Shown here: piece after piece, positions 1-64,000 of the stretch
How positions within the stretch are numbered: position 1 is the first letter of the stretch
Layout of the letters: each line of letters opens with the position of its first letter
DNA from: Scenedesmus sp. PABB004
Taxonomy: Eukaryota
Assembly: GCA_014905635.1 (NCBI GenBank)
Contig: JABVCE010000003.1
Location: 1,736,001-1,800,000, forward strand
Length of the DNA: 64,000 nt
Direction of reading: 5' to 3'
Position numbers and translations under genes: made by a program
Notes under the pieces: model-generated
What the model saw: the letters and a program-made list of their open reading frames with translations, nothing else
What the model was told of the DNA's origin: nothing
Databases searched by the model: none

Positions 1-219
1 GCGTACCGCGCGCGCCACGGCGCGCCGCCGCTCGCCTGGGACGCGAGCCTCGCGTCCACCGCGCAGGCGTGGGCCGCGACCTGCCCCGGCGGCCACAGCG
101 GCACCAAGGGCGCGGGCGAGAACATGGCCTGTGAGCGGCGGCGGCGGCGGCAGCCTGCGGCGCCGGCGCCTGCGCCCCCGCGCGCGCCCGCAGCAAGGAG
201 GGCCACTGCGCCGCGCCCA

Positions 220-255
<36 letters not shown>

Positions 256-3200
256 GCTCGCAGGGGGCTATGCCAGCCTGTCTGACGCGGCGGACGCCTG
301 GTACGACGAGGTGCGCGCCCGCCTGATCCCCTGCCGCCGCCGCGCGGGCGGGCCGCCGCGCCCGCGCTGTGCCCGCCGCGCCCGCCGGCCGACCGGCCCT
401 CGCCCCGCGCCGCGCCGCAGGTGAAGCTGTTTGACTTTTTCCGCCCGGGCTGGTCCCCCGCGACGGGGCACTTTACCCAGCTCGTGTGGGCCTCCACCAC
501 CCGGCTCGGCTGCGCGGTCAACACCCGCTGCGACTGGGCGACCTACGTCTGCCAGTACGCCGCGCCCGGCAACGTGCTGGGCGTGGACTGGGCGGTCCAG
601 GTGCTGCCGGCGCGGCAGGCGGGCGACGCGCCCGCCGCGGCGCCGTCCGGGCCCACGCCCGCGCCGAGCGCGGCGCCCGCCGAGTCGCCCGCAACGAGCC
701 CGGAGCTGGCCCAGGCGCTGGAGCGCACCAACGCTCACCGCGCGCGCTACCAGGTGCGGGGCGCACGCGCACGCCGCTGCGCAGGCTGCGCCGCCGCGCC
801 GTGCCGCGCCGCTCAGCACGCGCCGCCGCGTGCCTCGAGACACTCGACAGGCGGCCCCGCTCGCCTGGGACGCGGCGCTCGCCGCCGGCGCAGCCCGCTG
901 GGCGGCGACCTGCCCCAGCGGGCACAGCGGCACGGCGGGGGTCGGCGAGAACGTGGCCTGTGAGCGCTCGGCGCGCCGCTCGCGGGGCTGCCGCCGCGCG
1001 CGCCGCCGGGCGCGCGCTCAGCCGCATTGCCGCCCCGCTCTGGGCTTGCGTGCGCAGGGGGGCAGGGCAGCCTGGCCGCCGCGGTCGACGCGTGGGCGAG
1101 CGAGGCGGCGTCGTACAGCTTTGGCCGCCCCGGCTGGTTGTCCACGACCGGCCACTTCACCCAGCTCGTGTGGGCCGGCACCACCCGGCTCGGCTGCGCG
1201 GCCAACCGCAACTGCAGCTGGGCGACGTACATCTGCCAGTACTCGCCGCCCGGCAACGTGCTGGGCGGCGACTGGTCCGCGCAGGTCCAGCCCGCCGTGC
1301 CGGGCGCGGCCGCGCTGCCCGCGCTGCCCCCGCTGGCGGCGCCGCCCAAGGCGAGCCCGAGCCCCAGCCCCGCGCCGCGCCTCGCGGCGCCGCGCGCCTC
1401 GCCGCCGCCGTCGCCTGCGGCCGTGGCTTCCCCGTCGCCCAAGCCCCTGCTGCGCTCCTCGCCGTCGCCGGCGCCGGCGGCCGCCAGCCCATCGCCCCGG
1501 CCGGCCGTGGCCAGCCCGTCGCCGCGGCCCGCGGCGGCCAGCCCGTCGCCCTCGCCGGCGGTGGTGGTCAGGCCGTCACCGTCGCCGTCGCCCTTGCCCT
1601 CGCCGTCGCCCTCGCCGGCGCCGCTGCGCCCCGCCACGCCCGACCTCGCCGCGGCCCTGGACGTGACCAACGCCCTCCGCGCGATGCACCAGGTGCGCCG
1701 CGCTGCGACCGACGGCGGGCGCGCGGGCTGCGCCGGCCGGCTGCGCAGGGCGCGGCGCGCCCCGCGCTGCCCGCTGACGCCGCGCCGCGCGCCGCCGCCG
1801 CGCCGCCGCGCCGCACAGGCGGCGCCGCTGGCCTGGAACGCGAGCCTCGCCGCGAGCGCCGCCGCGTGGGCGGCGACGTGCGAGTTCACGGTCAGCGGCA
1901 CGCCGGGCGTGGGCGAAGCGATCGGCTTTGGCTACGCCAGCTTCCCCGAGGCGCTGCGCGACTGGCACGGCCAGGTGTCGGCATATGACTTTGGGTCCCC
2001 CGGCTTCTCGCCCAACACCGGCGCGTTCACGCAGCTCGTGTGGCGCGGCAGCCGCGCGCTGGGCTGCGCGGCCAACCCCGCCTGCTCCTGGGCGATGTAC
2101 GTCTGCCACTACTACCCCCCTGGTGCGCGCGGCGCCGGCTGCCGCTGTGGGAGCCCTGCGGGGCGGGGCGCAGCCGCTGGCCGGCCCGAGAGCGGCGCGG
2201 CCCGGCCCGCGGCGGCGCGAGCCGCCCCCGCACGCGTGCACGCACGCGCACGCCCCCGCTGTGTGCGCAGGCAACTCGTTCGACTACGCCTCCAACGTTC
2301 TCCCCGCGACCGCGGCGGTGCCCAAGCCCGGCGCCGAGGGCGAGCCCGTGCCGCTCGGCGTCGTGGAGCCGGCGGGCGACGCGCCCGCGCAGCCCGGCAG
2401 CCGCGGCAGCGGCCTGCAGCCCGCCGCGCCGGTGGCAGCCGCGCCGGCCGACCCGGAGCTCGCCGCGGCGCTGGCCGCGGGCAACGCGCTGCGCGCCGCC
2501 CACCAGGCGCCGCCCCTGGCGTGGGACGACGCGCTGGCCGCGCGCACGGCGGAGCTCGTGGCGGCCTGCCCGCAGCAGCAGAGCGGCGACCGCGGCGTCG
2601 GCGAGAACATGGCCTGTGAGTGCTCGGCGCGCCGCTCGCGGGGCAGGGCGCGGGGCTGCTGCCAGGCGCGCGCGCGCCGCCGCGAGCGCGCCGCTGTGCG
2701 CGCGCTCAGCCCCGTCCCCGCCCCGCCCTGCCTCGCGCGCGCAGGGGGGCACGCCAGCCTGGCGGCCGCGGTCGACGCGTGGGCGAGCGAGGCGGCGTTC
2801 TACAACTTCAGCGCGCCGGGCTGGTCGATCGCGGCGGGCCACTTCAGCCAGCTCGTCTGGCGAGGCAGCAGCGCGGTTGGCTGCGCGGCCAACCGCAACT
2901 GCAGCTGGGCGACATACGTCTGCCAGTACTCGCCGCCCGGCAACGTCGTGGGCGGCGACTGGGCGCGCAACGTGGCGCCGCGCCTGCCCGACGGCGGCGG
3001 CGTGCCTGCCCAGCAGGCGCCCACCGGCACCTGGGCGCCCGCGGCCGCGCCGGGCGACGCCGCGCCGGCCGCGGCCGCGCCGCCGCGCGCCGGCCCGGCC
3101 GAGGTGCCCGTCGGGAGCGCCATGCCGCCGGGCGAGGCCGAGGCGGAGCTGCCGGCGACGTACACACCCTTCAACCTGGGCGACCACCCCGCCGCCAGAG

Positions 3201-4103
3201 CGCACACCATCATATGGCCCGCGCCGCCCGCGCAGCCGGAGCCGGAGCCGGAGCCAGAGCCGGAGCCAGAGCCCGAGCCACAGCCCGCGCCGGAGCAGCC
3301 GTCGCCGGCGCCGCTGGCGCCGCCGACGTCGTGGGCGCCGCTCGAGTGGGACCCCGCCGCGCTGGCGGCGCAGCAGGCGGCCGATGCGGCCGCGAAGCAG
3401 GCGGCGGCGGCGACCGCCGCCGCCACGGACGCAGCCGCGGCGGCCCAGCCGGACGAGGTGGTCCCCGCGCCCGGCGCCCCGCCCGGCGCGGATGGCGTGA
3501 ACGACACCGCGCCTGCCGCCGCCGCGCCGGCAGCGCCCGCGGCAGGCGGTGCCAGCGCCGCGCCCGCGGGCAACGCGAGCGCCGCGGCCGTCGACGCCGC
3601 GTCCGTGCTGGCGGCGCACAACGCTCTGCGCGCGAAGCACGCGGCGCCGCCGCTTGCCTGGGACGCGGGCCTCGCGGCGCGCGCGCAGGCGTACGCGGAC
3701 TCGTGCCCCAGCGGCCACAGCGGCGACAAGGGCGTGGGCGAGAACATCGCCTGGTGCGCGCACGCGCGGCCGCCGGCGCTCGGGCGCCGCCGGCGCCGGC
3801 GCCGCCGCGCTGCCCACTCGCCGCCTGTCGCCGCCTGTCGCCGCTGCCTGCAGGGGCTACCCGACCTGGGCGGCCGCGGTGGACGGGTGGTATGGTGAGG
3901 TGAAGGACGTCAACTGGGCGGCGCTCGGCTGGTCGCCCACGACCGGTCACTTCACCCAGCTCATCTGGGCGGCGACGACCCGGGTCGGCTGCGGCGTCAA
4001 CGGCCGCTGCCGCATGGCCACGTACGTCTGCCAGTACGCCGTGGCGGGCAACGACCTCGGCGCCGACTGGTCGACGCAGGTCAAGCCCGCCAAGGCGGCG
4101 TGA
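1..4103 (+). CDS. Multi-domain CAP/SCP/PR-1 protein with at least five tandem CAP domains and Pro/Ser-rich linkers; 5' end lies outside the window
   Basis: Five repeats of N..RA.H.APPLAW / GE(N)xA(W)G / (GH)FTQLVW / GCA.N..C...YVC.Y...GN. Inferred introns 131-263, 311-420, 754-850, 960-1057, 1693-1818, 2123-2270, 2616-2744, 3754-3853; (SP)n and (PE)n linkers; TGA 4101-4103. Confidence 0.9.
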
Positions 4104-4484
4104 GCACCTGTGTGCCGTGCCGAGCCCCCTGTGCAGCTGTGCGCTGTACGTAGTTGCATTTTGTTGGGCGCCGCATTTGATTGACGCACAAAGACTGCAT
4201 TGCATTGGCCCGGGGAGACAATAAGCGGGCGCGGCCCATGTGTTTGGCGTGGGCGCCGCGCCGGCGGGGTCCAGCGGCGCTGAAGCGCGGCCGGCCCCTG
4301 CGCGCGGGCAGACGCGGGCAGGCGCGCACGGGCCACTGTTGCTGTGACGGGAGCCTGCTGCCGCACCGCCGCCGCCTCTGGCCGACGGCCCCGGCGCACG
4401 CAAGCAGCAGCACAGCCGCTGCCGCTGCACGCAGCGAGCGATTGGCCCTGCCGCTGTCCCCAACCCAGCGCTGCGCCGTCGAGC

Positions 4485-5762
4485 ATGCTCCAGCCGCGGC
4501 GAGCGAGCGCAGGCGGGGCGTGCGCGCGCCGGCAGCGGCGGCTCCTCCGCGCCGCCGCTGCGGTGCGCCCAGCGGAGGCGCAGAAGCAGCGGCCGCGGCC
4601 GCGGCACCTCGTGGCGCCGACCATCAGCTACAGGCGAGCCGCGGCGCGCCGCCGCCCGCCGCTAGGGCCGGCGGCCGACCGCCGCTGCTCCGCGCCGCCG
4701 CGCCGCCGCAGCACGAGCAAGGCGGACGTGCTGCTGCCGGATCTGCGCCGCCTCTACGCCCTGGTGGCGGCGCAGAACGCGATCGACGGCAGCGCGGTCA
4801 AGCGCAGCTTCTGGGCGCACTGGCAGACGCTCTCGGGTGGGTGCGGCGCGTTGGGGCCGCAGTGGCGTCGGGGCCGCAGCGGCGGCGGGGCCGCAGTGGC
4901 CGGGGCTGCGGCCGGCCGGCGCGGGCCGGCGCCGGACTCGCGCCGCCGCCGCCCGCAGACGTCGAGGCGGAGGCCAAGCTGGCGCGCATGCTCGACCGCA
5001 GCGTCGCGGTCGTGGCGGCGTTCAGCTGCGACCCCTACGTCTGGGGCGACGACGACGGCGGCGCCGGCAGCGACGCCGACGCGGCCGGCGGCAGCGGCGC
5101 CAGCAGCGCCAGCAGCTCCAGCAGCAGCAGTGCCAGCAGTGACGCTGGCGCCTGGGGCGCCGCGCCCAGCAGCAGCAGCACCAGCACCAGCACCAGCAGC
5201 AGCAGCACCAGCAGAGGCGGCGCCGCGGGCGGCGCGCCGCTGTGGGGCCGCTGGCAGTGGCGGCGGCCGCGCCGCCTCGTGGGCTTTGTGCGCGCGGCGG
5301 GCGACGACGCGCTGGTGGGCGGGCGCGCCTCGGCGCGCCGCCCGTGCCTGGCGGCCGCCCCTGCGCCCGCGCCTGCGCCCGCGCCGCGCCTGGTCCCGCG
5401 CCGCCCGCTGCTCCCACACCTCCGTCCCGCGCGCCCCGCTCGCCCAGGTGGCGACCATCCACGACGTACTCATCCACCCTGCGCTGCAGGGCTACGGCGT
5501 CGGCGCGGCGCTGCTGCGCCAGGCCGTCGCGGCGGCGGCGCGCGCGGGCGTGTACGACGTGGGCCTCGTCGCACCCGCGGAGCTGCAGGGCTTCTTCCGG
5601 AGCTGCGGGTTTGACCTGGACCGGGAGGACAGCGTGCCGATGGCGCTGCCGCCGGGGCGCGCGCCCGAGCCGGTAGAGATCGCCGCCCGCCTCGCGGCGC
5701 GGCCGGGCCTCGCCGCGCGCTTGCGCGCGGCGCTGGACGACGAGGACGGCCTGCTGCTGTGA
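4485..5762 (+). CDS. GNAT-family N-acetyltransferase, plastid GNAT3/SNAT-like
   Basis: Spliced motifs LVGFVRAAGDDALV|ATIHDVLIHPALQGYGVGAALL (acetyl-CoA motif QxxGxG) and FFRSCGF; transit-peptide-like N-terminus; Ser-rich insert; about 3 introns. Confidence 0.8.
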   Translation: MLQPRRASAGGACARRQRRLLRAAAAVRPAEAQKQRPRPRHLVAPTISYRRAAARRRPPLGPAADRRCSAPPRRRSTSKADVLLPDLRRLYALVAAQNAIDGSAVKRSFWAHWQTLSGGCGALGPQWRRGRSGGGAAVAGAAAGRRGPAPDSRRRRPQTSRRRPSWRACSTAASRSWRRSAATPTSGATTTAAPAATPTRPAAAAPAAPAAPAAAVPAVTLAPGAPRPAAAAPAPAPAAAAPAEAAPRAARRCGAAGSGGGRAASWALCARRATTRWWAGAPRRAARAWRPPLRPRLRPRRAWSRAARCSHTSVPRAPLAQVATIHDVLIHPALQGYGVGAALLRQAVAAAARAGVYDVGLVAPAELQGFFRSCGFDLDREDSVPMALPPGRAPEPVEIAARLAARPGLAARLRAALDDEDGLLL

Positions 5763-6111
5763 CGCCGGCCGCGGCCGGCGGCGGCGGCGGCTGGGGCGGC
5801 GGCGGCGCGCCGGGACGCAGCGGCTTCTGCGTGCGGCGGCGGCGCGGCGGCACGCGTGGCGGCGGCGGCGGCGCGGAGAGCGGCGCCGGGAAGGGCCTGC
5901 CAAACACTGATCGTGCCGCCGGCGATCGGCCTTTGGCAGAGCACGCGGCGCTGAGCCCCGGCCGCCGCGCCGCGCGAACGCCGACAGACGGGCGTGCGCC
6001 CCAGGCCGGCTGCGCCCTCGCGCAGATTCACGACAGACGTACGGCACCGCCGGGCCGCGCCGGCATGGCGGCGCGCGCGTAACGGCAAGGGCAGCCGGCG
6101 AGCATCATCTG

Positions 6112-8991
6112 ATGGGCGCCCTCTGCAGCGGCGGCCTCGCGGACGCGCGCTGCCCCGCGCCTGCCCCGCCACACCGTCACGCCCCGCTGCCCAAGTACGC
6201 GCCCGGCGGCGCGGCGGTCAACAACGGCGCCGGGGAGGCCGGGAAACGGGCCTCGCTGTCCAGCAGCCCCGAGCGCCGCCGCGGGGCCGGCCTCGGTCCC
6301 GGTGGCGAGCCGGGAGGCGGCGGGCCGGAGGATGACGGCGGCGGCGGCCGGCGCGGCGGCGGCGGTGGCGGCGCCGGCGAGCAGCAGCACGGCGCTGCGC
6401 ACGGCGGGCACGGCGGCACGCCGGCGCCGCCGCACGGCGGCGCCGAGCCCGCGCCGCCGGCGGCGCCGGAGCCGCCTGAGCCGGCGCCCGTGAGTGTGCC
6501 GTTCAGCTGGACCAAGGGCGACCTCATCGGCGTCGGCGCGTGCGGGCGCGTGTTCAGCGCCCTCAACAACGTGACCGGCGAGCTCGTCGCGGTCAAGCAG
6601 GTCCCATTTGCCAAGGACGAGGCGCTGCAGGGCCGCGTCGCGGAGCACGTGCGCGCGCTCGAGGCGGAGGTCGCGGTGCTGCGCACGCTGAGCCACGAAA
6701 ACATCGTGCGCTACCTCGGCACCGAGATCACGGCCGACGCGCTGCACATCTTCCTGGAGTACGTCCCCGGCGGCTCCATCGCGAGCCTGCTGTCCAAGTT
6801 TGGCGCCTTCCCCGAGAGCGTGATCCGCTGCTACACCGCGCAGCTGCTGCGCGGCCTCGAGTACCTCCACCAGCGCGGCATCATGCACCGCGACATCAAG
6901 GGCGCCAACATCCTCATCGACAAGGCCGGCACGGTCAAGCTCGCCGACTTTGGGGCGAGCAAGAACATCGAGGACCTCGCGACCGTGGGCTCGGGCGCCA
7001 AGTCGATCCGCGGCACGCCCTACTGGATGGCGCCCGAGGTCATCAAGCAGACGGGGCACGGCCGCCCCGCCGACATCTGGAGCCTCGCATGCACCGTCAT
7101 CGAGATGGCGACCGGCAAGCCGCCCTGGTCGACCTACACCGCGCCCGTGGCGGCCATGTTCCAGATCGCGAGCTCCAAGGACCCGCCGCCCCTCCCCGAG
7201 CACCTCTCGCGCGAGGCCAAGGACTTCCTGCTCCTCTGCTTCAACCGGTGCGCCTCGCCGCCAGCGCCGCGCCGCCAGCCGCGCGCGCCCGCCGCCGCGC
7301 CGCCCGCCGCGCCGCCGCGCCGCGCGGCCGCCGCCCGCCCAGCCGCTCAGCCGCCGCCCGCGCGCCCGCCCGCCCGGCCGCGCAGGGTGGCGCGCGAGCG
7401 CGCCAACGCGACGCGGCTGCTGAAGCACCCCTTCGTGGCCAACGCGCCGCTGCAGCCGCAGCAGGGCGGCGTGCTGCCCGGCACGCCCGCCAGCGGCGCC
7501 GCCAGCGCGAGCGGCAGCCCCGCCGGCAGCGGCGCGGCCGGGCGGCCCGGCGACGGCGCGCGCGGCGGCGGCGGCGAGGCGCAGCGCCACCACACGCCGC
7601 TCGGCGCCCGCGCCAGCACGGCCGCGGGCCCCGGCGGCGCGCACCGCGGCGCCGCGGCGGCGTCCATGTCGGCGGCGCAGTCGGCGGGGCTCAAGGCTGC
7701 GCAGCAGTCGCGGTGCAGCCCCAGCAGCAGCACGGCGCGCGCCAGCCCCAAGCGCCACCACTCGGAACATCCTGACGGCGGCGGCGGCCAGTCTGCGCAG
7801 CAGCCAGCCCAGCAGCACCAGCACCAGCAGCTCGACCGGCAGCCGGGCTGCGGCAGCGCTCAGCAGCAGGGCGGCGCCGCCAAGCAGCAGCACTCGCCGC
7901 GGCCGTTTGACTACTACCGGCAGCCTCAGCAGCAGGCGCTGCAGCAGCCAGCGCAGCAGGCGCAGCAGCAGCAGTCGCGGCAGCAGCGCCAGCAGGCGCC
8001 GCCGGCGGGGGCCAGCACCGCCGCCGCGCCGCCCGCCGCCGAGCCGGCGGCCGCGGATGCCGGCGGCGATGCGGCGGAGGGGTGCATGACGCTGGTGGAC
8101 TGGAACCCCATGGCTGAGCCGTCCTGGCTGCCGACCTACCAGCCGCAGCAGCAGCCGGGCCGGCAGGCGGCGGCGGCGCAGCCGCAGCAGGAGCAGCAGG
8201 CGCAGCAGCAGCTCACGCCGGAGCAGCAGCGACAGGCAGCAGCCGCGGCCGAGCCGCCTGAGCTGGACGTGCCGCGGCCGGCGCCCGGCAGCCGGGGCGG
8301 CGCAGCGGCGGGCGGCGGCGGCGGCGGCGGCGCAGGCAGCGCTGCAGGGCTGGCGCTGGCAAAGCGCGGCTCGCTGCCCAGCGGCGCGGGCGGCATCCTC
8401 AGCAGCAGCAGCAGCGGCAGCAAGGGCCGGCCGCTGGCGCAAAAGCCGGAGCTGGCGGCATCTGGCGGCGCGAGCCTGAGCTCGGCGGGCCCGCTGGCGC
8501 AGGGGCCCGCGGGGCGGGCGAGCGGCGCGCTGGCCGCGGCCATGGGCCCGGGCGGCGGCGGGTCGATCCTGGGCGCCGGTCGGCCGCGCCCGCGCCCCAC
8601 GGGGCTGCAGGGCTCGCTGGCGCTGGCGCAGGCGTCGTCGCCCAGCGGCGGCTCGCCGCACGCGCCCGCTGGCGGCGGCAGCCCCGGCGCGGCGGCGGCC
8701 GCCGCGGGCGAGCACGCCAGCGCCGCGCCGCCCGCGCCCGGCACGCCTGGCTCGACCGGCGACCAGGCCAAGGGCGCGGCGCGCGGCGGCGGGCTGGCTC
8801 TCTCGGGGGCGGCCGCTGGCACCGGCGGCGCCGCCGGCGGTGGCGTCGGCGGCGACGACGACGTCGGCATGAGCAGCAAGCGCGCACAGTGGGAGACGGA
8901 GCTGTACGAGGAGCTGGAGCGGCACAGAAAGGAGCAGCGCGCCAGCCGCGCGGCGGGCTCGGGCGCGCGCGCGTCGTCGCTGCGGCCGTGA
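6112..8991 (+). CDS. MAP kinase kinase kinase, NPK1/ANP (MEKK/STE11) type
   Basis: [46 protein letters not shown]; one intron 7248-7385; long Q/G/A-rich tail ending [21 protein letters not shown], resembling the NPK1/ANP C-terminal coiled coil. Confidence 0.92.
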
Positions 8992-9259
8992 GCCGGCCGG
9001 GGCGCGCGCGCGCGCGCGCGCACGGGGGGATTGGCGCGCGGCGCCGGGGCCGCGGCGCGGCGTCGAACCCATGGCACGGCAGCACTGATCTGGTGGGCTG
9101 CTGCGTGCGACTGACCTGACCTGACTGCGTTGGACCTCGCTCACTCCCCCTGACGGCGCCAGCGCGCCCGACCCCGGCGACGACCTAGTCAGGCGACTCG
9201 TATAGGCAGCGCGACGCTGGGGTGGTGCCGCCGAGATAGGCCTAGGCAGGACGGCGGCG

Positions 9260-9264
9260 TGTAA
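9260..9264 (+). promoter_or_regulatory. Candidate chlorophyte polyadenylation signal TGTAA for the MAPKKK gene
   Basis: TGTAA about 270 nt after the stop at 8991; the motif is rare in this GC-rich DNA. Confidence 0.5.
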
Positions 9265-9470
9265 GCGCTTTGCCGGCGGCCGGCGGTGCGGGTCGGGCGC
9301 CGCGGCGTGCGCCGCCAGGGCGCAGGGCGCAGCTCGCCGCCCAGCGCCGCCGCGACGGCCGGCCCGCGCCAATTGCGCGCTGGGCGCTCCCCAGGCAGCC
9401 CCGCCCGCCGGACGCGCAGAGAGAGCGGGGGCCGGCCGCACTCGGCAGCAGCAGCAGCGGGCGAGGCACC

Positions 9471-11106
9471 ATGCAGCTCGCCGCGGCGCCAGGCGCCGCA
9501 GCGATGGTCGGCAGCAGCAGATCGCTGGCGGCGCGCGCGCCGCGGGCGCTCGTGCGGCGCAGCTGCGGTGGGCGGCGCATGCCCCGGCCGCTCGCGTCTG
9601 CGGCGTCGCACGCGGCCCAGCCGGGCAGCAGCCCCGCGCCGCCGCTGGCGATCGACGGCGCGCAGCTGCAGCGGCTGTGCAGGAGCGCGGCGGTGGGCGT
9701 GGCTGCAGCTGCAGCCTGGTCAGTGCTGGCGTCCGCTGCTGGCGCCCCCGGCGCGCCGCTGGCGTCGCTGACGATGGCCAGCACCACCCCGGGCGCCTCA
9801 GGTGGGGCGTGGGAGCAGGCGGGCGTGTGCATGCAGCCCGCGGGCCGCCGGCGCGCGCGCGGCGCCCGCCGCCGACGCGGCGCCGCCGCTGCTGCCGCCG
9901 CCGCGCAGGCGCGACCGTGGCGGCGCAGAGCGCGTGGGCGGGCCTGGCAGCTGGCTTCCTGCACACGCTGTGCGGGCCGGACCACCTCGCAGTGAGCGGC
10001 GCGGCGGCGGCCCGCGCAGGGCAGCGACCGGCGGCGCGCCGCGCCGCGCCGCGCCGTCCGCCTGCCCCGCCCTCCGCCGACGCCGCGCCCGCCGCCGCCG
10101 CCGCCGCCGCCGCCGCGCAGGCGCTGACGCCGCTGACCATCGGGCGCAACCGCGCCGCCGCGTCGGCGCTGGGCGCGCTGTGGGGCTTTGGCCACTCCAC
10201 CGGCCAGCTCATCCTGGGCCTGGTGTTCGTGGTGCTCAAGGTGCGGCGTGGCGCCGCAGTCGCGGCGCCGGCAGCGGCGGCGGCACGTCGCGGCAGCGGC
10301 GACGCGGCGGGTGGCGGCAGCGGCGGCGCAGCGCCGCAGTCGCGGCGGGCAGCGGCAGCGGCAGCGGCGGTGCGCCGTCGGCGCAGCGGCCCCGCCCTCC
10401 GTCTTGCCACCCACCACCCACCCACCCTCCCACCCACCCACTCTCGCCCACGCCCACACACACGCACACCAGGAGCGCTTCCACGACCTCGTGCCCGCGC
10501 TCTCCCGCTGGTCGGGCACGGTCGTGGGGCTCACGCTCGTGGCCATCGGGCTGATGGGCATCTACGAGACATACTTTGAGGGCGGCGGCCACGGCGACGA
10601 GCCCGACGGCGGCGAGCTCAAGCTCGCGGTCGCGGGTGCGCGCGCCGGCGGCGGCCGCGCGCGGGCGTGCCCTGCGCCCCGCGCGCGCCCCGCGGCCCGC
10701 CGGCCGAGCTGAGCGCCCGCGCGGCCCTGCGTGCCCCGCAGGCGGCGACGGCGGCGGCAGCGTGCCGGCGGGGTCGCGCCTGCGCGCGGCGGCGCAGGTC
10801 GGGCTGGCCACGTACGCCACGGGCATCGTGTACGGGCTGCACCCGGACGCACTGTTTGTCGTCATCCCCGCGCTCGCGCTGCCGACCAAGCTCGCGGCGG
10901 TGGCCTACTGCTCCATGTTTGTGCTCGGCACCGTCGCGGCGATGGGCGGCTACACGCTCGCGATCGGCACGACCAGCGCCGCGCTGACCGCGAGCCGGCC
11001 CTGGCTGCAGGCGCACCTCTCGACCGTCGCGAGCGGCATTGCCATCCTGGTGGGGCTCGGCATCCTCGCGAGCGGCGCGGGGCTCGCGGTGCCGCTGCTC
11101 GGCTGA
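9471..11106 (+). CDS. Chloroplast membrane protein of the UreH/NiCoT-like family (CGF1/CGF2-like)
   Basis: SAWAGLAAGFLHTLCGPDHLA|ALTPLTIGR, LWGFGHSTGQLILG, YATGIVYGLHPDALFVVIPALALP; several TM helices; transit-peptide-like N-terminus; about 4 introns. Confidence 0.85.
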
Positions 11107-11473
11107 GACCCCGTGAGGCCGCGGCGGCGCGCGGCGGCGGCGGCGCGCGGCGGCGGCGGCGCGCGGCGCGCGGAGCAGGGGGCCGCGCGTCGCGGCGTCT
11201 GCCCGGGGCGGGGCGGGTTTGGGGGGGGGGTCGGGTGGGGCAGGAGGGCGGCCCCCGCGGCGGCGGCGGCGCCTGTGCGGCCTGCGTCCGCGCGCAGCAG
11301 CACGGCCAGCTCAATAAGCGCGCGCGGCGGCGGCGGCGGCGGCGGGGGTAATTGGCGACGAGACGCGAGCGGCGTAGGGCTTTGGCCGCGCACGGCAAGG
11401 CGCAGCTGCCGGGCTGCACGCTCGCTGCGCGCACACACCTCCGTGGCAGCTGCGAGCCATGGCGCGCACACGG

Positions 11474-12806
11474 ATGCCGCAGGCGGCCGTGCTTCTGCTG
11501 CTGCTGCTGGCCGCGGGCGGCAGCAGCGCGACCGCAGCTGCCGGAGCTGCCGTCACGAGCTGCGAGAGCTGCGGCGCCTCCCGGTTTCCGTTCCCGGCAG
11601 CCTGTGTTGTCTCGGGGACGACGGTGGACCCGGCCGCGCCGGGTTGCTGCGCCGACGGCGCGGCCGTCTCACTCGTCGGCGCGCTGCTCGACGCGCTCGG
11701 CGGCGCCGCGCTGGAGGCGACGCAGGCGACCGTCGCCGCCGGCAACTCGCCCTTTGGCGCCGCAATCCTGGCCAACAGCGCGCCGGCGTACCCGCTGCTG
11801 CACGCCGACGCCAACCGCGTCACCACGGCCAACACGCCGACCGCGCACGGTGCGCCGCGCCGCGCCGCGCTGCTCGCCGCGCGCCGCGCGCCGCGCCGCC
11901 AAGGCGCCCACTCCCCCCTTGCCTCCCGCGCGCGCGCGCCAGGCGAGATCAGCACCATCAACAGCTTCTTTGCAACGTACCCCGACGCCGCCACGCGCAC
12001 GCCCCCGGGGGACACCATCTTCCTCGCCACCCACGCGCCCTGCTCCATGTGCCTCTCCGGCCTCGCCTTCGGCGGCTTCAGGCGCGCGGCGCCGCCGCCG
12101 CCGCCGCCGCTGCCGCCACGCCGCGCGCGGCCAGCCCGCCGCCCGCCGCCCCCGCGCCGCGGGCCCGCCCCGACCTGTCCGCCGTCCCGCGCGCCCGCCG
12201 CGCTCGCCCGCGTCGTGCCTGCCCCCGCCAGGCGCGTGGTGTATGCGTTTGACTTTGAGCTCTCCATCAACGGCGGCGACGGCGGCGACATCCTCGACGC
12301 GGCGGTGCTCGAGGAGGTGCGGCGCGCGGGCGCCCGCTGAGCCAGCACCGCCCGCGGCGCGCAGGCTGCGCAGGGCCGCGGCCCGAGGGCGCGGGCGGAG
12401 CTGCGGCTGCCCCGGCGCGACGCGGCGCGGCGCGCCGCTGGCTGACCACGCCGCGCGTGCCCAGGTGTTTACGACGCGCTGCGCGCGCGTGGACCACACG
12501 AGCGGCATGCTGACCATGGTCCCCCTCGCGGCGGCGCTGCAGCTGGCGCCCTGCGCCGGCGACGCGGCGCTCGGCGCGGCCATGGACGCCGCGCGGGCGC
12601 GCTTTGCGGCCATCACGGAGCGCTACGCCGAGCTGGGGCGCACCTTCCAGGCGCGCATGACCAGCGACGGCGGCGGCGGCGGCGTGCAGCTGCTCGCGGG
12701 CGCGTGCGTGGGCTGCGCGCCCTTCCCGCGCCCCGAGTGCGCGCGCAGCTACGACCCGTCCGCCGCGCTCAAAGCCGGCGGCGGCGGCGCCAGGGACGAG
12801 CTGTGA
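11474..12806 (+). CDS. Zinc-dependent cytidine/deoxycytidylate-deaminase-fold nucleoside/nucleobase deaminase with predicted signal peptide (alternative ATG 11459)
   Basis: GNSPFGAAIL, AHG|E (HxE), THAPCSMCLS (PCxxC); N-terminus MPQAAVLLLLLLAAGGSSATA; introns 11850-11942, 12082-12231 (GC-AG) and about 12317-12464. Confidence 0.82.
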
Positions 12807-12942
12807 CGCTGCGACCGGCCGCCTCACGCGCGCGCGTGCTCGGTCACACCACGCTCACACGCACGCCCCTGCGCGGGGAGCTGTGCTGGCAGCCAGGCGC
12901 AGCCAGCAGCCCGCCGGCGGCCCGGCCGCTCGCCCCTCCTCC

Positions 12943-15241
12943 TCAGTCCTCCTCCGCCAGCGCGCCGGTGTAGGCCGCCAGCTCGTCCAGCAGCAGCCGC
13001 ACGACCGCCATGTCGCCCGTGAGCTGCACCGCCGCGGCGCCGCCGCTGATGCTCACCTGCGCGCGGCGCGGCGCGGCGAGGCGGCGGGACGGGGCGGCAC
13101 GAAGTGACGCGAGCGCCAGCCAGCCAGCGCGGGCGGGCGGGAAAACAGCCGCGGCCGCGCCGGCACGCGCCCCCGCGCGCCGCGTGCGCGCCTGCAGCAG
13201 GCGGCCCTTGCGCCCGCGGTGCTCGCCGCCAACCAGCATGACTGCCGCGCCGGCCTCCTTGGGCACCACCGTCTCCAGCTGGTCCTGGTGCGCCGACACG
13301 ACCTGCGGCGGCGGCGCGGCGCGGCGCGGCGCGCGCTCGGCGCCACGAGCGGCCCCGCGGCCGCGCGCGCGCGCGCCGCCCGTTTGCCGCCTCGCTGCAC
13401 AGGGCAGCACGCGCACGCGGGCGCAGCACGCGGGCGCAGCACGCGCCTGGCGGGTGTCGTCGAGTCGCACGTCGCAGGTGCCGTCGGGGGCGACGTCCAG
13501 CACGACGCCCTTCTTGAGGTACAGCCGCCCCCCGCCCAGGGCCTTGTCCACCAGCCGCACGCGGATGGCCGCCGCCGCCCACAGCCGCGCCGGCGGCAGC
13601 GCGCGCCGCGCCGCCGGCCGGCCGCCGCCGCGCCCGCCGCTGCGGCTGCGGCTGCGGCTGCGGCTGCGGCGGCGCTCCTTGCCGCCGCCGCGCTCCCTGC
13701 TGCGGCTGCGGCTGCGGCGGCGCTCGCGCGCGCGGTCCCGGTCGCGGCTCCTGCTGCGCCCCCGCTCCTTGCCGCCTCGGCTGCGGTCGCGCTCCCGCCG
13801 CTCGCCGCCCTTGCTGCCGCTGCGCTCGCGCGAGCGCTCCCGCTTGCGGGGCGCCGGCGCCGCCTGCGGCGCGCCCCGGTCCGCGAGCTCGTCCGCCGCG
13901 ACCTCGACCTGCTCCCCCGACGGCCGCAGCTCCACGAGCCAGCGCGCGGGGCCTGGCGGGCGGCGCGCGGCGCGGCGCGGCGTCAGCAGCGCGCGGGCCG
14001 CGCCCCGCCCGCGCCGCGCGCCCGCCCCCCTCCCTGGCGGCGCCGCGCGCACCGCTGGCGCCGTCCGGGCGCGGCGCGGCGCTGCGCACGACACAGGCCA
14101 GCCCCGCGTGGCGGCCGCCGACGACGGCCATCGCCTTGCCGGGCGCGGGCCCCGGCACGATCGCGGCGCGGGGCACCAGCGCCTCGTCCAGGCCGACGCG
14201 GTGCCGCACGCGCCCGTCCGCGTCCGGCGCGGCGACCAGGTCGGCCTGCTTGGGCTTGTCGCCTGCGCGGCGCGGCGGGCGCGGACGCAGCCGCTGGGCA
14301 CGGGCGGCAATGCCGTGCGCGCCGCGTGGCGGCGCCGTGCGCCGCCGCCGGCGCCCCCCGCGGCGCGTGCGGCGCGCGGCCCGCACCCATCTTGCGCGGA
14401 CGCTTGTCCGGCGGCGGCGCGGCGGGGTTGGCGCCGAGGCCGAGGCGGTCGGGCCGGCGCACCGCCTGCTTCGGCTCCACCACCTGGCGCGTGCGGCCGA
14501 CGCCCTCGCCCTCCGCCCAGCCCAGCCCGCGCAGCAGGGCCTTTCCAAACTCCTCCACAGGCAGCGCCTCATAGTCCTGCGGGGGTGGGGGGAGGCACAA
14601 GGCCTGGTCAGCCGCCGCCCCGCGCCGGCCGCCGCGCCCGCCGCAGCCGCCGCGGCCGCCGCCGCCGCAGCGCGTCGCGCTGCCAGGCCCTCCACCGCCG
14701 CCGCCACCGCCGGCCGCTGCCGCCGCCCCCGTCGCCACCGCACCTCCAGGTCGGCCGCGTCCGGCAGCGCCTCGAGGTCTGCCTTGAGCTGCGCCGCCTC
14801 GTCGCCGCGCCCGCCCGGCGCGGGCAAGATCGGCGCGTCGCCGTTGCCGCGCGCGCCGCCGTCGCGCTCGCCGTCGCGGGGCTCGCGCCGGTCGCGCAGC
14901 TGCAGGCCGTACGCCGTGACGGCCGGCGCGTCGGGCGCGGCGGCGCGCTCGTAGCGGTCCTCCGCGTGCCCCGTCACCGCCGCCGCGCTCGACTCGGGCA
15001 CAAAGGTCGGCACAAACTTGCCGACGCCGGCCTTGTAGGTGTTTTGCAGCGCCGGGATGACGCGCGCCGCGCGCTCCTCGGGCGGCGGCTCCGCGCCGAC
15101 AAAGCCGTGCGCCGCGACGCCGGTGATCAGCTGCCGGTCGTCCCGCGGCGCCGGCTCGGCGTTCACCGCGACCCGGGGCCGCGCCTTGCCCGATATCTTG
15201 AAGCCCAGCGACAGCGAAGCCTTGCCGTCGCCGTCCGCCAT
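12943..15241 (-). CDS. MOS2: G-patch and KOW domain splicing factor (GPKOW/MOS2/Spp2 homolog)
   Basis: DYEALPVEEFGKALLRGLGWAEGEGVG (G-patch), RRPDRLGLGA, RS-rich tract, C-terminal WAAAAIRVRLVDK...YLKKGVVLDV and QDQLETVVPK (KOW); about 5 introns. Confidence 0.88.
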
Positions 15242-15965
15242 CGCGCCGCCGCTGCTGCTGCTGCCGCCGGCGCCGCTGCTGCCGCCACGCTGCCCCTCGC
15301 CCGCTGGCGCGCGCCTTGAGCCTGCCGCGACACCTTCACGCTGTGGTGCGGGCGCACCTGGCGCGGCGCCGCGGGAGCAGGTCTGGAGCTTGCCAGAGGC
15401 CAACTTGATGCCGGGGCGCCGCTCTGGGCCGCCCACGGGCTGCGGCGACCTGCTCAGGCCGTGCAGGCCGCTGACATGGATCGGTGGCTGCTGCGGGACG
15501 AGCAGGCGACGGGCAGGCGGTGCGGTGCGGCGGGCGCAGTCGCCGCCGCTGTTCTCGGGCGAGCGCGCGCGCGTGGCGCGCAGCGTTCGGGCCTTGTGAG
15601 TGCTGCGCAGACAGCTGTCAGCCCCTGCTGGCCAGCGGCACGGCATGCACGCGCAGGCGGCGCGTGGCTCAGCGCCGCTGAGCCGCCGGGGTTGAGCGCG
15701 CTACACCGCCCACAGCCGGGTCTCGTGCGCCGCCCACGCCCTTGCCACTGGCCCTTGCCCGGCCAGATGGCATCGCGCCCAGCCCAACCCCTCTCTGTGC
15801 CCGCCCCCTGAGCCCCTGGCGGCGCAATCTGCTTGCCCGAGCTGGCGGCGCCGGCAGCGCCACACACAGCGTCTCCTAGATAAATAAAGCAACCAGCCCT
15901 GCCCTCCGCCCCGCCGCACAGCCGACGGCAATGATACCACGTGTGCCCACAGGTGTGCACACACC

Positions 15966-17198
15966 TCACAGCCCGCCGGACGGCCCGCCCGCCATGAGCG
16001 CCGTCGGCAGCAGGCACTTGGGCCCCGTCTCGCGGGTCACGGTCGGCGGCGTGGCCGTGGTCATGGGCCAATCCTCCACCGCGCGGCCGTCGCCCCACGC
16101 GGTCACGGCGACCCTGCGGCGCGCGCGACGTGCCGTGCGCGGGGGGTTGCCGCGAGGGCGCGCGACGCCGCCGGGCGCCGCCGCTGCCGCGCCGTGCTGC
16201 GCTGCCGGCCCTGGCGCGTGCGTGGGCGCGCCGCCGCACCTGCCGTCCTTGCCGCGGCGGCCGCGCTGGTCGCCGCCCGCCAGCGCTGCCAGGCTGATCG
16301 CGGCGGGCAGCGCCAGCAGCACCGCCTCCAGCAGGCCAGTGTAGGGCAGCAGCGGCGCCCAGCCCGCGCGGCTGCACAGGTCGGCGCCCACGGCCGCGCA
16401 GCCGCCGCAGCCAGGCGCCTCTGCGAGCTGCGCCGTCGTGCAGGTCCCGGCCAGCGCGCAGGCGCACGCGGCGCAGCCCGCCGACGCCGCCTGCGACAGG
16501 GAGCACCTGCGGGCGGCGCGGCGCGGCGCGGGGCGGGCCGGCTCTGGCGGCTGCGCGTCGCCGGCTGCCTCTGCCGCCGCGGCCCGCCCGCGCGCGCCAC
16601 GCCGCGCGGCCGCAGCCAGCGGGGCGCTCGAGCGGCGCGCGTGAGCTCACGCGCGCCGCAGGTCCAGGAAGGCCTGTGTGTTGAAGCTGCCGGTCAGCGC
16701 GCCCGCGGTGACCGACACGACCACGTGCAGCGACCGCCAGGCCGCGCGGCGCGACAGCGCGGCGCCCACGCCCTGCGGTGACACGCGCGCGGCGCGCGCT
16801 GCGCGTGAGCGCCAGCTGCCGGGCGGCCGGGCGCAGGCGCGAGGAGAAGCCTGCGGCGCACCAGCAGGCAGACGAGCAGCGCGGCGCCGCCGGTCGCGAT
16901 GAGGCCGTGCATGTGGGACCGCGCGCCGCCAAACACAAGGAACCAGTGCATGAGCGGCACCCCCACCGCGCCCGCCAGCTGCACCATCACGCCCGCCAGC
17001 GCCTGTGACGCGGATTGGTGGCGGCGGGGGGGGGGGGTGCGGCGCGGGCGCGGGCGCGCGGGCGGGGCCGGCTGCGCGCCGCGCCAGCGACGGCGCCGGC
17101 GGCGCGGCGCGGCCGGCAGCCCGCCCCACAGCTCGCCCGAGCGCGCCCAGCTCGTGGCGCAGCTCCCCGCCGCGCACCAGCAGGCGCAGGCGCGCCAT
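15966..17198 (-). CDS. Hypothetical multi-pass membrane protein with a Cys-rich loop
   Basis: Hydrophobic exons (VMVQLAGAVGVPLMHWFLVFGG; LHVVVSVTAGALTGSFNTQAFLDLRR; LLPYTGLLEAVLLALPAAISLAAL) bounded by plausible splice sites; family not recognised. Confidence 0.5.
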
Positions 17199-17901
17199 GG
17201 CGGGGGGGAACGCAGGGGCCGACCAGCAGTCGCGTTACTGGCCCGTGGCCGCGGCGAGCTGCTCGGGAGCTGCCGTTCGACGTGTCTAGCTCGATGCCGA
17301 CTGACGAACTCTGGCGGCCGGCAGCGGCGGCAGCGGGAGAGGTCTGCGCGGCGTCTCCGGGACTGCCGCGCCGTTGTACAGGCGATCGCTGCCTCCCCTC
17401 GCCTTCACAGACGCGTCCACGCACAGGCTCGCTCGGCTGCGCTGCCGCTACGCGCGCCAGGGAGTCCGCGCCTCGCCGCGTGCGGGCGCCTGCGCACGCC
17501 GGATCCCCGCCACGACCGTCCGGCGTGGGCGAGCTAGCGCCTGGAGGGCCGCTGCGTAGGTGCGCGTGGCGCGGCCTGCGGGCGTGCTGCTGATTCGCCT
17601 GCGGCCTGAACGCCGCCCTGCAGCGCCCTGCGCCCCACGCGGCCTGCCGGAGCCGCCCGGGCGCAGTGCTAGGGCTCGGAAGCCGCGGCCCCAGCCGCCA
17701 GCGGGCCCGCCGCGCGCCGCCGGGGCCGCCGCGCGCCGCCGCTGCTCGCGCAGCGGTTGGCGCGCGCGCTCGCCGCCGCGGTCCACGCCGCCCGCGCGCC
17801 GCCGCCCGGCGCCAGGCGGACCAGCCGGGGGGCGGTCGGCAGGCAGCCTCCGCACACGGAGGAGGAGCTCGGCGCGCGCCGCCGCTCGGCGCCGCGCCGC
17901 G

Positions 17902-20475
<2,574 letters not shown>

Positions 20476-21286
20476 GCGCGCAGGAGCGGCGCCGGCGCAG
20501 CGCGGCCGGCCGGCCGCGGCGGCGTCCGACAGCCTGGCGCCGGGCGTGCCGGCGGCGGCGATGCGGCAGCGGCGGCAGCCGTGCCCCCGGGTGGCCCGGC
20601 CATGTCGGCGACGACGGGGGTGGGTGGGCGCCGCGGGCGGCGTCCGCGTTTGACTGCCTGTCTCCTCGGCGTCCGCGCCGCCCGCCGCTCGGCAGCGCGC
20701 GACTCAGCGGCAAAACACCTGCTCGCGCGCGTCGCCGCCCTCTCCACCGCGTCCACCGCGCCCCTCCTCCTCACCCAGCGCTCGCTCGCCCCAGCTCGTC
20801 CCGCCGCCCGCGCCGGCTCCCTCGCCGGCAGTCGCTCACGCGACCAGGAAGCGACCGTCGCGCTCGGGGTGAGGCGCACGGCGCGAAATGCGCGGCGGGC
20901 GAGCCGTGCGGCACTGCGAGAAAAAAAACTGCCGTTGGGGGCCGAACTCTCCCGCTCCAGCATCAGCGCTCCTCGGCGCCGCGCCGGTGCTTGACGCGGG
21001 CTGCCTGCGTTCGCGTCGGGCGGGCGCCCGGCCGTCGCGTGGCTGCCTTGGGGCTGGGCGGGACCGAGCAGCGGCGGCGTCGACCGCGGCCGCGCCGCGC
21101 TGTGGCGTGGCGAGGCGAGGGCGTGGGGCCTGCCCTGCCGAGCCCATTCATGGCAGAGCCCGTGTCGCGATGCCCCCTGCACTCACCTGGCGCCGCTCAC
21201 GCGCGCAATGCCGCGCACCGCTGGCCGCAGGCGCCCCCGGACACCAGCGCAGCAGCTGCCCTCGGCCCGCGGCGCGCCGCGCCACC

Positions 21287-21763
21287 ATGGGCGGCTACGT
21301 GAGCAAGGCGAGCGAGGCGGCGGCGCAGAAGTTTGGCACGCCCGCGGACGCCGCCGGCGGCGCCAAGGTCTCGTTCGCCGACCCGCCCGCGAGCGAGGCC
21401 AAGCGCGCGCGGCCCGCGGCGTCGCCCTCGGCGGCGCCGCCCGAGGGCGTGCTCAAGCGCACGCCGCGCGCCGCGCCGGCGGCGGCCAAGCCCGCGCCCG
21501 CGGCGCGCCGCGGCGGGCCGCGGCGCAAGGCCGCCGCCAAGGCGCCGGCCGCGGCGCCGGCGCCGGCGCCCGCGGAGGAGCTGGTCGTGGTCGACCGGGC
21601 CGTGGCGGGCGACGGCAAGCCCCCCAAGGCTGCCACGCCCAAGCGGGGCCCGTCGTCCACGCCGGTGCGCAAGGGCGGCATGAAGCGGGTGGCCAAGCGT
21701 GCGCTCAAGCAGACCAACGCGCCCAAGCCCAAGACCGCCGCGCCCCGGGGCCGCAAGCAGTGA
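21287..21763 (+). CDS. Small intronless basic Lys/Ala/Pro-rich protein (158 aa) with an N-myristoylation consensus
   Basis: GCCACCATGG start context; MGGYVSK fits MGxxxS; codon usage (AAG Lys, GC-ending codons) matches the real genes; TGA 21761-21763. Confidence 0.7.
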   Translation: MGGYVSKASEAAAQKFGTPADAAGGAKVSFADPPASEAKRARPAASPSAAPPEGVLKRTPRAAPAAAKPAPAARRGGPRRKAAAKAPAAAPAPAPAEELVVVDRAVAGDGKPPKAATPKRGPSSTPVRKGGMKRVAKRALKQTNAPKPKTAAPRGRKQ

Positions 21764-22178
21764 CGGTGCTCGAGGGCGAGGAGGGCGAGGCGAGGGCCAG
21801 CGGGCCTACTTCATAGCTGACAGGCGCCGCGGAGCTCACGCGCCAGGCGCCCGCGCCGGCGCGGGGCGGGCGCCAGTTTTGGGCTGGCTTCGGCGGCGGC
21901 GCGTCGACCGGCCGGCGAGCTGAGCGGTGATCATGGATGCACTGTGTCTGTCGCGCTCTCTCTCTCTCTGTGTCTGTCTGTCTGAGCCCGCAGCTGCTCC
22001 ACAACGAGCATCGATGTTCTGTTCTGCTCTGTGCGTGCGGCGGCTGCACTCGGGCACGCCCCACGCACGCGTGCCTCGGGGCGGCTGGCGCGGGTAACGC
22101 GGGGCTGTCGGCGCACCCGCCCCGCCTCGGCAGTCACTCAGCCAGTCACCTCCCGCGTCGCCGCCGCCGCACGACCGC

Positions 22179-24657
22179 TCACAGCACCGCCGCGAGCAGC
22201 AGCGCGGCGGCCGCGCCGGCCGCGAGCAGGCCCGCGCCGCGCGCCCGCCGGCGGTGGGGGGCCGCCGAGGTTGAGCTGGTGGTGAGGAAGGGATAGAACA
22301 GGTCTGGCGGCAGCGGCGCGGCCAGCGGCGGCGCGGGCCGCAGCGACGCGACGGGCGCGGGCTGGTCGGCCGGCACGAACGCCGCGGCGAAGCGCAGGCG
22401 GAAGAGCTGCAGCGCCCCGCCGGCCATGGTGTTGAAGCGCCACTCGCCGCGCGCGAAGCAGGCCGTCGCGTAGAGCAGCTTGGCCTGCAGGTTGCCCGAC
22501 GCAAACGCGACGCCCGTGAGCAGGCGCAGGTCAAAGCCGGTGACCACGCCGCTGCACGTCGCCGTCGCCTCGTCCCAGGCCAGCCCGCCGGCGGGTGGCC
22601 AGCCCGACGTCACGAGCGGCAGCCACTGGCCCGCCGCCGCGGCGTCGGCGTTGCCCCAGATTCCCAGCACGACCTGGCGCACCGGCGGTGGCAGGGGCGG
22701 CGGCGGCAGCGGCGCGCGGCGTGGGCGGCGGCCAGCGGCGGCGCGGCGCAGCTCTCTCGACGCGGCGTGCCGCCCGGCGGGCTGGCGCGCGCCTGCTGCG
22801 AGGTGAGGTCGTCCAGCCAGCCGCCGAGCAGGTCGCGCAGCGTCTTGCCGGGGTCGTCGGCGGTGCAGAAGGCGCGCAGCTGCGGCAGCGTGAGGCCGAC
22901 GGCGCAGGTGGTGGTGGCGTTGTAGCCAAAGCCCAGCCCCACCACGTCGGCGACGCTGGCGCTGCAGCGCCCCGCGTCGCCCGCGCCGGGGAGCTGCAGC
23001 CCGCCGCGCAGCCGCGAGACCGCGGCCGCGCCGCCGGGCCCGGCCGCGAGCACGCCAGCCAGCACGGGGAAGCCGGGGCGATACCCCGGCAGGCCGCTTA
23101 GGGGCGGCAGGTCGGCGTCGGGCGCCGACGCGTTGGCCCAGGAGACGGAGAAGCGCGTGGTCAGCACGAGCGGCGCGCCGCCGGGCGGCAGCACCGCGTC
23201 TCCCAGCACGAGCGACACGCCCGCCGACGCGAGCTGCCCGCGCCCGCCGCCCGTGGCGCTGCCGCCCACGCCGAGGGTGTAGCGGAACAGAAAGTGCGCG
23301 GCGACCACGACCTGCGGCGGCGCGGGCGCGGGCGCGGCGGGCGGCGGGCGGCGGGCTGCAGTGGGCGGCAGTGGGCGCGCGCGCCCGCAGGCAGGCGCGG
23401 CGCGCCGGGCCGAGGGCGGGGCCGCGCCGCGGCGCCGCGGCGCACCCCGCGGCACGCGGCGGGCGGGCCCGCCGCGGGCGTCGGCGCCGCGAGGTCGGCC
23501 GCCGGGTCGAGCGCCGTGAGCGCGCCCGTGGCGGGGTCGGCGCGGGAGAGCGACGTCAGCGTGACGGGGCGGAAGCTGCTCGCCGCGGGGTGGGCGGGGA
23601 AGGAGAGCCCCACGAACCACGCCGGCGAGAGCGGCGAGTCGGCGTCGCCGCACAGCGCGGCGAGCTCGGCCGCGCTCCGGAACGTGCGCTCGCACGGCGC
23701 GTCAGCGCCGCACAGGCTGGCCGGCAGGCGCGCCATGAAGCCGACCTGCTGCGCGTCGAGGCACTCCGCGCTCAGCGCGCCCGACGGCAGCACGAGCGCG
23801 CCCGTGGCGCGGCCGCCGCCGGCGGGCGCGCTCGCGAGCAGCGGCTGGCCGTACTCGTAGCCGGCGGCCACCGGCGCCGCGGCGGGCGGCGCGGGGCAGG
23901 CGGCGGCCGCGGCGTTGGCGCCGACGTCGCCCGCCGGCGGGTCTGGCGGCGGCGGCGGCGGCGGCGGGGTGAGCGGCCGCGCGCGGGCCGCGCAGCGCCG
24001 GCCAGTCCCGCTGCTGTGCAGCACGCTGCCGCTGCTGCTGCGGCAGGCAGCGGCGCGCACTCCGCGCCGCACCCGGGTACGCGGCGCCGAGGCTGGGGTT
24101 GTGGTCCGCCGCGACGCAGAGCAGCTGTGTGAAGAAGTCGGCGCCGGCGGGGGCCTTGGCGATGCGGTAAAAGTCGCCCGACGGCAGGTTTACCTGCGCG
24201 GCGCGCACGCCGGAGAGCAAGGCGGCGCGTCGGCCGCGGTCAGCACGCAGCGCACGCGGCGCGCGCAGCGCGCGGACGCCTCTCGCCGCGCAGCGGCCCC
24301 CGCGGCCCCGGCAGCCCCGCCCACCCGGGCGAAGGGCTCGTCGGGGGTGCAGTACGTGAGCTGCTCCGGCGGCGGGCCCTCCGGCAGGCAGGCACCGGCG
24401 GCGCGAAAGCCCGCAACGAGCGGCGCGGGGCAGGCGGGGTCGCAGCAGCAGTTTGGCGTGCAGGCCCCGGCGTTGAGCAGGGCGCAGGTGCAGGTGGCCG
24501 TGAGGTTGGCGGCGGTGGCCGGCTCTGCGCCCGCCGCCGGCACGCGCGCCCAGTCGACGGGGAAGGTGGCGAAGCTGTTCTCCCCGCGCGCGCCGCCCAC
24601 GGCCGCCGCCGCGAGCGATGCGCACGCCAGGAGCGCGGATAGCAGCGCTCTCGACAT
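22179..24657 (-). CDS. TCTN: Tectonic-family ciliary transition-zone protein
   Basis: Signal peptide; CTCALLNAGACTPNCCCDPAC; LLCVAADHNPSLG; LSGLPGYRPGFPVLAG; FGYNATTTC; LPPDLFYPF followed by a hydrophobic C-terminal tail (TM or GPI signal); about 4 introns. Confidence 0.82.
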
Positions 24658-25202
24658 GTTCGCGAGCGCGGTCTCGCTGCCACGGCCCGTGGCGGCCTGG
24701 GGCAGGTCGGGTCAGGCCGCCATCAGCAGCGGCGCGCCGCCGCGCTGGCTGCTGGCGCAGGGGCGGACGTCCGATGAGGCGTCCGGAGAGGCTGTTGCGG
24801 GGATACTGCGGCGTTGAACGGCCCGTGCGTGGGCGCGCAGGGCGCGTGGGGTGGGGGCGCGACGCCGGTCAACGCGCTCGAGCGGCGGCAGCTGGGGCCT
24901 CCTGGGGCGCTCCTCTGGGCCGCACGAGCCCTGGGCGTAGAGCGTGAACTCACGGGCAAGGCGGGCGGGAGGAGGCGCGTGGGCCCTGGCCGCTGCGCCG
25001 CCGGCCCGCCGGCGCTCGCGTCCCCGCCGGGCTGCCTGCGCGGGCGAGCAGCGAGCGGTGCGGGAGGGCGCAGGGTTGGCCGCTCCGGCAGCCCGCTCGG
25101 CCAGCAACGGCGGCAGGCCCGGCGCAACGGCGCAGCGGCGGGAGGCGCGCGCGCGAGGTCGCAGCCAGCGAGCGCAGCGCTGGGGGCCGCCGCGCAGCCG
25201 GA

Positions 25203-25437
25203 CAATGGCGCGTTGAGCCGCGGCGTGTGCGTCGACGTCGGCGCCCGCGCCGTCCACGCACAGCATGCGCGCGAGCTGGGGCCGGCCAGGCGAGGCCCCT
25301 GACGACCGCCCGCCCCGCCCCGCCCGCGCCGCAGGCCCCCACTCGGGGGCGGAGACAGCATGGGCGCCACCGCCGCAGGGGCGCGGGCGAGCCTGCTGGC
25401 GCCGGCGGCGAGCGGGCGACGGCCGCGGCGGGCGCTG
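25203..25437. repeat. Dispersed intergenic repeat, copy A (inverted relative to copy B at about 49184-49572)
   Basis: Reverse complement aligns by eye to copy B, with blocks such as GGGGGCGGAGACAGCATGGGCGCC and CATGCGCGCGAGCTGGGGCCGGCCAGGCGAGG. Confidence 0.85.
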
Positions 25438-25714
25438 GTGCGGGGCGCGCCCTGCAAGCACAGAACCGCTGCCGTCACGACGCGGCCCGGCCGGCGCCCA
25501 AGCGCGGCGGCGAGGTGAGCACCGGCACAGTGTGCTCCCGCCCCGCAGCACCGGCGCAGCCGCCGACGACGCTGCAGCCGCCGCCCGTGCCGCCCGTGCC
25601 GCCGCCGCTGCTGTCCGCTGCTCGCGCGCCGACCGGCCGGCCCGGGCAGCGCGGCGCTTGCGCCCGCTCTCCATTGCCCGCCCCGCCGGCGGCGGTGCTC
25701 GTACAGGCAGCTAG

Positions 25715-28755
<3,041 letters not shown>

Positions 28756-28824
28756 TGAAGGGCATGGAGGGCATGAAGTGAGCCACGCTCACTCCCATGT
28801 GCCGCCCTGCCCTGCGGGGCGGCC

Positions 28825-28895
28825 GCCAGGGCCGGCTGCCAGGGCCGGCTGCGGGCTGCCAGGGGCAGCTGCCAGGGGCGGCTGCCAGGGGCGGC
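28825..28895. repeat. Imperfect minisatellite with a unit of about 13 bp (GCTGCCAGGGGCG-like) in the SRP54 3' region
   Basis: About five degenerate copies containing GCCAGGG. Confidence 0.6.
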
Positions 28896-29120
28896 CCCGG
28901 GCTGCGGGCTGCGGGGCGGGCCACAGTCGCCAGGGGGCGGCGGCGGGGGCCCCGCCGCCCCTGCTGCGGGGGCAGCGGGGCGGCGGCGGCGGCGCAGCGT
29001 GCACTGCTGATCGGTGCGCGGACCGCGCGCGGCGCGCGGCGCGCCTGCCTGGAACAGCGGCAGGGCCCGCGCTGCGCCGCCGGTGTACAGGCGCGGGACG
29101 GCGGCCCCTGGCGCCGAGGC

Positions 29121-29125
29121 TGTAA
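29121..29125 (+). promoter_or_regulatory. Candidate TGTAA polyadenylation signal for SRP54
   Basis: TGTAA about 365 nt after the stop codon. Confidence 0.5.
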
Positions 29126-29539
29126 GCCGCCGGCGTCCGGCTGCAGCGCGGCCGCGGCGCGGTGCGCGCGTGGCGGCGGGCAGCGTGCGTACGCAGGCGT
29201 GCGCCGCCGGCTGGCGCCCGGGGAGGTCTCGCGCGTCGGCGTACAGGCGCTGGGCCACCGCAGTCGGGGCGTTCGGCGCGCGTTGAACCGCGCGAACTCG
29301 CGAATGCCTCGTCGGCATCAGTCGTGCCGCTCGCCGCGCTCAGCCGCCCCATTGCCCTGAACGCCCGCTCACTCATTTGTACAGCCTGCGTGTGACCCTA
29401 CGCGCGCTCAGGACAGCCCTCACGCCCGCCAGTGCGCCCGCGGCGAGCTCCGCCGCTGCTGCCGCCGCTCGCCGCGCCTCCCACCGCGCGCACACACACG
29501 CCAGCGCCTCCCTCACCGCGCCCGCACGTCCCCGCCAGC

Positions 29540-30096
29540 ATGGCCGCCGCCGCTATGCAGTCGCGCGTGGCGGGCCGCTTCGCCGGCCCCGCGGCGGCGC
29601 CGCGCGGCCGGCGCACGGTGGCCGTCTTTGCGCGCAAGGCAGCCGCCAAGGCCACCTCCTACATCTGCATCGACTGTGGGTACATCTACGACGGCAAGGA
29701 GCCGTGGGAGAAGGTCCCCAACTCGTACCGCTGCCCCGTGTGCCAGGCGCCGAAGCGGCGCTTCCGGGCGACGGCGGCGGCGGGGCGCAACGACCCCAAG
29801 GCCATGCGCGCGCGCATGGACGCCATGGCGCGGGGCGAGGACGACGGCAAGCTCGACGAGTGCGACGCGCGGCCGCGGCGCGCGGCGGGCGCCGCGCACG
29901 CTGCGCGCGCCGCGGCGCACGCCGCCGATCGCACGCCCGCCTCCCCCGCCCGCCTCCCCCGCCCGCCTCCCCCGCCCGCCTCCCCCGCCCGCGCCGCAGC
30001 AACGACAAGACGTTCTTTGCGGCCGCCGCCGTCGCCGGCGCGGCCGCGCTGGGGGCGCTGTACCTCTTCCTCAGCAGCCAGACGGCGGGCGTGTGA
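29540..30096 (+). CDS. Plastid rubredoxin-like protein with a C-terminal membrane anchor
   Basis: Transit peptide (RRTVAVFA); YICIDCGYIYDG...YRCPVCQAPKRRF (two CxxC); intron 29860-29999; hydrophobic tail AVAGAAALGALYLFL. Confidence 0.88.
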
Positions 30097-30339
30097 GGAT
30101 GCGGAGGGCGCGCCGGCGACGCGGGGGACTGCTTGACTGCTTGTTTGCGGCCGCGCCGGCCGCGCGGCCCTAGCTGGCAGCACAGCACTGCTGGCGTGCG
30201 CGCGCGGCGCGCGGGGCGCGCCAGGAACTGCCGCCGTGCCGTCGATTGACGCAGCACCACCCCAGTCCGGGCGTGTCGCAGCCCGGCGTCCGAGTAAGGT
30301 CTTGCACTCACGCCCGACTCTCTGACTCGCGCCCGACTC

Positions 30340-33300
30340 TCACGCCTGCACGCGGAAGCTGCCCCGGATCGCCACGCGCGAGCGCTGCGGCGTGCGGCCC
30401 AGCGCGCGGTCGCCCGCCGCCAGTGGCCCGCGCAGGCCCGCGCGCAGGGCGTAGGTGCGGCCCGCCTGCACGGACGCGGGCGCGCCGGTCGTGTCGGCGT
30501 AGGTGCCGTTGAAGTGGGTGCAGAAGCTCGGCACCGACCGCGCGGTCGCGAGCGCGCTGCCGGACGAGGTGTCGAGCGGCGCCAGCGCGCCCAGCAGGCG
30601 GCCGTCGGCGTCCAGCAGCTCCAGGAACAGCCTGGCGGCGCGGCGCGGCGTGTGGGCGGGGGCGGCCGTCAGCGTCGGCGGGCGCGCGCAAGCTGGCGCG
30701 CGCGGAGAGCGATCCGGCGCGCCGCGCGCGACCTACGTGTGCAGCGGCGCCTCTGGGACGAGCGTCACGCGCAGCGCGCACTCGGGCGCGGCCCGCAGCT
30801 CCGCGAGCGACACGCGCAGCACGTCGCCCGCGCGCGCCGCGAAGCCGCCGGCGCAGACGGCCGGCACGGCGCTGAGTGTGTCCATGATCGCCCCCGCCAC
30901 GCGCGGCGCCGTGCCCGGCGCGTAGCACAGCGCGTTGGCCTGCGCCTCCAGCTGCGCGGCCAGGAGCGGCTCGTCGGGCGCCGCGCCGGCGCGGGCGAGC
31001 AGGCGCATGCCCGCCCAGTCGCCGCCAAAGCCCTGCACCGGCACGCGCAGCGGCGCGAGCCCCGACTCCGACGGCAGCAGGCGCACGGCGCCCGAGTAGA
31101 GCAGCGGCCGCCCCGCGAGCTCGCGCGGCAGCGTGAACGTGACCTGCCGCCGGTCAGCGGGGCGCGCGGTCGGTCAGTCAGTCAGTCAGTCAGTCGGTCA
31201 GTCAGTCGGTCAGGGCGCAGCGCGGCGCTGCCGGCGCCGCGCGGCCGCGCCGCGGGCGCGCACCTGCGCCTCGGCCGTCGCGCCGGGCGTGGCGTTGAGG
31301 CTGATCACGGGCGGCTCAAACGCCGCCTGTGGCGCGGCCCAGTCGTAGGCGATCGACGCGTCGCTGCCAAACCAGCCGTTGGCGACGCCGGTGGCCGCGC
31401 CGGGCGCAAACGCCAGGCGGTAGGCCACCGTGCCGCCGCGGCCGCGCGCCGGCCCCGCCCAGCGCAGGCGCAGGCGCGCCGTGAAGGGGCTGTCGAGCGC
31501 CGACGGCAGCGCGAGGCTGGTCGGCGTCACCGCCACGGGGTTGGCCAGGAACGCGTCGACCTGCACCACGCCCGCGCCAACCTTGGCCACCGGCTCCTCC
31601 ACGTCGCTGCGCGCGCGCGTCGGCACGCCCGCCGCGGTCGACACGAGCGCCTGGAGCGCGCCCGCCTGCCGGAGGCGCGCCGGCGGCGACAAGCGCGCGG
31701 CCTGCAGACCGAGCGCGAGAACGCCGGCGATGTAGGGCGAGGCAAACGAGGTGCCGCTGGCGCGGTACGGTCCGCCCCACATGGTGATGACCGGGACGTA
31801 CGACCCCGGCGCCGACACGTGCGGCCCGAGGCGCAGGCTCGGGTTCTGTGGCGGCGGCGTGACACAGGGCGGCGGTGGTCAACCGCCCGCGCGCCGCGGC
31901 GCGCCCCGCCACAGCGCGCGGCGCACCGGGCCGAAGGAGCTAAACCCCGACGCCACGAGCGCGTCGTCGAGGGGGAGCCCGACGGCGTCGTCGCCCACGG
32001 ACGCCACGCTCACGGCGCCCGCGGCAGTGAAGGCGTCGGCGGTGAAGGGCCCGTCCGCGCCCGAGTTGCCCGCGGCCTTGACCACCAGCACGCCCGCGCC
32101 GAGCGCCGCGGCCATCACGGGGCTGTACACGCTCTGCGCCGCCGGGGGCCAGACAAGCGCGGGAGTGGGTGCGCATCGCGCGCGGCCGGCGCTCGCGCGG
32201 TCGCCGGCGCCGCGCACCCGCTCGGCGTAGCCGCTGCCGCTGGCGAGGGAGAGGTTGATGACGTCACAGCCGTCCCGCACCGCGGCGTCGATCGCGGCGA
32301 TGATCACGTCATCGCCAGCAAAGCCGTCGCAGCCTGCGCGCGGCGTTGGGCGCGGCGCCGAAGACGGCGCGGCCTTGGGTGGCTGCGCGCAGCCGGGCCG
32401 GGCCCGTGCGGCGCGGGGGCGTGCCCTGCGGGCGCGCAGCGCACCGAAAACGCGGTACGACCCCAGCGCCGCGCCGGGCGCGACGCCGTTGGCCGTGGCC
32501 GCGACCGACGCGACCATGCTGCCGTGGCCCATGCAGTCCAGCTGCCGCGCGGGGCGGGCGCGGCGCGCGTGGGCGGGCCGGCGCCGCCGCCGCGGGCGAG
32601 CGCGTGCTGCGGCGCGTGCGGGCGGGGGCGCGGGCGCGGCGGCGCGCGCACTGGCTCGTTGCCTGCCGTGGGCGGCGGGCCGTCGGTCTGGCCGTTGTAC
32701 TTGTCGCCCACCAAGTCCAGCCCAGCGACGACGCGGCACGAGCTCGGCTGGTTGATGGCCGTGCAGCTGCCATAGAGCGGCAAGCGGTAGTTGATGCCTG
32801 GCGATTGATTGAGGAGAGAGCGGACGAGGGGTCAGCGCAGCGCCGCCGCGGCTGGCCAGCTAGGCGGGCCCGCCCGCCCCCGCCCCCGCCCCGCGCCCGC
32901 GCACCGCCGTCACACCTGTGTCCACGATGCACACCAGCGTGCCCGTGCCGTCGAGCCGGTCGCCGCCCGGCGCCGCCGCGACGCGCGCGAGCCCCGTCGC
33001 GGCGCTGTTGCCGTCGGTGGCGCGCGCCGGCGCCGCGCCCGCGTCGGCCGGCCGCGCCGCGCCGCCGCGCGGCGGCGCGCCCGCCGCGGTCAGGTTTGCC
33101 GGCCGCACCGGCCGCACCAGCTGGCGCGCGCCCTGCGGGCGGGGGCGCGCGGAGACCGGGTCAGCCGCCCCGCGCGCGGCGGCGGGCGCGCGTGCGCGCG
33201 GCTGCAGCCGCGCGCAACAGCTGTCGCGTTGCGCGCCGCGCGGCAAGCCGCGGCGCACCGCCTCCCACACGTGCGCGACCGCGGGGTTGGCCTCCAGCTG

Positions 33301-33750
33301 CGCGCGCAGGCGCGCCGCGTCGGCGGGGCCCGCGGTGCGGATGGCGGCGCCGTGCAGCACCGTCGCGTAGCGCGTGTGACCCAGCACGCGGATGCCGCTG
33401 CTAGTCGCCGCCACCGCCACCGATGTCGTCAGCGCGTCGAGGCCCGGCAGCACCGCGGCCGCCGCGCCGGCGAGCTCGCCGACGGCCGCCGCGCGGGCGC
33501 CGTCCGCGCCGCGCGCCGTGGCCGCCGCGACCGCGACCGCCGCCGCGCTCGCCTGCGCCGCCGCGATGGCGACCGAGCCGTCACCGCCGCCGCCCCCGGC
33601 CGCTGCCGTCGCCGCAGCGCTGACGGCGTTGGGCGCGTACTCCACGATGAGCGTGTGCGTGGCCGCGGCCGGCCGGCCGCCGGCGCACAGCAGCAGCAGC
33701 GCCGCAAGCAGCGGGGCGCCCCGCCCCGCGGCGCCCGCCGGCGCCCGCAT
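30340..33750 (-). CDS. Secreted subtilisin-like serine protease (S8)
   Basis: Signal peptide LLAALLLLCA; catalytic triad VCIVDTG (Asp), DCMGHGSMVAS (His), GTSFASPYIAG (Ser); VINLSLA and KAAGNSG; about 8 introns. Confidence 0.88.
31167..31213 (-). repeat. (GACT/GACC)n tetranucleotide array in subtilase intron 31144-31263
   Basis: Directly visible CAGT/CGGT array; reads as tandem CTGAC on the sense strand. Confidence 0.9.
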
Positions 33751-34619
33751 CGCGCGGCGCCGCCCGCGTGCTGGTGGCTTCTGGAACTGCTGCGTGGGAC
33801 CGGTGCCAGCTCGGAGGCGCCTTGGGGCGGGCGCTGTGAGCTCGCGCGCCAAGGCCGGCTCCGTGCTCTGCGGCCCTCGCCGACGGCTGCGCCCCGCGAG
33901 CTGGTGACGAGTTCGTGGTGTGCCCGCGTGGCCTGTGGACCCAGCTGCACTGCGAGCTGCGCCCCGGTGCGGCGCCGGGGGGCGGCGCAACTGCTGCGCT
34001 GCCAGGGCACTTTCATTTCCGGCATCCGCGCGGCGGTGCAGCTGCAGCTGCCTCTACAACTCATGAGATAGCTGCTGAGCTGCTGCCGTCTGCAGCACGC
34101 GTCGGGCGGCGGTCCGACCAGCGCAACGCCGCAGCAGGCTGACCGGCCGCTGGCGGGCCGCTGGCAGGCGGCTGGAGCTGCGCAGCGCTGGGTGAGTCCA
34201 ACCAAACTGCCCCTCTCGGCAGCGGCCTCGCCGCGCTACGTGCGCGGCGATCGGCGCGCGTCGCGCTGCGCAGGCAGCTCCGCACTGTGCGCTGGTCGAC
34301 GCCGCGCCGCCGGCGCAGCACACACGGTCGTCTCAGATCTCCTGGCACGACCAGCGTGGCGATCGCAGCGGCGCCGCCGTGCCGCCGCCGCGGGTGCGCC
34401 GGTCGTTCGGTCGCACGCGAAAAAAACAAACGCGCGCCGGCGGCGCAAAAGGCTGCGCCCGCGATCGCCTCCACAGACCCGGATCACCATCGACCGGCCG
34501 CGGCGCCAGCAGGCCAGGCGTGGCGTGCTCCACAACGCGCCGCTGCTGCCGCCGCTCGCGCGCCTGCCGCCGCGCACACCGCACGCCCGCGCCTGCCGCG
34601 CACACCGCACGCTCGCGCA

Positions 34620-36455
34620 ATGAGCGACGACTACGACGACTTTGCGCTGCTCGAGGCTTATGAGGCGTCCCAGGGTGAGGCGCCGGCGCGGGCCATCACC
34701 ACACGCTGCGCAGCTGCTCCTGCTCCAGCGCCCGGGCCGGGCCCCGCCCGGCCGAGCCGGCACGCGGCCGCCCTCACGCCCGGGCGGGACGGCGGCGGCG
34801 GCGCCGGCGCGCGGCCGCGACGGCGGGCGCGCAGCGCGCAGCAGCAGCGGGGCGGGCGCTGGTCGCGCGCAGGGCGATCCTGCAGCGCCGCCGATCGCGC
34901 CGCCGCCGCCGCCGCCGCCGCCGTCCTGCAGGCACGGGCGCGGGCGCGGGCAAGCGCAAGCACGAGGGCGAGGGCGGCGCGTTTGTGAGCGCGCCGATGT
35001 GCCCCTGCGGCGCGGGGCAGTGCCTCGTGGAGACGGAGCCCAGCGGGCGCGCCTTCTTCGCCTGCCCCGACGACGTGAGCGCCCGCGGCGCGGCGCGGCA
35101 CGCAGCGCGGCGCAGAGCGGTGCGAGCCTTGCGCCCGCCCACGCGCACCGCCCTCGCTGTCCCCTGCCTGCCCTGCAGGAGGGCTGCGCGTGCGGCTTCA
35201 AGCTGTACTGCGACGCCCAAAAGTCCACGCGCACCGCGGGCGCGGCCGACCCGGGGCGCGGCGCGAGCTACGGCGGCGAGCACGGCCCGCCGCCCGCCGG
35301 CGCGGGGCAGCAGCAGCCCTGGGCGCCGCCGCACGCGGGGCCCGGCGTGGGCGCGCCCTGCTCGCAGGACGGCCCGCCCGCGCCGCTGTGCGCGTGCGGG
35401 CAGGCCGCCGCGCAGCGCACGAGCAACAGCGAGCGCAACCCGGGGCGCATCTTCTTCAGCTGCGCCAAGCCCGTGGCCGCGCCGGACCGCTGCGACTACT
35501 TCAAGTGGTGCGCCCCCCGCGCGCGCTGCGACGCGGCGAGCGCGCCGCCGGCGCCGGCGCTGGCGCCGGCGCGCGGCCGCCGCGCGCGCCGGCGACCGCC
35601 GCCCCGCCCGCCCCACCCGCCCCGCCCGCCCCGCCCGCCCCGGCAGGGCCGACCAGCTGGGCCGCAGCCCCGCCAAGCCGCCCGGCGGCGCCGGCGGCGC
35701 GTGGGGCGGCGCGCGCGGCGGCTACGCGCCCTCCGGCCCGCGGCGGGCGGGGCGGGCGGCGTCGACGTCGGCGCCGACGGCGGCGGCGTGCTATGCGCGT
35801 GCGGGCAGCCCGCCGCGCAGCGCACGAGCAACACCGCGCGCAACCCCGGTCGCGTTTTCTACAAGTGCGCCCGACCCCAGGTGCGCCGCGCAGCGCCGCG
35901 CGCACGCGCCGCGCGGGCGCTGCCAGACGAGGCCGGGCGCTGCAGGCGCGGTCGCGGTCGCACCTGCTGCGCAACGCCTGCCACGCTCCCCCCCCAGGGC
36001 GAGGGCTGCCCCTTCTTCAAGTGGGCCGACGAGCTCGGCGCGCCCGGCGGCGGCGGCAGCCAGCCCCGCACCTCGCAGGGCTACGGCTTTGGCGGCGGCG
36101 CCGCGCCGGGCGCCGCGCCGGGCGGCGGCGGCTTCAACGGCCTCAACGCTGCCGGCGCGTACGACGGGGGCGCCGCCGGCGGGGGCGCGCCGGTCGGGTC
36201 GTCAAAGTTTGCCTGGGAGGACGCGGCGCCGCCGGGCGGGGCAGCCCCCGGCGGCGGCGGCGGCGGCGGCGCAGGCGCCGGCGATACGTGCTTCCGCTGC
36301 GGCCAGGTGCGCGCGGCGCCGCCGCAGCCAACGCCCGCTGCTGCGCGGCCGCCGCGCGCCGCCGCGCGCTCAGTGGGCCCGGCCCCGCGCGCCGCAGACC
36401 GGCCACTGGAGCAGGGACTGCCCCTCTGCAGGCGCGGGCGGCGGCGGCGCCGGCT

Positions 36456-36500
<45 letters not shown>

Positions 36501-36747
36501 GAGCCAGCGGTGTCTGCTACAAGTGCAACCAGGTGAGTGCTGCGAGATCGCCGTGGGTGCCCGCTGCGCTGGCGGGGCCGGCCGCAGCGTGGTAGCACCC
36601 GCCGGCCTGCAGCAGCACACCACACGCACGCCCCTGCGCGTGCACCGCAGCCGGGCCACTGGGCGCGCGACTGCCCGTCCGCGGGCTCCGGCGGCGGCGG
36701 CGGCTACGGCGGCGGCGGCGGCTACGGCGGTGGCGGCGGCGGCGGCT

Positions 36748-36791
<44 letters not shown>

Positions 36792-37116
36792 TGCTACAAG
36801 TGCAACCAGGTGGGCGCCAGGGTCACGCGCGGCGCGCCTGCGGCAGCGAGCGCGCCGGCGGGGCTGGCCGCAGCGTCGGGGGCTGCGCGCGGCGCCTTGC
36901 TCGAGCCGCAGCAAGGTGGCTGAGCCCCCGCGCCCCGCCCGCGCGCCGCAGCCCGGGCACTGGGCAAAGGACTGCCCGTCCGGCGGCGGCGGCGGCTATG
37001 GCGGCGGCGGCTACGGCGGTGGTGGCCGGGGCGGCGGCCGGGGCGGCGGGGGTGGCGGGACGTGCTTCAAGTGCGGCCAGCCCGGCCACTGGGCGTCCAT
37101 GTGCACCAATGCCTGA
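34620..37116 (+). CDS. Gly-rich protein with three GRF-type zinc fingers and four CCHC zinc knuckles
   Basis: CPCG...GRAFFAC, CACGQ...NPGRIFFSC...CDYFKW, CACGQ...NPGRVFYKC...CPFFKWAD; knuckles CFRCGQ|TGHWSRDC, CYKCNQ|PGHWARDC, CYKCNQ|PGHWAKDC, CFKCGQPGHWASMC; apparent 1-nt deletion near 35737. Confidence 0.85.
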
Positions 37117-37569
37117 AACGCGGCGGTTCAAGCCTGAGCCGCGTCGACGCGCCCGTGGTTCAGGGCGCAGCGCGGTTGCGGCGGTTCAGGCGAGGGAGGG
37201 TGCGGCCCCGGACCTCCCTGTTGAGAAAGTATGCAACACTTGCGTCAGCAACGCCGAGCGGCGGACGCAGCGCGCGCCAGGCCAGCAGCAGCAGCGGCGG
37301 TCCGCTGCCGGCAGCGGACCGGCACTCGCGGCACTGTGTCAGCGCGCTGGCCTGCTCGGGCGGCTGGTGGTCTGGCGCTTCCTGCCGGTGGCGCCGGGTG
37401 GCGCTGCTGGGGCGGGACGCCCTGCTGTCCACGGCGCCCCGCAAAGATTGCTTCGCCGCAGCAGCAGCGCCGCGTCGCCACCCTGCAGGCAAACGGCAGA
37501 GCGCGCGACGCAGTGCAGAGACCGCACGATCGGGCACCCTCAGCCCGAGGAGCTGGGGGCGAGTCGCCG

Positions 37570-38075
37570 ATGCTGGCGGCGCGCGAGCGCGCTGCCGCGC
37601 TGGCGGCGAGCCACCCCGAGGCGCAGGCCGTGGGCGGCGGCGCGGCGCAGCCCCCGCAACCTGCGCAGGGCAGCCAGGAGCAGGCCACGCAGGCGCTGCC
37701 AGCCGCGCCTGCCGCCGAGCCCGTCGCAGCGGCGCCAGGAGCAGCAGCCGCGCCGGCGCCGCTGCCGCAGCAGCAGCTGCCTGTGATGTTGCTGCTCGTG
37801 GGCCTCCCCGGCGCTGGCAAGAGCACCTTTGCGGGCGCGCTGGCGGCGCGCAGCGGCCGCAGCTGGGCGCGCGTCAACCAGGACACGATCAGCGCCGGCA
37901 AGAAGGGCACGTGGCAGGCGTGCGTCAAGGCCGCCGCCGCCGCGCTGGCGGCCGGCTTTAACGTGGTGGTCGACAGGTGAGCAGAGGCGGCAGCGGGGGA
38001 GGGTGCAGCGCTGCGGCGGCGAGAGGGAGGACGGGCGGGCCCACTCTGAGGGCGCCGGCGTCCGAGCGCCCCGAC

Positions 38076-38107
<32 letters not shown>

Positions 38108-39757
38108 TGTGCGGCCCGCCGGGCGCAGGTGCAACCTGGACACGCAGCAGCGCGGCTACTTCCTGCGACTGGCTGCCCACCTGCCCTGCGCGGTGCACTG
38201 CCTGGTGCTGCAGATTGACCAGGCCACCTGCGCGCGCCGCGCGGCGGCCCGCGCGGGGCACGAGGGCGGCGTGGACGGCCCGCGCGCCGCGGGCGTCGTG
38301 GGCCAGATGGCGGCGCAGCTCCGCAAAGCGGGTGCGGCACGGCGCGGCGCGGCGCGGCGCGGCGCGGCGCGGCGCGGCGCGGCGCGTGCCAGGCTCTGCG
38401 CGCGGCGCACCGCCACCTCACCGCGCCCCGCCGCTCGCAGGCCCGCCCGCGGCATCGGAGGGCTTTGCCAGCCTCACCGCGGCCAGCAGCCAGCAGCAGG
38501 TCGACGCCGCGCTGGCGCGCTGGGCGGCCGCGGCGGTGGGCGGCACGGCCGACCAGGTCGCCGCGGCGCAGCAGGCCAGCCGCGCGGCAGCCGACGCGGC
38601 GGCGGCGGCGGCCATCGCCGCCGTGGGCGAGGCCAAGGCGGCGGCGGCCGAGGCGGCGGCCGCCGCGCCGCCGCCCAGCAAGCGGCTCAAGACGGCGGCG
38701 GGCGGCGCCAGCGGCAGCAGCGGTGGCGGCGCGAGCAGCAGCAGGGCAGCGGGCGGCGGCGCGGGCAGCAGCGGTGTGGCGGCCGCCGGTGCTGCGCAGT
38801 CGGGGCCCTCCCCCGGCCAGCCCGCGCGGGCGGCGGGGCCGCCTGGCGGCGCGCCGGCGGGCAGTGCTGGCGGCGGCACGCCGCCGGGCAGGAACGCGTT
38901 TGCACTGCTGATGGCAGGCGCGCGGCAGCAGGCCAAGGCCTCGCCGCCCGGCAAGGCCGCCGCCGCCGCCGCCACCAGGGCCCCGGGGGCGCGGCGCCCG
39001 GGGCGCGGCGCCGGGCGGCGCCCGCAGCGGCGGCTGGTCGTCGGCGCTGGCGGAGATCGCGGCGCACCCGGAGCGGCTCGGCGCGGGGCAGGAGGTGTGG
39101 GCGTGCGACGCGCGCGTGGTGGGAATACTCGACAGGTATCCCAAGAGCTCCATGCACGGCCTGCTGCTCGCGCGCGAGCCGGGGCTGGACGCGGTGTCGC
39201 AGCTGAACCGCGGCCACGTGCCGCTGCTGCGCCACATGCGCGCCACGGCGCTGGACTGGATCGCGCGCCGCGGCGGCGCCGCCGGCGGCGCGGCCGGCGC
39301 CGCGTGGCAGTCGGGCGGCGAGACGACGGACGACGACGAGGGCGCGCCGGCGCGCGCCGCCCCGCAGCAGCAGCACCAGCAGCAGGGGCAGGAGCCACAG
39401 CAGCAGCAGGCGCAGCAGCAGGAGCCGCTGCCGCCGGTGCCGGCCGGCTGGCGGCTCGGCTTCCATGCGCTGCCCTCGATGGCCTGCTTGCACCTGCACG
39501 TGCTGACCACCGACTACAACAGCGAGTGGCTCAAGACCAAGAAACACTGGAACTCCTTCACGAGCAGCTTCTTCATCGAAATCGACGCCGCCCTGGCCGC
39601 GCTGCAGGGCGACGCGGGCGCCGTGCGCGTCGACGCGGCCTCGGCCGAGGCGGCGCTGCGCCGCCCGCTCGCGTGCCACGTGTGCGGCGCGGCGCAGCCA
39701 AACATGCCCACTCTCAAGGCACACATCAAGGCACACATCGCCACCCACCGCGGCTGA
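37570..39757 (+). CDS. APTX: Aprataxin (HIT plus zinc finger) with an N-terminal P-loop kinase (AAA_33-like) domain
   Basis: LVGLPGAGKSTFA, VNQDTI, VVVDR|CNL; then WSSALAEIAAHPE, DRYPKSSMHGLL, GFHALPSMACLHLHV, KTKKHWNSF, CHVCG...LKAHIKAH. A frame change near 38920-39000 needs a small intron or an indel. Confidence 0.88.
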
Positions 39758-39961
39758 GCTGGTCCCGCGCGGCGGCGGCGGTGGTTGCAGGCGACGCGGC
39801 GCGTGCCCTGGTTCCCGAACCGCGCCGCCCCGCTCGCGTCGCCGCGGTCCTCAGCAGGCCGCCGGCAGCATCATCCCGCCAGTCTCACGGCGGGCGCAGC
39901 GCCGCGCACCCTCCGCAGCACCGCAGTCGCCGCGGCAGCAGCAGCCGGCGCCGCCGCAGCG

Positions 39962-42315
39962 ATGGCCGGCCGCGGCCGAAAGCAGGTGCGTCGGCGCCCC
40001 CGCGAGGCCGCGAAGCCTGCGCCGTAGCCGTCTGACCCCTCCCCCGCCCCCGCAGTCGCCCTTCATCGGGCGGCGCGTGCCCCTGGTGGCGGACGATGGC
40101 GCGCCGCTGCTCTACCCGCGCTACACGGACGTGGCCGAGGTCCTGCTGGTGCGTGGCCACGCGCCGGACCCCGCGCCACCCGCCGCGCTGCAGCGCTGAC
40201 GCGCGCGCCGCCCGCCGCCGCCGCAGGACGGTGCGCCGGCGGGCGCTGCTGCCGCGCGGCCGCCGGCGGCTGCGCAGCCGGCTGCGCGGCCCGCGGGCCT
40301 CCTGGTCGGCTGGCCTGGCGCTGGTGGCGACGCAGCTGGCGCTGCGGGCGCCGACGGCGCGCCGCCCGGCCCGACCGCCGCGCCGCGCCGCGCCCGCCAT
40401 CGCAGGCCCCGCGCCGACCGGCGCCGGCAAGGCGCAGAAGAAGCGCACCGCGGGCGAGGCCAACGGCGTGACCGCCGCGCCCGAGCCGGCGGCAAAGAAG
40501 AGCAAAAAGGAGAAGAAGGCGGCGGTGGCGGCAGCCGACGACGCGGCGGCGGCGGACGCGGCGGACGCGCAGCCCGACCCGTCGGCCGTCGCGCTCACGG
40601 ACGACGGCGACGAGGCCGCCGCGCTGCGGGCGCGGCGCGAGGAGAAGGCGCGCAAGAAGCGGGAGAAGCAGGCGCGCCGCGCCGCGGAGCTCGCGGCAGA
40701 GGCGGCCGCGGCGGCCGCGGCGGCGGCGGCGAGCGCGGGCGCGGACGGCGGCGCGGACGGCGGCGAGGCCCCTGGCGCCGGCGCCGCGGCGGGCGGCGCC
40801 GGCGGTGAGGACCGGGGCAACGCGGAGGAGGCGGCGCGCATGCGCGCGGTGCTGGGCTTTGGCGCCACGCCTGCGCCCGCGGCCGCGCCGGCCCCCAAGG
40901 CGCCGCCGCCGTCGAGCTTTGCCTTCAACTTTGGCCTGGCCGCTGCGGCGCCCGGCGGCGGCGGCGGCGGCGGCGCGGAGGACGCCGCGGCGCGCGTCGC
41001 GGCGCAGACGGCGGCCAAGCTGGCCGCGATGGCGGCGGTGGACGGCGCGGACAAGGACGGCTACGTGCCGCGCCGGGTGCGCGCCGCGCCGCGGCGCCCC
41101 CTGGCCGCGCGACCCACGGCCGCCGCCGCCGCGCCTCAACCCCTCTGCCGCCCGCCGGCCGTCGACGTTGCCGTGGTTTAGGTGTTTGTGGGCGGCATGC
41201 CATACGGGTACAGCCGCGAGGACGTGGCCGAGTACTGGGCGTGGTGCGGCGACATCGAGGCCCTCGACTGCCTCACCTTCCCAGACAGCGGGCGCTTCAG
41301 GCGCGCCGCGCGCTGCAGCCGGCGGCGCCGCGGTGACGGCCCGCCCTGCCGCCCGCGGCGGCCCGCGCCGACGGCGCCCTCCCCTCCCTCCTCGCTCCCG
41401 CCCGCCTGCCTTGCTCCTCGCTCTCCCCCCCCCCCCGGCCGCCCAGGGGCATCGCGTTCATCACCTTTGAGACCCAGGCCGGCGCCGACGCGGCGCTCGC
41501 GTGCGACGGCGAGCAGCTGGACGGGCAGACGCTCAAGGCGCGTGCGGCCGCGCGGCGCGCGGGGGGCGTGCGGGGCGCGCCTCGGCGCGCGCGCGCGCCG
41601 CGCTGACCGCGCTGGCCGTGCCGCCGCCGCTTGCGCGCAGGTGGAGCGCTGCAAGGCGGTCGCAGCGGCCAAGCAGATGCGCGCGTCGGTCAGCGGGCGC
41701 GGCGCGCGCCAGCCCGCAGGCGCCGCGCCGGCGCGGGAGCAGCAGCAGCAGCAGGGGGAGCACGCGGAGCAGCAGCAGCCGGGCGGCGACGCCGGCGGGG
41801 GCGGCGGCGGCGGGCCGGCCAAGGCTCCCGGCTACAACGTGGCCTACGTCGGGAACGTCGCGTTTGAGGCGGAGCCGGACGAGCTGCGCGAGCTGTTTGC
41901 CGACTGCGGCGTCACCAAGGCACGCGCCTGCGCGCGCCGCCGCCGCCTGCGCGCGCAGCCTCCGCTGCCGCCGCCGCCCACCCCCGCCTCCCTTGCACGT
42001 GCGCGCGCGTGCGCCAGGTGCGGCTGCACACGGACAAGGCGACCGGGCAGTCGCGCGGCTTTGCGCACGTCCACTTTGCCGACGAGGCGGGGCTCGACAG
42101 GTGGGCGCCCTGCGCGCCGCCACGCTGCCGCACCACGCGCCGCGCGCACCCCGCTGCCCGCCCCGCGCGCGCGCTCCACCAAACACACGCTCACCCCGCC
42201 CCGCCCCGCCCCGTGTGGCGCCGTGCGCCCCGCGGCCAGGGCGCTGGGCCTGAGCGGCACGGAGCTGCGGGGCCGCGCAATCAAGGTCAGCCCGGGCCAG
42301 CCCAAGAAGGCCTGA
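39962..42315 (+). CDS. Two-RRM RNA-binding protein, PHIP1/Gar2-like
   Basis: Lys/Glu-rich N-terminal region; RRM1 VFVGGMPY...FR|GIAFITF; RRM2 AYVGNVAF...SRGFAHVHF; about 8 introns, three of them GC-AG; 5' exon structure uncertain. Confidence 0.82.
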
Positions 42316-42410
42316 CGCCGGGCCAGGCGGGCGGCGGCGTGCCCTGTTAACCGCCCACGCGCATGTGCACACGCGCCGCGAGAAGCACTCGCGTCGGCCG
42401 GCAGGCGCGG

Positions 42411-43399
42411 CTAGCCACGGCGGCGCCAGCGCGCGTGGCCCGCCAGCGCGATGCCCTTCCACGCCGCCGCGACGAGGCGCCCGTGCGCAACGTCGTCGGC
42501 CGCCGCGAGCCGCAGCACGCGCGCCGCCGCGGCGTGGGGGAAGGCCTCGAGCGGCAGCGCGCGCCCCAGGCCGGCCAGCTGGCGGATGAGCTTCTTGACC
42601 CGCCGCTCGGCCGCCTGCACCGCAGTCAGGCTGCTCTCAAACAGGGCCGCGCCGCCGCCGAGCAGCTCCTGCGCCGCCGCGTGCTGCTCGAGCAGGCTGA
42701 CCACGGCGTCCGCCTCGAGCGTCTTGACCGCCATCAGCCTGCTGCGCGCGGATCCGAGCGCGCGGCGCGCCGCCTGAGCGGTCGCTCCGCCGCCGCGCGG
42801 CACCGGCGTGGAGTCGAGCTGGCGCAGCGTGGCCTCCATGTCCGCCTTGGCGCCCACGACCGCCGCCGGCTGCAGCGGCGCCCGCGCGAGCAGCGCGCAG
42901 CACAGCGCGTCCACCGCCGCCGCGAGCGGCCGGTTGCCGGCGTACACGCGCGGCGCCGCGCCGCGCGCCGGGGCGGCCGCGCCGCCGGCGCTGGCGCGCG
43001 GGGGCGCGGCGCCGCCCCCGGCGAGCTGCTTGCGCGACGTGGCGCGCTGCGCGGACTCGATGCTCAGCAGGCGCAGCACCTGGAACTCGGTCTGCCGGTA
43101 GGCCGCGGCAAACTCCTGCGCCGGGCGCGGCGGTGCGGCGGCCCGGCGGCGCGGCGCAGCGCAGGTCAGCACGCAGGGCTTGGCGGCCGGCGCGGCGGTG
43201 GAGCCCGGGCGGCAGCTGGCGCCGGTCGCGGAGCGCGACGTGGCCGCTGCGGCCGGCGCCGAGCACGCCGCCGCGCCTGGCCGGCCGGGGTCGGCGCCGC
43301 CGCGTGCGCCAGGCGAGGGCTGCTGTCAGCGGAGGACGGTGCGGAGCTGGCGACCACTGACACATGGACCGCGGCGAGAGCGCGAGCGGCGGCTGCCAT
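42411..43399 (-). CDS. Hypothetical protein (helical, Ala/Leu-rich)
   Basis: Exon EFAAAYRQTEFQVLRLLSIE...VKKLIRQLAGL with coding-like codon usage after a CAG acceptor near 43117; 5' exon uncertain; family not recognised. Confidence 0.5.
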
Positions 43400-44098
43400 C
43401 GCGCGCCGCTGCTGTCGCGGTGCTGCGGGGCGGCTGCGAGCTGCCGCGCGCTGTCGAGGCGGTTCGGGTGGCCAATGCGTGCTGCTGGAGCGGCTGCCAG
43501 GGCAGGCGCGCGAGCAGCGCCGCGAAAGGAGGGAGCGGCGAGACAGCTGCCGCCGGGGCGCAGCGAGGTGCCCGAGCTGGTCGACGATGCTCCACAAGAG
43601 CTCTCACGGCTGTGGGCGCGGCGCGGCGCCCGGAGCCGCACGGATGCAGATGGGAGGGGTCAGTGTGGCATGTGACGACTTGGCCGCCGCTGCGCTAGGC
43701 GCGGCGCTGCGGCTGGCTCTGAGGCCCGCTGCTCAGGAGGCTGCACGGGACTGCGGGGCCGCCGCCGCACCGCCGCCGGCAGGCTGGCCGCCGCTCGAAG
43801 CGCAGGCGATTGCACTACCAGAGCGCGCGCCGCGCGCCGTGAACCCGCACTCTGCACACGTGCCGGGCACCGCCGCCGCGGCGCGCCCCGCTCCCCAGAG
43901 CCGCGGCGGCACGGCGGTCACGGGACCGCCGGCCGCTCGCGCGGCAAAGCCCCGCAGCCATCAATGTTCACCGCCGCGTCGCCGGCCAATGCGGCCGCAG
44001 CAGGGAGCCCGCGCCCGCGCGCCGCCGGGCGCCCGGCGGCGGCTGCAAAAAGGGAGTGCTGCGCTTGACCACCGGTCAAATCGCGGACGTACATGCGC

Positions 44099-49103
<5,005 letters not shown>

Positions 49104-49183
49104 GCGCGCTGGGCTGGGCTGCCGGGCGGCGCCCGGCGCGGCCGCGCGGCCGCCCGCGCTGCGCAGCAGCAGCGCCGCGAGCG

Positions 49184-49572
49184 CAGCGGCCGCCGCGGCC
49201 GTCGCCTGCTCGCCGCCGGCGCCGGCGGGCTCGCCCGGGGCCTGCGGGGGCGGCGCCCATGCTGTCTCCGCCCCCGGGTGGGGGCCTGCGGCGCGGGTGG
49301 GGGCGGGGCGGGCGGTCGTCAGGGGCGGTAGTGGCGCCCCGGCCCCCCAAACGCGCGGCGCGGCGGGGCCGGCCGGCGGTTCTCGACGGCGCAGGGCACC
49401 GCACGTCGCCCGTTTCACGTGCGCGCGAGCCCCGCCGGAGCGCCGGAGCGGCGTGCGCACCTGCGAGGTCGCGAGCGCCGCCCTCGCCTGGCCGGCCCCA
49501 GCTCGCGCGCATGAAGTGGATGGACGGCGCGGGCGCCGACGTCGACGCACACGCCGCGACTAGACCGCCAAT
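49184..49572. repeat. Dispersed intergenic repeat, copy B, with about 156 bp extra internal sequence (49327-49482)
   Basis: Both arms align by eye to the reverse complement of 25203-25437; copy A joins the arms directly as GTCGTCAGGGGC|CTCGCCTGG. Confidence 0.85.
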
Positions 49573-49910
49573 GCTGCGCAGCTCGACGACTGCTGCTGTC
49601 GCGCGTGGACCGCCTGCTGCGACCTCGCCGCTCCGCTGCGTCCTCTCCTGCTGCGCTTTGTGCTCACGTCGACCTCACTGCAGCAGGCAGAGTCGTGGCC
49701 GCAAACCCTGCTGGTCGAGCGCCCGGCGAGCTCCTGCGCCGCCCACGCCCACTGCGCGGCCTCCCGCCGCCGCCCACAGCGCCAGGTGAGCACACCCGTG
49801 GCAGACAGGCACCGCAGGAGGCGCCACGCGTTGTTGCCCCGCGCACCACCGAGGGGCCCGCCGCGCCCCCTAGCTCTGCCGCGCCCCACGCGCCATCTCA
49901 CCGCGTCAGG

Positions 49911-51209
49911 ATGCGCGCTGCGGCGCGAGGGCCGGCGCGCGCGTGGGCGCCCGGCGCCGTGCCGCGACCGCAGCGGCGGGCGAACAGCAGCAGCGCTCTG
50001 CGCGCCCTGCGAGCGCGCCCCGCGCCCGCGCCAGACGCGGGCGACGCGCCGGGCGAGTCGGCGGCGGCCCTGGGCGCGCTGGCGGTGTCGCTCGTCGGCG
50101 GCGCCGCGCTCGGCGGCGGCCTCGGGCTCGGCCTCGACCCGGCGCTGCCCGCCGCGGTCGCGCCGCTGAGCGCGTCGCTCGGCTGGGCCTACACCATCGC
50201 GTGGACGCTGTCGTTCTACCCGCAGGTCCTCGACAACGCGCGGCGGCGCAGCGTGAGCGGGCTGAGCGTCGACTACCTCGTGTACAGCAGCCTCGGGTAC
50301 GCGGCCTACACGGCCTACACGGCCGCCCTCTACTTCAGCCCCGGCGTGGCCGCCGCGTATGCGGCCGCGCACGGCGGCGCGGCGAGCGACGTGCAGCTCA
50401 TGGACTGCCTCTTTGCCGGCCACGCGCTCGCGGTCAGCGGCTTCACGCTGCTCCAGGCGGCCGTGTACGGCGGCGGCGCCGACGGCGAGGGCGAGGGCGA
50501 GGGCGGCGCGCCGCCGGCGGCGGCGGCGTCGCAGCGGGCGCAGCAGCCGGCGCAGCAGCCGGCGGCGCAGCAGCAGCCCGGCTGGCGCGGGCTGGGCACG
50601 TCGCGCGTGTGCCAGGCGACCGCGCTGGGCGTGGTCGCCGCGGTCGCCGCGTACGGCGGCCACATCGGGCGCACGTGCGGCGGCGCCGACTGCGACGCGT
50701 GGCTGCCGCTGCTGTCGGCGCTCGGCGGCATCAAGGTCACCATGACGCTCGTCAAGTACACGCCCCAGGCGGTCATGAACGCGACGCGGCGCAGCACGGA
50801 GGGCTGGTCCATCGGCAACGTGCTGCTCGACCTCGCCGGCGGCCTGCTCTCGTTCGGCCAGGTCGGGCTCAACGCGCTGGCGCGCGGCGACGCGACCGTC
50901 ATCACCGGCAACCCCGCCAAGCTCGGCATCGCCGCGATATCGATCGCCTTTGACCTCCTCTTTGCCGCGCAGCACTACCTGCTCTACCCGCACACGACGA
51001 CGCAGGCGCAGGCGCAGCCGCAGCCCCCGCGCGGGCGGCCAGGCGCCGAGGCGGCGCAGGGCCAGGGCGGCCCGCCGGATGGTTCGGGTGGCGGCGGCAG
51101 CGGCGAGCGGGCGGCCGCGGGCGCGCGGCGGCCCGCGCTGGCGGCGCGGCGCGTGCCCGCGGTCGCGGCCGCGGCCGCCAAGCCGGGCCGTGGCAAGGGC
51201 CGCGCGTGA
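49911..51209 (+). CDS. CTNS: Cystinosin homolog (PQ-loop vacuolar/lysosomal cystine transporter), intronless
   Basis: LGWAYTIAWTLSFYPQVLDNARRRSVSGLSVDY; VKYTPQAVMN...STEGWSIGNVLLDLAGG; GNPAKLG...FDLLFAAQHYLLYP. Confidence 0.9.
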   Translation: MRAAARGPARAWAPGAVPRPQRRANSSSALRALRARPAPAPDAGDAPGESAAALGALAVSLVGGAALGGGLGLGLDPALPAAVAPLSASLGWAYTIAWTLSFYPQVLDNARRRSVSGLSVDYLVYSSLGYAAYTAYTAALYFSPGVAAAYAAAHGGAASDVQLMDCLFAGHALAVSGFTLLQAAVYGGGADGEGEGEGGAPPAAAASQRAQQPAQQPAAQQQPGWRGLGTSRVCQATALGVVAAVAAYGGHIGRTCGGADCDAWLPLLSALGGIKVTMTLVKYTPQAVMNATRRSTEGWSIGNVLLDLAGGLLSFGQVGLNALARGDATVITGNPAKLGIAAISIAFDLLFAAQHYLLYPHTTTQAQAQPQPPRGRPGAEAAQGQGGPPDGSGGGGSGERAAAGARRPALAARRVPAVAAAAAKPGRGKGRA

Positions 51210-51936
51210 GGCGGCCGGGCGGGCTGGAGGGGGCGAGCGCGGGCCCTGCCGGCGCGCCGCTGCGGCGAGCGAGCGACCGGGGGGCTCGTGTGTGTACCAC
51301 CAGGCGGGCGGCGCGCGCGGCGCCGGCTGCGCGCCGCCTTGGCGCGCCGGTGCCGCGGCGCGGCTCTGTATACCAACTAGCACGTGTGGCTCGACTGCAG
51401 GGCCGCCTGGACGGTGATGATGATGATTGGTGGTGTTGGTGGGGCAGGGACGGCGGACGGGCGGACGGCGCGCGAGTGTGTGTGTGCGTGCGTGTGCAGG
51501 GGCGACCAGGGCGGCGCGAGGCGGAGAGCGATTGCGCGTGCGCGTGTATGTGTGTGCGCGGGACGACACCACCCACCAGCTGCCGCCTTGATCACGGTCC
51601 ACGCCTCTCCACCCCACCGAGTGCGTCGACTCGCCCGGCAAGCCAGACGAGAGCGTGGCTCGCGCCGCTGTGTGCCGCGCGCCGCCACACGCCTCTGCGC
51701 AAGAGGCGCGCGTGCGCGCGCGCGGCGGGTGCGGCGCAGCAGGGAGGCGCAGACGGCGAAGAAGAAGAGTCAGCGGCTGATGTACACCATATGAGGCCCC
51801 ATTGCTTTGCATCCCCTTGCAGCTGCAGGTTGTGCGCGACAGCAGCTGGATCACGAACAGGCTGGGGGCCTTGTTCGCGCGCGGACCCCTCCGGACGGGC
51901 GGCGCGTGTATGCTATAACCCAAGGGCAACGGCCTC

Positions 51937-53017
51937 TTACAGCAGCAGCGCTCGCAGCAGCAGCCGCCCGCGCGGCGGCCGCGGCCCAGCGCAGCGCGCG
52001 CCCGCCGGCAGCGCCACGGCCCCAGCCGGCCGGCGCGGCGCGCTGCCCCTGCAGCTGCTGAGCCCCGCGCCGCCCCGGCGGCGTGCTGCACCGCACGCCG
52101 CCGCCTGCACACGACGCGCTGGCGGCGCGGACCGCACGCCGCCGCCGCTGCCGCCGCGGCCACCCGCGCCGTCCGCCTGCGGCGCCGGTGCCGGCTCCGG
52201 GCCCGCGCCGGGCTGCTGCTGCGGCTGCAGCACCTGCGCCAGCGCCTGCGCCAGCGCCGCCGTGCCGTCCTGCAGCGGCCGCAGCCGCCAGCACCCCGGC
52301 GGGCGCTCCTCGGCCAGGCCCCAGCGCGCGAGCGCCGCCAGCGCGCTGTCGGCGTCAAAGTCGACGCCCGCGCCGCACGCGTCGGCCAGGAACGCCTCGC
52401 ACGCGGCGTCGAGCGCGCGCGCGCTCCAGCCGGCGCGGCGCGCCGCCAGCGACTCCGGCGCGTCGGCCGCGTCGGGCGCGTCGGCCGCGAGCATGACGCT
52501 GACCGCGACCGCGCACTCGCACAGCGTCGCGTCGCGCAGGCCGTCGATGAGCCGCAACACCACGCCCGCCCCCGTGTCGCGCGCCGCGACGGCCTGCAGC
52601 CGCAGCATCGCCGCGGCCTGCGACGTCGCGCTGGAGCGGAGCGTGGCCAGCACGCGCACCGCGCGCGCCGCGACGAGCCCCGCCGCCGACACTAGCACCG
52701 ACAGCGACCAGCCCAGGTGCTCGCCGTCGGAGAGCTGCGGCCGGCCGGCGGCGCGGGGTCAGAGAGGCAGGCAGGCGGCCAGCCACACGCGGCCGCGGGC
52801 GGCTGCGGGTGCCCTGGCCGGCCGCGCCCCGACGGGCCGCCGCGCTGTGGCGCACCCGGCTCAGCGCCGCCGCCGCCGCCGCCGCCGCGCCCAGCGCCGC
52901 CAGGCTCGACCGCACGACGGCCGTCGCGCTTGGCGCGGTGTCGACGACCTCCGGTGGGAAGCAGAGCTCAAGGTCGGCGAGTGGCACCTCGCCAAACGAA
53001 CGCAGGACAACCCCAGT

Positions 53018-53058
<41 letters not shown>

Positions 53059-54389
53059 TGCCGGCCGCCGGGCCGGCCGCCCCAGCGCCGGCGGCGGCGC
53101 CGCCGCCGGGCTGCGCCTCGCCGCCGCGCGCGCCGCTGGCCGCGGCCTGGGCCGCCTCGACCGCCGCGTCGAGCGCCATCGCGACCGCGCCGCTGCTGGC
53201 GTAGACCGCGGCGGTGGCGGCCGACTCGGCCGCAGCCGCCTGGCTGCCGCCGGCGGCGCCGCCGCCCGGCGCGGGGCGCCCCAGCGGCGCGTGCAGCAGC
53301 ACAACCTCCCTGAACGTGGGCTCCACGAGCGTGAGGCGCTGCCACCAGCACGCGAGCACCTCCCGCGGGCCTGGCATCAGGCTGCGCAGGCTGCGGCGCG
53401 CCACCGCGCGCGCGTGCCGGTGGTGGAGGTCGGCCGACGCAAACGGCAGCAGCTCCGTGTCGCCGCCAGCCGCCGCGCCTGCGCCGGCGCGGTCGCCCGA
53501 ACTGCCGCCGCCGCCGCCGCCGCCGCCGCCCTCGCGCTCCGCGCCGCCGCCGCCGCCGCTGCCGCCGCCGCTGCCCTCGCCGCTGCCGCCGCCGCCGCCG
53601 CCGCGCTCGGCGCCGCCGCCGCCCGCGAGGGCGTGCGCCCAGCGCGCCGCGCGCGCCGCCGCTGCGCGCGCGGGGGCGATCAGCAGGTACTCGGCCAGCA
53701 GGTCGCCCTTGGCCGACAGCCACAGCCCCTCGGCCGTGGCCACGCCCACGCCGCGGTGAAAGACCAGCATCCGGCCCGCCCACGGCGGCAGCCGCGCGCG
53801 CGACAGCAGCGCCTGCTGCCGGGCGGCGCCACTGCAGCAGTCGGCGGGGTCCAGCGGGAGGGCCGCGGCTTGCTGCTGCTCGCGGCGCGCCCACCAGCGC
53901 TCCAGCGGCGCGCCGTCCAGCACGCCATAGTCGACGCTCACCGGGATGTCTGACCGTCGGTGGCGGCGCGGGGCGGGGTGAGCGGCGGCGCCTGCGCGGC
54001 CAGCGCCTGCGCCGCGCGGCCGGCCGGCGCGCACCAAATGTGAACGCGTTGGCCGTCGCTGCCGCCCACTCGGCGGAGGTGAGCGGCACGAAGCGCGCCT
54101 CCAGCAGCGCGCTGGTCAGCCCGTCGAGCAGCTCGCAGGCGGCGGCCTCGCTCATCGCCGCCGCGCCCGCGCGCGCCAGGCCGGCCTTGAGCGAGCGGGT
54201 GGCATCGCGCTGCAGCAGCAGGGCGCACGCGAGCTCAAGCAGATCCAGCAGCGCGGCGTGCTGCGCGGCCAGCCCTGGCGCGGCGTCAGCGACGTGCGCC
54301 GCGAGCACCGCACGCAGGGAGGTCCACTCCAGGTCCAGGTGGCGGTCGGGCGGGCACAGGATGACCACGCCGTCGCTGCTGCCCGCCAT
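51937..54389 (-). CDS. DUF3754/TMEM143-like protein
   Basis: ARFVPLTSAEW...F|DIPVSVD, MLVFHRGVG, LVEPTFREVVLL, LRSFGEVPLADLELCFP, LDAACEAFL...VDFDADSALAALARWGL; about 2 introns. Confidence 0.75.
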
Positions 54390-54727
54390 GCGTCAGGGCT
54401 GCTTGCCGGCAGCAGCAGCGAGCGGCGGTGCCGCGGCGACGTGGCGAGCTGCGGGGTCACCAGCTGCTCAAGCGCACGCAAGATCGCGGTGACGAGCTGA
54501 CGGGGCGAGGAATGAGCGTCGTGGCGCTGCGTCGGTCGCCGCCGTCAGGCACGGTTTGGCGCCGAGCGGCGCAAAAGCCCTGGTCGACGTCAAGGTCAAG
54601 GCGCGTTCACAGGTCCAGCGCGTGAGCCACTGAGGCGCGCAGTCACGGCGGGACGGACGCAGCAGCTGCCCGCGCTGCAGTTGGCAGCAGCGCGCGCCGC
54701 GCGCCGCTGCCGCCGCGGAGCAGAGCG

Positions 54728-57700
54728 ATGCAGGGCCTGCGCCAGCCGCCGCCGGCGGCCCGGCTGTCGGCCGGCTCGCCATGGTGTCGTAGCAGCCTGC
54801 TGCGACCGGCCCACCGCGCGGCGCCGGCGATGCCGGCAGCTGACGCGCTGCCGCGCGTCGGGGCGGCGCGCCGGCGCGGCGGGCCGGCCGCGGCGGCCGC
54901 GGACGGCCTGGCCGCGGGCGGCGCGGCGCAGCCGTCGCAGCCGTCGCAGCCGCCCGCGCCGGCGCAGCCGCCGCCCGCGCCGACGGCGGTCTACCTGCGC
55001 GGCCCGCTCGCGCCGGGCGCGGTCGTGGAGCAGCCCGGCAGCAGCGTGGTGCTGCTGGGCGACCTGCCCGCGGGCGCGCGCGTCGTGGCGGGCGGCGACG
55101 TGATCGTGCTGGGCACGTGCGTGCTGCGGCACCGGGGCGCGCGCAGCGCGCGCAGCACGCGCTCGCGCGCATGCTGCACGCGCCGACGCCCCGCCCTCCC
55201 GCCGCCGCAGGCTCGCGGGCGCCGCCGAGGCGGGGTGCGGCGGCGACGGCGCGTCGCTGGTGCTGGCGTCCGCGGTCGCGCCCGACGCGGCGCTCAGCAT
55301 CGCGGGCCGGCCCGCGCCGCCGCCGAGCAGCGCGGGGCGGGCGACTGGCGTCATGCTGCGCCTCGGGCCGGGCGCGAGCCAGCCAGCATACGAGGCCATG
55401 CCGGGCACGCCGCCGCTGCCAGTGGCCGGCGGCGCGGCCGAGGCGCCGGGCGCCAAGCTCGTGCGCGCGGCGGGCGCGCTGGGCGTGCTGGCGCTGGGCA
55501 TCGCGCTCGTGCTCGCGCCCGCGTCGGTGCTGGGCGGCCTGCTGTCCACCGACGCCGAGAGCGTCGCGGGGGCGCTGCTGGACGTCTTTGTGTTTGGCTA
55601 CATCCTGCTCTCGGTGGGTGGGTGGGTGGGGCCCCGCACGCCGCCAACGCAGCGCTCGGGCGCGCCGCGTGCCTCGTGCCTCGCGGGTGTGCCGCGCGCG
55701 AGGCGCGGCGTCGCCCCACGCCGCCCCACCCACCCTCTCCCAGGGCGCCAAGCTGCTGAGCGACGGCAGCGAGCTGCTCCTGGAGATCGTCAGCCCGGGC
55801 ATCATAGGGGGCGTCGTCCTGCCGGTCCTTGGCGCGCTTCCCGACTCGCTTATCATCCTGACGTCGCTCAACGCACCGGCGGCGGAGGCCGCGTCGACGG
55901 TCGCGGTCGGCGTGGGCACGCTCGCGGGCAGCACGGTGCTGCTGCTGAGCCTCGCGTGGGGCGCGAGCGTGCTCGTGGGGCGCTGCGACCTCGGGCCGGA
56001 CGGCATCGCCATCGACAAGCGCCTCACGCGCGGGTGGGACCTGTTTGCCACTGGAGTCACGGTAGATCAAGACGTGCGCACGGGCGCGGCCATCATGTCG
56101 GCCAGCGTCCTGCTCTACGGCATCGTCCAGGGCCCCGCCGCGCTCGGGTTCAGCCGCTCGCCACAGGCGCGCGGGACGGGGCGAGGCGTGGCGCCACGCG
56201 CGCGCGCCGCGGCGCCCACCGCCGCGCCCGCCCCGCCCCGCGCTGCCCCTTCAGGCCGCGCTCGCCGGAGCGGTGACGTGCCTGGCCTGCATGGTGGCAT
56301 ACTGCGGCTACAGCGTGCTGTTCCCCGCCCTGCAGGCCCGCCGCATCGAGGCGGCGCGCAAGGCGCGCTTCCGCAGCGTCGCGGTCAAGGTGCGCGCCGC
56401 GCCGCGCCGCGCGCGCGCCGCGCGCCGCAGCAGCCCCACCCGGCCCCCGCCCGCGCCGCGCAGGCGCTCGCGGTGCGCAGCAGCGAGCGCTACGGCGGCC
56501 CGCTGGTCGACCCTGCGGGCGCGCTCAACCCGGCGGCGGTGCGGTCAATTTTTGAGGAGTTTGACGCCGACCGCAGCGGCGCCATCGACGCGCGCGAGCT
56601 CCAGGCGCGGCCACCGCCGCGCGCCGGCCCGCGGCCGCGCCGGCGCCCGCCTCTGCGTGCCCAGCGCGCGCCGCCACCGCCCGCGTGCGCGCAGGGCCTG
56701 CTGGTGGGGCTGCAGCTCGGCGGCGGCCAGGCGGACGGGCTGCTGCCGGATGAGGAGAGCCTGGAGTATGTGCTCAAGGTGGGCGGGTGCATGGGAGGCG
56801 CTGTGTGTCAGTGCGTGCAGGGGCGTGGAGGGCCGCCGCCGGCCTGGCTCAGCTGGCGGCGCCGGCGCGGGCTGCTGCCCCGCGCCCCTCCACACCCCCC
56901 CCCCACGCGCCCCCGCGCCCGTCCCCCCGTGCGCGCGCGCAGGAGTTTGACCGCGACGCCGACGCACGCATCAGCTACGACGAGTTCAGCGCCGCGCTGG
57001 GGCGCTGGGTCGGCGAGAAGCTCAGCGCCACCGCGGGGGCGGCCCGGGGGGCGGCCTCGGGCGCGGCGGGCGCTACGCGGCGCTGCTGGACCCGCGCCGC
57101 GGCGGCGCGGCGGCGGCGGTGCTCGCCGACCTGCCGCCGGGCGACCTCGCGGCGCTCGCCGAGACGGCGGCCGCGCTCGAGGGCGAGGCGCCGGACGAGG
57201 CGGCGGAGGACCTGGAGGCGGGCGGCGGCGAGGGCGCGCCGCTGAGCTCGCGCGACATCCTGCTGCGCTCGGTCGTGCAGATGGGCGCCGGCATCGCGCT
57301 CTGCGCCGTGTTCAGCGACCCGCTCGTCGACGCGCTCTCAAACCTCTCGCGGTGCGCCGCCGCGCGCCCGCGGCGGCCCGCGGGCGGCGCGCGCGCCGCA
57401 CCGGCCCTGCCGCCCATGCCGCGCCCGCCGCCGCCGCCGCCGGCGCAGCGCGAGCGGCGTGCCGCCCTTCTTTGTGGGATTCGTGCTGACGCCGCTGGCG
57501 AGCAACTCGAGCGAGCTCGTGAGCAGCCTCGCGTTTGCCGCGCGCAAGCGGCGGCGCACGCTGTCGCTCACGCTCTCCCAGGTCTACGGCGCAGTCACGA
57601 TCAACAACACGATGTGCCTCGGGTGCGGGGGAGGCCCCCACACGATGCGCGCGCGCGCCTGCGGCGGCGGCACCGCCCGTGAGGCCCCCACAGCATGCAC

Positions 57701-58023
57701 GCACACCAGCACGCACGCACGCGCGCGCAGCCTGTTCCTGGTCGTCGTGTACCTCCGCGATCTGCCCTGGGTCTACTCCAGCGAGGTGACCGTCATCGTC
57801 GCCTGCACGCTCGCCGTCGGCTGGCTCGGTGCGCCGCCGCGCCGCCGCCGCGCCGCCGCGCGTGCGCGCGCGCGCCGCCTCGACCCGACCCGCGCGCGCC
57901 GCGCCGCCGCCAGGCTGGAGCCGCTCGTCGTTCCAATCGGGATGGGCGCTTCCTGTTATGGCGCTCTACCCGCTGGCTCTCGGGGGCGTCTACGCGCTCG
58001 ACACCTTCCTGGGCTGGCAGTGA
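54728..58023 (+). CDS. NCL: EF-hand-containing Na+/Ca2+ exchanger-like protein (NCL/EF-CAX) with an N-terminal MinC C-terminal-like domain (alternative ATG 54830)
   Basis: GAKLLSDGSELLLE...GIIGGVVLPVLGALPDSLIIL, GTLAGSTVLLL...GRCDL, two EF-hands (DADRSGAIDARE, DRDADARISYDE), FSDPLVDAL, PLASNSSE, YGAVTINNTMCL; upstream VVLLGDLPAGARVVAGGDVIVLGT|LAGAAEAG; about 9 introns. Confidence 0.9.
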
Positions 58024-58434
58024 CAGACATTGCGACAGCGCGGCGGCGCGGGGCTCAGGGCGGCGGCGGCGGTGCTGTGTGACCGCGCCGCTGATGAAAA
58101 CCATTCGATTGACCAGAGCGGCACGCTCAGGAGCGCAGACCAGCCGCCCAGGCGCAGCAGCAGGGCGCGGCAGCGGCAGTTGGTGCGGGCAAGTCGCCCC
58201 CCGCGCCGGCGCCGCCAGGCCCCGACCGGCGTGCGAGCGGGTGCGCAGGTGCGCAGTCGAGGCAGGAGCAGCGACGTGGCGCCCGGCGTGGCGCCAGCGC
58301 GCGCCGCCGCGACCGGCGCGCCGGCGTCGCGCGCCGCTGCTGGCGCAGGCCCCGGTGCGCAATCGTCCTGGCCCCGTCTCGAGCCCGCGTGTCCAACACC
58401 GACAACGACAGGCTGGCTCAGTGAGGGCGGCGGC

Positions 58435-59280
58435 ATGTCGTTGCTGCGGGCGTGGGCGTACCCGCTGCAGGGCCTGGTCCTGCTCGCGACGCGGCGGGAG
58501 CTGCTGCGCCTGGTGCTGCGCTTCCTGGTCATCGTCACCGCTGCGTCGGCCGCCACGGCGGCCGCCTGGGTCTGGCTCCTCTGGGCGCCGCACGCCGCGC
58601 TGGTCAGCCGCGTGCTCGACCCAAGCTCCCTGCTCGCGCGTGCCGTCGTGCTGGTGGTGCTGCTGGCAGAGGCGGCGCTGCCGGTGGCGCTCATCTACCA
58701 GCGCCGCCTCGAGCGCCTGCAGCGCGGCCTCTTTGACGCCACGCTCGCGCTGCAGGGCGTGACCGCGGTCGCGCCGCTGCACCCCGACGACGCCGCGGCG
58801 CTGCGCACGGAGCTCGCGCGCCGCGACGCCGAGGCGGCGGCCGCGGCGGCCGCGGCCGCGGCGGCCGGCCCCGCGGCCCGCGCCGCGCGCGCCGCCGCGG
58901 CGTTTGCGGCGCGCCTGCTGCTCGGCGGCCCCGGGCCGGGCGAGGGCGTGCTGGCGCGCAAGGCGCGCGACCTCGCGACGCTCGGCGTGTCGCTGTGCCT
59001 GCCGGTGCTGCTGCCGGTGCTGCTGCTGCGCGACAGCTCGGCCGAGGGCGCGCGCCTGCTGGCGCCCTACCTCGAGCGCAAGGGCGCCGCCAGCGACGCG
59101 GCGCAGCACGTGCTGGGCGCGCGGCGCGGCGCGGAGCAGCGCGCGTTTGGCCTCACGGCGGCGTGCCTCGGCTCCGTGCCGCTGCTGAGCTGGGCGCTGG
59201 CGTGCAGCAACAGCGTCGGCGCGGGGCTCTACGCCGCCGAGCTGGAGCGCAAGCACGTGCGCTTCTTCCGGCGGCACTGA
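58435..59280 (+). CDS. EI24/CysZ-like (RRT8/LDS-like) membrane protein, intronless
   Basis: AWAYPLQGL..LATRREL at the N-terminus; several TM helices; C-terminal YLERKG...RAFGL...LGSVPLLSW...SNSVGAGLYAAELE. Confidence 0.65.
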   Translation: MSLLRAWAYPLQGLVLLATRRELLRLVLRFLVIVTAASAATAAAWVWLLWAPHAALVSRVLDPSSLLARAVVLVVLLAEAALPVALIYQRRLERLQRGLFDATLALQGVTAVAPLHPDDAAALRTELARRDAEAAAAAAAAAAAGPAARAARAAAAFAARLLLGGPGPGEGVLARKARDLATLGVSLCLPVLLPVLLLRDSSAEGARLLAPYLERKGAASDAAQHVLGARRGAEQRAFGLTAACLGSVPLLSWALACSNSVGAGLYAAELERKHVRFFRRH

Positions 59281-59551
59281 GCCTGCGCGCAACGAGCCGC
59301 GCCGGGGTGCAACGGCCCGCAGGCCCCGGGGCGCAAGCGGCTGACGCCCGCGCCGGTGCAACCAAGCTGGCGGCGCCGCCGACAGTTCGTTCAGCCGCAC
59401 CGTCGCGACCTCCCGCGCAACGCGCAGCCAGCCGCAGGCCCGCCGCAGCCACCGCCGCCGAGAGCCGCCGCTGCCGCTGCTGATGGCGGCGCGCCGCGTG
59501 CCGGCAGCCCGCGCGTAGCAGCCGTCCGCCCGTCGAGGGCTCCCGGGGGCC

Positions 59552-60396
59552 ATGAGCGGCCGGGACGCGATCATCCTGGACGACGTGTTCGAGGTGATCC
59601 AGAAAGACCCCGATGGCAAAAAGTTCGACCGAGGTGCGCCGCGCTCGCGCCCCTGCGCCGGCGGCGCGACGGGACTCCACCGCGCCGCCGCGCTCGCAGC
59701 CGCGGCCGCGGCGCACGCCGACGCCGGGGCGCGCCGCGGCGGCCGCCGCTGCCGGCTGCTGCTGCGCAGTCTCGCGCTTCGTGTGCCGCTCCGAGCTCTA
59801 CGAGTTCGACCTGGCGCTGGACATCAACATAGACATCTACCCGCTCAAGGTGGGCCAGCGGCAGCAGCGCCGGGCAGCGGACGGGCAGGGCCGCCACGCC
59901 GCCCGCACCGCTGCGGCTGCTGAGCGGCGCGCCCCGCCCCTGCCCCCGTGCGCGCAGGTGGGGGACAAGTTCAACCTCGTGCTGGCGACCACCATCCACC
60001 GCGACGGCACGCCGGAGACGGGAAAGTACGACGAGGTGCGCCGGAGCGGCGGGGAGCTCGCAGCGGCGGCGGCAGCGGCGGCGGCGGCAAGGGCGAGCTC
60101 CCAGCCAGCAGCGGCGCGGCGCGGCCGCGCGCCCACGCCCGCCGCGCCCGCCCGTGCCCCCCCAGAACTTTCCCACGCTGAGCAAGCGGGAGACGCTGAT
60201 GGACGAGTTTGAGTACGTGATGCACGGCCTGGTCTACAAGTACAGCAGCAGCGGCGGCGGCGGCGGCGGCGGGGCGCTGCGCGTGGAGGTGTACGTGAGC
60301 TTTGGGGGGCTGCTGATGAAGCTCAAGGGCGACCCAGCCAAGCTCTCCGTGCTCACGGTCGACTCCAAGACCTACCTCCTCATGCGCCGCGTGTGA
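59552..60396 (+). CDS. RPB8: DNA-directed RNA polymerases I, II and III shared subunit RPB8 (RPABC3)
   Basis: DDVFEV...DPDGKKFDR|VSRF, LDINIDIYPL, DEFEYVMHG, VYVSFGGLLMKLKGD, YLLMRRV; 3 introns. Confidence 0.96.
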
Positions 60397-60665
60397 GGGA
60401 GGGAGGGAGGGAGGGCCGGGAGGCCGAGCACCGCGGTCGCCCAAGACGTGCGCGAGGGCCAGCCCTGGTGTCGCACCGCCGGGCGCCCAGCCGCGGCGGC
60501 GGCCCCTGCCCGTGCGAGGGCCGAGCGCCCGCGCGGGCGGCCGCGGCGCGCGCGACGCCGGCCAGGCGGGCGCAGCACCGAGATGTGCTGTGCGCGGGGC
60601 GCGCGCGGCGCGCGGGGCACGCGGCGGCAGGGACAGCGGGCTCCGCACACGCGGCCCGCGGGTCT

Positions 60666-60670
60666 TTACA
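60666..60670 (-). promoter_or_regulatory. Candidate TGTAA polyadenylation signal for RSP11
   Basis: TTACA on the plus strand, about 23 nt beyond the minus-strand stop at 60693. Confidence 0.4.
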
Positions 60671-60692
60671 TGTGCTGCGCGGCGCGCCTGCC

Positions 60693-61454
60693 TCAGGCGG
60701 CGAGGCGCTGCGCGAGCCCGGGGATGGCCAGCAGGCCCTGGTAGTCGGTGCGCTCCTGCCCCCCCAGCGCCGCCGCCGCCTCGTCCAGCAGGCCGGGGCC
60801 GAGGCTGCGGTCGAGCGCGGCGAGGTGGCGCAGCGCGGCCAGCACCGTCGCGCCGTCCAGCGTCGCCGCCGCGCCGGGCGCAGCGTCGCCGAGCACCTCA
60901 AACGTGGCGCGCAGCGTCGCGCCGAGGCCGTCGCAGCTGAGCGCCAGCAGCAGCAGCAGCGCCTGCACGACCGGCACGGGCGCCGAGGTCGGGACGCGCG
61001 CCGCCGCCAGCACGGGCGCCAGCGTGCTCGGCGCGGCGCCCGCCGCCGCGAGCGCGGCCTCCAGGTCGGCCGCCGGCACCGCGTCGGCGCCGCCCAGGGC
61101 GAGCCGCACAGCGCGCAACTGCGCGACACTGGGCGGCGCGCCGCGCGCGGCCACGCCCGCCGCCGCGGCGTCGGCAAAGTAGTTGGCCGCGAACGAGAGC
61201 AGGTCGGTCGGGCGGCTCCGAATGGCCGCCTTGGTGAACACGCGGAGCACGTCAGCGAGGTCGGGAGGCACTGCGATCTGCGTGCGGAGGCGGCGCGACG
61301 CCGGCGCGGCCAGCAGCACGGGCGGCGCGCGTGAGTGGCACGTGGCCAGCCAGCTGGGAGCGGTAGAAGGGGCGGGTGCAGCAGCTGCGTGGGCGGGGCC
61401 TCTGGAAGCCCGGCGCGCCTGCTCGGCGCAGAACAGTAGCGCGACGTCCGCCAT
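60693..61454 (-). CDS. RSP11: RIIa dimerisation/docking-domain protein, radial spoke protein 11 / ropporin-1-like
   Basis: MADVALLFCAEQ|IAVPPDLADVLRVFTKAAIRSRPTDLLSFAANYF after removing GC-AG intron 61278-61418. Confidence 0.8.
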   Translation of the reverse strand: MADVALLFCAEQARRASRGPAHAAAAPAPSTAPSWLATCHSRAPPVLLAAPASRRLRTQIAVPPDLADVLRVFTKAAIRSRPTDLLSFAANYFADAAAAGVAARGAPPSVAQLRAVRLALGGADAVPAADLEAALAAAGAAPSTLAPVLAAARVPTSAPVPVVQALLLLLALSCDGLGATLRATFEVLGDAAPGAAATLDGATVLAALRHLAALDRSLGPGLLDEAAAALGGQERTDYQGLLAIPGLAQRLAA

Positions 61455-61695
61455 GCTGCAGCAGCTGCAGGCGCCTGAATAGGGCGGAGATGCGGGCGCG
61501 GGATGACGGCGCAGAGGCGTGGAGGGCGCGAGGAGTGGCGCGGAGGCGTCGGGGGCGGACCGCGGCGGCAGCGCGCGTCAAAGTTGACCGAGCAGTTGAC
61601 CGCGCAGCAAGATCACACAGCACCGCGCCGCCGATCACGGGCAGGCGCGTTCGCGGGCCACAGCACCCCCCCCCCCCCCCGGATCCGGCCCCCCA

Positions 61696-64000
61696 TCAGT
61701 CGTCGTGCGCGAGCGCGCCCTGCAGCGCGTGCAGCACGCTGGGGTCGCGCACGACCGCGGCGAAGAGCGCCTGCACGCTGCCGCCGCGGTTGATCACGTG
61801 CTCCTGCAGCCAGGGCTGCGTGCGCGCGGGGATGAACAGATCCACGCGCGTCGCGACGTACCCCGGCGCGCCCCCGCCGCCCCCGCTGCTGCTGCTGGCA
61901 CCTGCCTGCTGCTTCTGCTTCTGCTTCTGCTTCTGCTGCTGCGGCTTCTCCTGCTTCTGCTTCTGCTGCTGCTTCTGCTGCTGCTGCGGCTTCTCCTGCG
62001 GCTTCTCGTGCGGCTGCTGCTGCTGCTTCAGCTGCTGCTTCTGCTGCGCGCCGCCAGCCTGCTTGGCCGCCGCCGCCGCCGCGGCCGGGCCGGCGGGCGG
62101 CGGCTCCGGCGCGGCGGCCATGAGCGCGCCCACGAGCGGGCGGTGCTCGAGCCACCAGCGCAGCGAGCGGCTGTCCGCGCCGTCGAGCAGCACCGCCGGG
62201 ATGTCGGGCTCGCGCCCCGTGTCGTCGCCGGCCATGGTCAGCAGCTCGCCGCGCGGCGCGAGGTTGAGCACCACCAGGCCCACCGCGCCCGCCGCCTGCA
62301 CGGCCATGGCCTTGTCCAGGAAGCTGCACCCGCCGCGGCTCACCACCGCCAGCGCGCCCGCCAGCGACGCGGTGTTGGCCGGCCGGCCGCAGCCGCTCAG
62401 CGGCTCCGCCAGCACCAGCGGCGCGGCGCGCGGGAGGTGGCTCACAGGCGGCAGGCCCGCGCAGCCGCGCCCCGGGTGCGCAAACGCCTGTGCGTGCAGC
62501 CACGTGCTGGCGGGCTCCGACGACGTGGCACGAAAGCCCACGCAGCCCTCGCGCAGCGCCGCGCTGGCGAGGTCGGCGGCGCTCAGCTCCGGCGGCGGCG
62601 CCGAGCACGGCAGGTCAAAGTCGTCATCACCGTCGTCCTGCGCCTGCTGCGCCTGCTGCGCCTGCTGCGCGTCGCCGTGCTCGTTGCTGCTGCGGCCGCT
62701 GCTGCTGCTGCTGCTGCTGCCGCTGCTGCTGCTGCTCCCGTCCTCATCGCCGCCGCCGCCGGCGCGCGCGGCGGCCAGGTGCGCCTGCAGCGCCCTGCAC
62801 ACGGCCGCGGAGGGCGTGGCGCCCGCCCAGCGGTCCGCCGCGCGCGCCGCCGCGAGCCAGGGCGTGTCGCGGGGGCGGCCGCCCGTCGGCGGCCGCGCGC
62901 CCGCCGGCAGCCAGGGCGGCGGGCGGCCCGGCTGCACGAGCGGGCAGTCGGGCAGCAGCGCGAGGCGGTGCCGCGGCTCCGCGAGGTGGTCAAGGCACGC
63001 CCCCGGCAGCGCCGGCAGGCGCGGGCCGAACGACGCCTCCGCCGCCGCGTACTCGAGCGTCGCCGGGGCGCCGTCCTCGCCCGTGAGCGCCGCGAGCAGC
63101 ACCGCCTGCGCCGTGGCGGGCTCGCCGCCGACCGCGGTCAGCTGCAGCACCAGCGCGCCCGGCGGCAGCCCGATCGCGCTGTCGAGCGCGGAGAGGCGGC
63201 GGATGGCGCCGGCGCAGCCGACGGCGCCGTCGCGCACGCGCAGCATGCACAGCACCTGCGCCAGCACCGTGCCGCCCGCGACCGACGCCTGCGCGGGGTC
63301 GGGCCCCGACCCCGCCTCCGCGGCCTGCCCAAAGTTGAGCCGCGCGAGGCGCACGGCGAGGCTGTCGGGCGGCGACGCCGCGAGCGCGGCGCTCGTGGCG
63401 AGGCACGCGCGGCAGCGCCGGTACCTGCGCGGCGCGGCGCGCGGCGCGTGGCGCAAGCGCAGCGCGGCGCGTGGCGCGTGGCGCGGCGCGTGGCGCGGCG
63501 CGTGACGCGGGCGCAGCGGGTGCCGCGCGCCGGCAGGCGCCGGGCGCGGCGCGCGGCGCGCGGCGCGCGGCCCGCGCGCGGCGCCGCACCGTATGCGCCG
63601 GCTGTACACGCGCCGCACGGGCAGCAGCGGCAGCGCCGCGCGCAGCCGCGCCTCGTACCCTGCCTCCTCCGCCTCGCTGCGCACCGCGCACAGCGGCCGG
63701 CAGTTGGACGGCAGCGAGTCGAGCGGCCGGCCCGCCGCCAGGCTCGGCGCGTCGCCGCCCGCGCCGGCCTGCTGCGTCCGCTGCTCCGCCTGCTGCTGCT
63801 GCTGCTTCTGCTGTTGCTGCGGCTGCTGCTGCTGCGCCTGCTGCTCCTGCTGCACCTCTGGCGGCCGCGCGTCGCTGCGCGGCTCCTGCTCCTCGCCTCC
63901 ACCGCCGCCGCCGCCGCCCGACCGCGCCGCCTGCTCCGCCGCCTCGTCCTCGGCGTAGGGGTCGGCGTCGCCGCCGTCGCCGTCGCACGCCGGCCCGCAG
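61696..64000 (-). CDS. 3' part of a PA (protease-associated) domain protein, possibly the C-terminus of an EDEM3-like GH47 mannosidase; 5' end lies outside the window
   Basis: PLVLAEPLSGCG...LAVVSRGGCSFLDKAMAVQAAGAVGLVVLN...MAGDD...PDIPAVLL; Q-rich inserts; intron about 63425-63590. No catalytic domain is visible in the window. Confidence 0.7.
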   Translation of the reverse strand, partial: CGPACDGDGGDADPYAEDEAAEQAARSGGGGGGGGEEQEPRSDARPPEVQQEQQAQQQQPQQQQKQQQQQAEQRTQQAGAGGDAPSLAAGRPLDSLPSNCRPLCAVRSEAEEAGYEARLRAALPLLPVRRVYSRRIRCGAARGPRAARRAPRPAPAGARHPLRPRHAPRHAPRHAPRAALRLRHAPRAAPRRYRRCRACLATSAALAASPPDSLAVRLARLNFGQAAEAGSGPDPAQASVAGGTVLAQVLCMLRVRDGAVGCAGAIRRLSALDSAIGLPPGALVLQLTAVGGEPATAQAVLLAALTGEDGAPATLEYAAAEASFGPRLPALPGACLDHLAEPRHRLALLPDCPLVQPGRPPPWLPAGARPPTGGRPRDTPWLAAARAADRWAGATPSAAVCRALQAHLAAARAGGGGDEDGSSSSSGSSSSSSSGRSSNEHGDAQQAQQAQQAQDDGDDDFDLPCSAPPPELSAADLASAALREGCVGFRATSSEPASTWLHAQAFAHPGRGCAGLPPVSHLPRAAPLVLAEPLSGCGRPANTASLAGALAVVSRGGCSFLDKAMAVQAAGAVGLVVLNLAPRGELLTMAGDDTGREPDIPAVLLDGADSRSLRWWLEHRPLVGALMAAAPEPPPAGPAAAAAAAKQAGGAQQKQQLKQQQQPHEKPQEKPQQQQKQQQKQKQEKPQQQKQKQKQKQQAGASSSSGGGGGAPGYVATRVDLFIPARTQPWLQEHVINRGGSVQALFAAVVRDPSVLHALQGALAHDD

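Follow-up and report, generated by a model that had tools for sequence, protein, structure and literature searches.

Based on all analyses, it was concluded that a gene of Scenedesmus sp. PABB004 very probably encodes a real and conserved fusion protein, in which a MinC C-terminal domain (MinC_C) and an exchanger form one polypeptide. The gene lies on the + strand, at positions 54728..58023 of the window (the whole stretch of 64,000 nucleotides that was analysed), and has 10 exons. The parts would follow one another as a presequence for an organelle (the plastid being the most likely), a flexible linker, a complete MinC_C, the membrane helix TM0 and an antiporter for Ca2+/cations of the NCL/EF-CAX type, with ten helices and EF-hands. 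We proposed that the protein is a Ca2+-regulated plastid-membrane exchanger, in which MinC_C would serve for dimerisation or scaffolding. This explanation, taken whole as the fusion polypeptide together with its functional reading, was given a probability of about 0.5. The functional reading by itself, a plastid-membrane exchanger with a dimerising, MinD-independent MinC_C, stands at slightly less than even odds.

The features of the gene are collected in the table. A start at 54980 had been assumed in the first-pass annotation and was moved to 54728. The spliced peptide quoted there is present in the sequence: exon 1 runs from the ATG at 54728 to 55116 and ends in ...TAVYLRGPLAPGAVVEQPGSSVVLLGDLPAGARVVAGGDVIVLG, and exon 2 (55211-55613) opens with LAGAAEAGCGGDGASLVLASAVAPDAALSIAG... 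and is stop-free through to ...LLDVFVFGYILLS. The intron at 55117-55210, placed correctly before, could be read directly as 94 nt with the boundaries GTGCGT...CCGCAG, and the splice junction VIVLGT/LAGAAE matched the transcript-derived orthologues free of indels. GC donors were found at 56167, in the intron between exons 3 and 4, and at 56605, after exon 5. Exon 7 contains a frame break at ~57020-57075: the CDS length modulo 3 is 2, and the conserved RYAALLDP...LPPGDLAAL motif sits in another frame according to the tblastn exon map and splice sites. The C-terminus ...LDTFLGWQ, followed by the stop codon TGA at 58021-58023, has the same end point as in the orthologues.

Table. Features of the fusion gene, in window coordinates.
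Feature	Positions	Strand	Basis
Presequence and Ala/Pro/Gln-rich linker	54728..54979	+	P0004 residues 1-84; first ATG of open frame
MinC_C beta-helix, first half (exon 1 end)	54980..55116	+	Pfam, NCBIfam, alignment to bacterial MinC
Intron 1, GT...AG, phase 2, inside the MinC_C domain	55117..55210	+	Direct reading; P0004 and transcript-derived orthologues
MinC_C second half (exon 2 start), last strand ...AYEAM	55211..55400	+	Pfam, AF2, TM-scores
Linker, TM0 (about 55476-55532), start of exchanger TM1; exon 2 remainder	55401..55613	+	Hydropathy, orthologue model
Exons 3 (55744-56166) and 4 (56255-56389): exchanger TM1-TM5, alpha-1-like LPVLGALPD	55744..56389	+	tblastn exon map, splice sites
Exons 5 (56464-56604), 6 (56695-56778) and 7 (56943-57351): central loop, two EF-hands, TM6	56464..57351	+	
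Exons 8 (57449-57622), 9 (57731-57828) and 10 (57914-58023): TM7-TM10, alpha-2 repeat TPLASNSSELVSS	57449..58023	+	

The spliced reading corresponds to the deposited protein P0004, 'NCL2 [Scenedesmus sp. PABB004]', with an identity of 100% in exon 2. The deposited P0004 is a three-gene chimera to which two downstream genes were wrongly appended, and this public annotation is corrected by the present gene model. A Pfam search of the downstream ORF 58024-59277 found no family. The transcript structure in Scenedesmus sp. PABB004 is extrapolated from its relatives.

The continuity from MinC_C into the exchanger, claimed previously, was confirmed by complete transcriptome ORFs of two other Scenedesmaceae that share the architecture. 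These were P0158 of Flechtneria rotunda (798 aa, MinC_C 66.2 bits) and P0164 of Enallax costatus (776 aa, MinC_C 52.4 bits), both with Na_Ca_ex and EF-hands. The stop-free exon 2 had also been taken as an argument against two merged gene models. The exon was read correctly, but by itself it is weak evidence, since the GC content is 0.75-0.83 and all six frames are open here. One 881-aa open frame runs across the introns. It is the orthologous transcripts that carry the argument against merging. It is highly improbable that gene prediction joined two genes in head-to-tail order, one small and MinC-like and the other an NCL, owing only to the scarcity of stops at 78% GC. Such an artefact is favoured by the region being open in all frames and by the P0004 model, which does wrongly join two downstream genes. 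However, the fusion occurs in the complete transcript-derived ORFs of both relatives, frame and residues are conserved right across the junction in 14 sequences, and the fusion follows a single NCL clade. The artefact was rejected, being already largely refuted by the transcripts, the conserved junction and the one clade.

The identity of the MinC_C domain was as first called: P0004 scored 54.8 bits at residues 91-161 (Pfam PF03775, gathering cut-off 33.2), and the spliced domain comprises residues 84-193. Exon 1 by itself reached E=1.4e-5 with Pfam MinC_C (25.5 bits, below the cut-off, at profile positions 3-40 of 102) and E=8.6e-9 with NCBIfam MinC. The NCBIfam full-length MinC models gave at most 35 bits against cut-offs of 95-486, and no MinC_N family was found by the Pfam search in P0004, P0005 and P0164. 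All four sequence matches in the PDB were MinC, and the exon 1 segment was aligned to the MinC of E. coli, Aquifex, Pseudomonas and Thermotoga. The MinC likeness of the segment, judged by sequence, is far above chance.

Both structural checks suggested for the domain agreed with this assignment. The AF2 model was all-beta (pLDDT 94.3, pTM 0.87), and PDB ranks 1-9 among the 27 Foldseek matches listed were MinC chains (query TM-score 0.71-0.87). TM-scores of 0.84-0.87 were obtained against 4v02 and 5xdm, with an rmsd of 1.6 A to 5xdm_A. The domain of the window protein is thus modelled as a right-handed beta-helix like the solved MinC C-domains. The beta-helix glycines of the fused domains are nearly invariant, and the glycine pattern is kept across classes. 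Compared with the eight further fused domains that are complete, the domain of the window protein showed an identity of 36-57%, against 74% for the exchanger core.

The prediction of a MinC_C homodimer gave an ipSAE of 0.56 (0.56, 0.56 and 0.51 in three runs) against 0.02 for the best control. The partner pLDDT was at least 85, and the contacts agreed by at least 85% between runs. Of 30 proteins with structures solved as one-chain pairs, 20 attained the mark for a dimer, as did 1 of 23 with single-chain structures. These in-silico results suggest that MinC_C may be a dimerisation module, and MinC_C would pair two exchanger subunits via the classic MinC_C dimer face. The homodimer pass may, however, come from the predictor having learned the solved dimers of MinC (1hf2, 5xdm).

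The replacement of the RSG motif by APG, noted in the first-pass annotation, stood in the alignment to MinC: it is encoded by codons 55010-55018, in the context L-A-P-G-A. An arginine at the RSGQ position was found in none of the nine fused proteins and in 58 of 62 other (ordinary) MinCs. A second class of green-algal proteins, which combine MinC_C with a small membrane domain of four helices and about 110 aa (MinC_C+4TM), had it in 4 of 10. In the available text of two papers, the RSGQ motif is described as the mediator of MinD binding through contact with MinD helix 7 (PMC6803595, PMC5548801). One lost arginine does not prove that MinD binding was lost. Nevertheless, membrane recruitment of the fused protein would no longer depend on MinD, since the protein is without an N-domain, has lost the RSGQ arginine and is integral in the membrane.

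The remainder of the gene encodes, by its sequence, an NCL/EF-CAX-type putative Ca2+/cation exchanger with ten helices. Na_Ca_ex (PF01699) was matched by residues 584-713 of P0004 (55.6 bits), and EF-hand_7 by residues 476-542 (44.9 bits), an EF-hand pair in the central loop. On exon 3, within the first half, Na_Ca_ex scored 20.8 bits and did not reach its cut-off (24.9). This weak match agrees with the low conservation of the alpha-1 repeat that has been described in NCLs (PMC4735048). According to the part of the same source that was available, transport activity among NCLs is established for Arabidopsis AtNCL only (PMC4735048). The model of the full-length Enallax protein (pLDDT 81.7) matched VCX1 (target TM-score 0.73), AtCAX1, NCLX and NCX_Mj, as well as MinC chains and calmodulin-like chains.

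The first 60 residues of the window protein contain 9 R+K and 2 D+E. Similar values (9-12 R+K against 0-2 D+E) were counted in five of the seven orthologues examined, and the presequences of the other two, P0171 and P0173, have 6-7 acidic residues. Residues 1-81 of the Enallax orthologue were modelled as disordered (pLDDT about 30), and no Pfam family was found in the presequence region of P0004. By its amino-acid composition the arginine-rich presequence resembles a transit peptide for an organelle, with the plastid as the most likely destination. TM0 appeared as a hydropathy peak of 2.41 at residues 219-237 of P0004 and as a helix at 205-226 in the Enallax orthologue model; the 14 members of the clade have this helix, and canonical NCLs do not. 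After import, MinC_C and the EF-hand loop would lie on the same, stromal face, as six helices (TM0 and five others) were counted between them.

The fusion is not special to the genome of Scenedesmus sp. PABB004. The search for the combined architecture in algae, suggested earlier, found precomputed PF03775 in 7 of 39 NCL relatives, and nine proteins scored above the Pfam MinC_C cut-off. Gene models with the fusion were found in Tetradesmus, Raphidocelis, Monoraphidium and Chlamydomonas sp. UWO241, and more weakly in Elliptochloris. With a MinC_C profile of the fused family, the Monoraphidium and Chlamydomonas sp. UWO241 models, both truncated at the N-terminus, scored 35.1 and 27.7 bits, respectively, and the best of 200 shuffles reached 5.9 bits. 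None of the 23 canonical NCLs exceeded 3.6 bits with this profile, in agreement with the earlier statement that ordinary NCLs are without MinC_C. The trebouxiophyte protein P0177 gave 20.9 bits with Pfam MinC_C, below the cut-off, and 2.0 bits with the fused-family profile. No MinC_C was seen in the clade members P0174 and P0175, whose models are possibly truncated. When homologues of near length were searched for the Tetradesmus MinC_C region, the query stood alone among 7,995 scored candidates, with alanine-rich sequences crowding the word filter, and the ESM Atlas gave no usable match to the fused N-terminal part. In the tree, all 14 TM0-bearing NCLs formed one clade (SH-aLRT 99) with Coccomyxa-type NCLs as the sister group. 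These sequence comparisons show a fusion that arose once, was retained across the core chlorophytes and defines an NCL subfamily there.

Several other explanations of the fused protein were weighed. It could be a division-site protein, a permanently membrane-anchored MinC which still acts on plastid FtsZ, the exchanger coupling Z-ring placement or constriction to stromal Ca2+. The retention of the MinC_C fold and glycine pattern across classes is consistent with this, as is the location of MinC_C and the EF-hands on one membrane side by helix count. FtsZ-inhibitory activity is assigned to both MinC domains in the available part of a review (PMC6803595), bacterial MinC_C acts, by the analogy drawn here, through the FtsZ tail, and MinC was lost in land plants while a homologue was kept in certain algae (PMC5855766; PMC4641359 Table 1). 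However, no MinC N-domain was found in P0004, the MinD-contact arginine occurs in 0/9 fused proteins, and neither oscillation nor displacement by MinE is possible for a protein that sits statically within the membrane. Moreover, the FtsZ contact is assumed, and the MinC_C+4TM class, in which the arginine is more often kept (4/10), could be the functional MinC, so the division-site explanation is unlikely. A wider proposal, quite unlikely at present, is that the plastid Min system of core chlorophytes was rewired: MinC would have lost its N-domain and MinD-binding arginine and been welded to membrane proteins, one ancient paralogue to a Ca2+-sensing exchanger, and a fixed dimeric stromal MinC_C would couple Ca2+/ion flux to the place or timing of the FtsZ ring. 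If true, this would be a Ca2+-gated mechanism of division site or timing with no bacterial or land-plant counterpart. In the preferred reading, a dimerised plastid-membrane exchanger, residual control of the FtsZ ring is possible and not required.

Two products of one locus would arise if the long fusion went to the organelle and an exchanger-only form began at an internal start near 55398; in the short form TM0 would be a signal anchor into the endomembrane system, as for plant NCL. The Met codon 55398-55400, in the last MinC_C strand, is conserved in some relatives (6 of the 14 sequences covering the site), and after it a basic segment precedes the hydrophobic TM0, which resembles a signal anchor. 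An exchanger-only product is conceivable because two Enallax ORFs labelled complete, P0006 (588 aa) and P0165 (215 aa), begin at the equivalent Met of ...AMPGTPPL. However, internal initiation cannot be general, since Leu occupies the position in 8 of the 14 (Selenastraceae and the P0184 group). The Met residue is also part of the last MinC_C strand, fragmentary contigs of one assembly graph may account for the short ORFs, and other Enallax contigs are plainly mis-spliced (P0166). Two products were also judged quite unlikely. It is improbable that MinC_C is a relic that either serves for nothing more specific than spacing or import, or is cleaved after import. The lower conservation of MinC_C (36-57%) than of the exchanger core (74%) and the loss of the functional RSGQ motif point in this direction, whereas the intact fold retained in Chlorophyceae and more weakly in Trebouxiophyceae, the very confident AF2 model, the nearly invariant glycines and the predicted dimer face argue against it.

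The findings hint at a so far unstudied membrane-anchored MinC relative in the green-algal chloroplast. According to the available parts of two sources, MinC was lost from land-plant chloroplasts and a homologue is kept only in 'certain algal lineages' (PMC13650779, PMC5855766); the MinC of Chlamydomonas reinhardtii is given as XP_001692722 (PMC4641359 Table 1). No discussion of the form of the retained algal proteins was found in the literature searched. Nor did the search, whose coverage left out most subscription journals, find a paper joining MinC with NCL/EF-CAX or describing a membrane-anchored algal MinC. The piece of MinC retained here is the C-domain only. Its link to a membrane is always covalent, and an entire subfamily has it attached to a Ca2+/cation antiporter with EF-hands. 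If located in the plastid, the protein is a candidate plastid CaCA-type Ca2+ exchanger of green algae. The protein also provides a natural experiment for the abilities of MinC_C in the absence of MinD, and a testable handle on the repurposing of Min parts after endosymbiosis and on a link between Ca2+ and plastid division. Orthologues occur in tractable species, for example Tetradesmus obliquus, and in Chlamydomonas relatives.

The bacterial and cyanobacterial MinC proteins (1HF2, 5XDM, 4V02, 6RIQ) share the C-terminal right-handed beta-helix with the window protein, whose domain is predicted to form a homodimer on the equivalent face. Unlike bacterial MinC, the algal protein is without the N-terminal FtsZ-inhibiting domain and has the RSGQ arginine replaced (APG). 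It is integral to the membrane, whereas bacterial MinC is recruited by MinD, and its gene is nuclear, encodes a presequence and has an intron within MinC_C.

Members of the MinC_C+4TM class are, for example, Pycnococcus provasolii XRA99440.1 ('septum site-determining protein MinC'), Cymbomonas KAK3246530.1 and Myrmecia bisecta KAK9817031.1. Like the fused proteins, they are eukaryotic, carry a presequence and MinC_C only, and link it covalently to membrane helices. Two of them (P0012, P0065), also without the arginine that the class keeps in 4/10, cluster with the fused domains (SH-aLRT 96). Their membrane part, however, is a C-terminal four-helix bundle for which no family was found, in place of an exchanger; the ESM Atlas search returned generic small bacterial membrane bundles only, with no family above the bar. 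TM0 was aligned by hhalign to helix 1 of this domain over 24 columns at the expected place, with a marginal E of 0.044 and a probability of 1.2%.

ARC3, which stands in functionally for MinC in land plants, is likewise a lineage-specific way of filling the place of MinC in the Min system of plastids, as described in the available parts of two papers (PMC13650779, PMC5855766). It is reported there to be soluble and stromal, with little sequence similarity to MinC (PMC13650779), and the window protein does not resemble it. The NCL/EF-CAX proteins (AtNCL At1g53210, Coccomyxa, Klebsormidium), with an architecture as described in the accessible text of PMC3355786 and PMC4735048, share the ten-helix CaCA core, the alpha-2 repeat, the central-loop EF-hands and the C-terminal end. 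Canonical members (Coccomyxa, Klebsormidium and others) have a short luminal C-x-E-x-Y-G-x-F-P-C-S before TM1 and neither TM0 nor MinC_C, whereas the window protein carries the presequence, MinC_C and TM0 in place of the canonical NCL N-terminus.

The MinC C-terminal domain (MinC_C, Pfam PF03775) encoded at the start of the exchanger gene was concluded to be real. Exon 1 alone matched positions 3-40 of the 102-position MinC_C profile of Pfam (E 1.4e-5, 25.5 bits) and seven MinC models in NCBIfam, the best at 8.6e-9; zero matches to either library were obtained for exon 2 alone. In P0004, the deposited and spliced 'NCL2' protein of the gene, the domain scored 54.8 bits at residues 91-161 (Pfam cut-off 33.2). 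A profile built from the Scenedesmus and Tetradesmus domains was searched against 1.84 billion representatives, resulting in 1,860 proteins at E <= 0.001, with 13 at <= 1e-10 and none at <= 1e-30. All four PDB sequences matched by it were MinC (4v02_C at 5.8e-10, then 5xdm, 6riq and 1hf2), and the domain call of the first-pass annotation was upheld by the Pfam score and by these MinC-only matches. The beta-helix expected there was also recovered: an AlphaFold2 model of P0004 residues 84-193 (81 aligned rows) was all-beta (pLDDT 94.3, pTM 0.87), and MinC chains took ranks 1-9 of the 27 Foldseek matches listed, with query TM-scores of 0.71-0.87 and an rmsd of 1.6 A to E. coli 5xdm_A; the match at rank 10 was much weaker (E 0.66). 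Pfam showed no MinC N-domain in P0004, P0005 or P0164, and residues 1-81 of the orthologue model were disordered.

The G+C content of the region 50000-62000 was 75-83%, stop codons were very scarce and all six frames were open over hundreds of codons. Frames free of stops, 100 to almost 900 codons long, were seen on both strands and across introns; one open frame of 881 aa, at 54844-57489, crossed introns as well. Thus, an uninterrupted frame alone is not coding evidence, and ORF length is worthless as such evidence for the PABB004 genome. The stop-free run of exon 2 into the exchanger, put forward earlier, was reproduced, but it is weak evidence by itself. The peptide proposed earlier was reproduced exactly by exons 1 and 2 after removing the 94-nt intron 55117-55210, and the plus strand with splicing gave a ten-exon gene at 54728-58023 (Table). 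Seven of its nine introns were GT-AG and two GC-AG; the GC donors lay at 56167 and 56605 (GCGCGC, GCGCGG), with normal AG acceptors.

Table. Exons of the MinC_C-exchanger gene and the downstream genes merged into the deposited protein.
Feature	Position	Strand	Remark
E1	54728-55116	+	
E2	55211-55613	+	
E3	55744-56166	+	
E4	56255-56389	+	
E5	56464-56604	+	
E6	56695-56778	+	
E7	56943-57351	+	
E8	57449-57622	+	
E9	57731-57828	+	
E10	57914-58023	+	stop TGA at 58021-58023
Second gene merged into P0004	58417-59307		unrelated membrane-protein gene
Third gene merged into P0004	59522-60393		RNA polymerase Rpb8, 161.9 bits

The exon 2 protein search returned three proteins at E <= 0.01 among 8,000 scored candidates, and exon 2 was 100% identical to P0004 ('NCL2 [Scenedesmus sp. 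PABB004]', 1165 aa; family Scenedesmaceae, class Chlorophyceae). Past residue 725 of P0004 the conserved stop is skipped and the reading enters the downstream genes. The last residues of the orthologues, ...LDTFLGWQ, fall exactly at position 58020. P0004 is a three-gene chimera at its 3' end (58024-60393); no Pfam family was found in the second gene. Compared with every orthologue, the reading frame is also broken in exon 7 (57020-57075): ...GRWVGEKLSATAGAA... and the conserved ...RYAALLDPRRGGAAAAVLADLPPGDLAAL... lie in different frames. The CDS length modulo 3 was 2. The break is either an assembly indel in a G-run or a real lesion, and it is masked in P0004 by splicing out the conserved motif.

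The transcript evidence for the fusion came from the transcriptomes of relatives. In the Scenedesmaceae Flechtneria rotunda (P0158, 798 aa; MinC_C 66.2, Na_Ca_ex 77.6 bits) and Enallax costatus (P0164, 776 aa; 52.4 and 73.8 bits), the full arrangement from MinC_C to exchanger is present in EukProt ORFs that are marked as complete. The relatives aligned without gaps across the splice junction of the window and across the junction of MinC_C with TM0, the extra helix preceding the exchanger. The two domains thus belong to one protein, as first proposed, and an artefact of merged genes was rejected, since both complete ORFs span them. Gene models of like layout were found in Tetradesmus obliquus (P0005, MinC_C 56.9 bits) and Raphidocelis subcapitata (P0171, 26.1 bits, under the cut-off; E 8.9e-6), and the metagenome or ENA proteins P0059, P0108, P0173 and P0187 scored 34.6-41.1 bits. 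A precomputed PF03775 match was present in 7 of 39 NCL relatives.

A fused-family profile of nine complete fused domains was applied to N-truncated models starting inside the domain. It gave 60.8 bits for P0184, 49.1 for P0185, 35.1 for P0169 (Monoraphidium minutum), 32.7 for P0049 and 27.7 for P0170 (Chlamydomonas sp. UWO241); the best of 200 shuffles reached 5.9 bits and the best of 23 canonical NCLs 3.6. A wider spread of the fusion is opposed by the low scores of the trebouxiophyte Elliptochloris bilobata P0177 (Pfam only 20.9 bits, E 3.7e-4; fused-family profile 2.0) and of P0172 (22.2 and 0.1 bits), and by P0174 and P0175, in which neither profile found MinC_C. In the public gene model of P0177, an RRM protein (RRM_1 75.7 bits) precedes the latter half of MinC_C and the exchanger; this model is probably a further wrong merger, concealing the true N-terminus.

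Exchanger transcripts starting downstream of about 55330 were named in the first-pass annotation as evidence against the fusion, which makes two Enallax ORFs relevant: P0006 (588 aa) and P0165 (215 aa) begin with the Met in ...AMPGTPPL that corresponds to 55398-55400. The long Enallax ORF is also present. Of 14 sequences that include the site, 6 have Met and 8 have Leu there, and the residue sits in the last MinC_C strand. Hence, an exchanger-only isoform is possible in Scenedesmaceae but is not the general state. Several shorter ORFs of the fused gene were observed in Enallax and Flechtneria (P0006, P0165, P0166, P0157), comprising internal-Met starts, retained introns and 3' halves; they may represent either alternative isoforms or fragments from the assembly.

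An exchanger-core tree was built by quick search from 37 rows and 517 columns, with the partial, core-lacking P0059, P0108, P0173, P0176 and P0049 left out. All 14 proteins with TM0 fell into a single clade (SH-aLRT 99), pointing to one origin of MinC_C-NCL. Its sister was formed by Coccomyxa-type canonical NCLs (support 95). In canonical NCLs, unlike the TM0-bearing clade, the N-terminal segment is C-x-E-x-Y-G-x-F-P-C-S and TM0 is lacking.

The full-length model of P0164 (pLDDT 81.7, pTM 0.68) matched VCX1 (target TM-score 0.73), AtCAX1, NCLX and NCX_Mj, and separately MinC and calmodulin-like chains. Hydropathy and this model gave the order TM0 (helix 205-226, pLDDT 55-70), five helices, EF-hand loop and five helices. 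As six helices separate MinC_C from the EF-hands, both would face one membrane side. In five of seven orthologues the N-terminus was enriched in R/K, S, T and A and poor in acidic residues, a composition typical of green-algal organelle presequences; those of P0171 and P0173 held 6-7 acidic residues. V/T-K/R-A sites such as ...LVKA|T and ...LTKA|T resemble stromal cleavage sites. The N-terminus may be an organelle presequence, with the mitochondrion also a candidate destination. For two copies of the window's MinC_C, homodimer prediction gave ipSAE values of 0.56, 0.56 and 0.51 in three runs (best control 0.02). Among proteins of solved structure, 20 of 30 one-chain pairs and 1 of 23 single chains reached the mark. 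The partner pLDDT was at least 85, the runs shared at least 85% of contacts, and the predicted interface comprised domain residues 1-8, 19, 22-23, 25, 27, 41, 43, 45, 65, 67 and 110. Solved MinC dimers exist, hence the pairing is a likeness, not proof.

Outside the fused proteins, the nearest relatives of the domain formed a second eukaryotic MinC class, with a presequence, MinC_C and a C-terminal four-helix (4TM) membrane domain of ~110 aa, for which no Pfam or Atlas family was found. Examples are Pycnococcus provasolii 'septum site-determining protein MinC', Cymbomonas tetramitiformis and Myrmecia bisecta; the members are P0011, P0012, P0021/P0159, P0026, P0030, P0065, P0116, P0131, P0148 and P0153. 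In a MinC_C-only tree of 81 rows and few columns (108; 48 of 78 inner branches unresolved), the nine fused domains grouped with the 4TM proteins P0012 and P0065, fragment P0066 and bacterial-looking P0053 (96), and the remaining eight 4TM proteins grouped apart from these, with P0022 (97). A descent of TM0 from helix 1 of the 4TM domain is at most a possibility: by hhalign the two aligned over 24 columns (E 0.044, probability 1.2%). Anchoring of MinC in a membrane seems to be usual among green algae.

According to review literature (PMC6803595) and the E. coli MinC_C structure paper (PMC5548801), RSGQ is the MinD-binding motif, contacting MinD helix 7. The replacement of RSG by APG, noticed earlier, was reproduced by alignment of the window's L-A-P-G-A on V-R-S-G-Q (E. 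coli), L-R-A-G-Q (Aquifex) and V-R-G-G-M (Pseudomonas). Arginine occupied this position in 0 of 9 fused proteins, 4 of 10 algal 4TM proteins and 58 of 62 others, mostly two-domain MinC. This pattern would fit a covalent membrane anchor having made MinD recruitment dispensable.

According to earlier accounts, land plants have lost MinC and certain algae have kept it (PMC13650779, PMC5855766, PMC4641359), and those on EF-CAX/NCL mention no N-terminal domain (PMC3355786, PMC4735048). In the literature searched, no account of a MinC_C-NCL fusion or of a membrane-anchored algal MinC was found. The fused protein belongs to both the MinC_C domain family and the NCL/EF-CAX family, but the N-domain and RSGQ, both of which define full MinC, are missing from it, and its putative mode of working is neither parent's alone. 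The architecture is already visible in public protein records and the sequence itself is not new; the recognition of MinC_C-NCL as a conserved subfamily appears to be.
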